DNA of 64,000 bases. Origin: a virus. The DNA is taken from the IMG/VR virus record IMGVR_UViG_3300045988_023742, positions 37,448-101,447 of that record; one strand, written 5' to 3'. Both the position numbers and the translations under genes were made by a program. Of this stretch, positions 1-64,000 are shown one piece after another. A model generated the notes under the pieces. That model did no database searches and was not told where the DNA came from. It saw nothing but the letters and a program-made list of their open reading frames with translations. The first letter of the stretch is position 1, and every line of letters begins with the position of its first letter.

Positions 1-321
1 AACTTGTAAGTTTTCCTAAGGCATCATCATACTCCATTAATCCACTACCAATATCTTTATTTAGAGTTGATAGTAACTTCTCTTGCTTAACATCTATCTT
101 AGCAAGTTTTCTTAGTGAGTTAAATGTTATCTCACCATTCTCATCAAATTTGGCTTTATCCCTAACTTTGTCTAGGAAGTTTTTATCAGTGCCAACTCTG
201 TAAAACTCCTTTGTCAAACCTCTATCAGAGAGGTGGTGAAGCAGGTCATTCCATAACCTGCTTTCAACCACTTCACCTTTAGAGTTTTTGACATGACCAA
301 TAATTGAACAACTATTACTCA
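1..321 (-). CDS. hypothetical protein, N-terminal 107 codons (runs off window start)
   Basis: ATG at 321-319, 11 nt after the giant ORF stop. Frame is open to position 1 (hand translated, no stops). Confidence 0.5.
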
Positions 322-332
322 TATCTTATAAA

Positions 333-3300
333 CTAACATGCTTTCATTGGATTACCATTTTCATCAAGAACCACAACACCATCTACTCTACAAGCTTGTC
401 TAAGCTCTTCTACAGAAGCTTTCAAATCAGCTTCTTCAGTATTACTTAAAGCAGCTTTAAGAACATTTGCTGTATAAAGTTCTCCTTGGTCATCTCTAAT
501 ACCTGCTTTCTCATAGGCTTTACTCATTTCTTCTGCTATTTCATTTATAACAGCTTCTCTGTTAAAGCTCTCTACAGTAGACTCTCTTTCTTCAGAACTT
601 TCTGATGTTGAACCTTCTTCAAAAGTTTCAGATACTTCTGTATCTTCTACTATATCTGAAGAAATATTATCACCAAAATACTGAAGAGACTGACCTTTAG
701 TACCAAGTTTATCTACCTTATGATATGTCATTACAGAAGTCTTTGTTTCATCAAAACTATCTGCCATATAGACAACTTGACCCTGACCAGTATTAATCTT
801 AATCATAGGAACAAATTGTCTTGACTTAGCCATCTTATTTTCTTTTAAAATGAAGTATTTACCATTTTCTTTATCAATCTTTGACAAATCTAAGGTAAAT
901 TCATTTCTAGCAACACCAGCCTGAATAGCAAGTGGCTTAAGAATATCTAAAACAGTTTTACTTTTAGCATCTAAGCCAAATCTCTTATTATCCAAGTGAT
1001 TAAGCATATACTGTCTAGCAAATGTTTCAGCATTGATGTTAAACTTATCTTCCATTATATCATTCATAAAGTCTACATAGCTTCTATCACCATCAGCAGT
1101 TGGTACTTTAATGTTCTCTTTAACTTCAGTAGGAGCAAGATTCATAAAAGCTTTAGGGCTAAAATTAAAACCTAACTTATAGAAGTTATATAAGAACAAA
1201 TCAGTAGCAATCTGTGAAGTCTCAGGATTTCTTGCTAAGTCTGCCCAGCTTTCTCTAATTTCATCCTTCATATAAGGAGCTAATCCTCCAATACCTTGGA
1301 TATTAATACTAATTTCATCAGTACTTTCACCAGTAGCAGGATTCTTAACTTCTTTAACTTCAGGAATCATATAAGCAAAGATAGGTATAGACTTCATTTG
1401 AGGATTAGCCTCTAAGTGATTAAGCAAATCTTTTGCAAACCATTTAGTGTAATACTCTCTTGTAGTCATTAAACCATGCTGAGTTTGTTTAGGAAGAGAA
1501 CCATTAAACTCACTTCTTTCTTGGTTACTTAACAAATAGACCATCATATCACTATGAATACTATTTATAGTATCAGCATCAAGACTTCCATAATTGACAA
1601 GTCCATTTAGAGTATTTCTAGCATTAACATAAGCCATCTTATTATAAGGGAAATATTTACTTAAAATCTCTAATGACTTTCTATTAGCATCAAACATAGC
1701 CTGCTCATAAGCAAATGGGTTACCCATCATAGTATCAAGATAATCTGAATTGCTCATAGTAGTAAGACTATTATCATCCATAATAGGAGAGTCAAGCTTG
1801 TCTGTCACTTCCATCTCAACATGACTTGCATCAGTACCAACTTCACTAAGATACTTTTGAACTTTAAGCTGCTGAGCATAAAGGTCACCAAATGTAGAAC
1901 CAACTGCATTAGATGCAGTAAACTTTGTTGATGTTACAAACTTAGATACATCATTAGCAACTGCTGAAATATCATTGAACAAATCAAGAACTTCAAGTTG
2001 TTCAGTAGCAAATGTATTGTTATCCATAACATTACTGCCTTTTTCTCTGAGAACTCTATCATTCAAAATATTCTTAGCAAGTTTATCCATAGAGAAATGT
2101 TCAGGATTTAGAGGCTCCTTTCTACTTCTAACAGATGCACCTTGATTCTTATACTTTTCTCTTACCTCTCTGATAGCAGTATCAATTCCTACACTATTAT
2201 TAAAGCTATATTCACATACCTCCTTGATAATAGGCTGATTAAACAGCATACCAATTTCAGTAGTAGTATAACCAATTCTAGCAAGAACTGCACCTGCATC
2301 AGCAGTAAGAGTATTAAGATTCATAAAGTTAAGAACAGGGTCTTTTACAGCATCCACAGAAGCAGACAGAAATTCAGCTACATTCAAGTCTACATCAACT
2401 CCATTAGGAGCATGAAGGAAGTCACTAAATCTACCATCACCGTAACTATGACCAGCAAACTCAATAGGCTTAGAAATCTTAAAAGACTTCATAAGACTAG
2501 CAAAAGCATGATTAGTATTTTGATTAGCAAATATACCAATAAGTTTACCTGCTACTTGATTCTGCTGATTATAAGTGATAATAGTCATAGGGTCAGAAGG
2601 GTCATAATTAGGCTCTGGGTCATTGGATTTATCCTTAGCTCTGTTATTAAGAGCTTCCCAATTAACCTTCTTATTATCATCTATAATACCCTCAGTACTA
2701 CCATATAGTAACTCTCTCATGATTCTAGCAGACTTAGAAGCATTAGCAAAACCACCTGGAGTAGTTCTTTGCTTCATAGTCTCTGGGTCCATCAATCTTT
2801 GTTGAATAAGATTAATAAGCATATTATTTCTAGCAGCTCTAGTATTTTCAAGCGGAGACTTATTAAAGTCATACTCTTCAAAATCTATAAGCTTAGAAGT
2901 ATCATCTGAGAATACAGCAGATAGTAGTGCATCAGTAGCTTCATCTGTAGATTGTTTCTTTAATGCTTTATATTCTCTTCTCATAAAGTAGAGCTTATCA
3001 ACATCAAAGTCAAAACCTGCAATAGTAGTTCCTTGAGCTGGTACTTTAATAGTACCTCCTGCTGTCTTTTGACTAAACCTCTTAACTCTAAGATTAAGCA
3101 TTGAATAGTCTCTCTCAGTTGGGATTCTATACGCTAGAAGACTTGTAGAACCAGGAAATCTATGCTCAAGTAATGAAATCTTCTTACCCTCAGATTCAAT
3201 CATCTTAAGAGTTCCATCAGGATTACAATATTCATTGAAATCAAGATGAACTTCATTACCTTCGCTATCCTTATATGATATGTCAAATGGAATCTCACAT

Positions 3301-6300
3301 TCTGCATAAAGAATATTTCCTTTACCATCTGTTACATACTTTAAATCTCCATCTTCTTCATAGCCTTTAATACCCATTGCAGAAACCTGAACAGCAGAAC
3401 CTCCTTTTATTTGCTGCTTATTCACAATCTTCTTGAACATACTGAAAGCCATAGCAGCAGCATCATGCTCCAAACCACCTTCAAACAAAGGCATAGCAAA
3501 CTTACCATTATCAACAGCATAGGCTAGAACATTGTCCATAGACTCTCTACTGTTATTAATAACACCTTGAATCAATTTCTCACTAAGTTTATTAGCATCT
3601 GAAATACCATCCTTAAAGCTATCAAATGATTCTAAGATGTTGGCAACTATCAATCCATTATAGAATGATACTAGGTTTCTACCATTGAGTTTAACTCTAC
3701 CATGATTTCCACCAAGATTTACAGTACCATCACCACCAATATAATTCATATAATGGTAGTCATCCATATTGATATTTGCCATAATAAGCTTTCTAACCTG
3801 TGTACCAAAGAGTTGAGAGCTATTAATATGCTCAGGAACATTAGTCTGTATTCTATAATCACCATAACTTAATTGGTGAACATAGGCTTTACTTAGAGCT
3901 TCACCTAGACTCTTTGCATCAGAAGCTTTTGAAATGTCAGTAGAACCAAATCCACCAACCTTAACAATTTTAGTAGAACCAACTAGGTCTACATTGTTAT
4001 CATCCATCCAATAAGCCATATCTCTAAGCTTACTACCTTTAGGTAAAAGTTCGGGAATTAACACTGCTTCAGCATACTTATGCTGAACTGGAATAATAAC
4101 TTTGTCCTTATCATTAAGAGCAAGCTTTTCATGAGTAAACATATAAGGTTTAATAGGCTGAAATACTACTGCCATAGATGCTATTTCAGCAAGTTTTTCT
4201 GATGGAATAGATTTTCCATTATAATCAACTTTAAGCTGTTCAATAGCCTCATATACTTTCTGCATTTCTTCAGTCCATTGTCCTGCCATACCCATTACTT
4301 TTCTATATGACCTAAGAGTTCTATAGCCTTGTCCATCAGTCAAAGTATTCTTTTTGTATGCATCATATACATCAGAATCTTTTCCATGAACAGCAGCAAT
4401 AGCTTCCATAAATTCAGGATTTGATTGTTCTGCATTTATATTAATATCATCAAAATAAACACATCTTTCAATACCATCCTCAGAGAATTTCTTACCATTA
4501 CTATCAATAGCTGAAAGACTTAATAGAGAACCAGGAGCATGAATCTCTTTGTATCTCTTCTGAAGGTCTTTAGTGCCTTTATAGAATGAAGTATCAATAG
4601 TCATGAGTTGAAGCTGATTAATAGTAGCAAACTTAACATTGTTATAAAACTCTGCAAGTTTCTCATCTAAGTTTTCAGATGTAACATCTTCTCCTAGATA
4701 AGTATATCTTTCAACCTCTACTTGCTTATTATTCCTATCAATCTCCTTTACCTTTACAGTTTCAAGAAGACCTAAGTTAGTTAACTGCTTCTTGAAATCT
4801 ATAAGAGCATCAGATAAATATGCAGATATAGCCTTCTTAACCTCTGTTTCAGTCGGTCTATCACTAAGCATACTAGAATACTTTCCTACTGTACCATCAG
4901 ATGCCTTATAATCTTTATTAAGGAATCCAAGAATACTAAAGGTATCTTCACTATCAGAAAAGTTTTCCACTTTACTATAGTTTCTAGAATCAAGCCATTC
5001 ATTAGTAGCTTTGACTAACTCTTGTCTTCTTCTTTCCTGTTCATAAGCATTATAGAGACCATCCATAATCTCTTCATTGCTGTATCTCTTAGCTCTAATA
5101 TATTTGCTTACACCGCTATCACCAAGAATAAATACAGGATATAATGCAGTATCAGCTTTATTGCTAAGTTCTTTGTCACTTCTGAACTCTGTAAGCATAT
5201 CAATCATGTGCTGTTTGCTAGTAAAGTTCTCAAAACTCATATCAGAGGTTCCTAAGAATCTCAGATAATCAAATTGAGCAGCAAATGTATCTTCTAAGCT
5301 TACATTAGTAGGAGTATCACAACACTTAAGCAATTCTTCAAGCCACTTATTTAATACCTTACCATTATAAGAGAAGAAAGGAGAGTCAAGATATTCATTA
5401 GCTAGGAAAGACCTAAGACCAGCTTTGTCATTTGCTTTAACATAGCTTTGAATCTTATCAAACTTATCACCCATAAAAGATGGATTTACCTGAGAGAAAA
5501 GAGTAATGTTGTTACCTTTGCTATCCTTATGTCTTACTCTAGACTCAAGTCTCAAGCCTTCTCTATTCTTGGTAATCATTTCATGTATCTTTCTGATTTT
5601 CTCCTCAAATACACCTTCTTTCCTGGAGTTCTGACCTTTAGCTCTAACCAATGACTTATATGGAATCTTTTCACCAGCTTCAAGTTTCTTCAACTGATTC
5701 TCAGATACACCATATTGAGCTAGTTCTTGGAGAGCATTAGTAAGTTTTCTAAGGTCTTTAGAATGATTCATTATCTCATCTAGAGTATCAGCATCCACTT
5801 CTACTCCAAGAGACTCTAAACTAGTTCTAAGGAACTCTCTTCTTTCAATAGAAGAGCCACCTCTAGAGTAGAACTTGCTTTGCTTTCCTCCTCCATACTG
5901 TTTTTGCTTATCAAAGATACTTCCAGTATTTTCCTTAGGCTGAGCAAGCCACTCATTTATCTGACTTAGAGTGTTCTTTAAGTTAGATACATTGACATTT
6001 CCTTTAGTATCAAATACAGAGGTCTTCTCATTAAGAGGCTTTCCAAGTATAATTCTAGACATAAAGGAACCTCCTAACAAATCTTCAACTCTATTAAGAA
6101 GTTTAGTCTTATACTTTCTAAGACCTTTCTTAGAAGCTTCCTTATCTTCAACAAGAATGGAATAAGGCTGAAAGTTCTTCTTGAAATCCCTAAAGAATTG
6201 TGTTCTAAGTTGAGGATTCTTTGTTAGAGCATCTAAAATTGGAATCATCCATACAGATTTAGCTTGTCCAGTTCTAGGATTTCTAAAAGCTCCCATCATT

Positions 6301-7214
6301 TGAGCTTCAGAGGTAATACCTCTAAGTAACTCCATAAGAGCTTGATGTACCTTAGTAGGGTCTAATGTCTGTACAAATCCAAGGTCATCTCTTTTAGGCT
6401 GAGCTTTTTGCATTACTCTACCATCAGCAGCAGTTACATCTACTATCTCCATAACAGGAAGACTGCTAATAAGTCTTCTTACCTGATGTCCTACAGAACC
6501 AAATGAAGATTCAAGACCATTAGATGTTTGCCAAGCTTCTCTAACAGATTCATTTGGGTCAATAAGTTGAGAGAGGTCATTATCTCCATAATTAAGTTCA
6601 TCTGTCTCATCAACAAACTCCATCTTATTACCCAATTTAATTCCCTCAGTATCTCTGAGTTTCATTCTAGCAAATGCTGTTAAAGCTGACCAATTAGAGA
6701 GAACCTGATTGAACTTTGAAGCTTTCTCCATGTCACCTTTAGCTCTGAACATAGACTGCATCTGCATTATCTGATTATAGACCTTTTCAAACAGATTAAA
6801 CTCTCCAACCTTTGTATCAATAATAGCTCTTCTACTAAGCTGTGGATTATTCTTCTGAATTTCATCTACAACAGCAGAAAACATAGCAGCAATCATATTT
6901 ACTCTATTAAAGCGTTCTTCTGCTGTAAATACTTTTCTCAATCTTTTATAGCTTGGAGCTAAATTAGTACCAATACTATTAATTTTAGCTTGATTTCCAA
7001 TCTTAATCTCCTGTCTGAATTTAGCAAGAGTTAATGCAGCTTCATCAAGGTTAGTTGTGTCTAGAGGATTATTTTGATTAACTTCATCATACATACCTCT
7101 AAGTGTAGCAACTCTAAAGGGGTTAAACTTATCACTAGCATTACCTCTCCATCCTAATTTAGTTGCTAATACATCATCTATTCCCTTTTGTGGGATATAA
7201 CAAAAATTTGCCAT
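333..7214 (-). CDS. giant virion-type RNA polymerase (crAss-like gp66-type), 2293 aa
   Basis: AGFDFDVDKLY contains a DxDxD metal-binding motif (nt 2997-3011), as in double-psi beta-barrel RNAPs. Size and context are typical of crAss-like phages. Confidence 0.7.
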   Translation of the reverse strand: MANFCYIPQKGIDDVLATKLGWRGNASDKFNPFRVATLRGMYDEVNQNNPLDTTNLDEAALTLAKFRQEIKIGNQAKINSIGTNLAPSYKRLRKVFTAEERFNRVNMIAAMFSAVVDEIQKNNPQLSRRAIIDTKVGEFNLFEKVYNQIMQMQSMFRAKGDMEKASKFNQVLSNWSALTAFARMKLRDTEGIKLGNKMEFVDETDELNYGDNDLSQLIDPNESVREAWQTSNGLESSFGSVGHQVRRLISSLPVMEIVDVTAADGRVMQKAQPKRDDLGFVQTLDPTKVHQALMELLRGITSEAQMMGAFRNPRTGQAKSVWMIPILDALTKNPQLRTQFFRDFKKNFQPYSILVEDKEASKKGLRKYKTKLLNRVEDLLGGSFMSRIILGKPLNEKTSVFDTKGNVNVSNLKNTLSQINEWLAQPKENTGSIFDKQKQYGGGKQSKFYSRGGSSIERREFLRTSLESLGVEVDADTLDEIMNHSKDLRKLTNALQELAQYGVSENQLKKLEAGEKIPYKSLVRAKGQNSRKEGVFEEKIRKIHEMITKNREGLRLESRVRHKDSKGNNITLFSQVNPSFMGDKFDKIQSYVKANDKAGLRSFLANEYLDSPFFSYNGKVLNKWLEELLKCCDTPTNVSLEDTFAAQFDYLRFLGTSDMSFENFTSKQHMIDMLTEFRSDKELSNKADTALYPVFILGDSGVSKYIRAKRYSNEEIMDGLYNAYEQERRRQELVKATNEWLDSRNYSKVENFSDSEDTFSILGFLNKDYKASDGTVGKYSSMLSDRPTETEVKKAISAYLSDALIDFKKQLTNLGLLETVKVKEIDRNNKQVEVERYTYLGEDVTSENLDEKLAEFYNNVKFATINQLQLMTIDTSFYKGTKDLQKRYKEIHAPGSLLSLSAIDSNGKKFSEDGIERCVYFDDININAEQSNPEFMEAIAAVHGKDSDVYDAYKKNTLTDGQGYRTLRSYRKVMGMAGQWTEEMQKVYEAIEQLKVDYNGKSIPSEKLAEIASMAVVFQPIKPYMFTHEKLALNDKDKVIIPVQHKYAEAVLIPELLPKGSKLRDMAYWMDDNNVDLVGSTKIVKVGGFGSTDISKASDAKSLGEALSKAYVHQLSYGDYRIQTNVPEHINSSQLFGTQVRKLIMANINMDDYHYMNYIGGDGTVNLGGNHGRVKLNGRNLVSFYNGLIVANILESFDSFKDGISDANKLSEKLIQGVINNSRESMDNVLAYAVDNGKFAMPLFEGGLEHDAAAMAFSMFKKIVNKQQIKGGSAVQVSAMGIKGYEEDGDLKYVTDGKGNILYAECEIPFDISYKDSEGNEVHLDFNEYCNPDGTLKMIESEGKKISLLEHRFPGSTSLLAYRIPTERDYSMLNLRVKRFSQKTAGGTIKVPAQGTTIAGFDFDVDKLYFMRREYKALKKQSTDEATDALLSAVFSDDTSKLIDFEEYDFNKSPLENTRAARNNMLINLIQQRLMDPETMKQRTTPGGFANASKSARIMRELLYGSTEGIIDDNKKVNWEALNNRAKDKSNDPEPNYDPSDPMTIITYNQQNQVAGKLIGIFANQNTNHAFASLMKSFKISKPIEFAGHSYGDGRFSDFLHAPNGVDVDLNVAEFLSASVDAVKDPVLNFMNLNTLTADAGAVLARIGYTTTEIGMLFNQPIIKEVCEYSFNNSVGIDTAIREVREKYKNQGASVRSRKEPLNPEHFSMDKLAKNILNDRVLREKGSNVMDNNTFATEQLEVLDLFNDISAVANDVSKFVTSTKFTASNAVGSTFGDLYAQQLKVQKYLSEVGTDASHVEMEVTDKLDSPIMDDNSLTTMSNSDYLDTMMGNPFAYEQAMFDANRKSLEILSKYFPYNKMAYVNARNTLNGLVNYGSLDADTINSIHSDMMVYLLSNQERSEFNGSLPKQTQHGLMTTREYYTKWFAKDLLNHLEANPQMKSIPIFAYMIPEVKEVKNPATGESTDEISINIQGIGGLAPYMKDEIRESWADLARNPETSQIATDLFLYNFYKLGFNFSPKAFMNLAPTEVKENIKVPTADGDRSYVDFMNDIMEDKFNINAETFARQYMLNHLDNKRFGLDAKSKTVLDILKPLAIQAGVARNEFTLDLSKIDKENGKYFILKENKMAKSRQFVPMIKINTGQGQVVYMADSFDETKTSVMTYHKVDKLGTKGQSLQYFGDNISSDIVEDTEVSETFEEGSTSESSEERESTVESFNREAVINEIAEEMSKAYEKAGIRDDQGELYTANVLKAALSNTEEADLKASVEELRQACRVDGVVVLDENGNPMKAC

Positions 7215-7237
7215 ATAGTATAATTAAAATTTTAGTG

Positions 7238-7269
7238 CAAAGTTAATTAAATTTGCTCAGTTTACCAAA
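7238..7269 (-). promoter_or_regulatory. Bacteroidota-type promoter for the giant RNAP gene
   Basis: Minus strand reads TTTG (7269-7266), 20 nt, TAACTTTG (7245-7238). Confidence 0.6.
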
Positions 7270-7299
7270 TAAATAAGAGCAAAAGTTGATTGTTTTAAG

Positions 7300-7332
7300 A
7301 AAAAATAAGGGAAGAGTATAAGCTCTTCCCTT
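7300..7332 (-). terminator. rho-independent terminator
   Basis: AAGGGAAGAG-6 nt-CTCTTCCCTT followed by ATTTTTT on the minus strand. Confidence 0.7.
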
Positions 7333-7344
7333 ATATATTATAAA

Positions 7345-7971
7345 TTATATGTATATGCTGTCAGGATAATACAATAAAGTTCCCATGGAGTTCTTATGAA
7401 CATCTACATCAGGAAAATTACTATTAAACTCTTTAAGATTAAAGGGTCTTACAAGTAAGTGACAACCTTGTTTTGTTGGTATAATACCAGTAAGATATAA
7501 CTCTTCCCTAGTATCGCAGAATGGTAATGTAGGGTCTAACTTAAAATAGTTATCAAACCATCCTAAGAGTAACTCCTTTATTTCCATATTATCAACATCT
7601 ACAATCCATACAGGATTCCTTGAAGTTAATGCTCCTGCTGCACTATTAAGAGTCTTTCTTGGATTCTGAATATTACCTTCACATACTAATGAAGCAAGTT
7701 TTACTAACATAAGTTTCTGTAACTTTTCAAAGCTCTTTGGGCTTATATTAATATATGCTCTTGCTCCATAGTGTTCACAAAGAAGAATCACCTCAGGCAT
7801 TATTTTCCTGAGATGCTCTTCATTCTTTATGAAGTATGTTTTAATAGCTCCTTCCTTTACTTTTTCATCCTTATAGTCTTTTGCTCTACACACTATTTGC
7901 ATATGGCAGAATACCTTTGGATTATCCTTTGGTAGTAAAGGAGCTATTAGTTCTAGATTATTGATTATCAT
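7345..7971 (-). CDS. hypothetical protein (208 aa, start trimmed to MIINN...)
   Basis: The listed 268-aa ORF overlaps thyX by about 190 nt. The internal ATG at 7971 overlaps the thyX stop by only 14 nt. Confidence 0.55.
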   Translation of the reverse strand: MIINNLELIAPLLPKDNPKVFCHMQIVCRAKDYKDEKVKEGAIKTYFIKNEEHLRKIMPEVILLCEHYGARAYINISPKSFEKLQKLMLVKLASLVCEGNIQNPRKTLNSAAGALTSRNPVWIVDVDNMEIKELLLGWFDNYFKLDPTLPFCDTREELYLTGIIPTKQGCHLLVRPFNLKEFNSNFPDVDVHKNSMGTLLYYPDSIYI

Positions 7972-8827
7972 AACCAAGTTCTTTAAATCTTTTCTGTAAT
8001 GGAATAGCAATCTCTCTTGCCATAGGATGAGCATCATTAGCGCATCTTCTGTAAAAGAAATTCTCCCAAGCATCTTTAAATCCACATGAAATAAGCTCCG
8101 ATTTAACTGATAGAGGAAGAACTTCTCTTGCTTGTTGAGGAGTCCAACCAAGTTTTAATAAAGATAAATAAGAATTTTGAGCATTTTGTAGTGCATCCAT
8201 AAATATTATTTCATCTTCATTAATTTCAAATGGAGGATAATTCTGTTCAGACCCTTCTTTAAGAGAATTACACCAATTTGGAATAACAAAAGTTACTTGG
8301 TTATCAAATTTATCCTTAGAATAATTACAATATCTAGTACTCTCAGCAAGATGACTTAAACCTACATGAGTTCTAAATTCATCCATTATTCCTCTAGAAA
8401 GAACCATGTGAACTGTATATCTACTAGGATAATAACAATTGTCCTGCTCTGTAAAATACTCAGCTATATAAGGGCACTTCTTTATAATTTGAAGATAATG
8501 TCTATAGTTAGTTGTTATATAAGTATACTCTGGAAGTTCCTTGTACTTAATCCATGCAGGATTATATAATTTACAATCTACTAGGTCTTGCAAAAACTCC
8601 TCAAATAGCATTCCAGAGCTTATCTTAAGATGTACAGTACCAAACTCAAGTGGTCTAGCATGGTCTCTCTTCACAAGCATATTTACAAACTTCTCATAGG
8701 AATCATCTGTAATTCTATCTTCAGATTTGTAGCATACTCTGCCACATCTTTCAATGAACTTCTTAATGCCTATAAGACTAAAATCCTTCTGTTCAAGAAT
8801 CTCAAAACTTTGTTTAATTAGTTTCAT
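7958..8827 (-). CDS. thyX: FAD-dependent thymidylate synthase ThyX
   Basis: RDHARPLEFGTVH and FRTHVGLSHLAESTRY resemble the ThyX GHxSxLEH and RHRxxSxxxQSxRY signatures. Confidence 0.7.
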   Translation of the reverse strand: MKLIKQSFEILEQKDFSLIGIKKFIERCGRVCYKSEDRITDDSYEKFVNMLVKRDHARPLEFGTVHLKISSGMLFEEFLQDLVDCKLYNPAWIKYKELPEYTYITTNYRHYLQIIKKCPYIAEYFTEQDNCYYPSRYTVHMVLSRGIMDEFRTHVGLSHLAESTRYCNYSKDKFDNQVTFVIPNWCNSLKEGSEQNYPPFEINEDEIIFMDALQNAQNSYLSLLKLGWTPQQAREVLPLSVKSELISCGFKDAWENFFYRRCANDAHPMAREIAIPLQKRFKELGYDNQ

Positions 8828-9071
8828 ATTCCTTAATCTTACTGTTAATAACCTCTGACTTTACAATGCCATGCCAAGTCTCTAATACTTCTTCTTTATC
8901 ATTAAGAAGTAGAATAGTAGGAAGACCTTTAACATTGTACTTGTCAGCTACTTCAGGATTCTCCACTACATTAATATCCTTAACAGGAGCATCAATAGGA
9001 TGGTCCTTAAACTCCTTTGCTACAACTTTACATTGTCCACAACAAGGAGAATAAAACTTCATTACTTTCAT
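8814..9071 (-). CDS. thioredoxin-like protein
   Basis: 85 aa with an N-terminal CGQC (CxxC) motif and thioredoxin-like ...GLPTILLL... pattern. Sits next to RNR and ThyX genes. Confidence 0.7.
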   Translation of the reverse strand: MKVMKFYSPCCGQCKVVAKEFKDHPIDAPVKDINVVENPEVADKYNVKGLPTILLLNDKEEVLETWHGIVKSEVINSKIKEYETN

Positions 9072-9283
9072 TTTCTGTAACTATCTAGTTGTTTATTTAA
9101 AGCATCCATTAGTGCCTGAAAACACTTGCTTACTTCAGGATTTACAACCTTTGCTTCTATAGTCATGGCACTATTGTTATAGGTCATTTTCATATCAGCA
9201 ATAGGTTTAGCAAAGTGTTTATAAATTATATTAAATTTTACCTTATCTTGCATATTATCAAAACTCTTCAATATAATCAGCAT
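9068..9283 (-). CDS. hypothetical protein
   Basis: 71-aa ORF whose start and stop overlap its neighbours in the operon. Confidence 0.45.
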   Translation of the reverse strand: MLIILKSFDNMQDKVKFNIIYKHFAKPIADMKMTYNNSAMTIEAKVVNPEVSKCFQALMDALNKQLDSYRK

Positions 9284-9401
9284 TTGGGAATGTCATATAA
9301 ACATCATCCCATGCAGCATCTCTTTCATGCTCATCATTCTCATCATAATGGTTACTATAGGGTTCCCTATGTCCATCTTTAAAGTGAATTATAAATGTCA
9401 T
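9258..9401 (-). CDS. small acidic hypothetical protein (47 aa)
   Basis: Hand-translated MTFIIHFKDGHREPYSNHYDENDEHERDAAWDD.... It fills the gap between flanking ORFs and is below the ORF-track cutoff. Confidence 0.3.
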   Translation of the reverse strand: MTFIIHFKDGHREPYSNHYDENDEHERDAAWDDVYMTFPNADYIEEF

Positions 9402-9402
9402 A

Positions 9403-9705
9403 TCATTCCTCCAAATTTACTTCAAAATCATCTTCAACCCAATCATTAAACTCTCCTACACTATTAGGGAGAGTTACTTGGTCCCTAACTGCTTGCTTTA
9501 AGTCACACTCAGAATAATCATAGCTAATACCATGATAACCATCTTCATCAGAGTATTCTTCAGCAATATAGTCAGTAACCTCTACCTCTACTGTCTTACT
9601 TAGTGTTATAGATACAGTGACCTCAATCTTTCTTGGTTCAGGGTCTACTTGGTTCCAAGGAGCATCTGAGGTATCTGAGCCAATAGGATAATCATAATTA
9701 TTCAT
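9403..9705 (-). CDS. highly acidic hypothetical protein (possible HicA partner)
   Basis: 100 aa, rich in D and E. Its start overlaps the stop of the HicA-like ORF (ATGA). Confidence 0.45.
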   Translation of the reverse strand: MNNYDYPIGSDTSDAPWNQVDPEPRKIEVTVSITLSKTVEVEVTDYIAEEYSDEDGYHGISYDYSECDLKQAVRDQVTLPNSVGEFNDWVEDDFEVNLEE

Positions 9706-9905
9706 TTTCTTCGCCTTTTAATGTTTACATCTAAGTTATTTTCTTTAATAAGTCTATGAGCTATAACACTTTCTAGTTTATGAGGGATAGAGATATGTCT
9801 TCCCTTATCATTAACATATATAGCATGGTCACCACTATGTCTACTATAAGAGAATCCATTCTTCTCTACTACCCTTATAAACTCTAATTGTGTGTATTGC
9901 TTCAT
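9702..9905 (-). CDS. hicA: HicA-like mRNA interferase (RNase toxin fold)
   Basis: 67 aa. ...KNGFSYSRHSGDHAIYVNDKGRHISIPHK...I.HRLIKE matches the HicA pattern G(F/W)...GSHh.....vP.H. Confidence 0.55.
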   Translation of the reverse strand: MKQYTQLEFIRVVEKNGFSYSRHSGDHAIYVNDKGRHISIPHKLESVIAHRLIKENNLDVNIKRRRK

Positions 9906-10630
9906 TTATACTTAGGATTATCAGGCTGTTCAGGATTTGTATTATCCCCATACACAGCCTTAAATTTTTCAAAATCACAGTACTTTATCTTGGTAATAAC
10001 CCTCTCTCCGTTTCTAAACCTAAGACCACAGGTAGTTCTAAGAACTAAGCCCTCTGCATTAAGGTCTTTATCTTCAGAAATCTTAGACTTAAAGCCTTTC
10101 TTAACAAACTCTACAGCCTGTGGAATAGTCATATAGCCAATAAGAGGAACCATAGGTACATTACATTTCTTAGCAATATCTTCACAGTCTTCTCTTTTAA
10201 GCCACCAGTCATTAATCTTGACATCAAAAAGAATGAAATCTACATCCTTGCTTATATACTTTCCACCACACTTTTGAATGCCTGCACCATAGCCTTCACC
10301 ATATATACATACAGTATCTTCAGGTGTCAATACAGGAAATACTTTAGCCCAGTCTACCTTGAAGAAAATACTTTCAAGCTTCTTAACAAGCTTACTAGGA
10401 AGCTCTGCTCTATTAGTTCGACCCTTGATAGTCACACCATAAATCCAAGGTTCTTTACCTTCTCCTGCTACCATAGTTACATAGATTCTGATGTTAGTGC
10501 CATCAATCTTCTCTGTACATTCCCAAAGGCAATCCTTTAAATAACTGAACTCTTCACAAGTATACTGTGAGGGAATAATAACATTCTTACCATCCCTCTT
10601 GAATAATGTATTAATTTTCTGATATTCCAT
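9902..10630 (-). CDS. ATP-dependent RNA ligase (Rnl2-like nucleotidyltransferase)
   Basis: Motif I EKIDGTN, motif III IYGEGYG, motif IV AEGLVLR, motif V ITKIKY. At 242 aa it is too small for a typical DNA ligase. Confidence 0.65.
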   Translation of the reverse strand: MEYQKINTLFKRDGKNVIIPSQYTCEEFSYLKDCLWECTEKIDGTNIRIYVTMVAGEGKEPWIYGVTIKGRTNRAELPSKLVKKLESIFFKVDWAKVFPVLTPEDTVCIYGEGYGAGIQKCGGKYISKDVDFILFDVKINDWWLKREDCEDIAKKCNVPMVPLIGYMTIPQAVEFVKKGFKSKISEDKDLNAEGLVLRTTCGLRFRNGERVITKIKYCDFEKFKAVYGDNTNPEQPDNPKYK

Positions 10631-10850
10631 CTTCTTTTATTTTAATTAACCTATCTGGATAAATGTAATCTGTCCATATATTATTTGAAGTTCTAACAAC
10701 AACAACTTTCTTTGCACATAGCTTCTTTACTCTATACAATTCTACATTGTTGCTATAAGCATAGCCAATAACTAAGTCACCAACATGAAGTTGATGACCT
10801 AGTTTATCTTTGACTACTCTATGTAATTCTTCATATTCCTTCCTTGTCAT
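10611..10850 (-). CDS. hypothetical protein
   Basis: 79-aa ORF in an operon with overlapping ends. Confidence 0.45.
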   Translation of the reverse strand: MTRKEYEELHRVVKDKLGHQLHVGDLVIGYAYSNNVELYRVKKLCAKKVVVVRTSNNIWTDYIYPDRLIKIKEDGISEN

Positions 10851-11085
10851 TTTCTATTCTATTTATTTCATCATTGAGATAAAAGACAGCTTTCTTTAAG
10901 TCTTCTACTCTCTTTTGTTTATCACTCATTCCTTCTTCAGACTTATGACCTGACCTAAGAACATATTTAATTACATTTCCTAGATTGAAGTTCATGTGCC
11001 TAGTAATGTCAATGACCTCTATACCACATAACTTTTTAAGCCAAGTGTAATGAGAAGGATGATTTACTCTATCTGTATTTTCCAT
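10831..11085 (-). CDS. DUF3310-family phage protein
   Basis: NHPSHY...IEVIDI...GNVIKYVLRSGHK...DLKKAVFYL matches the DUF3310 pattern. Confidence 0.6.
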   Translation of the reverse strand: MENTDRVNHPSHYTWLKKLCGIEVIDITRHMNFNLGNVIKYVLRSGHKSEEGMSDKQKRVEDLKKAVFYLNDEINRIENDKEGI

Positions 11086-11096
11086 ATTTTACGCTT

Positions 11097-13157
11097 TTAA
11101 TGAATCCAATATGTTGGTAATGTTCCATCTTTAAGCCTAGATACCTCAGCATCAAGTGGGACAATCCTACAAATAAACTTTCCTGCTTTGACCATACACT
11201 CATGGAGTTTATTAGCAACTTCTTCTGCAATTTCTTCAGGAGCTTCAATATTAAACTCATCATGTGCTGGTATACAGAACTTAACCTTTCCAAACAATCC
11301 ATTCTTTACTACCCAATTGAATAGATTTACTGCACATATCTTAAATATGGCACTTCCCCTGCTCTGAATAGGATAGTTGATTGACTGTCTCTCAGAGGCA
11401 GACTTCCTTTTGAAATAGTGTCTTACCTCCTCGACAATAGGGTTAGTTGGGTCAGTAACTTTAAGTCTTCTGTAGGTATCCCAAAAGTCTTTACCAAACT
11501 TGTCTTGGGTAGACTTCAGCTCGTCATAGTCATATATATAAGCTCTATAACCAACTTCAGGACATGTGTTTATATAGCCTAGCTGCATCACTATCTTTCT
11601 CTGATAAGCTTGATATGCTGCAACTCCCTTGAAACCCTTTCTGTAGTTAGCTTCAATCTGCCTAGCTTCTTCCTCTGGTATATGGTCTCTACCTATAAGA
11701 GTATTAGCATCACCACCATAAGCAAATGTAAACTCAGGAGCCTTAGCTTTCTTTCTCAAGTCAGGTCTAAGCTTCTTAACATCCTCTACAGGAATATCAT
11801 GCAACTCTTCTGGATAAACCATCTTAGCTACCAAGCTATGCAAATCTCCGCAACCATTAGTAAACAAGTCAATCATTGCAGTATCTTTAGCAATATTGGC
11901 AAGGATTACTGATTCCTCTCCACTATAGTCTGCACTAATCCACTTGTTACCCTTCTCAGCACAGAAGCATGCTCTAGTCTCGGCATCAGCAGGAAGATTT
12001 TGTAGATTAACCAATGGTACTTTCTTGCCTGGAATAACCTCTTTATCTTCTCCTCCACCAGAGCTATATCTATGAGTATCTGTTCCTATCTGATTGAAAC
12101 TTGTATGTAATCTTCCAGTGACAGGATTTATAAGGTCAAGGAAGTTCTGACCATAAGTACTTGTTACTTTCTGAGCAGCCTTGAACTCAAGATAGACTTC
12201 AGCTATAGGATGAACACTCTTTTGTCCTTCAATGACTGTTGCATCTACAGATTTCTTTATATCTCCTGTTGCTTTATCTCTTGTCTCAAGCTTAAAACCC
12301 AGTGACTCTAAGAATGGAATTACTTGTCTAGAGCTATTCCAATTGATATTACAAGCTGGACCAGCTTTAACAAAACCAAATAAGTCAGGCTCTACAATCT
12401 TTATGAACTTAGAAAGACTCTTATCTTCCTTATACATATCAACAACAAAGTTATCAAGTCTTTCTTTAGCTTTATCTAGAGCTTCTTGGTCTTTAACCAT
12501 CTTAGCCTTCCACCTTTCAGCATCAAGATTAACTCCACAAAACTCAAAATATGCAGTAGGAAGAATAGCTCTATTTTCTACCTCAAGAGCAAGCTTCTGA
12601 CCTCTGGGGAGAAGAATTTCAAGCTGTTTGTTCATAATATCTTCTAGATACTTAACATCATTGGCAGAGTAAACTATAATCTTATCAGTGAGTTCATTTC
12701 TCCAAATGATTTCACCTCTGACAGATTTATCAAGTTCAATACCTAAATAGTTTTCTCCTGCTGACTTTAAGCTCAAACTATGCATACCACTAGGATAGCC
12801 AAGCCACCTCATCTTCTCAGCTATGAAACCATCATATAGTCTAGTAGGAACAATACCATGATAGAACAAGAACTTTACATCAAATTTCAGATTCCAACCT
12901 ATGAATAATCTGTCTGATTCTAGATATTCCTTATAGAGTGTAACATCAACAGTTGTACAGTCTATTACAACTTGGAAGTCTCGATTGCCAAGCTGTAATA
13001 ATAAGAGCTTCTTGAGAAATGGGCTGAAACCCTGAGTTTCAGTATCTAGACCTACAATAGTTAAAGGATTGAGGAGCCTCAATGACTCCTCAACACTTAT
13101 AACCTTATAGGTTTCACTCTCAAATAAAGTTCTCTGACTAGTTACTAAGTAAATCAT
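11097..13157 (-). CDS. DNA polymerase, family A, with 3'-5' exonuclease domain
   Basis: Exo I VGLDTET, Exo III YSANDVKYL, motif A DYSGEE, motif B RKKAKAPEFTFAYGG, motif C PAHDEF. Confidence 0.9.
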   Translation of the reverse strand: MIYLVTSQRTLFESETYKVISVEESLRLLNPLTIVGLDTETQGFSPFLKKLLLLQLGNRDFQVVIDCTTVDVTLYKEYLESDRLFIGWNLKFDVKFLFYHGIVPTRLYDGFIAEKMRWLGYPSGMHSLSLKSAGENYLGIELDKSVRGEIIWRNELTDKIIVYSANDVKYLEDIMNKQLEILLPRGQKLALEVENRAILPTAYFEFCGVNLDAERWKAKMVKDQEALDKAKERLDNFVVDMYKEDKSLSKFIKIVEPDLFGFVKAGPACNINWNSSRQVIPFLESLGFKLETRDKATGDIKKSVDATVIEGQKSVHPIAEVYLEFKAAQKVTSTYGQNFLDLINPVTGRLHTSFNQIGTDTHRYSSGGGEDKEVIPGKKVPLVNLQNLPADAETRACFCAEKGNKWISADYSGEESVILANIAKDTAMIDLFTNGCGDLHSLVAKMVYPEELHDIPVEDVKKLRPDLRKKAKAPEFTFAYGGDANTLIGRDHIPEEEARQIEANYRKGFKGVAAYQAYQRKIVMQLGYINTCPEVGYRAYIYDYDELKSTQDKFGKDFWDTYRRLKVTDPTNPIVEEVRHYFKRKSASERQSINYPIQSRGSAIFKICAVNLFNWVVKNGLFGKVKFCIPAHDEFNIEAPEEIAEEVANKLHECMVKAGKFICRIVPLDAEVSRLKDGTLPTYWIH

Positions 13158-13180
13158 GTCTTAACTTCTATTAGGTAGCT

Positions 13181-13693
13181 TTATTTTGTTCTCTTGCATT
13201 TTCTCTTAGAATAAGCTACAAGTTCTTTGAAATCCATAACATAGTCATATCTACTAAGGAAATCTCCACCAAGAACTCCATGTATTTCAATGTTAAAATC
13301 CTTCTTTATAGCTTCTAATTGCTGAGCAAGCTGTTCTGTAACTATAAAATCAGAATCATAGAACTCTTTATTATATTCTAACTTAAGAATACAATGCTTA
13401 TTATTGTTTAGCATGCCACCTGCACCTACAGTTTGAACATCCTCTCCAATATTCTCTAATTTTCCTCCTATATAGTTTACTGCTTCTGGACTTATATGAG
13501 AATATGAACTTCCTGAATCAAGAAGGAAATGCAATTTCTTCTCATTACAAACAAAGGTTATAATGGGAATGTTAAGTAAGTCCATAGTCTCCTTAAATGA
13601 AATCTTCCTATAATTTTCATGGTCTTCAACCATATTTATGAAGATTGCAATAAGAATAATTAGCAGAAATATAATTATCAGCTTAAATATCAT
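13181..13693 (-). CDS. membrane-anchored retropepsin-like aspartic protease
   Basis: N-terminal TM helix, FLLDSGSS (DSG active-site motif), and GVLGGDFL near the C-terminus. Confidence 0.5.
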   Translation of the reverse strand: MIFKLIIIFLLIILIAIFINMVEDHENYRKISFKETMDLLNIPIITFVCNEKKLHFLLDSGSSYSHISPEAVNYIGGKLENIGEDVQTVGAGGMLNNNKHCILKLEYNKEFYDSDFIVTEQLAQQLEAIKKDFNIEIHGVLGGDFLSRYDYVMDFKELVAYSKRKCKRTK

Positions 13694-14223
13694 TACTTAA
13701 CTCCTGTTTTTCCATGACCACCTCTGTCTGCATTACCAAGATTATCAACCCACTCAAACTCTATCTTACTAGAGAAAAGCCACTTAAGCTTCTGCCACAT
13801 GGTTGCAAACTGATTAGGCACAATTTCAAATTGACAAATTCTATCTCCCTTATGAATAGTAATATCATCTATTGAATAACAATAGAATCCCCACTCATCA
13901 TTATCTCCACAATACTTACCATCAATAAAGCCAGATGAAGCCATTACAAGTCTCAACTTCTTAGTGGTAGAACTCCTCTGCTTTATCTTTGTACTAAAGC
14001 CCTTAGGCAACTGCATTGCAATACCAAGCTTAATCAACTTCTCATCAAACTTGACCTTTCTCCTCTTGATACCATCTTTCTGTCTAAGAATATCTGCCAT
14101 AGGAGCTTCAAATGTATAGTCTTCTGCTGCTCTAAGGTCAATACAATCACCATCTGGGTTAATAAAGGGAGCCTCATTATTTGTATAAAGTCCCTTTACA
14201 AGTTCTTTTACTTTAATTTTCAT
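13693..14223 (-). CDS. dut: dUTPase
   Basis: IDLRAAE, SSGFIDGKY, GDRICQ and C-terminal RGGHGKTG resemble trimeric dUTPase motifs 1, 3, 4 and 5. Confidence 0.75.
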   Translation of the reverse strand: MKIKVKELVKGLYTNNEAPFINPDGDCIDLRAAEDYTFEAPMADILRQKDGIKRRKVKFDEKLIKLGIAMQLPKGFSTKIKQRSSTTKKLRLVMASSGFIDGKYCGDNDEWGFYCYSIDDITIHKGDRICQFEIVPNQFATMWQKLKWLFSSKIEFEWVDNLGNADRGGHGKTGVK

Positions 14224-14242
14224 TTTACTTTATTTTATACAG

Positions 14243-14265
14243 AAAAAGGTAGCATTTCTGCTACC
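14243..14265 (-). terminator. rho-independent terminator after nrdG
   Basis: GGTAGCA-4 nt-TGCTACC flanked by an A-run and a T-run (bidirectional shape). Confidence 0.55.
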
Positions 14266-14272
14266 TTTTATA

Positions 14273-14743
14273 TTATCTCCAAAATTTTGCTGTTATGTCT
14301 TTCTTAAAAACTTTACCTTGTATAACATCTATTTCAAGCATTACTTGATTAGTTGTTCTACAATTAAGGGGTCCCTTATCTTTAATATAAGGACCAAGCT
14401 TAATATAGTTAAAGTTTTCAAGTTCTATCTCTTTACTTAGTTCCTGCCTTCCACTATACCATGCTACCTTAAGCTCTGGATAATACTCCTTTATATCCTG
14501 TGCAATATCATCTACTTCACTTGGATTAGCATCACCTCCCATTATACAAACGCAACTTATTCCATTATTGCTATCAATAAGGTTGGTTAATGCTTCTAAA
14601 TTAAGAGATTTTCCTATATCTTCTGCTAGGTAAGAAGAATGACATTCTTCACAATGACAAGGGCAGTTGCTTATATTAATACATAGTGTGATTTCATCAG
14701 GAATTTCAGTAAAAGTAACTTTACTATCTACATATTTTAGCAT
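14273..14743 (-). CDS. nrdG: anaerobic ribonucleotide reductase activating protein (radical SAM)
   Basis: Cys cluster CPCHCEECH near the N-terminus. Lies immediately downstream of nrdD with ATGA-type coupling. Confidence 0.75.
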   Translation of the reverse strand: MLKYVDSKVTFTEIPDEITLCINISNCPCHCEECHSSYLAEDIGKSLNLEALTNLIDSNNGISCVCIMGGDANPSEVDDIAQDIKEYYPELKVAWYSGRQELSKEIELENFNYIKLGPYIKDKGPLNCRTTNQVMLEIDVIQGKVFKKDITAKFWR

Positions 14744-16917
14744 TACTCTATGTGTTCATAAATTCTTTTCTCAAACTCCTCTTGCCTAGGACTGCTCCAA
14801 TTATCTACTGCTGTAAGATACCCTATAATTCTTGTATAGTACTTTAAACTCTTACTGTGACAAATAGGACATTCCTTGATAGGGGCATTAACTATATGGT
14901 GACACTCCTTACACTCTGAGATAGGAATATTAAAGGTATAATAATTACAACCTTCTTCCTTAGCTATATCCATCAACTTAAGGTACTGTTCTTTGCTAAG
15001 ATGTGTATCTAAGTTAATATGACAAGCTTGACCTCCACTGAGTGCAGTGCTCACTTGCCTACCATGTAATTTAATCTTATCTAGTACTGAAGTATCATCC
15101 CAAGGATTATAGAAGTAACAGTTATAGAGATTTTGGTCTTCAGGAACAATATAACCATCCTTTTTATCCCACTTATACAACTTCACTCCTAGGTTTTCTC
15201 CAGGAATAGCTTCTATATTAAACAAGAAAGGTCTCTTTTTATCATTGATATTATGAGCTTTTACTTCCTCCTTAATAACATTAAATATAATAGAGAGGAA
15301 CTTCTTATATTCCTCATTATTATTAGTATTAATGCCTAAGAATTTAGCAGCTTCAAAATAACCAATAACACCTATGGTAGAGTATAGTTTCTTCATGTAA
15401 ATATAGCCACCATTAGATGAAGCAAGCATACCTTTATCCTCCATATCATACAACATTGTCTTATAAGCTATATGATACTTAAATACTCTCTCAAGTATAT
15501 CCTGGATATAAGCCCTAAGTCCCACATAAGGAATATCTTTATTCTTCCTAAACTCCTCAAGGTTATTCTCCTTATAGAAGTCTTGTATAATCCTATTAAG
15601 GTTAAGGGTAATAACATTACAACTGCCAGTCATTACACCTGTCATACCTGTTGTGGAGCTAAATATATTATCTGACATCTCATTGAGAACTCTACAGCAA
15701 CTTGCTAATGATGTAGGATTATCACTATTATAGCAGAAGAAGCTACCTCCTTTAGACCACTCTTCAGCACAGAGTTCCTTATAGTCTCTATCAAGAAACT
15801 CCTTATTATTGTGAACTAATGCCATAGTAGTTACAGGGAATGTAATAGGTTTAATAAGCCTTATACCTCTCATTAATTTCATAGACATTCTCTGCAAGGT
15901 ATCTATTGCTTTCCATTCAGGTTGTGTACCGTCTGGATAATAGAAATCACCAAATAATGACTCAAAGTAATATTTATCATACCAAGAGATATTAGTAAAT
16001 GGACTATTATAGCTTCTATTACCTGCTGGCTGATTAACTCCCCAAATGAATTGCTTCATTCCTTTTTCAATAGCATTTCTTATAGTTCTAGAGATAAGAC
16101 AATGGGGTGAAGTGACTTCACAGTCCAACTTTTCATACCATTTAGGTCCAAACTCCTTAACTACATAATAGTTGAGTGCAATAAAGTAGTCACCAAAAGC
16201 AACTGCTCCCTTACATTGAGAAGACAATAAGAATGCTAAGTTAGTAATCTGACCACTAAATGATTGAATATCATTAGGCTCAGTAGGAGTGACCCCATCA
16301 ATATTACCAACACCCTCAAGCATCAATGGATAAAGAGTTACTGCCATACAATAAGGCTTCAATACAGGAGTAGAGGCTTCATCATGGGTATAAATAATAT
16401 GATGTTCCAAGTCTACTTCATATTGTTTTGCAACCTCAGGAAATATCCTATAGAGCATATCTTTCATCCTCTGTCTTTGAATAATCCTATTGGTACTCTT
16501 GTAAACCTCACCCTCAAGATTAGCTACATTCTTTGAAGCTACATTTGAATTAGGGTCAGTCTCTGAAGAACTAGCAGCATTATCATCAGAATCTGCATAG
16601 TTAGACATATAATCAATCCTTTCTCTAATAAATCTAGACTCTTCATGCTTATTTCTATAAATAATATAAGCCTTTGCTACATCATAAGGTGCTAAATCCA
16701 TAAGAATCTTCTCTACTTCTGTCTGTATAGTAGCAACTCCTACTGTACTAGCCCCTACATGATAAGAAGGAATATAGGCTAATTCCTTCAAAACTTCTTC
16801 ATCAGGCTCTTTACCTTGAGAAGCATAAGCCTTCTTGACAGAATTGATTATTTTATTCAAATCAAACTCTTCAAGTTGGCTTGCTTTATCTTTCTTTGTT
16901 CTTTTTAATACTTTCAT
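14743..16917 (-). CDS. nrdD: anaerobic (class III) ribonucleotide reductase
   Basis: 724 aa with an N-terminal ATP-cone-like region, a C-terminal CKECHH...CPICHS zinc site and a glycyl-radical-type RIIGYL. Confidence 0.85.
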   Translation of the reverse strand: MKVLKRTKKDKASQLEEFDLNKIINSVKKAYASQGKEPDEEVLKELAYIPSYHVGASTVGVATIQTEVEKILMDLAPYDVAKAYIIYRNKHEESRFIRERIDYMSNYADSDDNAASSSETDPNSNVASKNVANLEGEVYKSTNRIIQRQRMKDMLYRIFPEVAKQYEVDLEHHIIYTHDEASTPVLKPYCMAVTLYPLMLEGVGNIDGVTPTEPNDIQSFSGQITNLAFLLSSQCKGAVAFGDYFIALNYYVVKEFGPKWYEKLDCEVTSPHCLISRTIRNAIEKGMKQFIWGVNQPAGNRSYNSPFTNISWYDKYYFESLFGDFYYPDGTQPEWKAIDTLQRMSMKLMRGIRLIKPITFPVTTMALVHNNKEFLDRDYKELCAEEWSKGGSFFCYNSDNPTSLASCCRVLNEMSDNIFSSTTGMTGVMTGSCNVITLNLNRIIQDFYKENNLEEFRKNKDIPYVGLRAYIQDILERVFKYHIAYKTMLYDMEDKGMLASSNGGYIYMKKLYSTIGVIGYFEAAKFLGINTNNNEEYKKFLSIIFNVIKEEVKAHNINDKKRPFLFNIEAIPGENLGVKLYKWDKKDGYIVPEDQNLYNCYFYNPWDDTSVLDKIKLHGRQVSTALSGGQACHINLDTHLSKEQYLKLMDIAKEEGCNYYTFNIPISECKECHHIVNAPIKECPICHSKSLKYYTRIIGYLTAVDNWSSPRQEEFEKRIYEHIE

Positions 16918-17966
16918 ATTTTATTAATCCAATCTTCAAGTTGATTAGGACTTACCTTACTTATACCATCTGGAACAGTAGGTTTATCCTTTAGGTAATG
17001 TGACAGTTCCTCACCTATTGTAAATGGGTCTCTAAGAATTATCTTTGTAACCTTGCCAAGTGTTAAGTCTCCCATAGTTTCAGTTGACCTAAAATTCCAT
17101 ACAAGTGGTGTTAGAGTTCTTTTATTTGCTACTATGAACTTATAAGGAGCTAATTTGAAATCCTTAAAATAAGGGTCTCTATCCATATTGTCTCTTATGA
17201 TTCTCCAATATAGTCTAGCCTGTATGTCATAATGCCATTCAATGAAACTCTTATAGAAATCCCACTCTGTTTTAGAACTAGTCTTTAAATCTACAGGGAC
17301 AACTAATTTCTTATCATGAAATACAATTATCTCATCAGCCATACATCTGTAATCAATACCATTGAAAGTTGCTTTGAACTTTAACTGATAAAACCTTTGT
17401 ATACTATCATCAAACATATTGTCTGGCTCAAAGTAGAATTTGGTTGCATCAGAAGTCTCAAGCTTATCTACAGTATTTTGAACATCATTATAAGTCTGAG
17501 TACTGATAATTTTCTTTCCATCAGCTAAATATAATAGACCATAGTACCCAGCACAGTCTTCTTTAATCTTCTTAGCTCTTGTCTTGGGTAACCAATGATT
17601 ATTCCACTGTATATCTTCGATAGATGTTATAATATCATCATCAGGAATATCCTTTAGTGCATGATATTTATCCTTGAAGTCATTAAACAGCTTCTTAACA
17701 ATGGTAACAAGAGTATCTGAAAGACTATTGTCAAGCTCTGCTACCATAAATAGTTGATTAAACTCTTCCTCATTACCAGTAATAAGAGTATCAACACAAG
17801 AGCCAAAAACAAGAGAAGGAGTATCTATCCTATCAAATAGTTTGTCTAGGTTATTAAATCCTTCTCTTTCATAGCGTGCTAAAGTACTATATGACAAGGC
17901 AGGGTCTGCTCTATAAGTAGGCTCATCTACCCGCCAAGATATGTCTCTTAAGCTTTTTCTTTCCAT
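16914..17966 (-). CDS. PD-(D/E)XK-type nuclease (RecB/YqaJ-like)
   Basis: MADEII...VVPVDLKTS fits D...(D/E)xK. Sits in the replication/recombination gene context. Confidence 0.45.
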   Translation of the reverse strand: MERKSLRDISWRVDEPTYRADPALSYSTLARYEREGFNNLDKLFDRIDTPSLVFGSCVDTLITGNEEEFNQLFMVAELDNSLSDTLVTIVKKLFNDFKDKYHALKDIPDDDIITSIEDIQWNNHWLPKTRAKKIKEDCAGYYGLLYLADGKKIISTQTYNDVQNTVDKLETSDATKFYFEPDNMFDDSIQRFYQLKFKATFNGIDYRCMADEIIVFHDKKLVVPVDLKTSSKTEWDFYKSFIEWHYDIQARLYWRIIRDNMDRDPYFKDFKLAPYKFIVANKRTLTPLVWNFRSTETMGDLTLGKVTKIILRDPFTIGEELSHYLKDKPTVPDGISKVSPNQLEDWINKI

Positions 17967-18250
17967 TAAAATTCCTCTTCTAAGTCATTAGAAATATCAG
18001 ATAAATCCAAGTAAGAGGTATACTCTCTTACATCAAGAGTTAGCTGCTCTAACTGACCTCTATCCACATTTAACCACTTATCTTTATGTACATCTTTGTA
18101 ATCATCCCTCTTCTTCATAATAAGACAAGATTCTACTATTTCAAGAAGATTCTCAAATTGTCTATTCCTTAGGAACTGATTACATAGCTCTACATCTTTA
18201 GGTGGTAGACATTGTAGATTCTGTTGAATCCTTTGATAAAGTTGGTTCAT
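17966..18250 (-). CDS. hypothetical protein
   Basis: 94-aa ORF, start/stop coupled to the downstream gene. Confidence 0.45.
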   Translation of the reverse strand: MNQLYQRIQQNLQCLPPKDVELCNQFLRNRQFENLLEIVESCLIMKKRDDYKDVHKDKWLNVDRGQLEQLTLDVREYTSYLDLSDISNDLEEEF

Positions 18251-18737
18251 ACTCCCTGATTATTTCTATAGCTTGAAGTAGCTGTTTCTTAGTATATATC
18301 TCGAAGTATATTGAATGTTGTTTGGTTTTAATAAACCAATCATCTAGGTACTTTATAAACAGTTTCTTCTTTATATAGAAGACATCATTTTCTATACCTT
18401 TAGCTTCAATATATACATCTAATTTACCATACCTAAAGTAGAAGTCTGGTGTATATCTAATACCAACAATCTTACCTGTCTTTAATACCAACATTCTATT
18501 TTTTACAGTGTCACCACCTTCAATTCTCTTAGCCTGCTGAGTATCTGTTTCTTTATCATAGAATGGAGTTAATGGCATGAATCCACCCCATAATTCATAG
18601 GTTCTAGGCTCATATTGTGGATTAAATCCCTGCTCTACAAGAGTATTATAAACACTCTTTTCAAGCTGGGATTTAAAGGTCAGATTGCCAGACTTGCACT
18701 CTGTGGCATTTCTGATTTTCTTATTACTTTTAGGCAT
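18198..18737 (-). CDS. T7 endonuclease I-like Holliday junction resolvase
   Basis: FKSQLEKSVYNTLVEQGF..., RYTPDFYF and VYIEAKG parallel T7 gp3 (FRSGLEDKVSKQLESKGI, YTPDF, VETKG). Start trimmed to MPKSNKK. Confidence 0.7.
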   Translation of the reverse strand: MPKSNKKIRNATECKSGNLTFKSQLEKSVYNTLVEQGFNPQYEPRTYELWGGFMPLTPFYDKETDTQQAKRIEGGDTVKNRMLVLKTGKIVGIRYTPDFYFRYGKLDVYIEAKGIENDVFYIKKKLFIKYLDDWFIKTKQHSIYFEIYTKKQLLQAIEIIREYEPTLSKDSTESTMSTT

Positions 18738-19260
18738 TACTGAAAATTGACTTAAGATGCTCTCTGATAAGACTGAAAGCAATCTTAGCATCCTCAATAC
18801 TTCTGAAAGCAGGAAATGCCTTATAATTCTTTACAGTCTTCTTGTTGACTTCATGAATCCTTCCATCCTGAGGAGAGATAGCATAAATCTTCTCACTCTT
18901 ATTGATGTGGTCATCATATTTCTTATCAAGCTCAATGGCAATCTCTCTCAACACCATCTGGGTTGCAGCCCAAGGATTAGCAAGGTGAAGAGTAGCAAGG
19001 ATATTCAAGAGTTTCTCCTCCTTCCAATTAGTTTTCTTAGCAAGGCTCTTGATAGCATCATTCCAAATCTTATTGATACCATTCTCCTCTACTACATTTA
19101 CTTTACCATCCTTAATAAGCTTACCCATAAGCTCCTTGGTAACAACAGCAACTCTCTGAACTTTTGCTACACTAAGAGGAGTATTTACATTTTCTATAAT
19201 AAGGACTTTATCACCAAAATTAATCTCTTTGCCACTATTGGCTAAAATAAACTTCTTCAT
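18730..19260 (-). CDS. hypothetical protein
   Basis: 176-aa ORF. The plus-strand ORF 18757-19245 is its antisense shadow. Confidence 0.5.
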   Translation of the reverse strand: MKKFILANSGKEINFGDKVLIIENVNTPLSVAKVQRVAVVTKELMGKLIKDGKVNVVEENGINKIWNDAIKSLAKKTNWKEEKLLNILATLHLANPWAATQMVLREIAIELDKKYDDHINKSEKIYAISPQDGRIHEVNKKTVKNYKAFPAFRSIEDAKIAFSLIREHLKSIFSNA

Positions 19261-19277
19261 CTTTTCTTTGTATTTAA

Positions 19278-19955
19278 TTAAAACTTTTCTTCTTTAAACC
19301 ACTCTATCCTTTCTCCATAAAGGTCATAGAGTATTTTATTTATATCCTTCCATATATGATAAGGCATCTTTTTGTTTGTTCTTGCAAAGTATGCAGGATG
19401 TTCAATCTTGAGCACATAATTGTTCTTACTGATATAAGGCTCTAATATCTGAGCTTGACTACCAAATAAAACATAGATAATTCCTGGATTAATCATTGAC
19501 ATCTGCTTTAAGAAAGCAATCATAAAGGGTCTCCATTTCATCATGTGAACACCTATCTTACCAACCTCTGTAGTCAATGCTGAATTAATCATAAGAATAC
19601 CTTGTTTAGCCCAACTCTCTAAAGTGGGGTCAAAGGTAATCAAATTATGTGGAATCTCAAAATTTATAACTGATTCTTTTATTATTTGTAAGGAAGGAGA
19701 TAATTTATTTTCTGGAGTATCAGATGAATTACCAAATAGAACTCCCTGAGCCACACCTCTTTGAGGATATGGGTCTTGACTTATAAAGACAACTCTACAT
19801 TTATTATAAGAACAAAGCTTGAATGCTTTAAACACATCTTTTATTGATGGGCATAGAGTAGATTGATTAATATTTCTTAACCAACCCATTATCTTCATAG
19901 TTTCATTTCTATCTAGTACTTTCATCCAATCTCCAAAATACTCATCTATTGTCAT
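19278..19955 (-). CDS. ung: uracil-DNA glycosylase (family 1-like)
   Basis: SQDPYPQRGVAQGVLFG resembles GQDPYH...AHGLCFS, and EHPA resembles the HPSPLS region. Confidence 0.65.
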   Translation of the reverse strand: MTIDEYFGDWMKVLDRNETMKIMGWLRNINQSTLCPSIKDVFKAFKLCSYNKCRVVFISQDPYPQRGVAQGVLFGNSSDTPENKLSPSLQIIKESVINFEIPHNLITFDPTLESWAKQGILMINSALTTEVGKIGVHMMKWRPFMIAFLKQMSMINPGIIYVLFGSQAQILEPYISKNNYVLKIEHPAYFARTNKKMPYHIWKDINKILYDLYGERIEWFKEEKF

Positions 19956-20914
19956 AGTTCCCTACATACAATACACTCCTTGGCAATCTCAAGAAGCTTA
20001 TCCTGTATGCTTTCAACTGTAATTCCAGGTATCTCAGGAATGTTAATCTTATAAGTAGAATCTTCCTTTGTTCCCATAGTACCTTCATAGATTACCTTAG
20101 TAACATAACTACAGTCAAAACCATCTTCTACATCCAATGGAATAACATTTGATGTTTCATCATAATGTATAATATCCATAGGAAGATAAGCACAAGTTCT
20201 AAGCTTTCCATAATTATCATAAGGAGGAACAGCAACTACATCAGCAGGATTAATAAGACAAGCTAATCCAGTATCACCATAGTAATTCTTCTTCAGCCAT
20301 CCTCTACCTCCAATATGAAGTCCTGTACTACAAGTATTCTCTTGTACAGTATCACACTTATCTCTGTCCATAGTAACCATCTCACCAATTCTAATCTTGA
20401 AAGTGTGAGAATGATGGTCAGTAAATACATTTTCCTCCTCTGTTTTATCTACATTTCTGTAGCCAACAAAGAAACCACACCTTGAGATAGTCATACCATA
20501 CTTCTGCAAGAACCAAAATAGATTCTTTCTACATCTTTCATCGGGATTAAGTGACATAAGAGTCCAGAAGTTTCTATAAGTAGAAATCTTCAACTCATTA
20601 TGCTCTTCCTCAGCCTTTATAATAGCTTTTGCAAGCTCTTCAGGCACAGAAAGACAAGACACTTCTTCCCAATAAACAACATCACCTCTCATACTGAGGA
20701 GTTTAGACTTTTGTATCTTCTCAATTAGAGTCAAAGCATTATTATGTGACTCTATGCTCTTTTGATATTCTGGGCATAGAAGCTTTAATACTTCTTCATC
20801 TGTTTGAGCTTCAACAACCTTCTTGAACTCATCTTCAGTAACTTCTTTCTCTAAGACTTCTCCATTTTCAAGAAAGACAGTGACTTTGTTGTCAATTTTA
20901 ATTACTTTCTGCAT
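19952..20914 (-). CDS. hypothetical protein
   Basis: 320-aa ORF, translationally coupled on both sides. Confidence 0.5.
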   Translation of the reverse strand: MQKVIKIDNKVTVFLENGEVLEKEVTEDEFKKVVEAQTDEEVLKLLCPEYQKSIESHNNALTLIEKIQKSKLLSMRGDVVYWEEVSCLSVPEELAKAIIKAEEEHNELKISTYRNFWTLMSLNPDERCRKNLFWFLQKYGMTISRCGFFVGYRNVDKTEEENVFTDHHSHTFKIRIGEMVTMDRDKCDTVQENTCSTGLHIGGRGWLKKNYYGDTGLACLINPADVVAVPPYDNYGKLRTCAYLPMDIIHYDETSNVIPLDVEDGFDCSYVTKVIYEGTMGTKEDSTYKINIPEIPGITVESIQDKLLEIAKECIVCREL

Positions 20915-23085
20915 AATACTCTTAAAAGTTTGTTGTTCTTTACTTTGTTATATATTTTAGGGTTAACCCTATAAGCTTTACTTCTAACTATAACTGCTGC
21001 CATAAGTAAACCTTTCAATGGTTCCTCTCCATCAATCTTAAGTTCAACTTCCTTACTAAGATTATTGTATATCTCAATATGGTCCTTAAACTTTTCACAC
21101 ATTGATTTAACATAAGGGTCTATCTTTGTGCATTTACTTGCAACTTCCATGTAAGTCCTGTTTTCACTATACTTATAATAGAAGTTAATTATGTCTTTGA
21201 ATTTACTCTTTAATGGAGGAGGAACAGTGTTTAACATTTCAAAGCTACTATAATTAGTTGGCATACCTACATCCTTGAAAGACTCAATTATGGTATGAAG
21301 CTTAACTATAGTAGGGTCTTCCTTTAATACCCAGTCTTTATTAACCAAGAATGTTGGCTTAAGCTCATGAAAAGCATCTATTATCTCTTTTCTAGCTCTA
21401 ATAAATACAAATCCTCTAGCTTCTGCAATACTATACCAACTATCTGATTCCTTCATATCAGCAAGTATGACACCTTTCTTCAGGCTCTTTATATACTTTA
21501 TACAGCAATCAATGTCCTTAAAGTATCTTCTTTCTCTATACTCAGGACTTTTCTGAATGTACAATATAAAGTCTTTAATCTTAACTACAGGTATCTTATT
21601 GGACTTTAATTCTTCTTTATAAGCTAAAAACTCAGTATTTGTATCTAAGTTTATAATTTTTACTTTAGACATAATGTAATCATACATATAGCCTATAAGT
21701 ATATCCTTAGATGGATAAAACTTCAAGTTTATGATATTAGCTTCTATATAACTTGTAAACTGAGTCTTATCAAAGCTTGTAATTATAGTATATTCGTCAT
21801 AGTTCTCTTGTAGCCAAGACTTAGCTGCTGCTGTTAATCTAGGACTATCAATTAAAATAATTGAAGCTTCTCCCATCTTTGTTCTATCTTGTGCATTAAA
21901 TGGAATCTTGTTTTGATAGAATCTATCATTATAGAATAGTCCCTTAAAGTTAGGGAGTTCCATACCAAAGAAAGAACTAAGAAAGTTCTTACAATCTCTG
22001 AGAATTGTAGAACCCTTGAATGTTAGAGTACTAGAATCAACAATAGAGCAATAGCCTTTTACTCCATAATAAGAATATACTCTGATAGGATAATAGGAAT
22101 CATCCAAGGGATTATAACATATCTTGTTTGATGTTACTTTATAGTATTCATAAAGATTGTCATAGTCTTTACTGAATTTATTGCTTATCATAGCATCCAG
22201 TTCATTCCTAGCTGCTTTGATTCTGTCTTCTATTTTGCTTATTGTATCACTTGAATAAATAATACTTTCTCTATTAGGAGTAATACTTATTTCTCCAACA
22301 TTAAACTTGATTACAATTCCTGAAGATTCTATATTATTCAAGAAATCCTTTGATGCAACAGACAAGAGTCTAGTATTACAAGGATAGAGTATATTACCTA
22401 AAAGAATCTTAGTGTCTATAGACTCTGAAGCTACAGCGAAGTTATTGAATCTTTTAAGTTTAGTGTTATTTACTTTATTATCAATACCATCAACATAAAC
22501 ATTAGGAAAGAAAACTATATACTTTAAAGCTTTCTTATATGGGTCTATATTAGATATGTTCTTGATAGTTACTTCAACACCATTCTTTTCTTCTGTTGGC
22601 TTCTCCATTACTAAGTTAGTGGTAATTGTATTTCCACTCTTAACCATAACATAGAGAAATGCTGTACCTTCATAGTAAGAAGTTATATATACTGTATTAG
22701 TACAAGCTAAACTTGAGTACTTTCCAATACCAAAACCTCCAATGAACTCATTACTTTCTCTCTTAGTACTACTTCCAATATTGCAATAGACTTCTTGGAA
22801 TCTCTCTGGGCTAAGACCTGTACCAAAATCTCTAATAGTTACTTCCCAACCATTATTACCTTTCTTAAATCTGACAATAACAGGGGTATCTGTTGTTCCT
22901 GCTTCTACATGACTATCCCAAGCATTACTAACAATCTCTCTAATGAATGATTGCTCTGGGTCAGAATATAAGTTAGATGATAACAATGTGGTAATAAACT
23001 CAAGATTCTTTGGGTCTATTGAGGTCTTAAATTCTCGGATGTCTCCTAAAACTTTTATATTACCTTTATCTGCATTTATTATCAT
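20902..23085 (-). CDS. GHKL-superfamily ATPase (Hsp90/MutL/rIIA-like N-domain)
   Basis: N-box EIVSNAWDS, G1 box RDFGTGL, G2 box GGFGIGKYS. Confidence 0.55.
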   Translation of the reverse strand: MIINADKGNIKVLGDIREFKTSIDPKNLEFITTLLSSNLYSDPEQSFIREIVSNAWDSHVEAGTTDTPVIVRFKKGNNGWEVTIRDFGTGLSPERFQEVYCNIGSSTKRESNEFIGGFGIGKYSSLACTNTVYITSYYEGTAFLYVMVKSGNTITTNLVMEKPTEEKNGVEVTIKNISNIDPYKKALKYIVFFPNVYVDGIDNKVNNTKLKRFNNFAVASESIDTKILLGNILYPCNTRLLSVASKDFLNNIESSGIVIKFNVGEISITPNRESIIYSSDTISKIEDRIKAARNELDAMISNKFSKDYDNLYEYYKVTSNKICYNPLDDSYYPIRVYSYYGVKGYCSIVDSSTLTFKGSTILRDCKNFLSSFFGMELPNFKGLFYNDRFYQNKIPFNAQDRTKMGEASIILIDSPRLTAAAKSWLQENYDEYTIITSFDKTQFTSYIEANIINLKFYPSKDILIGYMYDYIMSKVKIINLDTNTEFLAYKEELKSNKIPVVKIKDFILYIQKSPEYRERRYFKDIDCCIKYIKSLKKGVILADMKESDSWYSIAEARGFVFIRARKEIIDAFHELKPTFLVNKDWVLKEDPTIVKLHTIIESFKDVGMPTNYSSFEMLNTVPPPLKSKFKDIINFYYKYSENRTYMEVASKCTKIDPYVKSMCEKFKDHIEIYNNLSKEVELKIDGEEPLKGLLMAAVIVRSKAYRVNPKIYNKVKNNKLLRVLCRK

Positions 23086-23096
23086 ATCTTAGTGAA

Positions 23097-23132
23097 ATAA
23101 AAAAGGTGAGTAGGACTTAAATCCCACTCACC
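23097..23132 (-). terminator. rho-independent terminator
   Basis: GGTGAGTGGG/CCTACTCACC stem (1 mismatch) followed by TTTTTTA on the minus strand. Confidence 0.6.
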
Positions 23133-23142
23133 TAGTACTTTG

Positions 23143-23400
23143 TTAAGAGTTGATATATGCAACTTCTGAGCCAAGAAGAATGTGTTTCTTCTTCAAGACT
23201 TCAATGAGCTTATCACACTTACAGCCTTTACCACAACCACCCTTTACTCCTCCTGTAGTTGAAGACTTATCTGTATACTTTGCAATAATAGCTTCAAGCT
23301 CTGTGTTGCCTACTCTAGTATAGTTATCACCATACTTCTTTTTAATCTCCTCTTGAAGGTTAAGCTCCTTAACCTTTGCATAAAGTTCTTTTCTACTCAT
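23143..23400 (-). CDS. hypothetical protein (Cys-rich centre)
   Basis: 85-aa ORF containing GGCGKGCKCD. Followed by a terminator hairpin. Confidence 0.45.
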   Translation of the reverse strand: MSRKELYAKVKELNLQEEIKKKYGDNYTRVGNTELEAIIAKYTDKSSTTGGVKGGCGKGCKCDKLIEVLKKKHILLGSEVAYINS

Positions 23401-24380
23401 TTGAATAAACTTAAAATTGTTTGTTTGAACTGTTCCTTATTACCTAGAACCTTATATAGGTCACTGATGTCCTTACCACCTTTGAATTGAGGAATTACTA
23501 CATTAATGAAACCTGTTTTATTGGCTAAATGAACTCCATCCTTTAAGCCAGCTTTATCATTATCAAGACAGATGTAGATTTTGTTAAATCTTCTTTTTAG
23601 TTCATTAATAGCAGTATCACTCATTCCATAGCCCTCACCTTGAATAGATAATGATGGAATACCTGTATTAGCCCATAGACATAAAGCATCTTTCAAGGAG
23701 GAACATATACATATTTTATCTCCTTCCTTAGGTACTTTTGTCCATAGACTAATAACAGACCTATCATGTCTATTTGACCATTTGAAACCATTCTTATTAA
23801 ATGGTTGATATATTTTCAATGTAGTTCTTCCTTCCTTAAACTCTACATAAGCATAAGCATATTTGTCAGCTCCAAAAGCATAGCTCTTGTTGTCCTTGAT
23901 AACTATCTTATGTGATATAGGATATACATCTGCATATTTCAACCATTTTAATGATATTCCATAAGAACCCCAGTACTCTAAGTCATAATCTCGCCATTCT
24001 CTTACCTTACATTGTAGGTCAATCTGAGTATTTATCTTACAATGTCTTGTCTCAAAACTACCAACACCAACCTTAGTACCATAGGACTTATCACCTAAAT
24101 CATTGTATACTCTAGCAGCTGCTTCAGCAACACTACAATTCCACATTTTAGTTAATAAAGTCCATATAGTACCTGACTCTCCAGTACTGAAATCTCTATA
24201 ATTAACTTCAGTACCTTTAGGACAGTATAAAGCAAAAGAAGGCTTAGTATCTTGCCTTAGTGGACTATGTATTAAGCTAGGAATAGACTTAATATTTAGG
24301 TAGTAAGCAGCAATATCAGCTTGAGTTAAGTTACTCAAGTTTAAATAAGGTTCTTTTGATTTGCTGCCTTTACCTATCAT
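23397..24380 (-). CDS. DNA primase (Toprim domain)
   Basis: SIQGEGYG (Toprim Glu) and YICLDNDKAG (DxD) motifs. Confidence 0.6.
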   Translation of the reverse strand: MIGKGSKSKEPYLNLSNLTQADIAAYYLNIKSIPSLIHSPLRQDTKPSFALYCPKGTEVNYRDFSTGESGTIWTLLTKMWNCSVAEAAARVYNDLGDKSYGTKVGVGSFETRHCKINTQIDLQCKVREWRDYDLEYWGSYGISLKWLKYADVYPISHKIVIKDNKSYAFGADKYAYAYVEFKEGRTTLKIYQPFNKNGFKWSNRHDRSVISLWTKVPKEGDKICICSSLKDALCLWANTGIPSLSIQGEGYGMSDTAINELKRRFNKIYICLDNDKAGLKDGVHLANKTGFINVVIPQFKGGKDISDLYKVLGNKEQFKQTILSLFK

Positions 24381-24386
24381 AGTTTA

Positions 24387-25334
24387 CTATGCAAATGGGT
24401 CAGTTGCATCCTCTGAAGGACCATCAAATGGCATATCACCTGATGGTGCAGCCTCAGGAGCAGCAGAGAAGTTAGTAGGAGTTACAGAATACTCATGAAC
24501 TGTCTCAGCAGAATACTCTGTATTAAGTACCTTATTGTTCTCAGCAGCATAAGATGCATCTGCCTGCAACATCTTGTCAAGGCTGTTATAGTTTGTAGAG
24601 GCATTGCTCATAAACTTCTTAGTATATACAGACTGGAACAACTTACCAGAGTTTGCATCTGTTCTTACACCAAGACAAACCTTTACCTTATTATTAGGCT
24701 GGAATCCAAGAATCTCCTTAATCTCTGAGAAATCACCCTTGAAGAGCTTCTCAAATGATTCTATTTCAAGCCTACACTCACAATCCTCAGGATTAACATC
24801 ATTGTCAGGAACCATGCACTTTTCATCATTGTCCCACTTTGTAATATTAGGAATACACAGGAATGCTTTGATGAAAGCAGTGAGGTCTTCCTCACCAACA
24901 AAGGCAATTCTATAATCATTGCTAATGTCAGCCTTCTTACCATTGCTGTATGTAGGAATCTCCTTGGCAGAAATCTCTGCTCCTGTTGCCCAAGCAAATC
25001 TACCATACTTATCTACCACCTGATACTTACCAGACTTAGCACCAAACTGCTTCTGATTGGTAACAAAGAGAGGCATAGTTACAAGAGGCATCTCAAAGCC
25101 AATCTTCTTCACATCAGGCTGCATTACTATACTGATTCTTACATTCTTATAGGAGTTGCCCTCAGCATCCTCTTTATCCTGTACATAAATAGGAGCTTCC
25201 TCCAAGGTAGTGTTAAAGAGCTTCTCATGCTCTGTCTTGTTAGGATTTACTGCCTTAACAAACACTGGACAAACACCAATGTATCTCTTAAACTCCTGAG
25301 CCTCCTTTGAGGCATTTCCTTTACTAATTGCCAT
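24387..25334 (-). CDS. single-stranded DNA-binding protein (putative)
   Basis: Position between primase and recombination ATPase. Acidic C-terminal tail ...DMPFDGPSEDATDPFA is like SSB tails. Confidence 0.4.
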   Translation of the reverse strand: MAISKGNASKEAQEFKRYIGVCPVFVKAVNPNKTEHEKLFNTTLEEAPIYVQDKEDAEGNSYKNVRISIVMQPDVKKIGFEMPLVTMPLFVTNQKQFGAKSGKYQVVDKYGRFAWATGAEISAKEIPTYSNGKKADISNDYRIAFVGEEDLTAFIKAFLCIPNITKWDNDEKCMVPDNDVNPEDCECRLEIESFEKLFKGDFSEIKEILGFQPNNKVKVCLGVRTDANSGKLFQSVYTKKFMSNASTNYNSLDKMLQADASYAAENNKVLNTEYSAETVHEYSVTPTNFSAAPEAAPSGDMPFDGPSEDATDPFA

Positions 25335-25362
25335 AATTTATATTCTATTTAGTTGTTTATTA

Positions 25363-25761
25363 TTAGAGTGTTTCTGCTACTTCTGTTGCCTTCTCACTTG
25401 TCTCCTCATCATTTGCTATAGTCTCCTCAGTGTCAACAGGAGCTTCTTCCTCAGTTACAGGAGGAACAATAGTGTCAGGATAAATAAACTCAAATGTGAC
25501 CTTCTTGATGATGTTACCATTCTTATCTACCTGGTCAGTAGGAGTCACTACTTTCTTGATAATGTCCTCTGTATGATAACCAGTCATAGCTACAGTAGGA
25601 GCATCAGTAAGTTCAATCTGCTGATTAATAACTGCTAATTCCTCCTCAATCTTAGCCTTTTTCTCTTCCAACTTGTTCTTCTGCTTGAGAAAACCCTCAA
25701 CATTCTGAGCTGTTCTCTTCATTCTTGCCAGCTCAAACTTTGTAAATTCTTTCTTTGCCAT
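25363..25761 (-). CDS. hypothetical protein (coiled-coil, acidic C-terminus)
   Basis: 132-aa ORF. Confidence 0.45.
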   Translation of the reverse strand: MAKKEFTKFELARMKRTAQNVEGFLKQKNKLEEKKAKIEEELAVINQQIELTDAPTVAMTGYHTEDIIKKVVTPTDQVDKNGNIIKKVTFEFIYPDTIVPPVTEEEAPVDTEETIANDEETSEKATEVAETL

Positions 25762-25773
25762 TGTTTATAATGA

Positions 25774-26580
25774 TTAATTATTAATAAATACTTTTGAAGC
25801 ATCAAACTTTACTTCATTATTCTCATTAGATTCTGCTACTAAAATCTTTTTACCTCTAAGATGTGGACATCTAGCCTCTCTTATTGTATTATCTCCTCCT
25901 TCAAAAGATATATAGGTCTTATTTCCATCTCTATAGATTAATCCTATTGCATCTGCTTCTCCACAGATAATGTCTGCTGCTTTACCAGCTAAATCCACTG
26001 ACATTTCAGACATTTCTTGAGAATCTTTTCTAATCTGTTTATCTTTTACATGAGTAACTAGGATTAAAGTCTCACAGAGTGGTTTAAACATATCTATCAT
26101 TTGTCTGATAGCTTTCCTTAAGTAGAGATAACCACTACCATTAGGTAGAAGCCTAACATCAGCTTTAGGGTCTATTACAGGTTGACCTGTCTTAGGGTCT
26201 TTATAAAGCATACCTTTATTATCCTTTAGATAACCCCAACCAGCTCCCATAGGAGTATTTCTATAAAGCTCTGCTGCATAGGGAATACTCATTTCTTCAA
26301 GTCTAGTAGCATTATCAATAGTTATGAACCTATAAGGAGCTTTGTGTAGTTCTTTACCTTTAGCTATAATAGCAGATTTAATTTCCTGCAAGTCTTTCAT
26401 TGACCTAGCTTGTACTTTCATTACAGACAATGCTCTATATCCATCCTCTAAGTCAATAATAAGATTATCATCAATAGCTGCTATAAATGAGCTTTTTCCT
26501 TGTTTTGGTCTACCCATTATAATGAGTAGTTTAGGATTGTAGTTATCTACTACACTCCTTTCTGTTGGTAATTGAATCAT
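25774..26580 (-). CDS. RecA-fold ATPase (AAA_24/Sak4-like)
   Basis: Walker A GRPKQGKS and a hydrophobic-D Walker B (LIIDLED). Confidence 0.55.
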   Translation of the reverse strand: MIQLPTERSVVDNYNPKLLIIMGRPKQGKSSFIAAIDDNLIIDLEDGYRALSVMKVQARSMKDLQEIKSAIIAKGKELHKAPYRFITIDNATRLEEMSIPYAAELYRNTPMGAGWGYLKDNKGMLYKDPKTGQPVIDPKADVRLLPNGSGYLYLRKAIRQMIDMFKPLCETLILVTHVKDKQIRKDSQEMSEMSVDLAGKAADIICGEADAIGLIYRDGNKTYISFEGGDNTIREARCPHLRGKKILVAESNENNEVKFDASKVFINN

Positions 26581-27772
26581 TGTGTATAAATTTATTTATT
26601 CTTGTGAACATAAAAGCTAACAATGTCACCTTAGACATCTTTGCCTTCTTCTTTCTTTCTAGTACTTCATATACCCTCTGCATACCTGCATAATCATCTG
26701 GCTTAGGCAGCTCTTTGAAGAAAGAAACTGCACCATCAAAGTATAGAGGACATATGTTGCCATTAGCTCCATAGTCTCTATCTTCAATGACTTCCATAAA
26801 CCTAATATGATTTCTAAACTTGGTAATATCATACTTCTCATACTCAGTAAGACCATATTTGAAAGGACTATAGAGTCCTATTACCATATTAGCATCTCTA
26901 GTGGTAGTCTTACAATCTGCAAGACCATCAGAAGACGGTTTAATCCTATTGAGTTTGAAGTTTTCAATACCTTCTTGAGCTTGAGCTTGATGCTGAATAC
27001 ATACAATAGTGAAGTTAAGCTGGTCTCTAAGAGTAATAAAGTACTTTGACATCTTTTCTACAGTCTCCATTTTCTTCATTCCACTCTCAGTAGACAAGTT
27101 AGAAGTATTATCAAGTATTGCTATTCTATATTCTTCAGAATCATCAGCAGTATAGGGATTAACTGGGTCTACAATCTTCCTCTTAGATGTAGTACCATCA
27201 AGTTCCTTAACATCTACTTCTTTAAAGTTAAGATGACCATGACTCAAAGCATAGTCTCTACACTTTTTATTGATACCTGTAGGATTCTTCTCACTATCAA
27301 TATATTCTACCATCTCTTCAAACTTCTTGATATATCTTTGATACCTTTCAGAATCAAGCTTATCAAGTATTTCTTGAGGTACAGGATGGTCTTTGTCTGT
27401 ACTTTCCAGTTCTGTTGGGGATATTTCTATCCTATCTAATCTATAAAGTAAATGACATAGAAACTCAGTATACTTCTTTCTTGGACTCTCCTCAAGACAG
27501 AAATAAAGTATCTTTACTCTTACTTCAGGATGCTCTATTATAAAGAATAAAGTTTCATAGACATAAACAAAATCACAGAACTTAGTCTTTCCTACCTTTT
27601 GATTGGCAGTGCATATTATATACTTTCCCATTTGAGTTCCAGGTAAGAATACTTTAAACCTAGGAAATGGAAATGGTATACAATTATATAAGCCACTTAA
27701 AGCTCTTTGCCTTTTGTTCAATAGGAAGGACTTAACACTATCATAGTAACTCATACCATTGTAGACATCCAA
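26543..27772 (-). CDS. DnaB-like replicative helicase
   Basis: Walker A ANQKVGKT, Walker B IAILDNTSN. Size and context fit. Confidence 0.55.
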   Translation of the reverse strand: MDVYNGMSYYDSVKSFLLNKRQRALSGLYNCIPFPFPRFKVFLPGTQMGKYIICTANQKVGKTKFCDFVYVYETLFFIIEHPEVRVKILYFCLEESPRKKYTEFLCHLLYRLDRIEISPTELESTDKDHPVPQEILDKLDSERYQRYIKKFEEMVEYIDSEKNPTGINKKCRDYALSHGHLNFKEVDVKELDGTTSKRKIVDPVNPYTADDSEEYRIAILDNTSNLSTESGMKKMETVEKMSKYFITLRDQLNFTIVCIQHQAQAQEGIENFKLNRIKPSSDGLADCKTTTRDANMVIGLYSPFKYGLTEYEKYDITKFRNHIRFMEVIEDRDYGANGNICPLYFDGAVSFFKELPKPDDYAGMQRVYEVLERKKKAKMSKVTLLAFMFTRINKFIHNDSITNRKECSR

Positions 27773-28356
27773 TCATCCTTTAAATTCTTCTCATCCTTAG
27801 CATTTTCAATAAATGCAGCAAGGTCTGAGACTTCTTCAATGTAACCTTCTCCCTCAGAATTAACTTTCCTTGTATCTTTCCAAATAAAGTACTTCAACAC
27901 TCTCATGTACTGATACTTTCCATTATGAGAACTAACATAATTTTTAGCAGCTTCAATCATCTGCTCATCAGTATATTTATCCCCATAAAGTTTAAAGAAT
28001 TTAGCCAATCTAAGGGTATTATCTCGTAAATTACCTTTCCAATATTGACTTGTACCTTCCTTCTTTCCAGCAGGAAAAACTTCCATTAGAGATTTTGCAA
28101 GGTTCTCAAGTCTTTTATTATCAGGTACTGATTTATCAGCAGATAGGAGTGCCTTATCAGAAAGGTCACTCCATCTCTGGGTTACTAGAAGATTTGTTCC
28201 TAAAAGAGTGTGCTCTTCAACAAGTATCTGCTTCTCTTTCATTTGCTTTAACAGAGTCTCTATGTTTACTCCAGTTTTAACCAAAGTAATCATTAAGACT
28301 TCTGGAAGAGAAAGTTTTACCTTTTTACAAGCATCCTCATCTATAGTTATCTTCAT
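27751..28356 (-). CDS. hypothetical protein
   Basis: 201-aa ORF coupled to both helicase genes. Confidence 0.45.
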   Translation of the reverse strand: MKITIDEDACKKVKLSLPEVLMITLVKTGVNIETLLKQMKEKQILVEEHTLLGTNLLVTQRWSDLSDKALLSADKSVPDNKRLENLAKSLMEVFPAGKKEGTSQYWKGNLRDNTLRLAKFFKLYGDKYTDEQMIEAAKNYVSSHNGKYQYMRVLKYFIWKDTRKVNSEGEGYIEEVSDLAAFIENAKDEKNLKDDWMSTMV

Positions 28357-29528
28357 ATCTTAATCTCTTTGTAATCATTAATTACAGTAACAAGCTTAGG
28401 ATTATAATTCTCAAGCATCTTATTAGCCAACTCTTCATCTCTTGTACCTACAAAATAAGGAACAATAAGAACAGGGTTCTCATGCCTAAGTAATCTACCC
28501 ATCCTTTGCTTCACAATAGTGTCAGAGCTATTCAAGTTAGCATAAATACCAACTTGACAATTTACAAGATTCATTCCTTCGTTGAGCATATTACAAGCAG
28601 TAATATGGTCTATCTTACCTTTATTAAAGGCTTCAAGATATTCCACAGACTTCTTATTCTTGCTGTTAATACAGTATTCTCCAAGCATCTCTGTCTGCTC
28701 AATACTGTTACAGAATATTAATGTTCTATGCTCACTAAGGTGTAACAAGATTTGTTGTACATAAGGAGTCTTCTTATCACTTAACCACTTCAATCTGTCA
28801 CCACATAATCTAAGCCATTTGTTCTTAGCTATTTCACTTCTTGACCTTAAATACCTTTTCTTCCAGTACTCAATCTGATTATCCAAGTCAGTAATATATT
28901 GCTTCTGAGTACAATAAATCTTAACTGGATTAGTCTTTTGTTTCATATAGCCCCACCTCATAGCCCAAGAAGATTCTATTAATCTTCCTTTGGCTTTAGG
29001 ATTCTTCCAAATAACTTCTGTTGGTAAGTCAGCCCTAAGATTTAATGGTAACATATATACTATTGGGTCTGGTAGAATATCATCATCTATCACATCCCTC
29101 AAGTCTTTCTTATATGATGTTAAATCATCAAATACTTCAATTAGTTCATCCTTGAGTTTATTACTTACTGTTGCTGACAAAAGTACACTATGCTTAATGT
29201 CAAAGTAACATAAAGCTTCTCTGCATCTTTCTGATAAGTGATGACACTCGTCAAATATAGCACAATCATACTTTCCTGCATATTTAGGAAGAGAAACATA
29301 AGTAGTCATAGTAATCTCCATATTACAGTTTGACCACCACTTCTTAATTTCATCAGCCCAATTCTGCTTATGAACATTTCTATTCACTACAAGCAACAGA
29401 GTCTTACCTCCCAATGATTTAACTTTTTCTAGAGCTAATCTAGACTTTCCTGTACCAGTGGCTAATTCAAGTAGCCAATTATTTCCTTCAAGCGAAAGAA
29501 TCTCTTTCAGTATGTCCTCTCTTGTCAT
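28353..29528 (-). CDS. SF2 DEAD/DEAH-box helicase
   Basis: Motif I ATGTGKS, motif II FDECHH, motif III LSAT, motif VI QRMGRLLR. Confidence 0.8.
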   Translation of the reverse strand: MTREDILKEILSLEGNNWLLELATGTGKSRLALEKVKSLGGKTLLLVVNRNVHKQNWADEIKKWWSNCNMEITMTTYVSLPKYAGKYDCAIFDECHHLSERCREALCYFDIKHSVLLSATVSNKLKDELIEVFDDLTSYKKDLRDVIDDDILPDPIVYMLPLNLRADLPTEVIWKNPKAKGRLIESSWAMRWGYMKQKTNPVKIYCTQKQYITDLDNQIEYWKKRYLRSRSEIAKNKWLRLCGDRLKWLSDKKTPYVQQILLHLSEHRTLIFCNSIEQTEMLGEYCINSKNKKSVEYLEAFNKGKIDHITACNMLNEGMNLVNCQVGIYANLNSSDTIVKQRMGRLLRHENPVLIVPYFVGTRDEELANKMLENYNPKLVTVINDYKEIKI

Positions 29529-29533
29529 ATTTT

Positions 29534-30034
29534 CTATTTTTTTACAATTTCTTTTAATAATCTTGTATAACTCTTTCCTTCTGCATAGTTTATCTCTTCA
29601 AGAAAAGCATAGTAATTATTCGGAGGTTGATATTTCTTTTGAATCCACTCCTTATAAGCTACAACACTTTCAGTCCAATGCTTGAACTTACAATATCTCT
29701 TTTCTTTACTATTATAAAGACCAAAGAGATTATTGTATTTCAAACATACCTTAGACTTGAAATGTCCTGTTTCAAGAACAGCTTGAGCATAGACAATATC
29801 TTTATGCTCTAAACCATAATAAGACAAAGCCTCCTCCAGACCCTCCTTAGGGGTCTGAGAGAAGAACTTTGGTTGCTCATTAATAATGGTATCAGCTACC
29901 TCTATTACAGGGACAGTTTCAACCTTTGGCTGTTGAGAAACTATACTCTTAACTTGCAAGAGTAATGCAATTACTACACTCCACGGCACTACTGTAGCTG
30001 CTACAATGAGTGCTTTCAACCATTTATTTCTCAT
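29534..30034 (-). CDS. peptidoglycan hydrolase (GH73 glucosaminidase-like endolysin) with N-terminal TM/signal anchor
   Basis: YAQAVLETGHFKS...YNNLFGL matches the glucosaminidase domain signature. Confidence 0.65.
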   Translation of the reverse strand: MRNKWLKALIVAATVVPWSVVIALLLQVKSIVSQQPKVETVPVIEVADTIINEQPKFFSQTPKEGLEEALSYYGLEHKDIVYAQAVLETGHFKSKVCLKYNNLFGLYNSKEKRYCKFKHWTESVVAYKEWIQKKYQPPNNYYAFLEEINYAEGKSYTRLLKEIVKK

Positions 30035-30336
30035 ATCTTTCTTGAAAAGAATTTATCCTTGAATCTCCAATATGTGTACCAATCATTACTATACAATCCA
30101 TTAGGGTATGAGTAGTATTTTAACCATATAGCCCAAAATCCAATGACCTCTATTATATTAACAAATGGTATAATACAAGTAATCAGCATGATAAGTGCTA
30201 TCCACAATGGAATACCTATCTTTTCAGCTTTTTCCCAATCAAAGTGGAAGTCACCTTTTATTGTGATTGTATAAGTATGTTTTAGTACATATATCTGGAT
30301 TATGAAGGATATTAAACCAATTATAGCCCAAGTCAT
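30031..30336 (-). CDS. membrane protein (holin candidate)
   Basis: 101 aa with about three hydrophobic segments, adjacent to the endolysin. Confidence 0.4.
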   Translation of the reverse strand: MTWAIIGLISFIIQIYVLKHTYTITIKGDFHFDWEKAEKIGIPLWIALIMLITCIIPFVNIIEVIGFWAIWLKYYSYPNGLYSNDWYTYWRFKDKFFSRKI

Positions 30337-30338
30337 AG

Positions 30339-31124
30339 TTACTCAATGCCTTTAAACAATGTAGGCAAACTACCATATATAGGAAGCTTACCATCCCATT
30401 TATCAATCCACTGCTGCTTAAGAATCATAGGAGTCAAAGCCTGTGTTCTAAGTCTATTAGCTTCTGCTTCAGCCTGTGCTGCAACTACCTTTTTCTCTGC
30501 CTCTGCCTTTACTACAGCTAACTCATTCTGAGCCTTTTGTGCCTTTTGAATCGCAGCATTTTTGGCATTAACTGCATCAACAATAGACTGAGGATACTTC
30601 AATCCTGAAGTAAGTTGTTCTAGCTGAAAATTCTCCTTGAGCAATGCTTTAGACAGATGTGCTTCAATAGCCTTCTCTACCATATCTCTGTTTGATACAA
30701 TCTCATCAGTAGTATACTTATTGAGCTGGATTCTAAAGGCATCTTTTACATAGTTAAAGAGAGTTCCATTGATTACATCTTTCAGTTCCTTCCTATACTT
30801 CTTGAATACCTGAGGTGACTTACCATCAGCAATCTTCAATGAAATAGTAGGGTCAATACTAAACTCTGAACCATCCTTTGCATTAATTGTGAAAGCAGGA
30901 TAGTCTACTGTCTGGACATAAGTAGGATACTCATAAACCTGCTCAGTGAATGGATTATACCACACTGCACCAGTAACCAAAGATACATCATCTACACCCT
31001 TGTCAGAGCCATAGAGATTCACTTTAATACCTTCACAACCTGCATCTACTCTCTCATAACCACATGAGGACATTCCCAACATGGTAAATACTGCCATAAG
31101 GCACATAATTACTTTACTCTTCAT
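30339..31124 (-). CDS. SPFH/band-7 family lipoprotein
   Basis: Lipobox MLGMSSC and an Ala/Glu/Lys-rich coiled C-terminal half typical of SPFH proteins. Confidence 0.5.
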   Translation of the reverse strand: MKSKVIMCLMAVFTMLGMSSCGYERVDAGCEGIKVNLYGSDKGVDDVSLVTGAVWYNPFTEQVYEYPTYVQTVDYPAFTINAKDGSEFSIDPTISLKIADGKSPQVFKKYRKELKDVINGTLFNYVKDAFRIQLNKYTTDEIVSNRDMVEKAIEAHLSKALLKENFQLEQLTSGLKYPQSIVDAVNAKNAAIQKAQKAQNELAVVKAEAEKKVVAAQAEAEANRLRTQALTPMILKQQWIDKWDGKLPIYGSLPTLFKGIE

Positions 31125-31305
31125 TTTCTTTTGTTTTAATTAATTTAATTATTACTTCTACACCTATCCATATAGCTACTATGAACAATACAATTCCTGC
31201 AATGTTAGCAGCTGTATTACTCATGGTGAGTAATTGAGTAACAGCATTTAGTGCTATGAATAAACACAGCACTAAACATACTACCTTGATAATGAATTTT
31301 CTCAT
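31114..31305 (-). CDS. small membrane protein
   Basis: 63 aa with two hydrophobic helices. Confidence 0.4.
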   Translation of the reverse strand: MRKFIIKVVCLVLCLFIALNAVTQLLTMSNTAANIAGIVLFIVAIWIGVEVIIKLIKTKENEE

Positions 31306-31309
31306 ATTA

Positions 31310-31516
31310 TTAGTCCCAAAACCAAATATACCTAGCCACCATCTTCCTCATAGATATATGACCTTCTAAAGTCTTCCAGAGTTTTTTGTGTCTAAAGTAC
31401 TTAAACTTTGCTTTCTCCCTATTTTTACCACCTATTACCTTGTATCTATGCCATGTTCCACGTTGATATTTACGAAGGTATTTGTGTGGTATTTTATACT
31501 TCTTTCCTTTACTCAT
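31310..31516 (-). CDS. small basic protein
   Basis: 68 aa, rich in K, R and W. Confidence 0.35.
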   Translation of the reverse strand: MSKGKKYKIPHKYLRKYQRGTWHRYKVIGGKNREKAKFKYFRHKKLWKTLEGHISMRKMVARYIWFWD

Positions 31517-31704
31517 ATTGTAAATAGATGTATATAACTTCTTACCACTTCTGGCTTATTGATAAGATAGTTCCATTGGTGCTTGTTATACCATAGTAGA
31601 ACCTTATACCTATTATCTACTACTATTATATCTATTGATGGCTCATAATGATTAAATAGGACCATCACGTATATTATGAGTATTACTATAATACATATCT
31701 TCAT
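31513..31704 (-). CDS. small membrane protein
   Basis: 63 aa with an N-terminal TM helix. Confidence 0.35.
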   Translation of the reverse strand: MKICIIVILIIYVMVLFNHYEPSIDIIVVDNRYKVLLWYNKHQWNYLINKPEVVRSYIHLFTI

Positions 31705-31722
31705 AATTAAATTACTGTGTAC

Positions 31723-31763
31723 AAAAAGAAGAGCTAAGTAGGATTTGTACCCTACAAAGCTCT
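31723..31763 (-). terminator. rho-independent terminator
   Basis: AGAGCT..GTAGG / CCTAC..AGCTCT stem followed by a TTCTTTTT run on the minus strand. Confidence 0.5.
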
Positions 31764-31769
31764 ATTGGT

Positions 31770-32168
31770 TTAATCTCCAAGGATATTATAGCTAAAGCCT
31801 ATAGCACCCATATCATGAGCAATGAGTTCACAATGCTTCTTGATTCTAGCATCTTCTGACATTGTGTCCCATACTCTGATAAGTTTGCCTTTAACCTTGG
31901 CAATAACCTTGTTGTACTTAGGACTTGTTGATTCTTCAAGCATAGCTTCATAAGCTTCTTGAGACATCTTCAATACCTGTTTTGCAGGCATTGACTTTCT
32001 TGTCCTAAATGTAATAACCTCAGGACCTTTGTCCTTCTTTGATTTGTAACTCTTAAAGAGCATCTTATGCTCTTCAGTTAACTCTTCTGGTTTGTTTTCA
32101 GCCACCTGCTGGCTTACCATAATACTTCCTGGAAGTACTAAGATAAGACTCAATTTTGGTTCTATCAT
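31770..32168 (-). CDS. hypothetical protein
   Basis: 132-aa ORF. A terminator hairpin follows. Confidence 0.45.
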   Translation of the reverse strand: MIEPKLSLILVLPGSIMVSQQVAENKPEELTEEHKMLFKSYKSKKDKGPEVITFRTRKSMPAKQVLKMSQEAYEAMLEESTSPKYNKVIAKVKGKLIRVWDTMSEDARIKKHCELIAHDMGAIGFSYNILGD

Positions 32169-32171
32169 AAA

Positions 32172-32513
32172 TTAGTTGTAAATGTCATTGTCTGCACCCT
32201 TCTTCACCTTCTCCTTAAGGATTTCCTTTATAACTTCAAGGAACTTTGCCTTAGATATTGACTTTGCAGTATCCATAAGTGCCATAAACTCTTTTGGAGG
32301 CATAGCAATCATTACAGAGATGATAACAGTCGATACAAGAAGAGCACTCTTTCCAGAGAAGCCTTTAGTGAGGTTTACTACATCCTCAATCTTAACATTC
32401 TCTTCTTCGTACTGTTTCTTGTTCTCTTTATAAGCTGACTTAAATGCTTCAAGTACCTTCTTGATGTCTTCTTCATTGATGATAGACATCTGGTTTTTTT
32501 TGTTTGTTGCCAT
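32172..32513 (-). CDS. hypothetical protein
   Basis: 113-aa ORF directly downstream of the tRNA-like array. Confidence 0.45.
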   Translation of the reverse strand: MATNKKNQMSIINEEDIKKVLEAFKSAYKENKKQYEEENVKIEDVVNLTKGFSGKSALLVSTVIISVMIAMPPKEFMALMDTAKSISKAKFLEVIKEILKEKVKKGADNDIYN

Positions 32514-32563
32514 AATTTTGTTTATTAAAATTAATATGAAATTAATAAATGTTTTCTAAAAAT

Positions 32564-32675
32564 AGCTACTTAATTGATACATTTGAAGTGTATTGCATTA
32601 ACCACTATGCTAATTATCCATTCAGAAGAATAATATAGGACTTGAACCTATGAAATAATAGTATTGTAAGTAGCT
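32564..32675 (-). ncRNA. circularly permuted tRNA-like element with UCA anticodon, closed by module M7 helix
   Basis: Order on the minus strand: T-arm ATAGG-TTCAAGT-CCTAT, acceptor 3' ATTATTC, 8-nt linker, acceptor 5' GGATAAT, D-arm GCAT/ATGC, anticodon arm ATACA-CTTCAAA-TGTAT. Confidence 0.6.
32659..32671 (-). repeat. box M7 ACTTACAATACTA; helix 32667-32675 with 32564-32572
   Basis: AGCTACTTA is the reverse complement of TAAGTAGCT. Encloses the permuted tRNA-like element. Confidence 0.75.
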
Positions 32676-32679
32676 GAAG

Positions 32680-32805
32680 TAAGGCAGAGAAGAATCGAAC
32701 TTCTGTTACAGGTACTAAATTTTTATTAATATAAATTAGTATTGTAAGTATCATTAGATACTAATATTATTATAACCTGTGTCCTGACCACTAGACGACT
32801 GCCTT
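32680..32805 (-). ncRNA. tRNA-like gene (Glu-type scaffold) whose anticodon stem closes a 61-nt region carrying module M6
   Basis: AAGGCAG-TC-GTCT-AGTGGTCA-GGAC-A-CAGGT [61 nt] ACCTG-TAAC-AGAAG-TTCGATT-CTTCT-CTGCCTT-A. Confidence 0.6.
32737..32749 (-). repeat. box M6 ACTTACAATACTA; local hairpin 32757-32762 with 32747-32752
   Basis: AGTATC-TAAT-GATACT lies immediately 5' of the box. Confidence 0.7.
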
Positions 32806-32825
32806 ATGAAATTGGCACTATTCTT

Positions 32826-32899
32826 TATGCACTGATGGGATTGAACCATCTCTGATTGTACCAAAAAACAATTGTCCTAACCAATTAGACTAAACGCAA
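32826..32899 (-). tRNA. tRNA-Gln(UUG)-like with 8-nt anticodon loop, enclosed by module M5
   Basis: Stem ATTGT/ACAAT closes the loop TTTTTGGT (8 nt). D and T arms are canonical. Confidence 0.45.
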
Positions 32900-32903
32900 A
32901 ATT

Positions 32904-32916
32904 TACTATTGTAAGT
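32904..32916 (-). repeat. box M5 ACTTACAATAGTA; helix 32914-32921 with 32812-32819
   Basis: TTGGCACT is the reverse complement of AGTGCCAA. Encloses the Gln-like tRNA. Confidence 0.75.
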
Positions 32917-32925
32917 GCCAAAAAG

Positions 32926-33036
32926 TGGGGAAGGTAGGACTCGAACCTACATAGTGATAGTTTATGAAACCTATTGCTTATTGATTTAGTATTGTAAGTA
33001 TCTAAGATACTATTAAACCATTTTAGCTACTTCCCC
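32926..33036 (-). ncRNA. tRNA-like gene interrupted after the D-arm by module M4
   Basis: 5' part GGGGAAG-TA-GCTA-AAATGGTTTAA-TAGT. 3' part GTAGG-TTCGAGT-CCTAC-CTTCCCC-A. Acceptor is perfect; no clean 5-bp/7-nt anticodon arm. Confidence 0.5.
32987..32999 (-). repeat. box M4 ACTTACAATACTA; local hairpin 33005-33011 with 32997-33003
   Basis: AGTATCT-T-AGATACT lies immediately 5' of the box. Confidence 0.7.
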
Positions 33037-33053
33037 TTGTATAGTCACTATTT

Positions 33054-33126
33054 ATATACATGTTAGAATCGAACTAACTACACTTGAATTACAAATTCAA
33101 TGCTCTACCAAATGAGCTAATGCTAT
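33054..33126 (-). tRNA. tRNA-Thr(UGU)-like with weak acceptor stem, enclosed by module M3
   Basis: Perfect D, anticodon (TTGAA-TTTGTAA-TTCAA) and T arms. Acceptor ATAGCAT/ATGTATA pairs at only 4 of 7 positions. Confidence 0.45.
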
Positions 33127-33139
33127 TAGTATTGTAAGT
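33127..33139 (-). repeat. box M3 ACTTACAATACTA; helix 33137-33143 with 33043-33049
   Basis: AGTCACT is the reverse complement of AGTGACT. Encloses the Thr-like tRNA. Confidence 0.75.
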
Positions 33140-33165
33140 GACTGAATATCTGTAGACACTAAATT

Positions 33166-33239
33166 ATCACATTGTTGGAATCGAACCAACTACTATCTGC
33201 TTAAAAGGCTGATGCTCTAACCAAATGAGCTAAATGTTA
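33166..33239 (-). tRNA. tRNA-Lys(UUU), enclosed by box-helix module M2
   Basis: D-arm GCTC/GAGC, anticodon loop CTTTTAA, T-arm GTTGG-TTCGATT-CCAAC. Mismatches A29:A41 and A2:G71. Confidence 0.65.
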
Positions 33240-33242
33240 TAA

Positions 33243-33255
33243 TAATATTGTAAGT
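33243..33255 (-). repeat. box M2 ACTTACAATATTA; helix 33253-33260 with 33153-33160
   Basis: TAGACACT is the reverse complement of AGTGTCTA. Encloses tRNA-Lys. Confidence 0.75.
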
Positions 33256-33265
33256 GTCTAATGGT

Positions 33266-33296
33266 GAATGTAGGAGGTCTCTCTCCTCCTACATTC
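33266..33296 (-). other. perfect 12-bp GC-rich hairpin between units M1 and M2
   Basis: GAATGTAGGAGG-AGAGAGA-CCTCCTACATTC. No U-tract on either strand. Confidence 0.6.
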
Positions 33297-33299
33297 TAT

Positions 33300-33369
33300 T
33301 GATACTTGTTGTTGAACATTAATACGCTATTCTAATCTATGAAATACAGTTATAATGTTGTAAGTATCA
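33300..33369 (-). ncRNA. structured non-tRNA unit enclosed by module M1
   Basis: Outer helix TGATACTT/AAGTATCA and inner helix AACATTA/TAATGTT. No T-loop or D-loop signatures. Confidence 0.3.
33353..33365 (-). repeat. box M1 ACTTACAACATTA; helix 33362-33369 with 33300-33307
   Basis: TGATACTT is the reverse complement of AAGTATCA. Confidence 0.7.
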
Positions 33370-33377
33370 TTAGGTCC

Positions 33378-35201
33378 TTAAAGGACATTTTCTCTCACTA
33401 TGTCATATCTATTACTCCTGAACAATGACTGTAAAGGAGTATAAACATCCATAATATCCATATCTTTGAAGTTAGTTAAGAACTGCTCAATCTGTGCTAC
33501 ATTAGCAGGGATATAAATCATGTTCTCAATACCTTCAAATCTGTTGATAGAAGCACTTCTGAAGCCCCAATCACCATCTACATCAATAGCTACAATATAT
33601 GGCTTAAATCCAAAGTATCTTTGACACTTCATCATAAAGTCATTCATTGAAGCTTCAGGAGACCACAATGAGTTCCACTCACCATCACTGATGATAGTCC
33701 ATACAGGATAGTTCTTCAGAGCATCAAGTATCTGAGGGTTATTCTGACACTCCCTATGCAAATCATCAGGTATTTTACTTATGTTAGTACCACCACCTTG
33801 GAATACTGCATTACAGAAGTTCCTAATAGATTGATAGTTCTCACAGAAGCTCTTCTTAGGGTCAACAAAAGGAGTCTGCTTTACCTTTACTGTTTCACTT
33901 CTGATGAAAGAGTTTACAGAGTTATTCTTTCTGTCTATACAAGTATGCCAATGACTATTAGTATTGAAGAAACCAAGTAAGTTTCTACCATCATCATCTG
34001 GGTTCTTACATAAACATACAGAAGCTAAGAATGTAGCAAAGTTGAAAGGTTTACCTCTCATAGAACCTGAATCATCTATGATTACAAGACTATTATAAGG
34101 AAGATTGACCTTAGTCATGAAGGTTTCAAGCTTTAGCTCATCTACATTGTCATTACAGATGTCATTATATAGCTCTTTGAAATTAGTAGCTCCTGTATTG
34201 ACCTTAGCCTGCTTTGCAACTTTCTTCAACTTGATTTTATCCTCTTCTGTAGCTTGCCCCTGTCTAACTTTTTCCTCTAGAACTCTCTGTTCCTCTTGTT
34301 TAGACTCCTTGTACTTCTCCCATTCAGTGAGCCAAGGCTGGAACTTAGAATATTTATCCTTCTCAGTATCTTTAATCTTACTGTAAAGGATTCTATTCTT
34401 AACTCTAAACCTTGCCTGTGAAGGAAGCTTGTCAAACCAATCAATAAATGATTGTTTGTCAAACTCATTGATTTTACCTGTAGAGAATAGTACTGACTCA
34501 AGGTCACCATTGTAATCCTTTCTCCACTTCCTATAGTCCTTGAAGTTAGCATAGTTCTCATTTACTTCATACTCCCAACCCATAAGTTCTGAGAGCATTA
34601 TAAGCAACTTAACCTTATCTTCCATTACCTTTTTAGTCTCAGGAAGCATCTTGCTATGACCACTTCTTTTGCTTACTCTAGGAAGTGTCAAGAATTTAGC
34701 AACAAGAGTTTTATTGAAAGGATTATTACCATTGATAACCTTATAGAGATAGCTTGCAATAACCTCCCTATATTTTGCCTCAGCAAAGAGATTATGTATT
34801 CTAATAACTCTAGAGCCTTTAGTCTGTACTCTATTTCTGAACAGCAAATCAAAGCAAGTATATTCATTGAATAAACCTGCTTCAAGGAACTTCACAAATT
34901 GAGCTTGATGCTTATTCCACATCCAATCAAGAACTACTTGGAAACCTTCTCTATTGGCATTACCACCACTATCCTTCTTAACACCCTTAAAGATGTTATG
35001 CTGTCTAGCTGTAATATCACCAATTGAGAAAAGTAAACTAAAGAACATTTGCTTATGTTCTTTATTTCCTCGAACTTCTGACCAGCAAGCATCAAGTAAT
35101 GATGCATCAATTGTGTTGCCTACACTCTGAAAGAGTTTAAGGCAATTTCTTAATCCATAAAAAGGATTATCGTTACTTTTGTTTAACTTTACCTGTACCA
35201 T
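33378..35201 (-). CDS. vWA/MIDAS-domain protein with helical N-terminal domain (DUF2828- or TROVE/Ro60-like architecture)
   Basis: VIIDDSGSM (DxSxS MIDAS), later GGGTN and ISDGE. N-terminal roughly 370 aa carry the LLDACW...FFSLLFSIGD...DWMW...FDLLF pattern. Confidence 0.6.
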   Translation of the reverse strand: MVQVKLNKSNDNPFYGLRNCLKLFQSVGNTIDASLLDACWSEVRGNKEHKQMFFSLLFSIGDITARQHNIFKGVKKDSGGNANREGFQVVLDWMWNKHQAQFVKFLEAGLFNEYTCFDLLFRNRVQTKGSRVIRIHNLFAEAKYREVIASYLYKVINGNNPFNKTLVAKFLTLPRVSKRSGHSKMLPETKKVMEDKVKLLIMLSELMGWEYEVNENYANFKDYRKWRKDYNGDLESVLFSTGKINEFDKQSFIDWFDKLPSQARFRVKNRILYSKIKDTEKDKYSKFQPWLTEWEKYKESKQEEQRVLEEKVRQGQATEEDKIKLKKVAKQAKVNTGATNFKELYNDICNDNVDELKLETFMTKVNLPYNSLVIIDDSGSMRGKPFNFATFLASVCLCKNPDDDGRNLLGFFNTNSHWHTCIDRKNNSVNSFIRSETVKVKQTPFVDPKKSFCENYQSIRNFCNAVFQGGGTNISKIPDDLHRECQNNPQILDALKNYPVWTIISDGEWNSLWSPEASMNDFMMKCQRYFGFKPYIVAIDVDGDWGFRSASINRFEGIENMIYIPANVAQIEQFLTNFKDMDIMDVYTPLQSLFRSNRYDIVRENVL

Positions 35202-35219
35202 TCTGCTAATGTTTTATTT

Positions 35220-35232
35220 TATTTTTGTAAGT
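35220..35232 (-). promoter_or_regulatory. box M8 ACTTACAAAAATA in vWA-gene leader; helix 35230-35236 with 35171-35177 encloses the start codon
   Basis: CGTTACT is the reverse complement of AGTAACG (codons 8-10). The ATG at 35201 lies inside the enclosed 47 nt. Confidence 0.5.
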
Positions 35233-35288
35233 AACGTAGTTAGGATATTCTTTTCTATCTTTGAACTATATATGTCTTCCTTATACTA

Positions 35289-35732
35289 CTAGAAAGTTTC
35301 AGTTTCACTCATAGCTGAAAGCTCTGCTTCAAGCTCCTTAATCTTATCTTCAGGTGACTTCTGAGATTCTTTAAGAGCTTTAAGTTTAGCTGTAAGTTCA
35401 GCTTTCTTCTGAGCATTTTCCTCAACTTCCATTCTATGCCTCTTGTAACCTATTACTAGGTTTACAAGCTCCTTCTGTTCCTTAGCAGTATCTAACTGCC
35501 TTGCATTAGAATTGCTTGCAACCCACTCATCTTGACTTTCAAGCTGCTTAATCTTGTTAGATAAAGCAAGTCTGATGTTATTAAGAGAGTTGATTGTAGT
35601 AGTGTGGAGCAACTCAACTACATTGATAGGTGTGCCAAGCTTAGAATTTACTGTGTCGTTGCTAAGCAACATAGTAAGAAGCAATGAACACATCTTATCA
35701 AAGTGTTCTTTTGTGAAATTAATCTTTGCCAT
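35289..35732 (-). CDS. hypothetical protein (coiled-coil C-terminus)
   Basis: 147-aa ORF. Its start overlaps the stop of the upstream small ORF (TAATG). Confidence 0.45.
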   Translation of the reverse strand: MAKINFTKEHFDKMCSLLLTMLLSNDTVNSKLGTPINVVELLHTTTINSLNNIRLALSNKIKQLESQDEWVASNSNARQLDTAKEQKELVNLVIGYKRHRMEVEENAQKKAELTAKLKALKESQKSPEDKIKELEAELSAMSETETF

Positions 35733-35896
35733 TAGATATTGATTTTATAGTATTCTTTACCATTTTCCTTGAGTTCCTTGACATACTCAATGTCAATCTT
35801 ATCATTACATGAGTAGGAGTTTACAATCATAACTTCCTTACTCTCATCAAGGTTCTTCAATGCCTCTCGAAGGTCTTTTACTGTAAATTTTGCCAT
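35732..35896 (-). CDS. small hypothetical protein (54 aa)
   Basis: Hand-translated MAKFTVKDLREALKNLDESKEVMIVNSYSCNDKIDIEYVKELKENGKEYYKINI. Below the ORF-track cutoff. Confidence 0.35.
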   Translation of the reverse strand: MAKFTVKDLREALKNLDESKEVMIVNSYSCNDKIDIEYVKELKENGKEYYKINI

Positions 35897-36036
35897 AGTT
35901 TTCTAACTTAATAAGTTATTCTACATAGAAGTAAGTAAATGTTATAAGCTACTTTATAATTGGGATGCTCATTACAGAAACATCCCAATTTACTTATAAA
36001 CTCTCTTAAGTCTACTTTGTACTTATACATGACTTC

Positions 36037-36699
36037 TTAGTAGCCACTAATAATTTCAAAGTCTACCATATCACCATACTTGGCTTCAGTGATAAGCATA
36101 CCAAAGTACTTTCCAAGATGCTGAGCAATCTCTTTATTTGCACAACCTAGGAACCCGATATTAGCATTAGCATCACCCACACCATTGCTAGAGTTGAAGT
36201 AACCCAAGCCAGCATTACCACCATTATAAGCGTAGCCACCAAGAACATTATATTCTTCCCCTTCACTCTTAATCTTGCCTATTACCTCTATTTTACCTGA
36301 GTTAATCTCACTCTTATAGTAAGTAGAACTCTTAGTTACAAATGGATTGTAAGGATAATAGATGTAAGAGTCTTCTGGGTCTTTTGTGAGATGCAAATCC
36401 TGACCTAAGTTAAGAGCTTTTCTGATGATGTTTAACTTGAACATAGCAGCAGATGCTTTACTAATTGTGGCTATGTTGTTAGCATTAATAAGACATAACA
36501 TATAATCAAGATTAAGAGCCATACAAGCCTTCTTAAAAGTTGTAATGCTCTTAAAGTTATATGTCAACTCATCTTTGTCAAAGGCTTGAAGTGCAATCTC
36601 TTTGAGTGTTGCATTTCCACTGTTGAACCACTCTTTAGCCTTATTAAGAGTGACAGTTACATTTCTTTCTTTCATGTTATTTATATTAATTAATCCCAA
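36037..36699 (-). CDS. hypothetical protein
   Basis: 220-aa ORF with a Gly/Asn-rich segment. Confidence 0.45.
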   Translation of the reverse strand: MGLININNMKERNVTVTLNKAKEWFNSGNATLKEIALQAFDKDELTYNFKSITTFKKACMALNLDYMLCLINANNIATISKASAAMFKLNIIRKALNLGQDLHLTKDPEDSYIYYPYNPFVTKSSTYYKSEINSGKIEVIGKIKSEGEEYNVLGGYAYNGGNAGLGYFNSSNGVGDANANIGFLGCANKEIAQHLGKYFGMLITEAKYGDMVDFEIISGY

Positions 36700-36875
36700 A
36701 TATACGCTTCATACTCACATCTAAGCTCCATTTCAGCTTGCTTAGCTTCTTCAAGATATATACTTAAGAAGTGTGAACATTCATCAAAACTTTCAATGTT
36801 TCCATCAAATTCAATGTACAACCATTGTTCACAGTATCTTACTGCTGATTGTTGCTTTTCAGTTGACTTTCTCAT
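36690..36875 (-). CDS. hypothetical protein
   Basis: 61-aa ORF overlapping the next gene's start. Confidence 0.35.
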   Translation of the reverse strand: MRKSTEKQQSAVRYCEQWLYIEFDGNIESFDECSHFLSIYLEEAKQAEMELRCEYEAYIWD

Positions 36876-36976
36876 TAGTTCTAGATATTAGATATTCCTC
36901 AAAGATATTCCCTATTACAGGTCTATCCTTGAGAAATATTGTTCTACTTCAATCCTATTAGCTTTTTGATTCTAGC

Positions 36977-37258
36977 CTATAGTGTATTCTTCTCTGGCTG
37001 AACAGTAGAACTTCCACTATTCTTTCTGTTCTTATAGATAGTCTTAGGACCTACTGCTAAGAAACTTACACCCAATTTAGCTGGATTATTTGCAGGAGCT
37101 ATAACTTGATACCAATGTATATAACAGGCATTACTTGTTCTACCTTCAAGCTTAGTTGCAGCATATCTGCAAGCTTCTTTAATGTTATGAGGATTAGCTG
37201 TAATAGCCTGGACTAGAATATTATTCTCCTCATCAGTCCATCTTTTCTTTGTTATCAT
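36977..37258 (-). CDS. SANT/Myb-like DNA-binding protein
   Basis: KRWTDEENNIL...KLEGRTSNACYIHWYQ fits the Myb repeat W-T-x-E-E-D..L....GRT..QC..RW. Confidence 0.55.
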   Translation of the reverse strand: MITKKRWTDEENNILVQAITANPHNIKEACRYAATKLEGRTSNACYIHWYQVIAPANNPAKLGVSFLAVGPKTIYKNRKNSGSSTVQPEKNTL

Positions 37259-37296
37259 ACTCTTGTTTGCTTTATTATTCTTATTTCTTGTTTTTG

Positions 37297-37368
37297 TGCC
37301 CTTAGTAAGACTCGAACTTACATTCCAAGTTTAGGAAACTTGTGCTCTATCCATTGAACTATAAGGAC
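37297..37368 (-). tRNA. tRNA-Arg(CCU)
   Basis: Minus-strand cloverleaf. Acceptor GTCCTTA/TAAGGGC, anticodon loop TTCCTAA. Confidence 0.8.
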
Positions 37369-37499
37369 AGTTGGGGCTTTTTATTCTTCAAGTGTGTGCC
37401 CTCTTCTATTCCTTCTTCACACTTATGGCTATAGAAGTAACTAGCTAGCTTAGTACTTTAGATTCACCATACTCTTTACACTTTGCAACCCTCAAAGTG

Positions 37500-37679
37500 T
37501 CAGTTAGAAAACAATGCTATTACATCTTCAAAAGTATATTCAACCTTATTTAAATCTAGTGATTTAGTAGGTTTAATAACCTTTGAAGACTCTTTATTGT
37601 ATTCTCTAGCAACAACATCAACCTCTTCATCTAATAAAGAATGGTTTATTGCAAAGTAATATAGTTCTTTAATTGTCAT
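37500..37679 (-). CDS. small hypothetical protein (59 aa) between tRNA genes
   Basis: Hand-translated MTIKELYYFAINHSLLDEEVDVVAREYNKESSK.... A stop-proximal hairpin follows at 37478-37500. Confidence 0.35.
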   Translation of the reverse strand: MTIKELYYFAINHSLLDEEVDVVAREYNKESSKVIKPTKSLDLNKVEYTFEDVIALFSN

Positions 37680-37694
37680 AACTATTAACTTTTG

Positions 37695-37768
37695 TGCATC
37701 CAGTGAGACTCGAACTCACAACCCACAGCTTAGAAGGCTGTTGCTCTAATCCATTGAGCTATGGATGC
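37695..37768 (-). tRNA. tRNA-Arg(UCU), second copy
   Basis: Acceptor GCATCCA/TGGATGC, anticodon arm ACAGC-CTTCTAA-GCTGT. Confidence 0.8.
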
Positions 37769-37833
37769 TTCAATTAGATTATTTCTAAACCATGTATGTT
37801 ACAGTATTTATCAGCTAGCTCTCTTAATGCAAG

Positions 37834-37907
37834 TGGGTCAATAGGGACTTGAACCCTAAACCTTCACATTATGAGTGTGCTGCTCTAACCACTTGAGCTA
37901 TAGACCC
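37834..37907 (-). tRNA. tRNA-Met/Ile2(CAU)
   Basis: Anticodon loop CTCATAA, T-arm TAGGG-TTCAAGT-CCCTA. Confidence 0.75.
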
Positions 37908-37974
37908 TAAATGCTATTACTTCACAGTAATAGCACATCCTAAAAACAATCTTTAACCTTATAATAACTAAAAC

Positions 37975-38214
37975 CTAATCTTTATCTAGTTTAAGTGTCT
38001 TATTAAATAGATTATAACCAGACACTATCTTGTACTCTTCTTTAGTAATAGTATAGAAACAAGCTAAAATGAGCATAATATTTAATACTATCATACCAAA
38101 GAACCAACCATAACCTTTGTATGCAATACTATCTATACCACAAACAGAGAGTATTACTATGAGTGCTGAAACCCATAGTAATATACCTTTGAGAATTAAC
38201 TTAATACTTTTCAT
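37975..38214 (-). CDS. membrane protein
   Basis: 79 aa with two TM helices. Confidence 0.4.
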   Translation of the reverse strand: MKSIKLILKGILLWVSALIVILSVCGIDSIAYKGYGWFFGMIVLNIMLILACFYTITKEEYKIVSGYNLFNKTLKLDKD

Positions 38215-38510
38215 GATTTCTTAAAGTTTAATTCTTTCTGTATTTGCTCTTTTACCTCTTTTGAGAGGTATTGCTTGTAGTCTTTTCCAGTCTTTGCAGA
38301 CTTTCTATTGATATATACTGCACCACTCTTGGTAATATAGATAGGATATTTATTACCTTTCTTATCTTCCCAAGTATATTTAGTTTGCTGTCCTTCACTC
38401 TTTGTAGTTTGAGTAGTTGTAGACTTAAAAGTATTACCTTCTCTTGCTACTTGAGCATAGCTTGTACAGCTTAATAAAGCCATAAACAAGCAGAAAATGA
38501 GCTTTTTCAT
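38211..38510 (-). CDS. secreted/lipoprotein-like small protein
   Basis: Signal peptide MKKLIFCLFMALLSCTSYAQ. Confidence 0.45.
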   Translation of the reverse strand: MKKLIFCLFMALLSCTSYAQVAREGNTFKSTTTQTTKSEGQQTKYTWEDKKGNKYPIYITKSGAVYINRKSAKTGKDYKQYLSKEVKEQIQKELNFKKS

Positions 38511-38725
38511 TATTTATTTTGCTGATTTTTACTTTCCATTATGATGTAAATTACAAGCCAAAAGACTATATTTGCACCAATGATTACTGTTGTATCTTCC
38601 ATTGTTTCAGTAAAAATAGTTATGAATAACCATTTAACTTTTGCTTTTGCTTAGGAGAGAAAGGCAATAAGGTAGGGAGAGATATAGTCAACCTCTCCTA
38701 CCTATTACCTTATGACTTCAAAGCA

Positions 38726-39010
38726 TTAAGCCTCAACTCTGAAGATGTCAGACTCACCTGACTTCTCAAGAGTGAGAAGCTTAGCAGATGCCAAGTCAAT
38801 AGAATCACCTACTGCCTTAGCTGAGTTCTGTGACAGTGGGATGAATGTCTGTCCACCACCTACCATAGTAAAGCAAACTGAATTGCCATACTGTGATGCC
38901 ACTACTACTGCTGATGCAACTGCTGCAACTTCCTCTGGTGAGAAAGCTCGTGAAGACTTAAGATTCCACTTACCAGCATACACTCTCAATGAACTAAAGA
39001 TATTAGCCAT
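38726..39010 (-). CDS. hypothetical protein, paralog A of tandem pair
   Basis: MANIFSSLRVYAGKW...QYGNSVCFTMVGGG...LEKSGESDIFRV is clearly alignable with ORF 39474-39755. Confidence 0.55.
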   Translation of the reverse strand: MANIFSSLRVYAGKWNLKSSRAFSPEEVAAVASAVVVASQYGNSVCFTMVGGGQTFIPLSQNSAKAVGDSIDLASAKLLTLEKSGESDIFRVEA

Positions 39011-39057
39011 ATTATTTCACCTATGCCCTTAGGATTTATTTTGGTATCTAGCACACC

Positions 39058-39083
39058 TGTTGTTTGTTGAATGTTGTTTGTTG
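39058..39083. repeat. tandem 12-mer TGTTGTTTGTTG x2 separated by AA
   Basis: Copies at 39058-39069 and 39072-39083 are identical. Confidence 0.8.
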
Positions 39084-39117
39084 TATAACCCCAATGCCCT
39101 TGGGGTTGTCAGTAGCC

Positions 39118-39135
39118 AAGGAGGAGTAATTAGCC
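39118..39135. repeat. 18-nt perfect direct repeat, copy 1
   Basis: AAGGAGGAGTAATTAGCC, identical to 39196-39213. Confidence 0.85.
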
Positions 39136-39195
39136 AAAGAGATAAGAAATATATAATATCTTTTGGCAATGACTTACTTCGCCTTGTCAAGAGCA

Positions 39196-39213
39196 AAGGA
39201 GGAGTAATTAGCC
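39196..39213. repeat. 18-nt perfect direct repeat, copy 2
   Basis: AAGGAGGAGTAATTAGCC. Confidence 0.85.
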
Positions 39214-39420
39214 TAACTTAATACACATTGCAATTAGCTCCTTGCTACTACCTTTCCCTTACCTTTATCTCTTTGCTTTTGGCTCTTGCTTCTGCCTCCC
39301 ATTCCCTTGATAAGAAAGAAAAGAACCAAAAGAAAGAATTAATCCTAACTATAACTATTATTTTCTTTATATATTTCTTTTCTTTATATTACTTTCTTTT
39401 CTTGCTTCTATCTAAGGGGA

Positions 39421-39459
39421 GAAAAAAGAAAGGGCAAGAAGACTAATGTCTTCTCACCC
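39421..39459 (-). terminator. rho-independent terminator after paralog B
   Basis: GGGTGAGAAGAC-ATTA-GTCTTCTTGCCC followed by TTTCTTTTTTC on the minus strand. Confidence 0.6.
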
Positions 39460-39473
39460 AAAGATGCTAACTA

Positions 39474-39755
39474 TTATATAGTAACTCTATAAATGTCAGC
39501 TTCACCACTCTTCTCAAGAGTAGTGAGTTTAGCCTTAGTGAGGTCTATAACCTCACCAGTAGCACAGTTAGAGTTCTGGTCAAGTGGAATATAAGTTAAT
39601 CCACCACCAACCATAGTGAACTGAACTGAGTTACCATACTGTGATGGTACTACTACAGCCTGAGAAACCTGTGAGATTTCCTCATCAGTAAAGTTTCTAG
39701 TCTCTTTAACAGACCACTTACCAGCATAAACACGAAGATTACTAAAGATATTCAT
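39474..39755 (-). CDS. hypothetical protein, paralog B of tandem pair
   Basis: MNIFSNLRVYAGKW...QYGNSVQFTMVGGG...LEKSGEADIYRV. Start trimmed to the Met that aligns with paralog A. Confidence 0.55.
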   Translation of the reverse strand: MNIFSNLRVYAGKWSVKETRNFTDEEISQVSQAVVVPSQYGNSVQFTMVGGGLTYIPLDQNSNCATGEVIDLTKAKLTTLEKSGEADIYRVTI

Positions 39756-39825
39756 AATAAAATGACGGTTCACCTAAGCACCGTAAGGTTCAAAGTTAAT
39801 ATTAAAGTTCAAGAAGAGAGGAGGA

Positions 39826-40074
39826 TTAATTAGCCTCCTGAAAGAGAGAGTCTAGTTTAGCTCTAGACTCATAATAATTATGAGGGTCAAAAGCATCAAC
39901 CCAATCATACTGAGCATCAAGAGTGTCAAGCAACTCCTCAGTGTGCTTATTATAAGAATCATAAGCATCAATGAGTTCATTATTTTCTCTTACAGTGATG
40001 TTTTGGCACACCAAAAAGCCTGCACAAAATGCTACTATAGCAGCAAGTGTGCAAAGTACTAGTGACTTTCTCAT
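39826..40074 (-). CDS. membrane-anchored small protein
   Basis: 82 aa with an N-terminal TM helix. Confidence 0.4.
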   Translation of the reverse strand: MRKSLVLCTLAAIVAFCAGFLVCQNITVRENNELIDAYDSYNKHTEELLDTLDAQYDWVDAFDPHNYYESRAKLDSLFQEAN

Positions 40075-40215
40075 TTACTTTAAATTAATGGTTTTAGTGT
40101 TCAATCTCTTAAGATATTCATCATACTTCTGAGCCTCTTCCTTATTAACGGGAAGCTCCTCATAAACACCATCAGACACATAAACTCTAGTAACAAATCT
40201 ATCAAAGATATTCAT
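40075..40215 (-). CDS. small hypothetical protein (46 aa)
   Basis: Hand-translated MNIFDRFVTRVYVSDG.... Shares the MNIF..(R)VY N-terminus with the paralog pair. Its stop abuts the next ATG. Confidence 0.3.
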   Translation of the reverse strand: MNIFDRFVTRVYVSDGVYEELPVNKEEAQKYDEYLKRLNTKTINLK

Positions 40216-40280
40216 TTTAATAATATTTTAGTTAATAATTAAATCAAAGTAGAAGGAGGAGATATTAGCTTCTCCAATAT

Positions 40281-40457
40281 TTATTTAAAGTTTAAGTCAT
40301 ACTCCTCTTCAGTGAGGATTTCTTCTGCTAGACTGACTGCTTCTGTAACAGGCATATCATAGCACTGCTTGACTTCATTCCAAGTTCCATACTCTTCTGT
40401 GATGTGTCTCAAGAGACTTAGACCATGCTTGGTCTTCAAGAAATTGTTTGTTTTCAT
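40281..40457 (-). CDS. hypothetical protein (58 aa, start trimmed to MKTNNF)
   Basis: The N-terminal extension of the listed ORF runs into the G-rich intergenic island. Confidence 0.35.
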   Translation of the reverse strand: MKTNNFLKTKHGLSLLRHITEEYGTWNEVKQCYDMPVTEAVSLAEEILTEEEYDLNFK

Positions 40458-40641
40458 TTGTCTTGTATTTAAAAAGTGAAACAATGTGACAAGAGCCAGG
40501 GGAGTGACCCAAGTCAAGCAAGGGGGAGGGGTGGTTAGCTGGTATTATCAACCACTTCTATAAATACCAAACTTCAAAAAAAATTTCAGAAAATTTTTCT
40601 CAAAGTACCTCTAAACATAAATAATTTACTTATAGTATGAA

Positions 40642-40691
40642 AAAAGTTACTGAAAAATTTGGTAGTTTCAAATATTATTTGTACCTTTGCA
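40642..40691 (+). promoter_or_regulatory. Bacteroidota-type promoter cassette, copy 1 (tRNA array)
   Basis: TTTG 40658-40661, 20 nt, TACCTTTG 40682-40689. About 41 of 50 nt identical to 42890-42939 by my count. Confidence 0.65.
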
Positions 40692-40707
40692 CTCAGTTAA
40701 TAAACAA

Positions 40708-40779
40708 TGCCTCTTAGTGTAATGGTTAGCACACAAGTTTTTGGCACTTAGAGTAGGGGTTCAAATCCTCTAGGGGCAA
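40708..40779 (+). tRNA. tRNA-Gln(UUG)
   Basis: Cloverleaf by eye. Anticodon loop TTTTGGC, T-loop TTCAAAT. Confidence 0.75.
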
Positions 40780-40852
40780 CTAGAAAGTTAGTTGTTTGTT
40801 TGTTGTTTATATTGATTAACCTCCTTAATCTGTGAAGATGAAAGAGGTGCAT

Positions 40853-40924
40853 AGAGCTATCATCTAGTGGTAAGGATGCAAGGTTTTCAACCTTGTCACA
40901 GGGGTTCAAATCCCCTTGGCTCTA
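40853..40924 (+). tRNA. tRNA-Glu(UUC)
   Basis: Acceptor AGAGCTA/TGGCTCT, anticodon arm CAAGG-TTTTCAA-CCTTG. Confidence 0.8.
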
Positions 40925-40930
40925 CTATAT

Positions 40931-41003
40931 AGGCTATGTGGTGTGATGGTTTGCATATCACACTGTCAATGTGAATGATAGGGTTCAATTCCCTCATAGT
41001 CTG
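40931..41003 (+). tRNA. tRNA-Asp(GUC)
   Basis: Anticodon arm TCACA-CTGTCAA-TGTGA. Ends uncertain by +/-1 nt. Confidence 0.7.
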
Positions 41004-41007
41004 CAAT

Positions 41008-41098
41008 GGAGGTTTAAGCCTAATTGGTAAGGCAGTAGTCCTGAAAACTACTAGTAATCACTAATAGTGATGTGCAAGTTCGAGTCTTGTAGCCTCCT
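41008..41098 (+). tRNA. tRNA-Ser(UGA), class II
   Basis: Long variable arm (ATCACT/AGTGAT). Anticodon loop reads CCTGAAA, i.e. C at position 33. Confidence 0.65.
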
Positions 41099-41102
41099 CA
41101 AT

Positions 41103-41186
41103 GGAGAGTAAATCCTAGAGGTCTAGGAACCAATCTGCTAAATTGTGTGCTAATTAATAAGTGTATTTCGAGTATACTTCTCTCCG
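41103..41186 (+). tRNA. tRNA-Ser(GCU), class II
   Basis: Anticodon loop CTGCTAA, long variable region, T-loop TTCGAGT. Confidence 0.65.
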
Positions 41187-41193
41187 CTTTAAT

Positions 41194-41266
41194 ATAGTAG
41201 TAATGCAATAGGTAGCATACTGCATTTGGGATGCAGTAGTTGTAGGTTCAAGTCATATCTACTATA
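41194..41266 (+). tRNA. tRNA-Pro(UGG)
   Basis: Acceptor ATAGTAG/CTACTAT, anticodon arm CTGCA-TTTGGGA-TGCAG. Confidence 0.8.
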
Positions 41267-41270
41267 CTAT

Positions 41271-41344
41271 GGGGCAAGTGATGTAATTGGCTAACATACT
41301 TCCTTTGCAAGGAAGAATTAAGGGTTCAAGTCCCTCTTGCTCCA
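41271..41344 (+). tRNA. tRNA-Ala(UGC)
   Basis: Anticodon arm CTTCC-TTTGCAA-GGAAG, T-loop TTCAAGT. Confidence 0.75.
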
Positions 41345-41404
41345 CACTAACTATAGTGATAGTTAAGTTGATAATTCACATTATTAACTCTAAATTATAT
41401 TGAT

Positions 41405-41509
41405 ATGAAAAAGATTTTATCTTTAATTAAGAAAGGTGTAAATGCTTATTTAAATGCTTTGGCTAAATGTCCTTACACACCATCAGGAACTATTCCAGTA
41501 GGAATCTAG
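41405..41509 (+). CDS. small ORF (34 aa) inside tRNA array
   Basis: MKKILSLIKKGVNAYLNALAKCPYTPSGTIPVGI. Its stop is embedded in a GGAACTATTCC/GGAATCTAGTTCC hairpin. Confidence 0.2.
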   Translation: MKKILSLIKKGVNAYLNALAKCPYTPSGTIPVGI

Positions 41510-41544
41510 TTCCTTTGATGTAGAGTTGATAATATAATATATTT

Positions 41545-41618
41545 GGGTCCTTAGCTCAATAGGTTAGAGCAATTGACTGTTAATCAATAGGTTGTGGGTT
41601 CAAGTCCCACAGGTCCCG
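41545..41618 (+). tRNA. tRNA-Asn(GUU)
   Basis: Anticodon arm ATTGA-CTGTTAA-TCAAT, T-arm GTGGG-TTCAAGT-CCCAC. Confidence 0.8.
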
Positions 41619-41625
41619 CATAAAT

Positions 41626-41697
41626 GGGTAGATAGTTTAATGGTAAAACCCTAGTCTCCAAAACTAGAAGATGTGAGTTCGAGTCTTACTCTATCTG
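41626..41697 (+). tRNA. tRNA-Trp(CCA)
   Basis: Anticodon arm CTAGT-CTCCAAA-ACTAG, D-arm GTTT/AAAC. Confidence 0.8.
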
Positions 41698-41701
41698 CAA
41701 T

Positions 41702-41774
41702 GGGAAAGTAGCAAAGATGGTCTATGCAGAGGACTGAAAATCCTTGGATGTAAGTTAGATTCTTACCTTTCCCA
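41702..41774 (+). tRNA. tRNA-Phe(GAA)
   Basis: Acceptor GGGAAAG/CTTTCCC, anticodon loop CTGAAAA. Confidence 0.8.
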
Positions 41775-41779
41775 CATAA

Positions 41780-41853
41780 GGGTATATAACTCAGTTGGTT
41801 AGAGTACTTGACTGATATTCAAGAAGTCATAGGTTCAAATCCTATTATACCCA
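41780..41853 (+). tRNA. tRNA-Ile(GAU)
   Basis: Acceptor GGGTATA/TATACCC, anticodon loop CTGATAT. Confidence 0.8.
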
Positions 41854-41855
41854 CT

Positions 41856-41928
41856 GTGTTAGTAGCTCAATTGGCAGAGCAAAGGTTTGTGGTTCCTTAG
41901 GTTGTGGGTTCAAATCCCATCTAACACC
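41856..41928 (+). tRNA. tRNA-His(GUG)
   Basis: Acceptor GTGTTAG/CTAACAC, anticodon loop TTGTGGT. Confidence 0.75.
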
Positions 41929-41947
41929 CTAATTATGTATATATAAT

Positions 41948-42253
41948 ATGGTAGTAACAGACAACACTATAATAGAATCAGCTACTCCAAAGTATCCTGA
42001 ATTAATGAGTTCAGATGCTGAAGATAAGCTAAAGAAAGCTTTCTACAATCTAAGAGAAAGTAAATCTAAACTATCTAAACTTCGTATGGAAGTAATAGAA
42101 TTAGAGACAAAAGTTAAGAAAGAAGAAGAGTCATATAGGAATATATCTGACCTATTTGAAATAACATTTGCTAAGAAAGAAATACAAGAAATAAAGAATA
42201 CAGTTAATATGGGGATTATTAATCCAAGTGACTATAGAAATACTAATATATAA
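41948..42253 (+). CDS. hypothetical protein (coiled-coil)
   Basis: 101-aa ORF embedded between tRNA sub-clusters. Confidence 0.45.
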   Translation: MVVTDNTIIESATPKYPELMSSDAEDKLKKAFYNLRESKSKLSKLRMEVIELETKVKKEEESYRNISDLFEITFAKKEIQEIKNTVNMGIINPSDYRNTNI

Positions 42254-42254
42254 T

Positions 42255-42485
42255 ATGTGGTTATTGGAAAGTAATAGACCTAAACATCTACTCTATGCAA
42301 TACCTTCAGCCTTCATAGGTACTATATTATTCAGTACTGGTTTAGCTTTTGGTATGGAGTTTAAAGACAAACAATATGGTGGTAAGTTTGATTGGATTGA
42401 TATAGCTGCCACAGAAATAGGTGGATTAATAGGTCAATCTTTGCAGATTATCTTTATTCTAGTACTAAAGAATCTACTAGTATAA
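42255..42485 (+). CDS. small membrane protein
   Basis: Start moved to the ATG right after the upstream stop (MWLLESNRPK...). Two hydrophobic helices. Confidence 0.4.
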   Translation: MWLLESNRPKHLLYAIPSAFIGTILFSTGLAFGMEFKDKQYGGKFDWIDIAATEIGGLIGQSLQIIFILVLKNLLV

Positions 42486-42493
42486 ATAATGAT

Positions 42494-42579
42494 GCCTCCA
42501 TGTTGGAATAGGTATACAAGAGGCACTTAAAATGCCTTGAGCAGTAATGCTCATGTGGGTTCAAGTCCCACTGGAGGTA
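42494..42579 (+). tRNA. tRNA-Leu(UAA), class II
   Basis: Anticodon arm AGGCA-CTTAAAA-TGCCT, variable arm GAGCA-GTAA-TGCTC. Confidence 0.8.
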
Positions 42580-42584
42580 CTTAT

Positions 42585-42656
42585 GCTTCCTTAGTTCAAT
42601 GGATAGAACAAGACACTTCTAATGTTTAAATGAAAGTTCGATTCTTTCAGGAAGTA
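42585..42656 (+). tRNA. tRNA-Arg(UCU)
   Basis: Acceptor GCTTCCT/AGGAAGT, anticodon loop CTTCTAA. Confidence 0.8.
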
Positions 42657-42792
42657 CCTAATAAAGCTATAAATTCTAGAATAATGTAGCAACGTAACTC
42701 TTAGGGTTTCTGAGTATAAAATACTTGTAGAGTAAGACTAGTCCCTTTTGGATGTCGTAGAATCCACCTTTAGCCAAGGGAGTTGGCTATAT

Positions 42793-42874
42793 ACCCTCTT
42801 GATGGAATGGTAGACATAAAGGTCTTAGAAGCCTTGACCATAATGGTGTAAGAGTTCGAGTCTCTTAGGGGGTA
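42793..42874 (+). tRNA. tRNA-Leu(UAG), class II
   Basis: Anticodon arm AAGGT-CTTAGAA-GCCTT, variable arm ACCA-TAA-TGGT. Confidence 0.8.
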
Positions 42875-42889
42875 CTAAAAATAATTGTA

Positions 42890-42939
42890 AAAAGTTGCTA
42901 AAAAGTTTGGTAGTTTCAAATAAATTGCTTACCTTTGCA
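42890..42939 (+). promoter_or_regulatory. Bacteroidota-type promoter cassette, copy 2 (tRNA-Thr/Met)
   Basis: TTTG 42906-42909, 20 nt, TACCTTTG 42930-42937. Confidence 0.65.
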
Positions 42940-42951
42940 ACTGTTAAAGAT

Positions 42952-43024
42952 GGTCTTTTAGTATAAAGGTTTAGTATCCTTGCTTTGTAACCAAGGGATG
43001 TAAGTTCGAGTCTTACAGGGACCT
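42952..43024 (+). tRNA. tRNA-Thr(UGU)
   Basis: Acceptor GGTCTTT/AGGGACC, anticodon loop TTTGTAA. Confidence 0.75.
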
Positions 43025-43026
43025 CT

Positions 43027-43101
43027 ACTATAAAATAGATTGTATAGGTTAATGCGGTAATATCTATACACTCTATGCCTACTGGAGAACTATTTTATAG
43101 T
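43027..43101 (+). ncRNA. candidate 75-nt three-way-junction RNA between tRNA-Thr and tRNA-Met
   Basis: P1 ACTATAAAATAG/CTATTTTATAGT (12 bp), P2 TGTATAG/CTATACA (16-nt loop), P3 CTCTA/TGGAG (7-nt loop). Confidence 0.3.
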
Positions 43102-43117
43102 TTATTGTAGGCTATAT

Positions 43118-43191
43118 ACAGGGATGTTAGCAGTGGTAGCTAGTTAGCCTCATAAGCTAAAGGTCGTGGGTTCGACTCCCACTCCCTGAAG
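43118..43191 (+). tRNA. tRNA-Met/Ile2(CAU)
   Basis: Anticodon arm TTAGC-CTCATAA-GCTAA, T-arm GTGGG-TTCGACT-CCCAC. Position 1:72 is an A:A mismatch. Confidence 0.7.
43174..43190 (+). repeat. 17-bp direct repeat copy 1 (3' end of tRNA-Met)
   Basis: GACTCCCACTCCCTGAA, identical to 43386-43402. Confidence 0.9.
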
Positions 43192-43263
43192 ACTTACATA
43201 GAAAGAACCTCCACGTGGTGTAAGTTGGGTAATGCTAATCTTTCTAGTTTAATTCTCAAAAGA

Positions 43264-43401
43264 ATGAAACATGGGGTACATATATCAAATGGATATGCAA
43301 AAACCCTTAATGGAGGAGTTAGACAGAAAATAAGTAGGTGTGCTAAGGGAAAACTGAAAACTGCTTATAAATTTATTTGGAAGATGACTCCCACTCCCTG
43401 A
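43264..43401 (+). pseudogene. remnant of homing-endonuclease C-terminal DNA-binding module (NUMOD1-like)
   Basis: MKHGVHISNGYAKTLNGGVRQKISRCAKGKLKTAYKFIWKMTPTP resembles the ...ISxCxxGKxKTAxGFxWKY tails of phage HNH/GIY-YIG endonucleases. The frame is open back into the tRNA. Confidence 0.4.
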
Positions 43402-43402
43402 A
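43386..43402 (+). repeat. 17-bp direct repeat copy 2
   Basis: GACTCCCACTCCCTGAA, 212 bp downstream of copy 1. Confidence 0.9.
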
Positions 43403-43415
43403 CTATATAAATAAT

Positions 43416-43553
43416 ATGATGCAAATATTAAATGCACCTAATCTAAGACAGCTTGTAAGACAAGCAAATGATTTAGGTATAACTAAGGAAGAAGTAGTAA
43501 CTATCCAACAATCTCAAGGACAGTTCTACTTAGTATATTATAGTAAAGAATAA
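43416..43553 (+). CDS. small hypothetical protein (45 aa)
   Basis: Hand-translated MMQILNAPNLRQLVRQANDLGITKEEVVTIQQSQGQFYLVYYSKE. Confidence 0.3.
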   Translation: MMQILNAPNLRQLVRQANDLGITKEEVVTIQQSQGQFYLVYYSKE

Positions 43554-43558
43554 CTACT

Positions 43559-43762
43559 ATGGCGGATAATAATGAGTTCAATAATGAACCTGTCTTTTAT
43601 TGCAAGCATTGTCTATCACTAAAAATAAAGTCAGTTCCTGGTATGGAAGAACTAGATTATTGTGATGAATGTGGTGCTACAGATATTGGTAAAACTGATA
43701 TAAACACATGGAGACAGATGTATATAGATAAATTTGGTTTTGATTATTTAGACAAATTTTAA
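43559..43762 (+). CDS. zinc-ribbon protein
   Basis: CKHC...CDEC pairs of cysteines in 67 aa. Confidence 0.45.
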   Translation: MADNNEFNNEPVFYCKHCLSLKIKSVPGMEELDYCDECGATDIGKTDINTWRQMYIDKFGFDYLDKF

Positions 43763-43763
43763 T

Positions 43764-43994
43764 ATGGAAGAGACAAAAATGACAGTAGAGCAGGTTAAAT
43801 CTGCTGCAAATGAACAAATTAGTATTCTGTATCAGAAGTTGCAGGAGGCTAATCTAGCTAACACTTTCAAAAGACTTGACTATCTATTTAAGATAGTTGA
43901 AGGTAATTTTAGTGAGGAATTGAAGGCTAAGGCAAGAGTGGAGATTGACCACATTGTATTTGGTTATCCTCAGGAAGATAAGAAAGAGGAGTAA
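43764..43994 (+). CDS. hypothetical protein
   Basis: 76-aa ORF, tightly packed in the operon. Confidence 0.45.
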   Translation: MEETKMTVEQVKSAANEQISILYQKLQEANLANTFKRLDYLFKIVEGNFSEELKAKARVEIDHIVFGYPQEDKKEE

Positions 43995-43997
43995 ACA

Positions 43998-44384
43998 ATG
44001 GTTGGGAAAGTTAATAATGTTATAGGACTTTCCCAATCACCATTAGGTGATGAGTTCTTTAAGTGCTGGTTTATATTCTTAAGACCTCTACATCATCTTA
44101 CTGATAGGGAGATAGATGTTATAGCATCATTCACTAAGCATAGATATGAACTATCAAAAGTAATTACTGACAGTTCATTACTAGATACAGTACTTATGAG
44201 TGAAGAGACTAAGAGAAAGGTTAGAGAAGACTGTAATATAACACTGGCACACTTTCAAGTTATAATGGGTAAATTGAGGAAGAATAAAGTTATCATAGAT
44301 AATAAGATTAATCCTAAATTAATACCTAATATAAGTGAAGATTCAAAGAGCTTACAACTTCTAGTTATATTTCCTATAAAATGA
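43998..44384 (+). CDS. hypothetical protein
   Basis: 128-aa ORF. Confidence 0.45.
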   Translation: MVGKVNNVIGLSQSPLGDEFFKCWFIFLRPLHHLTDREIDVIASFTKHRYELSKVITDSSLLDTVLMSEETKRKVREDCNITLAHFQVIMGKLRKNKVIIDNKINPKLIPNISEDSKSLQLLVIFPIK

Positions 44385-44653
44385 AAAAGAACATTATCTT
44401 AAGTGTCTCTAAGGATTTAGGAATATCACCTGATGTTGTTGAGAAAGTATATAGAGCTTATTGGTTGTATATTAAAACAACCATAGAAGCCTTACCTCTG
44501 AAAGAAGACCTTACAGAGGAAGAGTTCCTTAAGTTAAGGACTAATTTCAACATTCCTTCACTGGGGAAATTAAGTTGCACTTTGGATAAATACAAAGGAA
44601 CTAAGAGTAGATTTAAATTAATAGAGAAGTTTAGAAATGCTGAAAATAAATAG
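44381..44653 (+). CDS. HU/IHF-like DNA-binding protein (tentative)
   Basis: 90 aa. The pattern ...LGISPDVVEKVYRAY...I...L...FNIPSLGKL is loosely HU-like. Confidence 0.3.
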   Translation: MKKNIILSVSKDLGISPDVVEKVYRAYWLYIKTTIEALPLKEDLTEEEFLKLRTNFNIPSLGKLSCTLDKYKGTKSRFKLIEKFRNAENK

Positions 44654-45059
44654 TATTAAACCACTGTTTAACAAGATAGTAACTACTTGTGATACTTATG
44701 AGTCTGATAAGACAGAGGGTGGTATTATTGTTAAAACAGATGGTACAATTAAGGAGTATCAAAGAGTTGAGGCAATTGGTTCAACTGTAAGAGATATAAA
44801 GGTTGGAGACCTTGTACTTATTAATCCTAAGAGATACATTGTGCCTCAACATAAGGAGAAGAGAGATGAATCTCTGAAGGGTGTTATTGGTGATGAATTA
44901 ACTATGGGTGTAAACTTCCCTATGGTTGAGTATGGTGGTAAGAGACATCTACTTATTTATGACCAAGATATTGATTATATTATTGATGGAGAGGAAGTTA
45001 AAGATGAGCAGCCTAAGTCATCATTGATACTCCCAGAGGACAAGAAGATTATTGTTTAA
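44637..45059 (+). CDS. GroES/gp31-like co-chaperonin
   Basis: IKPLFNKIV, KTEGGIIV, RVEAIGS and IKVGDLVLI parallel GroES I(R)PL.DRV, GGI, G.V.AVG and VKVGD.V. Confidence 0.55.
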   Translation: MLKINSIKPLFNKIVTTCDTYESDKTEGGIIVKTDGTIKEYQRVEAIGSTVRDIKVGDLVLINPKRYIVPQHKEKRDESLKGVIGDELTMGVNFPMVEYGGKRHLLIYDQDIDYIIDGEEVKDEQPKSSLILPEDKKIIV

Positions 45060-45062
45060 CAT

Positions 45063-45093
45063 AAAGCTCATGATTAAATTCATGAGCTTTTTT
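45063..45093 (+). terminator. rho-independent terminator after GroES-like gene
   Basis: AAAGCTCATGA-6 nt-TCATGAGCTTT followed by TTT. Confidence 0.6.
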
Positions 45094-45106
45094 AGTTTAT
45101 AGAAAT

Positions 45107-45658
45107 ATGAAGTTATTTAAATATGAAGGATATAAAGTAGTTATATCTGAAGAAGCTTTTGCTTTAAAAGTATTTAGACAAATATGGAATAGAGACAGAA
45201 GTGTAAATAAGGATAAAGCTATTATGGAGTTGGGTTACATCTATTTTATGGTTGACCCTAGAAGTGACTATCAATATCTAGTAGATGAAGATGAGAGGTC
45301 TAAAGCTATAATAGAAGGAGAAGGATTGCCTAATGGATGGAAGCCTGATAAAGTCATAACTGAGGCTATGGAGTTCTATTCTAGGTTTAAACCAACTGCT
45401 GCATTGCTACTTGAGGATACAAGATATGCTGTGGATAAACTTAGAAAACTGCTAAGAGAAATAGACTTGAATCAACTAGATGATAAGGGAAAACCTATTT
45501 ATACACTTAACTCTGTTACTGCAACTATTAAGCAAGTACCTAGTTTAGCTAAAGACCTAGATGAAGCAGAAAAGGCTCTTGCATCTGAAATGAGAAGTGA
45601 AGGTAAGATGAGAGGTCAAGGTGAGAAGACAATATTTGAAGATAACTTGGATTTATGA
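45107..45658 (+). CDS. hypothetical protein
   Basis: 183-aa ORF. Confidence 0.45.
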   Translation: MKLFKYEGYKVVISEEAFALKVFRQIWNRDRSVNKDKAIMELGYIYFMVDPRSDYQYLVDEDERSKAIIEGEGLPNGWKPDKVITEAMEFYSRFKPTAALLLEDTRYAVDKLRKLLREIDLNQLDDKGKPIYTLNSVTATIKQVPSLAKDLDEAEKALASEMRSEGKMRGQGEKTIFEDNLDL

Positions 45659-45951
45659 TAAGGGTAGAAGATATTGTAGAGGCTATAGGTAAAGACTTAA
45701 ATACTACTTTAGTATTACACAAGAGTATAGAAACTCATCCTAGATTTAAAGTATATAAAATATATTCCTATGGTCTATATGCTATAGAAGATGATAAAAT
45801 TATGTTACTTTCATTCAAAGTAAATAAAAATTCATCTACTGATAACATGGCAGAAGCTTGGGATGATTGTGACAAACAGTTTATCAGTTATATAGTAAGT
45901 TGGTTGTCAAGTGACATATATAAGAAATTGAAGAATGATAGAAGTAAATAA
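45655..45951 (+). CDS. hypothetical protein
   Basis: 98-aa ORF overlapping both neighbours. Confidence 0.45.
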   Translation: MIRVEDIVEAIGKDLNTTLVLHKSIETHPRFKVYKIYSYGLYAIEDDKIMLLSFKVNKNSSTDNMAEAWDDCDKQFISYIVSWLSSDIYKKLKNDRSK

Positions 45952-48187
45952 ATACCAAACACCTCTTACTGATAAACTACTTGATACTTTACCAGATGAA
46001 GTAAGAGACCAACTATTTGACATTATTAATAATGTAGAGTTTGTCAAGAGGTTAATATCTCCTAGTAGAGGTTATGCTAAGGACAGACCAAGAGATGAAA
46101 GTGGAAAGATTATTGTAGATTTAGCTAATCCACATATATTAGAGAACATGGATTACTTTAGACCAACAGCTTTACATTATGAAAAATATGGTACTCTTAC
46201 TAATTTGAGACCTAATGCTAATCCAAATAGTGCTTATGGTAAATGGGTAAGAGAGGAGAAGAGAAGATGTTGGGAAGGTTATGTAAGAGAGAGTGATGGA
46301 GAATGGGTTACAGGTTATATGTATTGGTTCTTAAATTACTCTCCTATTATGTTATCTAAAATAAGAAAAGGTTCTAAAAGAGCAGATAGAATTGAGGCTC
46401 TACCAGAGTGTTGGGAAGGAATTTATTGGAGATTTCATTGTATGGACCAAGCTTCAAATGGTGGTATATACAATAATTTCCAAGGAGGTCAGCACATGGC
46501 TGAACTTGCATCTAGAGGTAAGGGTAAGAGTTATAGTTTAGCATCTATACTTAATCATATCTTTGTATTAGGAGAGAATGAAGAAGCACATGAGAAGGTA
46601 AAAGGTATTGTTACTGCTTATCAGAAAGAATATCTTACAAAGGATGGTGTATTAAATAAGTTTGTAGATATGGCTAATTTCTGTGCATCTAATACTCAAT
46701 TTCCTAGAAAGAGATTGAAAAACTCATTACAAGAAATGACTTGGATAATGGGTTATAAAGATGCAGAACTTGATATTGAGAAGGGTACTCAGAATACAGT
46801 ACTTGGTGTATCATCAAAGGATGATGAATCTAAGTTGAGAGGTAAGAGAGCTGCTAAAATACTTATAGAAGAGTTTGGTACATTTCCTAGATTAACAGAC
46901 CTTTATAATGTGTTGTTACCTTCTGTTCAAGAAGGTGATATTGTATTTGGTCAGATATATATGCTTGGTACTGCTGGTGATAATGAATCAGACTTTGCTG
47001 GTGCTCAGGAAATTATGTATAACCCAAAAGGTTATAATATGTATGCATTACCTAATGTGTTTGATAAATTTAATCAAGGAAGACCATACTTTGTATTTTT
47101 CTTTCCTGGTTATATAAATAGAAAGGGATGTTACAATCATGATGGAGTATCTGATGTAATCAAAGCCTTAATAGAGATTCTATTAAATAGGTATAGAGTA
47201 AAGTATAATTCTACTGACCCTAATACAATCATTAAAACTATTGCTGAAGTCCCTATTACTCCAGCAGAAGCTATTGTAAAGACAGGTGTTAATATGTTCC
47301 CTGTTGCTGACCTTACAGAAAGATTAGGTCAATTAGATAGTAACCCAAGAGAATATGATGATGTATATACTGGAGATTTAACTCTTAATAATAGTGGTAT
47401 AGTAGAATTTAGACCTACAAGTGATATGCCTATTAGAGAGTTTCCTCATAAGGACAATAAGATTGAGGGTGCATTTGAGATATTCCAAATGCCTGAAATA
47501 GATAAAAGAACAGGAAAGGCTTATAATGCTAGATACATACTTGGCTGTGACCCTTATGATGATGATGAATCAAATACTATGTCTCTAGGTTCTGTTTGGG
47601 TACTAGACCTATGGACTGATAAGATTGTAGCTGAGTATACTGGTAGACCCCCCTTTGCTGATGATTTCTTTGAGAAAGTAAGAAGACTATGCTTATTTTA
47701 TAATGGTAGAATGAACTATGAGAATAATAAGAAAGGTCTATTTGCGTATTTCTCTAGAATGAATTGTACCTATCTTTTAACAGACCAATTAGAGTTCTTG
47801 AAGGATAAACAGATGATTAAAGATACTGGTTATGGTAATAAAGCTAAAGGTACTAATGCTACAGAAGCTATAAATGCTTTTGCTAGGAATAGACTTAGAG
47901 CTTGGTTGCTTAAACCAACTACAGTCATACAAGTTGTAGATGGAGAAGAAACTGAAGTTGATATTCCAAATCTATTTACACTTAGAAGTAGAGCATTCAT
48001 TAAAGAGCTAATAAATTATAATAGTGAAGGTAACTTTGATAGAATATCAGCAGCAGGAATGTTGATGCTTCTTAGAGAAGATAGAATAATTCTTTATCAA
48101 GGAAAGGTATCTAAGGAAAAGCAAGAAGCTGCTAATTCTAGCTATTTAGGTAATGACCCATTCTTTAAGAGGAACTATAAACAGTAA
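45935..48187 (+). CDS. terL: terminase large subunit
   Basis: Walker A ASRGKGKS, Walker B AKILIEEFG, nuclease-region LGCDPYDDD. At 750 aa it lies directly upstream of the portal-sized gene. Confidence 0.75.
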   Translation: MIEVNKYQTPLTDKLLDTLPDEVRDQLFDIINNVEFVKRLISPSRGYAKDRPRDESGKIIVDLANPHILENMDYFRPTALHYEKYGTLTNLRPNANPNSAYGKWVREEKRRCWEGYVRESDGEWVTGYMYWFLNYSPIMLSKIRKGSKRADRIEALPECWEGIYWRFHCMDQASNGGIYNNFQGGQHMAELASRGKGKSYSLASILNHIFVLGENEEAHEKVKGIVTAYQKEYLTKDGVLNKFVDMANFCASNTQFPRKRLKNSLQEMTWIMGYKDAELDIEKGTQNTVLGVSSKDDESKLRGKRAAKILIEEFGTFPRLTDLYNVLLPSVQEGDIVFGQIYMLGTAGDNESDFAGAQEIMYNPKGYNMYALPNVFDKFNQGRPYFVFFFPGYINRKGCYNHDGVSDVIKALIEILLNRYRVKYNSTDPNTIIKTIAEVPITPAEAIVKTGVNMFPVADLTERLGQLDSNPREYDDVYTGDLTLNNSGIVEFRPTSDMPIREFPHKDNKIEGAFEIFQMPEIDKRTGKAYNARYILGCDPYDDDESNTMSLGSVWVLDLWTDKIVAEYTGRPPFADDFFEKVRRLCLFYNGRMNYENNKKGLFAYFSRMNCTYLLTDQLEFLKDKQMIKDTGYGNKAKGTNATEAINAFARNRLRAWLLKPTTVIQVVDGEETEVDIPNLFTLRSRAFIKELINYNSEGNFDRISAAGMLMLLREDRIILYQGKVSKEKQEAANSSYLGNDPFFKRNYKQ

Positions 48188-48208
48188 ATTTAGTAAAAAA
48201 TAGTAAAT

Positions 48209-48243
48209 AATTCACTTAGATTCTTGTCTAAGTGAATTTTTTT
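48209..48243 (+). terminator. rho-independent terminator after terL
   Basis: AATTCACTTAGA-TTCTTG-TCTAAGTGAATT followed by TTTTT. Confidence 0.7.
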
Positions 48244-48254
48244 ATGTACCTTTG
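48223..48254 (+). promoter_or_regulatory. Bacteroidota-type promoter for portal gene
   Basis: TACCTTTG 48247-48254, with CTTG 20 nt upstream. Confidence 0.5.
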
Positions 48255-48277
48255 CAGAGTTAAATTATTAAAGAGCT

Positions 48278-50689
48278 ATGAGTGAATTTTTGCAGTTTCC
48301 ACCTCAGCAGCTTCCTATGAGTAAGAAGACAAAGAAATGGAGAAAGCAGATTCTTGATTGGGGTTCTAATAGAGCTACAATTACTAGTTCATTAGTTAGG
48401 AAAAGTGTAATACACAAAAGGATTAATTATGACTTGTTGAATGGTATAGTACATCTTAATGATATGATGACTATTATCAATCCAGATAATATACAGGCAC
48501 AATTCATTCCTAGTAAGATTCAACATTATCCTATTATGAACTCTAAACTCAATGTTCTGAGAGGTGAGGAGTCTAAAAGAGTCTTTGACTTTAGGGTTGT
48601 TATTACTAATCCTAACTCTATCTCAGAGATTGAGAATAACAAGAAGCAAGCTTTACTTCAAGACTTACAACAAGCAGTTGCTGATACTTCTCAGTCAGAG
48701 GAGGAATTTAATGCTAGGCTAGAAAAGTTAAATGATTATTATACATTTGAGTGGCAAGATATGAGAGAGATAAGAGCTAATGCTCTACTTAATCATTATT
48801 CTAAAGAATATAATATGCCACTTATGTTCAATAAGGGGTTCATGGATGCTATGACAGTTGCAGAAGAGATATATCAATGTGACATTGTAGGAGGTGAACC
48901 TGTTATTGAAAGACTTAATCCAAACAAGGTTAGAGTCTATAAGTCAGGATATTCTAATAGAATAGAAGATGCTGATGTTATTGTTATAGAAGACTATTGG
49001 AGTCCAGGTAAGATAATTGATACATACTATGATGTTCTTAGTAAGAAGGATATGGAGTATATTGAAAAATTACCTAATAAAATGGACCAAGGTTCAATAG
49101 ATTCTATGGATAATGTAGACCCAAGACATGAGTTCATTAGAGTTAATGATGGAGTTGCAGGAGATGCTATTTATAAGGATGGTTTCTTCTGGAGTCCAAA
49201 TGGAAATGCTAGTGGTGAAAGTGATTCTATGTTACCTTATGATATAGAAGGAAACATTAGAGTTGTTAGAATGTTTTGGAAGTCTAGAAGGAGAATTAAG
49301 AAGATTAAATACTATGATGAACATGGTGAAGAGCAATTTAAGTTTAGGGATGAAAACTATGTAGCTAATACTGATTTAGGTGAAGAAGAGCAAATACTTT
49401 ATATTAATGAAGCTTGGGAAGGTACTAGAATAGGTGAGGACATCTATGTTAATATGAGACCAAGAGTAGTTCAATATAATAGATTAAGTAATCCTTCAAG
49501 ATGTCACTTTGGTATTATAGGTTCTATTTATAATCTTAATGATGATAAACCATTTTCATTAGTAGATATGATGAAGCCATTTAGTTATCTTTATGATGCT
49601 ATCCATGACAGACTCAATAAACTATTAGCCAAGAATTGGGGTAAGATAGTTACTCTAGACCTAGCTAAAGTTCCTGCTGGATGGGATGTAGAGAAATGGC
49701 TTTATTTTGCAAAGACAAATAACATTGCAGTAGTAGATAGTTTCAAAGAAGGTAACATTGGTGCAGCTACTGGTAAATTAGCTGGTGCTATGAATAATGC
49801 TTCTAGTGGAGTTATTGATGCTGAGCTTGGTAACTCTATACAACAGAACATTAATCTACTTGAATTTATCAAGATGGAAATGTCTGATGTAGCAGGCATT
49901 TCTAAGCAAAGAGAAGGTCAGATTTCAAATAGAGAAACTGTAGGTGGTGTAGAAAGAGCTACATTGCAATCTTCACATATTACTGAATGGCTATTTATAA
50001 TCCATGAGGATGTTAAGAAAAGAGTTTTGGAGTGCTTTCTTGAGACAGCTAAGATAGCTCTTAGAAGTAGAAGTAAGAAGTTCCAATATATTCTTTCTGA
50101 TGGCTCTATGAAGGTTATGGACATTGATGGTGATGAATTTGCTGAGGCTGATTATGGTCTTGTAGTTGATAACAGTAATGCTATACAAGAGTTACAACAA
50201 AAAATGGATATGTTGGCTCAGGCAGCTCTACAAAATCAAACATTAAACTTCTCTACTATCATGAAACTATATAATAGTTGTTCTATGGCTGAGAAACAAA
50301 GAATGGTTGAGAGAAATGAACAGGAGCTAATACAGAGACAACAAGAAGCACAGCAGCAGCAACTTCAACAGCAGCAACAACAAGCTGAAATGGAAGCTCA
50401 AGCTAAGGAACAAGAGATGCAATTGAAAGATATGATGAATCAAAGAGATAATGAAACTAAGATTCTAGTAGCTACAATATCTGCTAACTCAAATCAGGAG
50501 AGTGATGATGGTATTCAAGAGCAACCATTCTCAGAAGAAGCTAGAGCTAATCTTATGGAAAAGATGAGAGAGTTTGATGCTAAGTTAAAGCTTGATAGAG
50601 AGAAACTCAACTTAGATAGAGAGAGGGCTAAAACTGATGCTGAATTAAAAAGAAAGGCACTTAATAAGAAACCTCAAACTAGTAAATAA
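48278..50689 (+). CDS. portal protein (putative)
   Basis: 803 aa, immediately after terL, with its own promoter. Gln/Glu-rich coiled C-terminus. Confidence 0.55.
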   Translation: MSEFLQFPPQQLPMSKKTKKWRKQILDWGSNRATITSSLVRKSVIHKRINYDLLNGIVHLNDMMTIINPDNIQAQFIPSKIQHYPIMNSKLNVLRGEESKRVFDFRVVITNPNSISEIENNKKQALLQDLQQAVADTSQSEEEFNARLEKLNDYYTFEWQDMREIRANALLNHYSKEYNMPLMFNKGFMDAMTVAEEIYQCDIVGGEPVIERLNPNKVRVYKSGYSNRIEDADVIVIEDYWSPGKIIDTYYDVLSKKDMEYIEKLPNKMDQGSIDSMDNVDPRHEFIRVNDGVAGDAIYKDGFFWSPNGNASGESDSMLPYDIEGNIRVVRMFWKSRRRIKKIKYYDEHGEEQFKFRDENYVANTDLGEEEQILYINEAWEGTRIGEDIYVNMRPRVVQYNRLSNPSRCHFGIIGSIYNLNDDKPFSLVDMMKPFSYLYDAIHDRLNKLLAKNWGKIVTLDLAKVPAGWDVEKWLYFAKTNNIAVVDSFKEGNIGAATGKLAGAMNNASSGVIDAELGNSIQQNINLLEFIKMEMSDVAGISKQREGQISNRETVGGVERATLQSSHITEWLFIIHEDVKKRVLECFLETAKIALRSRSKKFQYILSDGSMKVMDIDGDEFAEADYGLVVDNSNAIQELQQKMDMLAQAALQNQTLNFSTIMKLYNSCSMAEKQRMVERNEQELIQRQQEAQQQQLQQQQQQAEMEAQAKEQEMQLKDMMNQRDNETKILVATISANSNQESDDGIQEQPFSEEARANLMEKMREFDAKLKLDREKLNLDRERAKTDAELKRKALNKKPQTSK

Positions 50690-50691
50690 AT

Positions 50692-53600
50692 ATGGCATTA
50701 TTTATAACAAATGAAGACCTAGAAAGGATAAAGCAGTACCTTATTGAAAATGGTATTAAGGATTCACAGTTTGAGGAACAATCTCAAATTAGAGGTGATG
50801 ATTGGATAACATTAGTAGGTACTGAGGGTAACAAGAAACTCAAGATGAAAACATTGCTCAACCTTATTATTAAGGAAGGTCAACATGACTTTAATAAGAG
50901 TGGTGTTATGGTAGTTGATACCTTAATAGAGCTTGAAAATTTTGATGCTAAGATATATGGTAACCTTGTTTATGTAAGAGAAACTGATAGCTACTATAGC
51001 TATAGTAAAACAGGACAATGGGAACAAATACTTAAAGTCTATGTAGGACATGAAGAGCCAAAAGACCCAAATGTTCTATGGATAGACTTAGAGGATGATA
51101 CTACATTATCTGCATCTGCCGATAATGAAGTTTTAGAACTTCAGAAACAAGTGCAGGAACTTACTTTGAAAGTAAAGGATATTAGTAGATTAGTAACTAC
51201 TGGTATTGTTCCAGGTGATGTAAAGCACAGCTATAGAAGAGCTATAATGTCTACAGCAGAACCCATTAAACCTGATGATGCAGAGGGTGGTGAAGAAGAG
51301 GATGATAGTGAATGGAAACCTGATACTGAAGTATCAGAACCTACTGTATTTCATAATGCTGCAAAGCAAGATACTTCAATAAATTTTGCTCAAAATAAGC
51401 AAGACTTAGTAGATGGTGAAATGCTCTTCTATACAGATAAGAAGAAGTTTGTAATCTACTATGGAGGTAAATTCTATGCTGCTTCTTCTGGAGGTAATAC
51501 AGGAGGTGGCAGTGGAGTTACAGCAGAAGAATTACAGGACTTAGCTTTAGACCACATGACTTTTGCTTGTGGAACTAAGCAATTTAGAGCTAGATGTAAT
51601 TCTGATGGTATTTGGACAGTAACAGAATATAATGCTGAAGAAACAGCTCCAGGTAGTCCATTAGCATCTTGGGGAGTTTATATAGAACATCTGTTATGTA
51701 TAAACTCTGTATTCTGTGGAGGAGAAGGTTCTGAAGAAGCTTTAGTATCACATAACTTTGTAGAATTAGCTAATGGTTCTAAGGAGGATATTAATCTTAA
51801 AGGACTATATCTATTGTATACAGATGGTTCAAGAGAGAATGCTTCAGACATTGGTTATATTTGGAAAGTGCTACCACTTGAAGGTGTGATAAAAGCTGGC
51901 TCTACATTCTTAATTAGAGGAAATCAGTGTAACACATTAAAGTCTAGTATGATAAAAGTAGATAGCTCTGATATGGAATGGGATATATCATTCAATCAAG
52001 GTAATTCTAGCTTCTACTTATGTGCTGGAATAGGATTTCAAGAATTACTTGATAATAATACCTTAGGTAACCCTTGGGTTAAGAACCAAGTAAAAGTAGG
52101 TTATATTGATTCTTGTGGCTTTGGAGAAGGTTCTGTTGGTGAAGGTTCTAAGCAATTCCTTGTAGATAGTGACTGGAATAAGGTGTTGTTTGTAAGATGG
52201 TTTATGCTTGAACCTGCTAAACAAGGTAATAAAGCCTATGCAGCAAGACAGACTACAGCTCTGTGGACATATATAGACTTGGAGAGGCAGTCTACTAGAG
52301 AAGGTAATAGTGTTCAGTACTACTATCCAGATTATATGAAAGAGAGATTTGCACCTATGGCTTCAACAAAAGGTAAGACCTTCTTCACTAATAAGACTAC
52401 ATTTAATCCAAGACAAGCTAATTATCTTAATACTACCTTTGGTATTCAAGCTACAGATAATGGAAATGGTGCTACTAGATGTTTTAACTGGGTATCTGTT
52501 GGTTACTATGATGAATATGTTGAAATAAGAAAGAAAGGAATTTCTGATTGGACTAGACATTATTCTATAACAGAAAAGAATAGCAGCAATACTGCTACTA
52601 TCAATAAGTTTATCGAGCATTATAAGAGGTTAAGATGGATAGCATCTGATGGAACTATAGTCACTACTCATAAATGTATTGTAAGTGGTCTTACAAAAGG
52701 AGACTATGAGTACAGAGTTGGTAGAGATGATGACCCATATTATGTAAATGAACCATTGGAGTTTAAGGTATTAGCTAATAGTGATGTTACAAGTTTTACT
52801 TATGCTCAAGTAACAGACCAACAAGGGTTCAATTGGGCAGAATATCAAGCTTGGAAAAAGTCAGCTATGATGCTTTCAAGAGAAGAGCCAGATATTCAAT
52901 TCACTGTTAATACAGGTGATATAACTCAAAGTGGTAATAGAGTAAGTGAGTGGTTAGATTATTATGATGGAAGGAAATCACTCAACAATCTAGTTGAAAT
53001 GTTCTCTATTGGTAATAATGACTTGTGTGGTCACAATGCAACAGAGCTTACTGATGGAGAGGATGCAACTTCTAAGTATAATCATATCAATGTTCTTAGA
53101 TACTTTACATTTGAGCTGGACCCAGATAATACTTATGAAGTAGAGTGGAATGGAGTTAAGTATCCTATATACTCTTTATATTCATTTAATTATGGTGATT
53201 TCCACTTTGTATCTTTAAATTCAGAGATAGCAATAGCATCCAGTAAAATGTACAAGGACTGGAGTAGTGATACTTATGCAGGTGATAGAACATTTGCTGA
53301 GGCAGCTAATGCACAGATAGAGGCTTGGTTTATTAAAGACCTTCAAAAGTGGTCTGGTAAAGACACTCCAACTGACTGTGCTAAGTGTATAGTTTATATG
53401 CATGAAATGCCTTTTACCATTGTTACTTATGACTTTATGCAAGGTTCTGGCTCAAGAGCAGGTTCTCACTTAAATACTCTTAATGCTAATGGTAACTATA
53501 GATTCTCTAGACTATTCAAGAAGTTTGGTATAAGGCTTGTAATGGGTGGACATAAGCATACTTATTGTCTAAGTAAACCTATATATGATGCTCCTTCAAA

Positions 53601-54135
53601 CTATATTACAGCAGCTAATAAAGTAGATAGTACTATTGACATTATGGGTGCTATGGAGGATAGCTTATCTAGAAAGCCTGTTATACAAGTTACAAGTGCT
53701 AAGGATGTTCAAACCAATGACTATGCTAGATATGAAGTAGTAGATAAAATTACTGCTCCTACTTATGTAATGTCTCAAGCTACTGGTTACAAACTAGTAT
53801 CAAATAAGGAGCAACCATCAGGAAATGCTTATACAATACCTTGGTTGATGGCTTACTTTAAAGCTAGTACAAATGCTAGTAGTCCTACTGAAAATGTAGC
53901 TCAGCATAAACCTATGTACATTAGATATGATGTTACTCCTACTGAAATCAAGGTTACAGCAACACAAGTAGAGAATGTGTGGAATGTAAATACTGAGAAT
54001 AATACAAAATCTCTTGATATGAATAAACAGCTATCTGATTTAAGTATAACTAAGATGACACTTAGTACTACTTCAAATGAAGATATTGCTGCATATAATA
54101 TAACTGATATAAAATCTTACACAATAACTTTGTGA
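50692..54135 (+). CDS. large virion protein with C-terminal calcineurin-like metallophosphoesterase motifs
   Basis: NTGDITQSGN, IGNNDL, YMHEMP and GGHKHTY follow the GD / GNxD / H / GHxH order. Confidence 0.4.
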   Translation: MALFITNEDLERIKQYLIENGIKDSQFEEQSQIRGDDWITLVGTEGNKKLKMKTLLNLIIKEGQHDFNKSGVMVVDTLIELENFDAKIYGNLVYVRETDSYYSYSKTGQWEQILKVYVGHEEPKDPNVLWIDLEDDTTLSASADNEVLELQKQVQELTLKVKDISRLVTTGIVPGDVKHSYRRAIMSTAEPIKPDDAEGGEEEDDSEWKPDTEVSEPTVFHNAAKQDTSINFAQNKQDLVDGEMLFYTDKKKFVIYYGGKFYAASSGGNTGGGSGVTAEELQDLALDHMTFACGTKQFRARCNSDGIWTVTEYNAEETAPGSPLASWGVYIEHLLCINSVFCGGEGSEEALVSHNFVELANGSKEDINLKGLYLLYTDGSRENASDIGYIWKVLPLEGVIKAGSTFLIRGNQCNTLKSSMIKVDSSDMEWDISFNQGNSSFYLCAGIGFQELLDNNTLGNPWVKNQVKVGYIDSCGFGEGSVGEGSKQFLVDSDWNKVLFVRWFMLEPAKQGNKAYAARQTTALWTYIDLERQSTREGNSVQYYYPDYMKERFAPMASTKGKTFFTNKTTFNPRQANYLNTTFGIQATDNGNGATRCFNWVSVGYYDEYVEIRKKGISDWTRHYSITEKNSSNTATINKFIEHYKRLRWIASDGTIVTTHKCIVSGLTKGDYEYRVGRDDDPYYVNEPLEFKVLANSDVTSFTYAQVTDQQGFNWAEYQAWKKSAMMLSREEPDIQFTVNTGDITQSGNRVSEWLDYYDGRKSLNNLVEMFSIGNNDLCGHNATELTDGEDATSKYNHINVLRYFTFELDPDNTYEVEWNGVKYPIYSLYSFNYGDFHFVSLNSEIAIASSKMYKDWSSDTYAGDRTFAEAANAQIEAWFIKDLQKWSGKDTPTDCAKCIVYMHEMPFTIVTYDFMQGSGSRAGSHLNTLNANGNYRFSRLFKKFGIRLVMGGHKHTYCLSKPIYDAPSNYITAANKVDSTIDIMGAMEDSLSRKPVIQVTSAKDVQTNDYARYEVVDKITAPTYVMSQATGYKLVSNKEQPSGNAYTIPWLMAYFKASTNASSPTENVAQHKPMYIRYDVTPTEIKVTATQVENVWNVNTENNTKSLDMNKQLSDLSITKMTLSTTSNEDIAAYNITDIKSYTITL

Positions 54136-54136
54136 T

Positions 54137-57100
54137 ATGAGTAATATAAAGAAACAAAATTCAAATGGTAAATGGGATGTTTTAGCTTCGGGGAAAGCCA
54201 CAGGAATAGCTGTGACTAACCCCAAGCTACTCCAAGAGGGTGAAACTATTGACTCTGTAGATGGAGTTCTTGAGAAGCACCAAGATGCCATTGACAAGTT
54301 ACAGCACAATGTCTCTTGGCTAGCTAAGCATGGAGGTGGAGGCTCAGGAGGCTCTGGTGGTGGAGGTGGTAGTGATGTAACTGAAGCTACTTGTGATATT
54401 ACAGTTAATGACCAATTAACTGGTAGTGATATTCTTATTGATGAGAATGGATTGAAGATTAGTCTTACTAACATTAGTGTAAAGGTTACAAAGCCTTGGA
54501 ATGTAACAGTGAGAATTGGTGCTACCCAAATAGCTTCTACAGTTCTATCTTTTACTGCAAATACATTCTATCTAAGCTTAAGTAAGATTTCTCCTTATCT
54601 TACTAATCATACTGGTAACCTTACTATTGGAGCTTCTTATGAAGATGAGACTAATGGTATATATGGTTCATCTTCATGGTCAGGAACTGTTCTTGAGGCT
54701 GTGGTTAATGTTAAAACTAGTAACTATAGTTTTAACTTAGATAAGCTTGATACTGCTCAATTAGTATATAACTACTCTGTTGGTATTGTAGGAGCTTATA
54801 CAATGACTATTTTAGTTGAAAAGGGAGGAATTGAGCTTGCTAGAAAAGAAATTCCTATTACAGTTAATAGTACTTCAGCTCAGGTTAAAACCATTGACTT
54901 AAGTAATATCATTCCAACAGGAATAGATTCTACTCAAATAGTTGGTGTATATAATATAACTACTACATTGTCCTATGATGTTAATCCACTTGTTCAAGGA
55001 AGTACTAAGAGTACAATTACCATTGTAAGTGATGAGATTCTTATTGCTTCTACTGTAATGAGTGAATCTCAAGATAAGCCTACTGAAGTAAGTCTTAGTG
55101 CATCTATAAATGTAGTATTCACTGCATACCTGCAAGGTGCTACTACTTTTAAGTATAAGCTACAAATAGCTAATACTATTGTCAAGCAAGATACTATAGG
55201 TTATTTTGGAACAGAAGTTAATGAATATCTTCCTGTTAATGGAGATTGGGCTGTAGAAAATGCAGTAGTTCCATTAATTCTAACAGTATCATCAGGTGAA
55301 AGGGTAGTAGAAAAGACATATTACATTAAGTTTGTAAAAGCTACAGATACTTTCTTAAGTGTATCATCTGCATCAAGAGTTCACTTGATAAGCGAAATGT
55401 TAGCTAGAAACTATAATACAGGTGAGTCTAAGTTTAACCTTACAGCAAGTGGCTATGAGCAAGGAGGTAGTAGTTATGATTTAACATCTGTTCTACAAAC
55501 ACTTAATGGAAATAACTTAAGTACTATAACTAAGCTTAGCAATGGTCTTCCATACTTAAGATTAAGTAATAGTGCTTATGCTAGTCTAGGTTCTTTTAAG
55601 TACAATGATAAGACATTTACACTTCCTAATCTTATAGTGACAGATGCCTTTACAATGTCTATATGCTTTAAGGCTGATTATCATCCAGATGATGATAGAA
55701 CTATATTATTCTGTGGTAATACTGATGCTACAACAGGAACTCTTACAAGTGGTATTTCTATTGATGCTCATGATATTTATATCAATAATAGAAGTGTTGC
55801 TAAATTAACTGATGAATCTATTAACTCTGTTGATGTTACTTGTCAGAAAGTAACAGCTAAAGATATAAATGATAAGGGTGAAGAAATTACTTATGATACA
55901 TTTATCATTAAGGTATATGTTGATGGTGTATTAACAGCAGTTACTAAGGAAGCTTCCTTCCCATCTCTATCAGATAGCGTATATTTTGGTGGAAGAATAG
56001 CAGGAAATAAGCCTACATATCTATGTGATTGCAATATCTATAATTTTCAATTATATGATACTGCTCTTACTGATTTTGACATAATGATTAACTATATTAA
56101 TAATAAGGTTAGTACATCTTATATTAATAACCAACCTAACTTCTCAATTATAACAGAAGAGTTAAAAACTAATTTCTGTGAAAGAGCAAGTAATGGTTCA
56201 GTTACTTCATATATGTTTAAGAATGGTGAATATACTATTGACTTCTTACTTGATGGTAGTTCTCACTTGGATGTAACAAAGCTGAATAACTACGCTAAGG
56301 TATTAGGTATTCCAATTATGTTGATAGATGTTAGTACTGATGCTAACTGGACATTTAATGCCTTTGTTACCCAGCAAACAGCTGGTAATGTATCTCTTCC
56401 AGAGACTTCTGGTAGAACTATTCAATATTGGGACCCTAATGGAGCTAATACATCTATTATTAATATTACTAATGCTTCAGTAAAACTTCAAGGTACTTCT
56501 ACACTATCTGACTCTGTAAAGAACTTGAATATAACAGTTCCTGAAGATACAGTATTTATTCCTAAGGATACTTGGTTCCCTGAACAAACCTATACTCTTA
56601 AAGCTGATGTTGTAGATAGTTCACATAGTAATAATGCAGCTATTGGAGGATTTATTAATGAGAAACTTGGATATGATGAACAGACAGGTGCTTTCTTCCC
56701 ATTTGATAAAAATGCAATAGATAATGTATACACTTCTGACTATAAAAAGAAACAACAGCCTACAGTAACATTAAAGCATACTGTAGAAGGTTTTCCAGTA
56801 TTCTTGATAATGAAGTTTAATACCAATACTTCAAGTACTATCTCAGTTACTCCACTTGGTATTTATTCATTTAATATTGGTAGAGATGCTTATAGAAACT
56901 TAGGTTTTAAAAAGGTCAATAGTATTAGTGATTCTGTTGGTGATGTTCCTGAAATAAAGACATTCCCCTATCTTCTTGAGAGAGCTAGAATTAGTGAAAC
57001 TGACTCTGATGCTAACTGGATTGAAATTAAAGATACTACATCTATAAAGGATTTGATTAAAGTTACCAATGCACTTCCTGAAAACTTTGATTGTTCAAAA

Positions 57101-60100
57101 GGTGACTTTTGGCAAGATGATACATCAATTCTTGATGCTAGATATGAGGTTAGATTTGGTAATAAGACTGTTCCTTCTCAATATGAGAACTTTAAAACCT
57201 TTGTTAAGAATATAATGTCTCTTCCTATTGAAGGATGTAGTACAACAGATGTTCTTGGTAATAGAGACCAAAGTCAGATAACAGGAAGCTATGATAAGTA
57301 TCAAGTAGATAATAAGAGTAATTATACTAAGACAGGATTGAAAAATGAATTTGTTACAGATAGTAACTCATTACCTGCTAACTTAGGATTTAATACTGAT
57401 AGTTTCTACAAATACTTTGTTATTGGCTTATTGTTTGGACTTATTGATAACTTTGGTAAGAATAGTACTTATAGAAGTTGGTTAGGTGGACAATACTATA
57501 TAGACTTCTATGACCTTGACTGTGCTCTTAAGGGTGATAACCAAGGAGACTTATCTGTAACTCCTGACCTTTGGATTAAGTACTTATATAATAGTATTCA
57601 AGAAGGTAAGAACTATGGTTATGTTTGTGAGTCATTTGACCTTAATAAGACTTATATAGGTAATGGTTCTAATAGAAGACAAACAGGTTCTGGAACAGTA
57701 GTTTCTGCTAATCATAATAAGCTATGGCTATCTCTTGATACCCCTTTCTTTAGAGGTTATAGTGGTGATACTAGTAACTCTGTTTATACTAAGTATTGGT
57801 ATCAATTAAGAGAGAAGATGGATGCTCTTGCAAGTGCCGCAGGTTATGATAACTTTGCTGATTACTTTATTGATGAGTTCTATATAAAGCAAACTAAGAG
57901 TTGTGGCCCACTTTTATTTAACTATGACTATAAACTAAAGTATTTACTTCAATTTAGAGGTAATGAGTATAACACTACAAAAGACCTATCTAAATTACAT
58001 GGTAGAAAAATTGCTGTTGCTAGAGATTGGCTAAAGAAGCATATTTCCTTCATGGATAGTTTATTCTATTGGAGAGATAATGGACAGACTCTAAACTTTA
58101 AGAATGACTTGGATAGTAGAGGTTCTAACACTGTTCTTAATACTCCTGAGAGCTTACCAATGGTATCAAATACTCCATTACTTATATATAATAGTGTTGG
58201 TGATTCAGCTAAAACATTCTACTTCATGCAGACTAACATGAAGACCTATGTTAATACAGCTGGCAATAGCTCTAACTCTCCACTTACTTGGAACTTCTCT
58301 AACTCTCCTAATATCATTGAATTTGGTGATTCAGAGACTCCACTTAGTTCTATGAATATTAAGATTCTATCTTCTACTCCTAATAGTAGAAATTTGAATA
58401 GTATTGGTTACCCTTCTATAACTGACCTTCTGTTAGGTAATAATAGGAGTTTTGCTTCTTCATTCAGTTTGGAATCTTTCTCTAAAGCTAAGGTTTCAGA
58501 GTTGAGAACTATAGACTTAAGTAATACTTCTGGTGAGTCATTTACTCTAAATCTTGTAAATACAGCAAGTAACGGTTCTACTTATACTAAGTTTAGCAAG
58601 CTTACTAGTATCAATATTGGTAATAGCTCTTGTGTATCTAACATTACTATTCCAACTATTCCTCTTAATGAGTTAGTATTGGTAAATTCATCAATTACTA
58701 ATTTCAATCTTGCTAATCAGAAGTATATTACAGGTGTTGATTTAACAGGATGTAATAAGCTTAGAACTATAGAAATCAATAAGTGTGATAGCTATAAGGA
58801 ATTAAGAGTTTCTAATCTTGCTAACTTGGAAACTGTAAAGGTAGTAAGTTGTGCTGATATATTAAATATTGTTATTACAAACTGTCCTTTACTTAAAACA
58901 GTTAATATTGAGTATTGTGATAAACTTACTACAATTCAGATTAATAGCTGTGAATCACTTGTTGGTGGAACATCTGATAACTATATCAGAATATCAGATT
59001 GTAATAGCATCAATTCTTTGGATTTAAGCAATAACTTGAATCTCAAGAAAGTATCTATTGATGGCTGTGATAGAGCAAAAATTGAAATCCTTAAGATACA
59101 TCAAACTAATATAACTGACGTGTCTTCAAGTACTAGCTTGAGTGATAATATGAAACTTGACTTGACTGAGTTCTCTCAACTTAAGACATTTACTTGCTAC
59201 TACAATAAGAGTGTTAAGTATATTGCTTTTGCAAATAACCAAAATACTCCTATTCCTATTACAAGTACATTCCAAGAATGTTCTAACCTTGAAAGAATCT
59301 ATGGTTGTGTTGAGTTAAGTAACTCTTCTTATAGTGGAAACTACGGTCTGTTTAGAGGTTGTAGTAAGTTCAGTGTTCATGGAGTTACTACTACAATATG
59401 GAAAGGCAAAAGCATTAAAAAGGGCGCTGTTTGGTGTACTCCTTGGGAGTTACTTAGAGCTAATCCAAGTGAATATAATACAGTAACTTGGGCTGAAACA
59501 TTCACAACAGGTTCTACAGCTACTAATATAAGGTTTGCTAATAGGTCTGGTCAGTTGGAAAGTCTATTTAGAGGTACAGCTTTGACACAGTTTGATGTCT
59601 ATTATATCTTATGTGTTCTAGCCCTATCTAATGTAACTATTAGTCAATCTGCTAACTTTACCTTCAGAGAGATAACTCCTGCTATGTTTGATTGGAGTAC
59701 AGGTAATCAGCCTAATAGATATATGTTCTATGGATGCTCTATGATAACTAGCTTTGGAAACACATTTAGTACAAATGGTTCAACATTCCTATATTCTCCT
59801 ACAGTAGAGAATGGAGTAGTTACTGCTGATGATGGTTTATTTAGTCCTCTTACTAACCTATCTAGTATAGGTTCTATGTTTGGTTCTATAGTTTGTAGCA
59901 AGTACTTATTTCACAGAAAGAATGGTACTTATCCTATTACAGCACTATCTTATGAAAGTGTAAGAAGAATCTATGATTCTGATAAAGAAGGTGAAGTTTA
60001 TTCTAACATGAGTAATACTACATTCTTAATGAACAACTATTCTAAGATAGGTAACTATGATGGATTCTTTGACTATATGCCTAACTTAAGAAGTATATCT

Positions 60101-61867
60101 CACTTTGGTTCAGGTGATTTTATAAACTTCTCTAAATTAGTTATACCTACAACAGTTACACAGGTTCTTGTATCATTTAATTCAAGTAGTGGTCAAGGTA
60201 CAATGGACTTAAGAAAGATATTTACTGCTGGCAGTCAATGCACTAAGATAGTAAATAGCTTTAAGGTTTCATTAAATACAACAGTTGCAAATGTACTAGG
60301 AAAGGTTAAATTTCCTATTGCCAATGATACCTTTACTAACCTTAAGAATCTTGTTTCAGTAGGTTATAATTCTGCTATAGATGGTGGTGGTTCAGAGACA
60401 GAAACTTCATTTATGGGTGATGGTCTTGATAAATATATTGAGGGTAGTACATTCCCAATTAATATAGTTTCTTTATTACCTAATCTAGAGATATTCTCAG
60501 GTTTCTTTAGAGATGTAAGAGGTGACTTATCAAGTCCTCCTACTATCCCTGGAAAGATGTTTGAAAAGAATACTAAGCTTAGAGATGTATCATCCTTGAT
60601 GTATAATACAAGTATACAATTTACCTTAAGTGGTGATGGTTTTAAGAATTGTCCTAACTTAACTAATGTTGCATATTTCTGTTACCATGATGTTACTTCT
60701 AAAACAAGTAATAGAAGTAAGCTTATAGGAAGTATTCCTTATCACATGTTCTATCATGGAACTAATGGTAATGAGAATAAGGTCTTTAGAGGAACCAATC
60801 AGGAAGCTAAACCTGATGAAACATTTAATATGCAGAATCTGTTAAGTGAGACTTTGACCTTCCCAATAATAAGGAGAAATATAACTAATATGACTAGATG
60901 CTTCTATGGTTGTGTTGGTCTTGAATCTTATTCTATGAGTACTCAAGATGTTGAATCTAACCCAGATTATTCTCCATTTAAGTGGATGTATAATGAACAG
61001 AATGACTCTTGGTATGAAGGAACAGATAACAGAAAGGTAGATGCTTCTTGGAGTTATGATGGTGCTTCTTCACAGACTTCTGGTTATAGGTATCTTGATA
61101 CAGGTGCTAGTAGAGTTACAGCTAATGTTCTAGATAAGGTGGAGACTTTACATTATATGTGTCCTCCTGATTTATTTAGATATTGTACAAATCTTAATAG
61201 CACAAAAATACAGGGTGTCTTCGAGAACTGTGGTCTTAACTATTCAGTTAGTGCTGGTGGTTGGATAAATACTAATGAAGGATATTACTCAACAGGTATT
61301 ACAGGTAGGATTCCTCCTTATCTATTAAGACCTTTGTCTAATATTACAGATATTAGTTATATGTTCAAAAACTGTAAGAGACTAAGTTCTTATATGAAAG
61401 ATTCATTGATATATCAAGTTCCAAAGGACTTCTTTAGTTATGCTCCTAAAATTACAAGCCTAGTAGAAACATTCCAAGGATTGGCTTTTATTCCTAATAC
61501 TAACCTAACTGTATTTAGTGCATTAACAAGTGCTCTTGACATTAGATGTATAATGCAATCTTGTATTTGGGGTAAAGATGATGTTACTTGGAATATATCA
61601 GGTATATTTGGAACCAATACTATTGCAAGAATATCAGGTGCTTTCTCCATGAAAGACTTGAACATAAGCAGTAGTGATATACTTGGTGTTTCTGTTCCAG
61701 AGTATAGAACTATTAGTATTCCTAATTCTACTACGATGGGTAGTAACTTTGGAACTAATAGTACTAAGATTCCTGCTCCTACAGCCACAGGTTATGTATA
61801 TTATCTATGGGGAAGTAAGGCTAATGACTCTCTGATAAATGATGAGAATGGTAACTATAATAACTAA
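54137..61867 (+). CDS. giant multidomain tail/host-interaction protein (2576 aa)
   Basis: Gly-rich linker. LamG/ConA-like segment (FTMSICFKAD...VYVDGVL...NIYNFQLYD). CotH-like segment (YYIDFYDLDCAL). Leucine-rich repeats (LTGCNKLRTIEINKCDSYKEL...). Confidence 0.5.
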   Translation: MSNIKKQNSNGKWDVLASGKATGIAVTNPKLLQEGETIDSVDGVLEKHQDAIDKLQHNVSWLAKHGGGGSGGSGGGGGSDVTEATCDITVNDQLTGSDILIDENGLKISLTNISVKVTKPWNVTVRIGATQIASTVLSFTANTFYLSLSKISPYLTNHTGNLTIGASYEDETNGIYGSSSWSGTVLEAVVNVKTSNYSFNLDKLDTAQLVYNYSVGIVGAYTMTILVEKGGIELARKEIPITVNSTSAQVKTIDLSNIIPTGIDSTQIVGVYNITTTLSYDVNPLVQGSTKSTITIVSDEILIASTVMSESQDKPTEVSLSASINVVFTAYLQGATTFKYKLQIANTIVKQDTIGYFGTEVNEYLPVNGDWAVENAVVPLILTVSSGERVVEKTYYIKFVKATDTFLSVSSASRVHLISEMLARNYNTGESKFNLTASGYEQGGSSYDLTSVLQTLNGNNLSTITKLSNGLPYLRLSNSAYASLGSFKYNDKTFTLPNLIVTDAFTMSICFKADYHPDDDRTILFCGNTDATTGTLTSGISIDAHDIYINNRSVAKLTDESINSVDVTCQKVTAKDINDKGEEITYDTFIIKVYVDGVLTAVTKEASFPSLSDSVYFGGRIAGNKPTYLCDCNIYNFQLYDTALTDFDIMINYINNKVSTSYINNQPNFSIITEELKTNFCERASNGSVTSYMFKNGEYTIDFLLDGSSHLDVTKLNNYAKVLGIPIMLIDVSTDANWTFNAFVTQQTAGNVSLPETSGRTIQYWDPNGANTSIINITNASVKLQGTSTLSDSVKNLNITVPEDTVFIPKDTWFPEQTYTLKADVVDSSHSNNAAIGGFINEKLGYDEQTGAFFPFDKNAIDNVYTSDYKKKQQPTVTLKHTVEGFPVFLIMKFNTNTSSTISVTPLGIYSFNIGRDAYRNLGFKKVNSISDSVGDVPEIKTFPYLLERARISETDSDANWIEIKDTTSIKDLIKVTNALPENFDCSKGDFWQDDTSILDARYEVRFGNKTVPSQYENFKTFVKNIMSLPIEGCSTTDVLGNRDQSQITGSYDKYQVDNKSNYTKTGLKNEFVTDSNSLPANLGFNTDSFYKYFVIGLLFGLIDNFGKNSTYRSWLGGQYYIDFYDLDCALKGDNQGDLSVTPDLWIKYLYNSIQEGKNYGYVCESFDLNKTYIGNGSNRRQTGSGTVVSANHNKLWLSLDTPFFRGYSGDTSNSVYTKYWYQLREKMDALASAAGYDNFADYFIDEFYIKQTKSCGPLLFNYDYKLKYLLQFRGNEYNTTKDLSKLHGRKIAVARDWLKKHISFMDSLFYWRDNGQTLNFKNDLDSRGSNTVLNTPESLPMVSNTPLLIYNSVGDSAKTFYFMQTNMKTYVNTAGNSSNSPLTWNFSNSPNIIEFGDSETPLSSMNIKILSSTPNSRNLNSIGYPSITDLLLGNNRSFASSFSLESFSKAKVSELRTIDLSNTSGESFTLNLVNTASNGSTYTKFSKLTSINIGNSSCVSNITIPTIPLNELVLVNSSITNFNLANQKYITGVDLTGCNKLRTIEINKCDSYKELRVSNLANLETVKVVSCADILNIVITNCPLLKTVNIEYCDKLTTIQINSCESLVGGTSDNYIRISDCNSINSLDLSNNLNLKKVSIDGCDRAKIEILKIHQTNITDVSSSTSLSDNMKLDLTEFSQLKTFTCYYNKSVKYIAFANNQNTPIPITSTFQECSNLERIYGCVELSNSSYSGNYGLFRGCSKFSVHGVTTTIWKGKSIKKGAVWCTPWELLRANPSEYNTVTWAETFTTGSTATNIRFANRSGQLESLFRGTALTQFDVYYILCVLALSNVTISQSANFTFREITPAMFDWSTGNQPNRYMFYGCSMITSFGNTFSTNGSTFLYSPTVENGVVTADDGLFSPLTNLSSIGSMFGSIVCSKYLFHRKNGTYPITALSYESVRRIYDSDKEGEVYSNMSNTTFLMNNYSKIGNYDGFFDYMPNLRSISHFGSGDFINFSKLVIPTTVTQVLVSFNSSSGQGTMDLRKIFTAGSQCTKIVNSFKVSLNTTVANVLGKVKFPIANDTFTNLKNLVSVGYNSAIDGGGSETETSFMGDGLDKYIEGSTFPINIVSLLPNLEIFSGFFRDVRGDLSSPPTIPGKMFEKNTKLRDVSSLMYNTSIQFTLSGDGFKNCPNLTNVAYFCYHDVTSKTSNRSKLIGSIPYHMFYHGTNGNENKVFRGTNQEAKPDETFNMQNLLSETLTFPIIRRNITNMTRCFYGCVGLESYSMSTQDVESNPDYSPFKWMYNEQNDSWYEGTDNRKVDASWSYDGASSQTSGYRYLDTGASRVTANVLDKVETLHYMCPPDLFRYCTNLNSTKIQGVFENCGLNYSVSAGGWINTNEGYYSTGITGRIPPYLLRPLSNITDISYMFKNCKRLSSYMKDSLIYQVPKDFFSYAPKITSLVETFQGLAFIPNTNLTVFSALTSALDIRCIMQSCIWGKDDVTWNISGIFGTNTIARISGAFSMKDLNISSSDILGVSVPEYRTISIPNSTTMGSNFGTNSTKIPAPTATGYVYYLWGSKANDSLINDENGNYNN

Positions 61868-61879
61868 GTAATAAGTAAT

Positions 61880-61921
61880 AAAGGAATCCACTTATATTAT
61901 TGTATAGGTGGTTCCTTTTTA
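61880..61921 (+). terminator. rho-independent terminator after 2576-aa gene
   Basis: AAAGGAATCCACTTATA...TATAGGTGGTTCCTTT stem followed by TTTA. Confidence 0.6.
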
Positions 61922-61930
61922 TTACTTTTG
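61899..61930 (+). promoter_or_regulatory. Bacteroidota-type promoter for tail fibre gene
   Basis: TACTTTTG 61923-61930, with ATTG 20 nt upstream. Confidence 0.5.
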
Positions 61931-61966
61931 CAAACTGAAATGTACATAAATTATAATTTATAGTGT

Positions 61967-64000
61967 ATGAAAAGAACAATTGAATCACTAACTCCTCCTG
62001 AGAATAAGCAGGTAATGTGGTTGGATGTATCTGGTAAAGTTAAGCAACTTAAAGTTTACATTAATGGTGAATGGGTAGTTGTTAATGATGATACTGAAAA
62101 TAATGAGGAGATAGTAAAGAAAGTATTAGAAAAGATTGATAAGGACTTTGAGTCTTATATCAAGAAAGAAGATGCTGACAATACTTATGCTACTAAGGCT
62201 GCCCTTGATGGGAAAGTAGATGTAGTAGCAGGTAAAGGATTATCAACAGAAGATTTTACTAGTGCTGAAAAAACAAAGCTAGGAGGTATAGCTGAAGATG
62301 CTACTAGGGTTATAGTAGATGATACTATTAAGGATTCTGTTAATGCTGTACAGAATAGTGCAGTTAAGAAAGCTCTTGATGGTAAAGCTGCTAATTCAGT
62401 ATTTACTGCATCTGCTAATGGTCTAGTACCTAAGGCTGACACTACTGCTGAAAAGTCTACTGCTGTCCTAACTGCTGAGGGTAAATGGATGTCATCTTAT
62501 GATGCATCTAAGTCTAGAACTAAAAGAACTTTTTTGGCTGCACCAATTGATGCAGATGGTAAAGCTGATTTTAGAGCTATTGCTGCTGAAGATTTGCCTG
62601 ATGATATTAAGGTTAGTGTCTTAGACCTTATGTCCTATGGCATTTCTTGGAAGCCAAATGTAGCTGACCCTGTTGTTACTAGGGTAGGTAATATGTCTTA
62701 TCATAAGACTCTCCCTATTCAAAATAATATGAGAGGCTGTATTGCTCAAATGAAGGATGGTGCTAAGATTATGTATTTCTTAGACCCGACAGATTGGAGA
62801 TGGAGAGAAAATCCTAGAGGTAGTATACTTAAGAGCCAAGCACTAACTGTAACTGCAAGTACTTACACTCTTACTAATGCTATATTTAGTACCTTCCAAT
62901 ATGAAGGTCAATGGCTAAAGATTAATGATATTCCTTGTCAAGTACTTGTTATTGATACTTCAACCAATACTGCTACTATTAAGCCTGATTCTCCTATAGA
63001 TGCAGGTAACTATGATGTAGAACTAGGTGCTGTACTTAATGGTTATGATGGCGAAGTAATGGTGCTTATTCCTGAATTTTGGATTAAATCATGGGATACT
63101 GCAATACAAAGAGAAGTAAGAATAGCACCTTCAAAGATTGATGATACTTGGGAACATCAGCCTAAGTTATTAGTTGCTGCTTATCATGATACAGTGCTTA
63201 ATACTATCCCTGAGAATATGGGTTACTTAAGTACATTGGAAGCTAACTCAGCTCTATCTGTAATGAATACCAATAGCTATTGTAGGGGTGGTAATAATTC
63301 ATCTACCTATGATGCTTATATTACTTCTGATAGATTCAGAAGTATGCTTGGTAAGCCTAGAACATCTATTTCAAGAGATACTATGAGAGCTAATTGTAGA
63401 AGGTCTGGTAAGGAAATTCTCAGCTATTTACAGTATAAGAGAGTACTATATTGGCTATACTTTATTGAGTATGCTAACTTCAATTGCCAAGCTAGATTTA
63501 ACTCTGAACTTACTTCTGAAGGCTTTAGACAGGGAGGTCTTGGTAATGGTATTACTACTGTCAATAGTAGTTATTGGAACTTCTATAATGGTTACAATCC
63601 ATTGACTCCTAACGGCTATACAAATGAATTTGGTAATGGGACTAACATTAAGGCAATGACAATAGTAATGCCTACTGTTAGTGGTGGTGAACCTACTTCT
63701 TCTACAACTCAATATGTACCTAGATGGCATGGTATTGAGAATCCATTTGGTGACATTTGGAATAATGTTGATGGCATTATCATTAATTCTTCTAGTATAG
63801 TTGAAAATGGTAAGAAATATAGTGAAGTCTATACTACTGAAGACCCATTACTCTATAGTGACTCTGATTATAGTAAGATGAGAGTAGTTGGTATAGAGCT
63901 TAATGAAGAGGGCTATGTAAAGGAATGGGATTTAGGTAATACAGCAGAGATTATTCCTAGATTAAATGGAGGTAATACAACACAATATAAGTGTAATTAT
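61967..64000 (+). CDS. tail fibre protein, N-terminal 678 codons (runs off window end)
   Basis: ATG at 61967, hand-checked open to 64000. Repeated tail-fibre motif ...GLSTEDFTSAEKTKLGGIAEDA.... Absent from the ORF track because it has no stop. Confidence 0.5.
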   Translation, partial: MKRTIESLTPPENKQVMWLDVSGKVKQLKVYINGEWVVVNDDTENNEEIVKKVLEKIDKDFESYIKKEDADNTYATKAALDGKVDVVAGKGLSTEDFTSAEKTKLGGIAEDATRVIVDDTIKDSVNAVQNSAVKKALDGKAANSVFTASANGLVPKADTTAEKSTAVLTAEGKWMSSYDASKSRTKRTFLAAPIDADGKADFRAIAAEDLPDDIKVSVLDLMSYGISWKPNVADPVVTRVGNMSYHKTLPIQNNMRGCIAQMKDGAKIMYFLDPTDWRWRENPRGSILKSQALTVTASTYTLTNAIFSTFQYEGQWLKINDIPCQVLVIDTSTNTATIKPDSPIDAGNYDVELGAVLNGYDGEVMVLIPEFWIKSWDTAIQREVRIAPSKIDDTWEHQPKLLVAAYHDTVLNTIPENMGYLSTLEANSALSVMNTNSYCRGGNNSSTYDAYITSDRFRSMLGKPRTSISRDTMRANCRRSGKEILSYLQYKRVLYWLYFIEYANFNCQARFNSELTSEGFRQGGLGNGITTVNSSYWNFYNGYNPLTPNGYTNEFGNGTNIKAMTIVMPTVSGGEPTSSTTQYVPRWHGIENPFGDIWNNVDGIIINSSSIVENGKKYSEVYTTEDPLLYSDSDYSKMRVVGIELNEEGYVKEWDLGNTAEIIPRLNGGNTTQYKCNY

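What the first reader, a model, noticed from the sequence alone, without database searches (positions are those of the whole stretch)
33378..35236. vWA/MIDAS protein with helical N-domain sits directly upstream of the tRNA-like array and carries the same box-helix in its own leader
ORF 33378-35201 (607 aa) has a C-terminal vWA domain with a MIDAS motif DDSGSM, followed by GGGTN and SDGE. Its N-terminal roughly 370 aa are helical.

This architecture is shared by two families:
- Ro60/Rsr (TROVE + vWA)
- the DUF2828 / PIRSF015417 vWA family

I cannot tell them apart by eye.

Bacterial and phage Rsr genes are typically adjacent to Y RNAs. The ends of those RNAs form the Ro-binding stem, and their body (YrlA) mimics a tRNA with a closed acceptor.

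The parallel here has two parts:
- The gene is followed on the same strand by seven stem-closed tRNA or tRNA-like units.
- An eighth box (ACTTACAAAAATA, 35220-35232) lies 18 nt upstream of its ATG. Its helix CGTTACT/AGTAACG pairs the leader with codons 8-10, enclosing the start codon. That is the arrangement expected for translational autoregulation by a protein that binds the box-helix.

The protein-RNA link is entirely inference.
Basis: inference. Interest (0 to 1): 0.75.

Follow-up and report, generated by a model that had tools for sequence, protein, structure and literature searches.

The report
Phage vWA protein tied to tRNA-bracketing RNA motif
A gut crAss-like phage encodes a protein built roughly like the RNA-binding Ro60 protein, and this gene always travels with a conserved RNA "helix plus box" signal that brackets neighbouring tRNAs, scrambled-order tRNAs and the start of its own message, which gives a first functional clue for an uncharacterised protein family.

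Summary
ORF 33378-35201 (-) encodes 607 aa: a helical N-domain and a C-terminal vWA domain. The MIDAS residues are invariant in 71 diverse relatives.

Family: it is not a TROVE/Ro60 protein. Pfam gives no hit, and the N-domain against a TROVE profile scores 0.1% probability. It is a divergent relative of the phage DUF2828+DUF7788 family (hhalign 99.8%, E 5e-28, residues 77-602). Its vWA domain resembles the Ro60 vWA domain (95%). The only full-length structural match is Deinococcus Rsr, and that match is weak (TM about 0.3).

The box-helix (...ACUU/AAGU... closing helix followed by ACAAUA) is a genuine strand-specific RNA element:
- 351 copies lie on the gene strand against 28 on the opposite strand in 61 related loci.
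- 88% of gene-strand copies have a helix of at least 7 bp, and the arms covary.
- The leader copy is present in 50 of 60 relatives.
- Its 3' arm uses AGT-AAC in 24 of 24 distinct sequences.

Motif and gene co-occur: 56 of 61 loci carry the motif, and cr116_1, which lacks the gene, has none.

The units hold normal tRNAs and circularly permuted tRNAs.

Protein-RNA binding and autoregulation remain inference. I judge them the best explanation, at about 0.5.

The parts
33378..35201 (-). ORF of 607 aa: a divergent DUF2828/DUF7788-class vWA protein.
   Evidence: ORF listed. About 1,250 homologues, nearly all in crAss-like phage contigs. hhalign to DUF2828+DUF7788 phage proteins gives 99.8%. phrog_850 is hit by 53 of 71 relatives.
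34107..35201 (-). Helical N-domain, residues 1-365. Carries conserved basic and aromatic positions (R66, H68, G79-G80, K169, R179, R264, R306, K333).
   Evidence: AlphaFold model with pLDDT 82.9 and pTM 0.75. Conserved columns. No similarity to TROVE. Residues 77-365 align to the DUF2828 N-region.
33381..34106 (-). C-terminal vWA domain with a complete MIDAS (D376-x-S378-x-S380 ... T472 ... D506). The DxSxS codons lie at 34062-34076.
   Evidence: MIDAS residues are invariant in 71 relatives. Foldseek hits to vWA domains (MDN1 MIDAS, C2a, ITIH1). hhalign to the Ro60 vWA domain gives 95%.
35171..35236 (-). Leader box-helix. The 5' arm is CGUUACUU (35229-35236) and the box is ACUUACAAAAAUA (35220-35232). 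The loop holds the AUG (35199-35201). The 3' arm is AAGUAACG (35171-35178), running from codon 8 to codon 11.
   Evidence: Sequence and fold. Conserved in 50 of 60 related loci with covarying arms. AGT-AAC is fixed in 24 of 24 distinct sequences.
33301..33368 (-). Unit 1: GAUAC, box, a non-tRNA payload of about 47 nt, GUAUC. It starts 12 nt after the stop codon.
   Evidence: The same GAUAC unit follows the stop codon in most relatives, while the payload is poorly conserved.
33267..33295 (-). Hairpin of 11 bp that follows unit 1 (AAUGUAGGAGG-AGAGAGA-CCUCCUACAUU). There is no U-tract.
   Evidence: Sequence. The stem covaries among relatives, for example UAUAGGAGG/CCUCCUAUA, UAUAAGAG/CUCUUAUA and GCAGAGGG/CCCUCUGC.
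33154..33260 (-). Unit 2: AGACAC, box, tRNA-Lys(UUU)-like (33165-33240), GUGUCU.
   Evidence: ARAGORN. Rfam tRNA 55 bits. Fold z = -4.0.
33043..33143 (-). Unit 3: AGUCAC, box, tRNA-Thr(UGU)-like (33055-33126), GUGACU.
   Evidence: Rfam tRNA 51.3 bits. Fold.
32926..33036 (-). Unit 4: a tRNA-like body (acceptor GGGGAAG/CUUCCCC, T-arm) with an internal hairpin AGUAUC-UUA-GAUACU plus the box (32987-32999).
32813..32920 (-). Unit 5: GGCAC, box, a tRNA-like RNA with an 8-nt anticodon loop (UUUG) at 32825-32900, GUGCC.
   Evidence: ARAGORN calls it tRNA-???. Rfam 44.6 bits. The same odd tRNA is present in L007.
32680..32806 (-). Unit 6: a cloverleaf whose anticodon stem encloses a 61-nt insert. The insert contains the hairpin GUAUC-UAAU-GAUAC plus the box (32737-32749).
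   Evidence: RNAfold z = -3.1.
32564..32675 (-). Unit 7: a circularly permuted tRNA. The order is AGCUAC, box, T-arm, loop-closed acceptor, D-arm, anticodon arm (loop CUUCAAA), AAGUAGCU.
   Evidence: RNAfold. ARAGORN calls a tRNA only after circular rotation. Controls gave 0 of 86.

Best explanation
The ORF encodes a two-module protein: a helical N-domain plus a MIDAS-bearing vWA domain. It belongs to a divergent branch of the uncharacterised DUF2828/DUF7788 family. Its overall build and its vWA domain resemble Ro60, but it is not a TROVE protein.

I propose that it is the dedicated protein partner of a conserved RNA signal. The signal is a 7-10 bp closing helix whose inner end is always ...ACUU/AAGU..., followed at once on the 5' strand by unpaired ACAAUA.

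This signal brackets each member of a co-transcribed array next to the gene. The members are ordinary tRNAs, circularly permuted tRNAs, tRNA-like bodies that carry the signal internally, and small non-tRNA RNAs. The protein would hold the paired ends of these precursors in a ribonucleoprotein, for maturation, end-joining or protection, much as Ro60/Rsr does with tRNA-like Y RNAs.

The same signal sits at the protein's own translation start. Occupancy there would then feed back on its own translation.

Shown: the protein architecture and family; the reality of the motif, its strand specificity, covariation and RNA-level selection; the co-occurrence of gene and motif; and the permuted tRNAs.

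Inferred: that this protein, rather than another factor, binds the motif; what the complex does; and the autoregulation.
For: Protein:
- The MIDAS residues are invariant in 71 relatives.
- hhalign to DUF2828+DUF7788 proteins gives 99.8%, E 5e-28, and to the Ro60 vWA domain 95%.
- The only full-length PDB match is Rsr, 2nvo, E 1.6e-4.
- phrog_850 'RNA-binding protein' is hit by 53 of 71 relatives.

Motif:
- 8 boxes in the window, all on the gene strand.
- In 61 related loci there are 351 copies on the gene strand and 28 on the opposite strand. A helix of at least 7 bp is found in 88% of gene-strand copies, 25% of opposite-strand copies and 29% of random AC sites.
- G-U wobbles occur that would be C-A mismatches on the other strand.

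Leader:
- The leader copy is present in 50 of 60 loci, with different compensating arms: CGUUAC/GUAACG, AGGACAC/GUGUCCU, UUUUCAC/GUGAAAA, UUUUUAC/GUAAAAA and AAGAUAC/GUAUUUU. It always lies between about -70 and +35 of the AUG.
- The Ser-Asn codons in the 3' arm are AGT-AAC in 24 of 24 distinct sequences. Elsewhere in these genes AGT makes up 25% of Ser codons and AAC 32% of Asn codons.

Linkage:
- 56 of 61 loci, spanning 35-98% identity, carry at least 2 units.
- The 4 true arrays found by a motif-first scan all encode the protein.
- cr116_1 lacks the gene and has no unit in 100 kb.
- The rest of the 64-kb window, including 19 ordinary tRNAs, has none.

Y RNA parallel:
- Permuted units have the YrlA order of arms. 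They give sub-threshold Rfam YrlA hits next to the gene in L033 and L068.
- Ro60 mainly contacts the 5' strand of the terminal stem (PMC4201824).
- Other phage DUF2828 genes lie beside tRNA arrays, RNA ligases or a CCA-adding enzyme.
Against: - There is no direct evidence of RNA binding.
- The N-domain shows no sequence similarity to TROVE, and the structural match to Rsr is poor (TM about 0.3), so the Ro analogy is architectural only.
- In relatives some units precede other small ORFs. The motif may therefore be a general punctuation signal read by another factor.
- A distant homologue is followed by an AAA ATPase, the classic vWA-MoxR chaperone pairing, which would point to a protein-directed role.
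- Two distant loci (L070, L072) have the gene and no unit within 3 kb.
- The leader helix alone is weak (about -6 kcal/mol, z = -0.8).
Confidence: 0.5

Rival explanations
1. The box-helix is a processing or punctuation signal of one long early transcript. It is read by a different factor, either a host RNase or another phage protein, possibly together with an RNA ligase. That factor releases, circularises or splices the tRNAs. The vWA gene is simply one cistron of that transcript, and its protein does something unrelated to the motif, for example acting as a MIDAS-mediated protein adaptor or MoxR-type co-chaperone.
For: - Spacers between units are only about 12-60 nt, so the units are very probably co-transcribed.
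- In relatives the units also precede other small ORFs.
- Permuted tRNAs with ordinary anticodons need cutting, and probably joining, to function.
- The phage encodes an RNA ligase at 9902-10630.
- An AAA ATPase follows a distant homologue.
- The N-domain is not TROVE.
Against: - The motif was found only where the gene is.
- The RNA ligase is also present in cr116_1, which has no motif.
- No nuclease candidate travels with the arrays.
- The leader copy stays at the gene's start site across deep divergence, even where the surrounding leader sequence is unrelated.
Confidence: 0.27
2. The protein is a true Ro60/Rsr orthologue and the units are Y RNAs of the YrlA class. The system would then be an ordinary phage Ro-Y RNA module, like those in mycobacteriophages.
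For: - The build is a helical domain plus vWA with MIDAS.
- Rsr is the only full-length PDB hit.
- Real phage Ro60 genes also lie among tRNAs.
- Unit 7 has the YrlA order of arms.
Against: - No TROVE Pfam hit in 72 proteins.
- N-domain against a TROVE profile gives 0.1%.
- tblastn of Ro60 finds 356 phage genomes, none of them crAss-like.
- Rfam YrlA gives no hit in the window at E up to 10 and only sub-threshold hits in relatives.
- The conserved strand motif is ACUUACAAUA, not the GGUCCGA-like Ro site (PMC4201824).
Confidence: 0.05
3. The box is a DNA-level signal, either a phage-specific promoter or start element or a recombination or homing site that marks mobile tRNA cassettes. On this view the flanking inverted repeats are incidental.
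For: - The box sits at the 5' side of every unit and of the gene, always in the direction of transcription.
- In relatives tRNAs start 13-17 nt after it.
- HNH endonucleases are common near tRNAs in these phages.
Against: - Arms 50-190 nt apart covary while their sequences differ.
- G-U pairs are tolerated on the gene strand only.
- The 5' arm lies upstream of the box, so it must be transcribed for the helix to matter.
- Spacers between units are too short to hold separate promoters.
- The motif is absent upstream of the other 19 tRNAs and of all other genes in the window.
Confidence: 0.08

Closest known systems
Ro60/Rsr with Y RNAs (YrlA), including the phage 'Ro-like RNA binding proteins' of actinophages
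   Same: - The protein is a helical N-module plus a C-terminal vWA/MIDAS domain, and the vWA domains align (95%).
- The gene lies next to small RNAs whose 5' and 3' ends form a stem with a conserved 5'-strand motif.
- The body of those RNAs mimics a tRNA, with the T-arm before the D-arm and a loop-closed acceptor (unit 7; PMC4201824).
- Real phage Ro genes also sit in tRNA-rich regions.
   Different: - The N-domain has no detectable TROVE similarity, and the structural superposition is poor.
- The RNA motif is ACUU/AAGU plus ACAAUA, not GGUCCGA-like.
- There are many units per locus rather than 1-2, and most hold complete or permuted tRNAs with normal anticodons and a retained anticodon arm.
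- A copy sits in the protein's own mRNA leader, which is not described for Ro60.
DUF2828 (PF11443) + DUF7788 (PF25043) proteins, equivalent to PHROG 850 'RNA-binding protein' (for example Aeromonas phage LAh_6 gp126 and Campylobacter phage CP81 ORF141)
   Same: - They are homologous over residues 77-602 (99.8%).
- They share the same MIDAS vWA C-domain and the C-terminal ...SNRY motif.
- Several lie near tRNA arrays, RNA ligases or a CCA-adding enzyme.
   Different: - The window protein is about 110-150 aa longer and does not reach either Pfam model's threshold.
- tblastn of the window protein finds nothing in 50,697 deposited phage genomes.
- No RNA partner or function is described for DUF2828 in the papers I could search.
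Circularly permuted tRNA genes matured through a bulge-helix-bulge helix formed by the transcript ends (red and green algae and one archaeon; from my own knowledge of Soma et al. 2007 and later work)
   Same: The 3' half of the tRNA is encoded before the 5' half. The acceptor ends are joined by a short loop, and the transcript termini pair in a helix at the break point.
   Different: - These are in bacteriophages. A library search for 'permuted tRNA' with 'phage' returned 9 papers; judging by their titles and abstracts, which is all I read, none reports one in a phage.
- The terminal helix carries a different conserved motif, and no BHB is evident.
- The break lies in the variable-loop region.
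- The same motif also flanks unpermuted tRNAs and an mRNA start.
Translational autoregulation by RNA-binding proteins that recognise a mimic of their RNA target in their own leader (ribosomal proteins, T4 RegA and gp32, MS2 coat; established knowledge)
   Same: A copy of the motif found on the presumed RNA targets overlaps the protein's own initiation region.
   Different: No binding or regulation has been measured here. In about 9 relatives the helix closes 10-70 nt upstream of the AUG instead of around it.
vWA-MoxR AAA+ chaperone pairs
   Same: The protein has a MIDAS vWA domain, and an AAA ATPase gene directly follows a 36%-identical homologue.
   Different: No ATPase gene lies next to the gene in the window or in the three closer relatives whose called genes I inspected (L007, L009, L011).

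Membership tests
Ro60 / TROVE (PF05731 + PF25045) | The TROVE domain is detectable by the Pfam model. | tested here: not met
   No TROVE hit for the window protein or for any of 71 relatives. Genuine phage Ro proteins score E 1e-38 to 1e-50 with the same tool.
Ro60 / TROVE (PF05731 + PF25045) | The N-domain is homologous to TROVE by profile-profile comparison. | tested here: not met
   hhalign of family residues 1-365 against the N-region of 6 phage Ro60 proteins gives probability 0.1%. The full-length comparison aligns only the vWA part.
Ro60 / TROVE (PF05731 + PF25045) | A ring-shaped HEAT-repeat toroid closed by the vWA domain. | tested here: inconclusive
   Foldseek of the pLDDT-83 model gives 2nvo (Rsr) as the only full-length PDB hit (E 1.6e-4), but with TM 0.29/0.34 and rmsd 14.9. 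The lower-confidence first model did not find it.
Ro60 / TROVE (PF05731 + PF25045) | A Ro60-type vWA domain with MIDAS. | tested here: met
   hhalign gives 95%, E 3.6e-8, over residues 370-571. DxSxS...T...D is invariant.
Y RNA / YrlA (RF02553) | A match to the Rfam covariance model at the gathering score. | tested here: not met
   No YrlA hit in 32500-33420 at E up to 10. Relatives give 39 and 31.9 bits against a gathering score of 69.
Y RNA / YrlA (RF02553) | A terminal stem formed by the 5' and 3' ends, plus a tRNA-like body with the T-arm before the D-arm and a loop-closed acceptor. | tested here: met
   Met by unit 7 (RNAfold) and by 32 permuted units in relatives. The other units have normal tRNA order.
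Y RNA / YrlA (RF02553) | A GGUCCGA-like Ro-binding motif on the 5' strand of the stem (PMC4201824). | tested here: not met
   The conserved 5'-strand sequence is NNNACUUACAAUA.
DUF2828 + DUF7788 (PF11443, PF25043; PIRSF015417) | Pfam models are matched at the gathering score. | tested here: not met
   No hit in the window protein or in 71 relatives. LAh_6 and CP81 proteins score E 1e-24 to 1e-52.
DUF2828 + DUF7788 (PF11443, PF25043; PIRSF015417) | Homology to bona fide members across both domains. | tested here: met
   hhalign of A2 against 4 members gives 99.8%, E 5e-28, with residues 77-602 aligned to 99-495. phrog_850 is hit by 53 of 71 relatives, best E 3.7e-21. The top BFVD structural hits are phage VWFA proteins of about 480 aa.
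vWA / MIDAS superfamily | A DxSxS, T, D metal-site motif on a Rossmann-like alpha/beta fold. | tested here: met
   Invariant columns. Foldseek probability 1.0 to many vWA domains.
Permuted tRNA genes | A tRNA is recognisable only after circular rotation, and the acceptor strands are complementary across a short loop. | tested here: met
   Unit 7 and 31 further distinct units. Shuffled, reversed and coding-sequence controls each gave 0 of 86.
Permuted tRNA genes | A bulge-helix-bulge motif at the paired termini, and a circular RNA intermediate. | not testable with these tools
   No BHB is evident by eye. Detecting circular intermediates needs RNA data.

The most novel reading that the evidence does not exclude
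The box-helix is a previously undescribed RNA joining and processing signal. It lets crAss-like phages express circularly permuted, interrupted and leader-trailer-clamped tRNA genes, making it a bacterial-virus counterpart of the archaeal and eukaryotic bulge-helix-bulge system. The DUF2828-class vWA protein is its specificity subunit and tunes its own synthesis through a copy of the signal on its mRNA. This would be the first report of permuted tRNA genes in phages and the first function for DUF2828, a family that also occurs in plants and other eukaryotes.
Probability: 0.25. Interest if true: 0.9.

Novelty: new variant of a known kind. Interest (0 to 1): 0.75.

Why it matters
DUF2828/DUF7788 proteins are widespread in phages, bacteria and eukaryotes, and I found no described function for them. 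Here one branch of the family is tied, across deep divergence, to a specific covarying RNA motif. That gives a concrete and testable RNA partner.

The same motif brackets tRNAs and circularly permuted tRNAs in abundant human-gut phages. This points to an unrecognised route of tRNA maturation or protection in bacterial viruses.

It could bear on three questions:
- how phages keep their own tRNA supply working against host anticodon nucleases;
- how Ro60-like ribonucleoproteins evolved;
- how tRNA gene finders miss phage tRNAs. ARAGORN found a tRNA in 32 further units only after rotation.

Tried and rejected
- Direct Pfam and PDB sequence searches of the protein gave nothing useful.
- The first AlphaFold model, built from a shallow alignment (pLDDT 73), gave no significant PDB match. 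It was replaced by a model from a more diverse alignment.
- tblastn of the window protein against 50,697 deposited phage genomes found nothing.
- A paper search with the word 'TROVE' was swamped by the ordinary English word. The search for DUF2828 returned 5 papers, four on plants and one on a tardigrade genome; judging by their titles and abstracts, which is all I read, none addresses the protein's function. A search for crAss promoter motifs found nothing relevant.
It was useful only after filtering for strand-biased arrays.
- The sigma-70 promoter and terminator scan was uninformative, at 17 sites found against 19 expected.
- The conserved leader element ATAGTTCAAAG is not repeated elsewhere in the window, so it is not a general promoter motif.
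- Known small ribozymes and other Rfam families gave no hits in the array at E up to 10.
- HEPN-type nuclease motif: the conserved R66-x-H68 does not fit Rx4-6H. I rejected this by eye.
- Integron attC analogy: the inverted repeats are of similar size, but the conserved letters differ and no integrase is present. I did not pursue it.
Full report
**Setting.** The window comes from a crAss-like phage. The closest annotated genomes are uncultured phage cr116_1 and IAS virus (Steigviridae, Asinivirinae). They match the flanks of the region but lack both the 607-aa gene and the array behind it. The gene lies in the minus-strand early/replication block. An RNA ligase gene is at 9902-10630. Nineteen ordinary tRNA genes lie elsewhere in the window.

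**Check of the observation.** The ORF 33378-35201 (-), 607 aa, is as described. DDSGSM, GGGTN and SDGE are present. D376, S378, S380, T472 and D506 are invariant in 71 representatives at 20-58% identity, so the MIDAS site is under selection.
- The 13-nt box occurs 8 times, all on the minus strand: seven between 32659 and 33365 and one at 35220-35232, 18 nt before the ATG. Shuffles give 2.3.
- The 8-nt core occurs 13 times against 4.75 expected. The five copies outside this region are background.
- The leader arm CGUUACUU pairs with AAGUAACG, which runs from codon 8 to codon 11.
- Five of the seven units are closed by a distal arm. The other two, units 4 and 6, carry a local hairpin just 5' of the box inside a tRNA-like body.

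**What the protein is.**
- Pfam, PDB sequence search and NCBI-style names give nothing directly.
- The family has about 1,250 members at 90% clustering and 164 clusters at 50%. Those whose contigs I examined come from phage contigs of about 100 kb or more.
- Of 71 diverse members, 53 hit PHROG 850 'RNA-binding protein', with a best E of 3.7e-21. Members of that PHROG in deposited phages, such as Aeromonas LAh_6 gp126 and Campylobacter CP81 ORF141, are DUF2828 + DUF7788 proteins by Pfam.
- Profile-profile comparison of the window family with four such proteins gives 99.8%, E 5e-28, over residues 77-602.
- Against six genuine phage Ro60 proteins (TROVE + vWA_Ro60 by Pfam), only the vWA domain aligns (95%, E 3.6e-8). 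The N-domains alone score 0.1%. DUF2828 proteins likewise match Ro60 only in the vWA part.
- An AlphaFold model from a diverse alignment (pLDDT 82.9, pTM 0.75) finds D. radiodurans Rsr (2nvo) as its only full-length PDB match (E 1.6e-4). With TM 0.29/0.34 this shows at most a shared two-module build, not a shared ring.
- In the viral structure library the best full-length matches are about 480-aa phage VWFA proteins.

My verdict is that this is a divergent DUF2828/DUF7788-class protein. It is Ro60-like in layout and in its vWA domain, and it is not a TROVE protein.

**What the box-helix is.** I fetched 61 loci that encode relatives at 35-98% identity.
- ACTTACA occurs 351 times on the gene strand and 28 times on the opposite strand.
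- A closing helix of at least 7 bp is found for 88% of gene-strand copies. The figures are 25% for opposite-strand copies and 29% for random AC positions.
- The arms differ between units (GAUAC, GACAC, GUCAC, GGCAC, GCUAC, GUUAC, UUCAC, UUUAC ...) and are always matched by their partner.
- The inner end is constant, ...ACUU paired with AAGU..., and is followed by unpaired ACAAUA.
- G-U pairs occur.
- Spacers between units are only 12-60 nt.

This is the signature of an RNA structure within one long transcript, not of a DNA site or a set of promoters.

**The leader copy.**
- A box-helix lies within 130 nt of the start codon in 50 of 60 loci.
- It encloses the AUG in about 40 loci. In about 9 it closes 10-70 nt upstream.
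- The arms are compensating and quite different between lineages: CGUUAC/GUAACG, UGUUAC/GUAACA, AGGACAC/GUGUCCU, AGACAC/GUGUCU, AAGAUAC/GUAUUUU, UUUUCAC/GUGAAAA and UUUUUAC/GUAAAAA. The rest of the leader is unrelated between lineages.
- Where the 3' arm lies in the Ser-Asn codons, all 24 distinct sequences use AGT-AAC. Elsewhere in the same genes AGT is 25% of Ser codons and AAC is 32% of Asn codons.
- In L062 the same arm is built from Ile-Val-Thr codons in another frame.

**Linkage of gene and motif.**
- 56 of 61 loci have at least two units on the gene strand within 3 kb. The exceptions are truncated contigs or the two most distant homologues.
- Starting from the motif instead, the only four loci with real strand-biased arrays among 119 exact 14-mer matches all encode the protein.
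- cr116_1, which lacks the gene, has no unit in 100 kb.
- The window has none outside 32.5-35.3 kb.

**What the units carry.** Of 146 units with a payload of 60-150 nt:
- ARAGORN calls a normal-order tRNA in 60.
- In 32 more it calls a tRNA only after circular rotation of the payload. The anticodons are ordinary (Asn, Lys, Asp, Ile, Cys, Thr, Phe, Val, Leu, His, Tyr ...). Shuffled, reversed and coding-sequence controls each give 0 of 86.

Unit 7 of the window is such a permuted tRNA. Its order, T-arm then loop-closed acceptor then D-arm inside a terminal stem, is that of YrlA Y RNAs (PMC4201824). The Rfam YrlA model gives sub-threshold hits on the permuted units beside the gene in L033 and L068, though none in the window.

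**Mechanism.** A constant helix end plus an adjacent constant single strand is what a sequence-specific RNA-binding protein or RNase would read. By genomic linkage the vWA protein is the best candidate reader. A copy of the target at its own start site is the classic layout for translational feedback.

Whether the complex clamps, trims, joins or shields the RNAs cannot be decided here. The permuted tRNAs argue that cutting, and perhaps joining, happens at or near the motif.

Other phage DUF2828 genes lie beside a tRNA array (CP81), an Rnl2 ligase (LAh_6), or an RNA ligase and a CCA-adding enzyme (PHA46). The same was said of Ro/TROVE proteins in jumbo phages, described as an RNA-repair platform with a tRNA-like partner (PMC7824862).

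**Rivals.**
- The motif is read by another factor and the gene is a bystander cistron. Units also precede other small ORFs in relatives, and an AAA ATPase follows one distant homologue.
- The system is a true Ro60/Y RNA module. The membership tests reject this.
- The box is a DNA-level promoter or recombination site. Covariation, wobble pairs and spacing argue against it.

**Novelty.** The protein family is known but uncharacterised. Ro60-Y RNA systems are known. This motif, its presence on the protein's own leader, and permuted tRNA genes in phages did not turn up in the literature searches I could run. I rate it a new variant of a known kind of system, with a substantial chance of being something more.

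Noticed in passing
window 32564-32675 (-); also 31 units in L013-L071: Circularly permuted tRNA genes: T-arm and 3' acceptor strand first, then a short loop, then the 5' acceptor strand, D-arm and anticodon arm. They are bracketed by the box-helix and carry many ordinary anticodons. Unit 7 has anticodon UCA. ARAGORN finds them only after rotation, and controls gave 0 of 86.
   Followed up: yes
window 32680-32806 (-): Unit 6 is a good cloverleaf whose anticodon stem encloses a 61-nt insert containing the hairpin and box. If the insert were removed, leaving the last 6-7 nt, the loop would read U-UUA-G, an ochre-suppressor-like anticodon. This is a reading by eye and is untested.
   Followed up: partly
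window 32825-32900 (-); L007 6208-6283: A tRNA-like gene with an 8-nt anticodon loop (ARAGORN anticodon 'tttg') is conserved between the window and a relative whose vWA protein is 71% identical.
   Followed up: no
window 33267-33295 (-): An 11-bp hairpin right after unit 1, with no U-tract. Its stem covaries among relatives, so it is a second conserved RNA element of unknown role.
   Followed up: partly
window 35259-35269 (-), about 60 nt upstream of the ATG: The element ATAGTTCAAAG, within ...AGGAAGACAUAUAUAGUUCAAAG...AAUAUCCU, is conserved upstream of the leader box in relatives down to about 59% identity. It is not repeated elsewhere in the window. It may be the gene's promoter or another RNA element.
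   Followed up: partly
L005 925-1301; L023 1295-1690; L042 1689-2201: Phage-encoded tmRNA genes lie within a few kb of the vWA gene in several relatives (ARAGORN and Rfam, 51-70 bits).
   Followed up: no
L005 8278-9735: A 485-aa AAA ATPase gene directly follows a 36%-identical homologue of the vWA protein, the classic vWA-MoxR pairing. No ATPase gene lies next to the gene in the window or in the three closer relatives whose called genes I inspected (L007, L009, L011).
   Followed up: partly
L004 3394-5780 (CP81); L003 (LAh_6); L200 (PHA46): Bona fide DUF2828/DUF7788 genes of unrelated phages lie next to a 5-tRNA array, near an Rnl2 ligase, or between an RNA ligase and a tRNA nucleotidyltransferase. 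A fourth case, Vibrio phage D479, shows no such neighbour.
   Followed up: partly
window 9902-10630 (-): A 242-aa RNA ligase (phrog_548, E 3.5e-19). cr116_1, which has no box-helix units, also annotates a 242-aa RNA ligase (gp059); I did not compare the two proteins. If they correspond, the ligase is not specific to the module.
   Followed up: partly
L009 3382-3450: ARAGORN calls a tRNA with anticodon CTA (amber-reading) just upstream of the 45%-identical homologue, preceded by a box at 3290. This hints at suppressor tRNAs within these arrays.
   Followed up: no
L198 (Rhodococcus phage Trina) 1143-3996; window 30339-31124: A genuine phage Ro60 gene is preceded by a 209-nt 'tRNA-OTHER' pseudogene, probably its Y RNA, and followed by a Band-7-like lipoprotein. 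The window also has a Band-7/prohibitin-like gene about 2 kb downstream of the array. IAS virus has that gene without the vWA gene, so the resemblance is probably coincidental.
   Followed up: no
L045 7405-7609: A group I intron (Rfam 51.9 bits, just above the gathering score) lies in a related phage locus.
   Followed up: no
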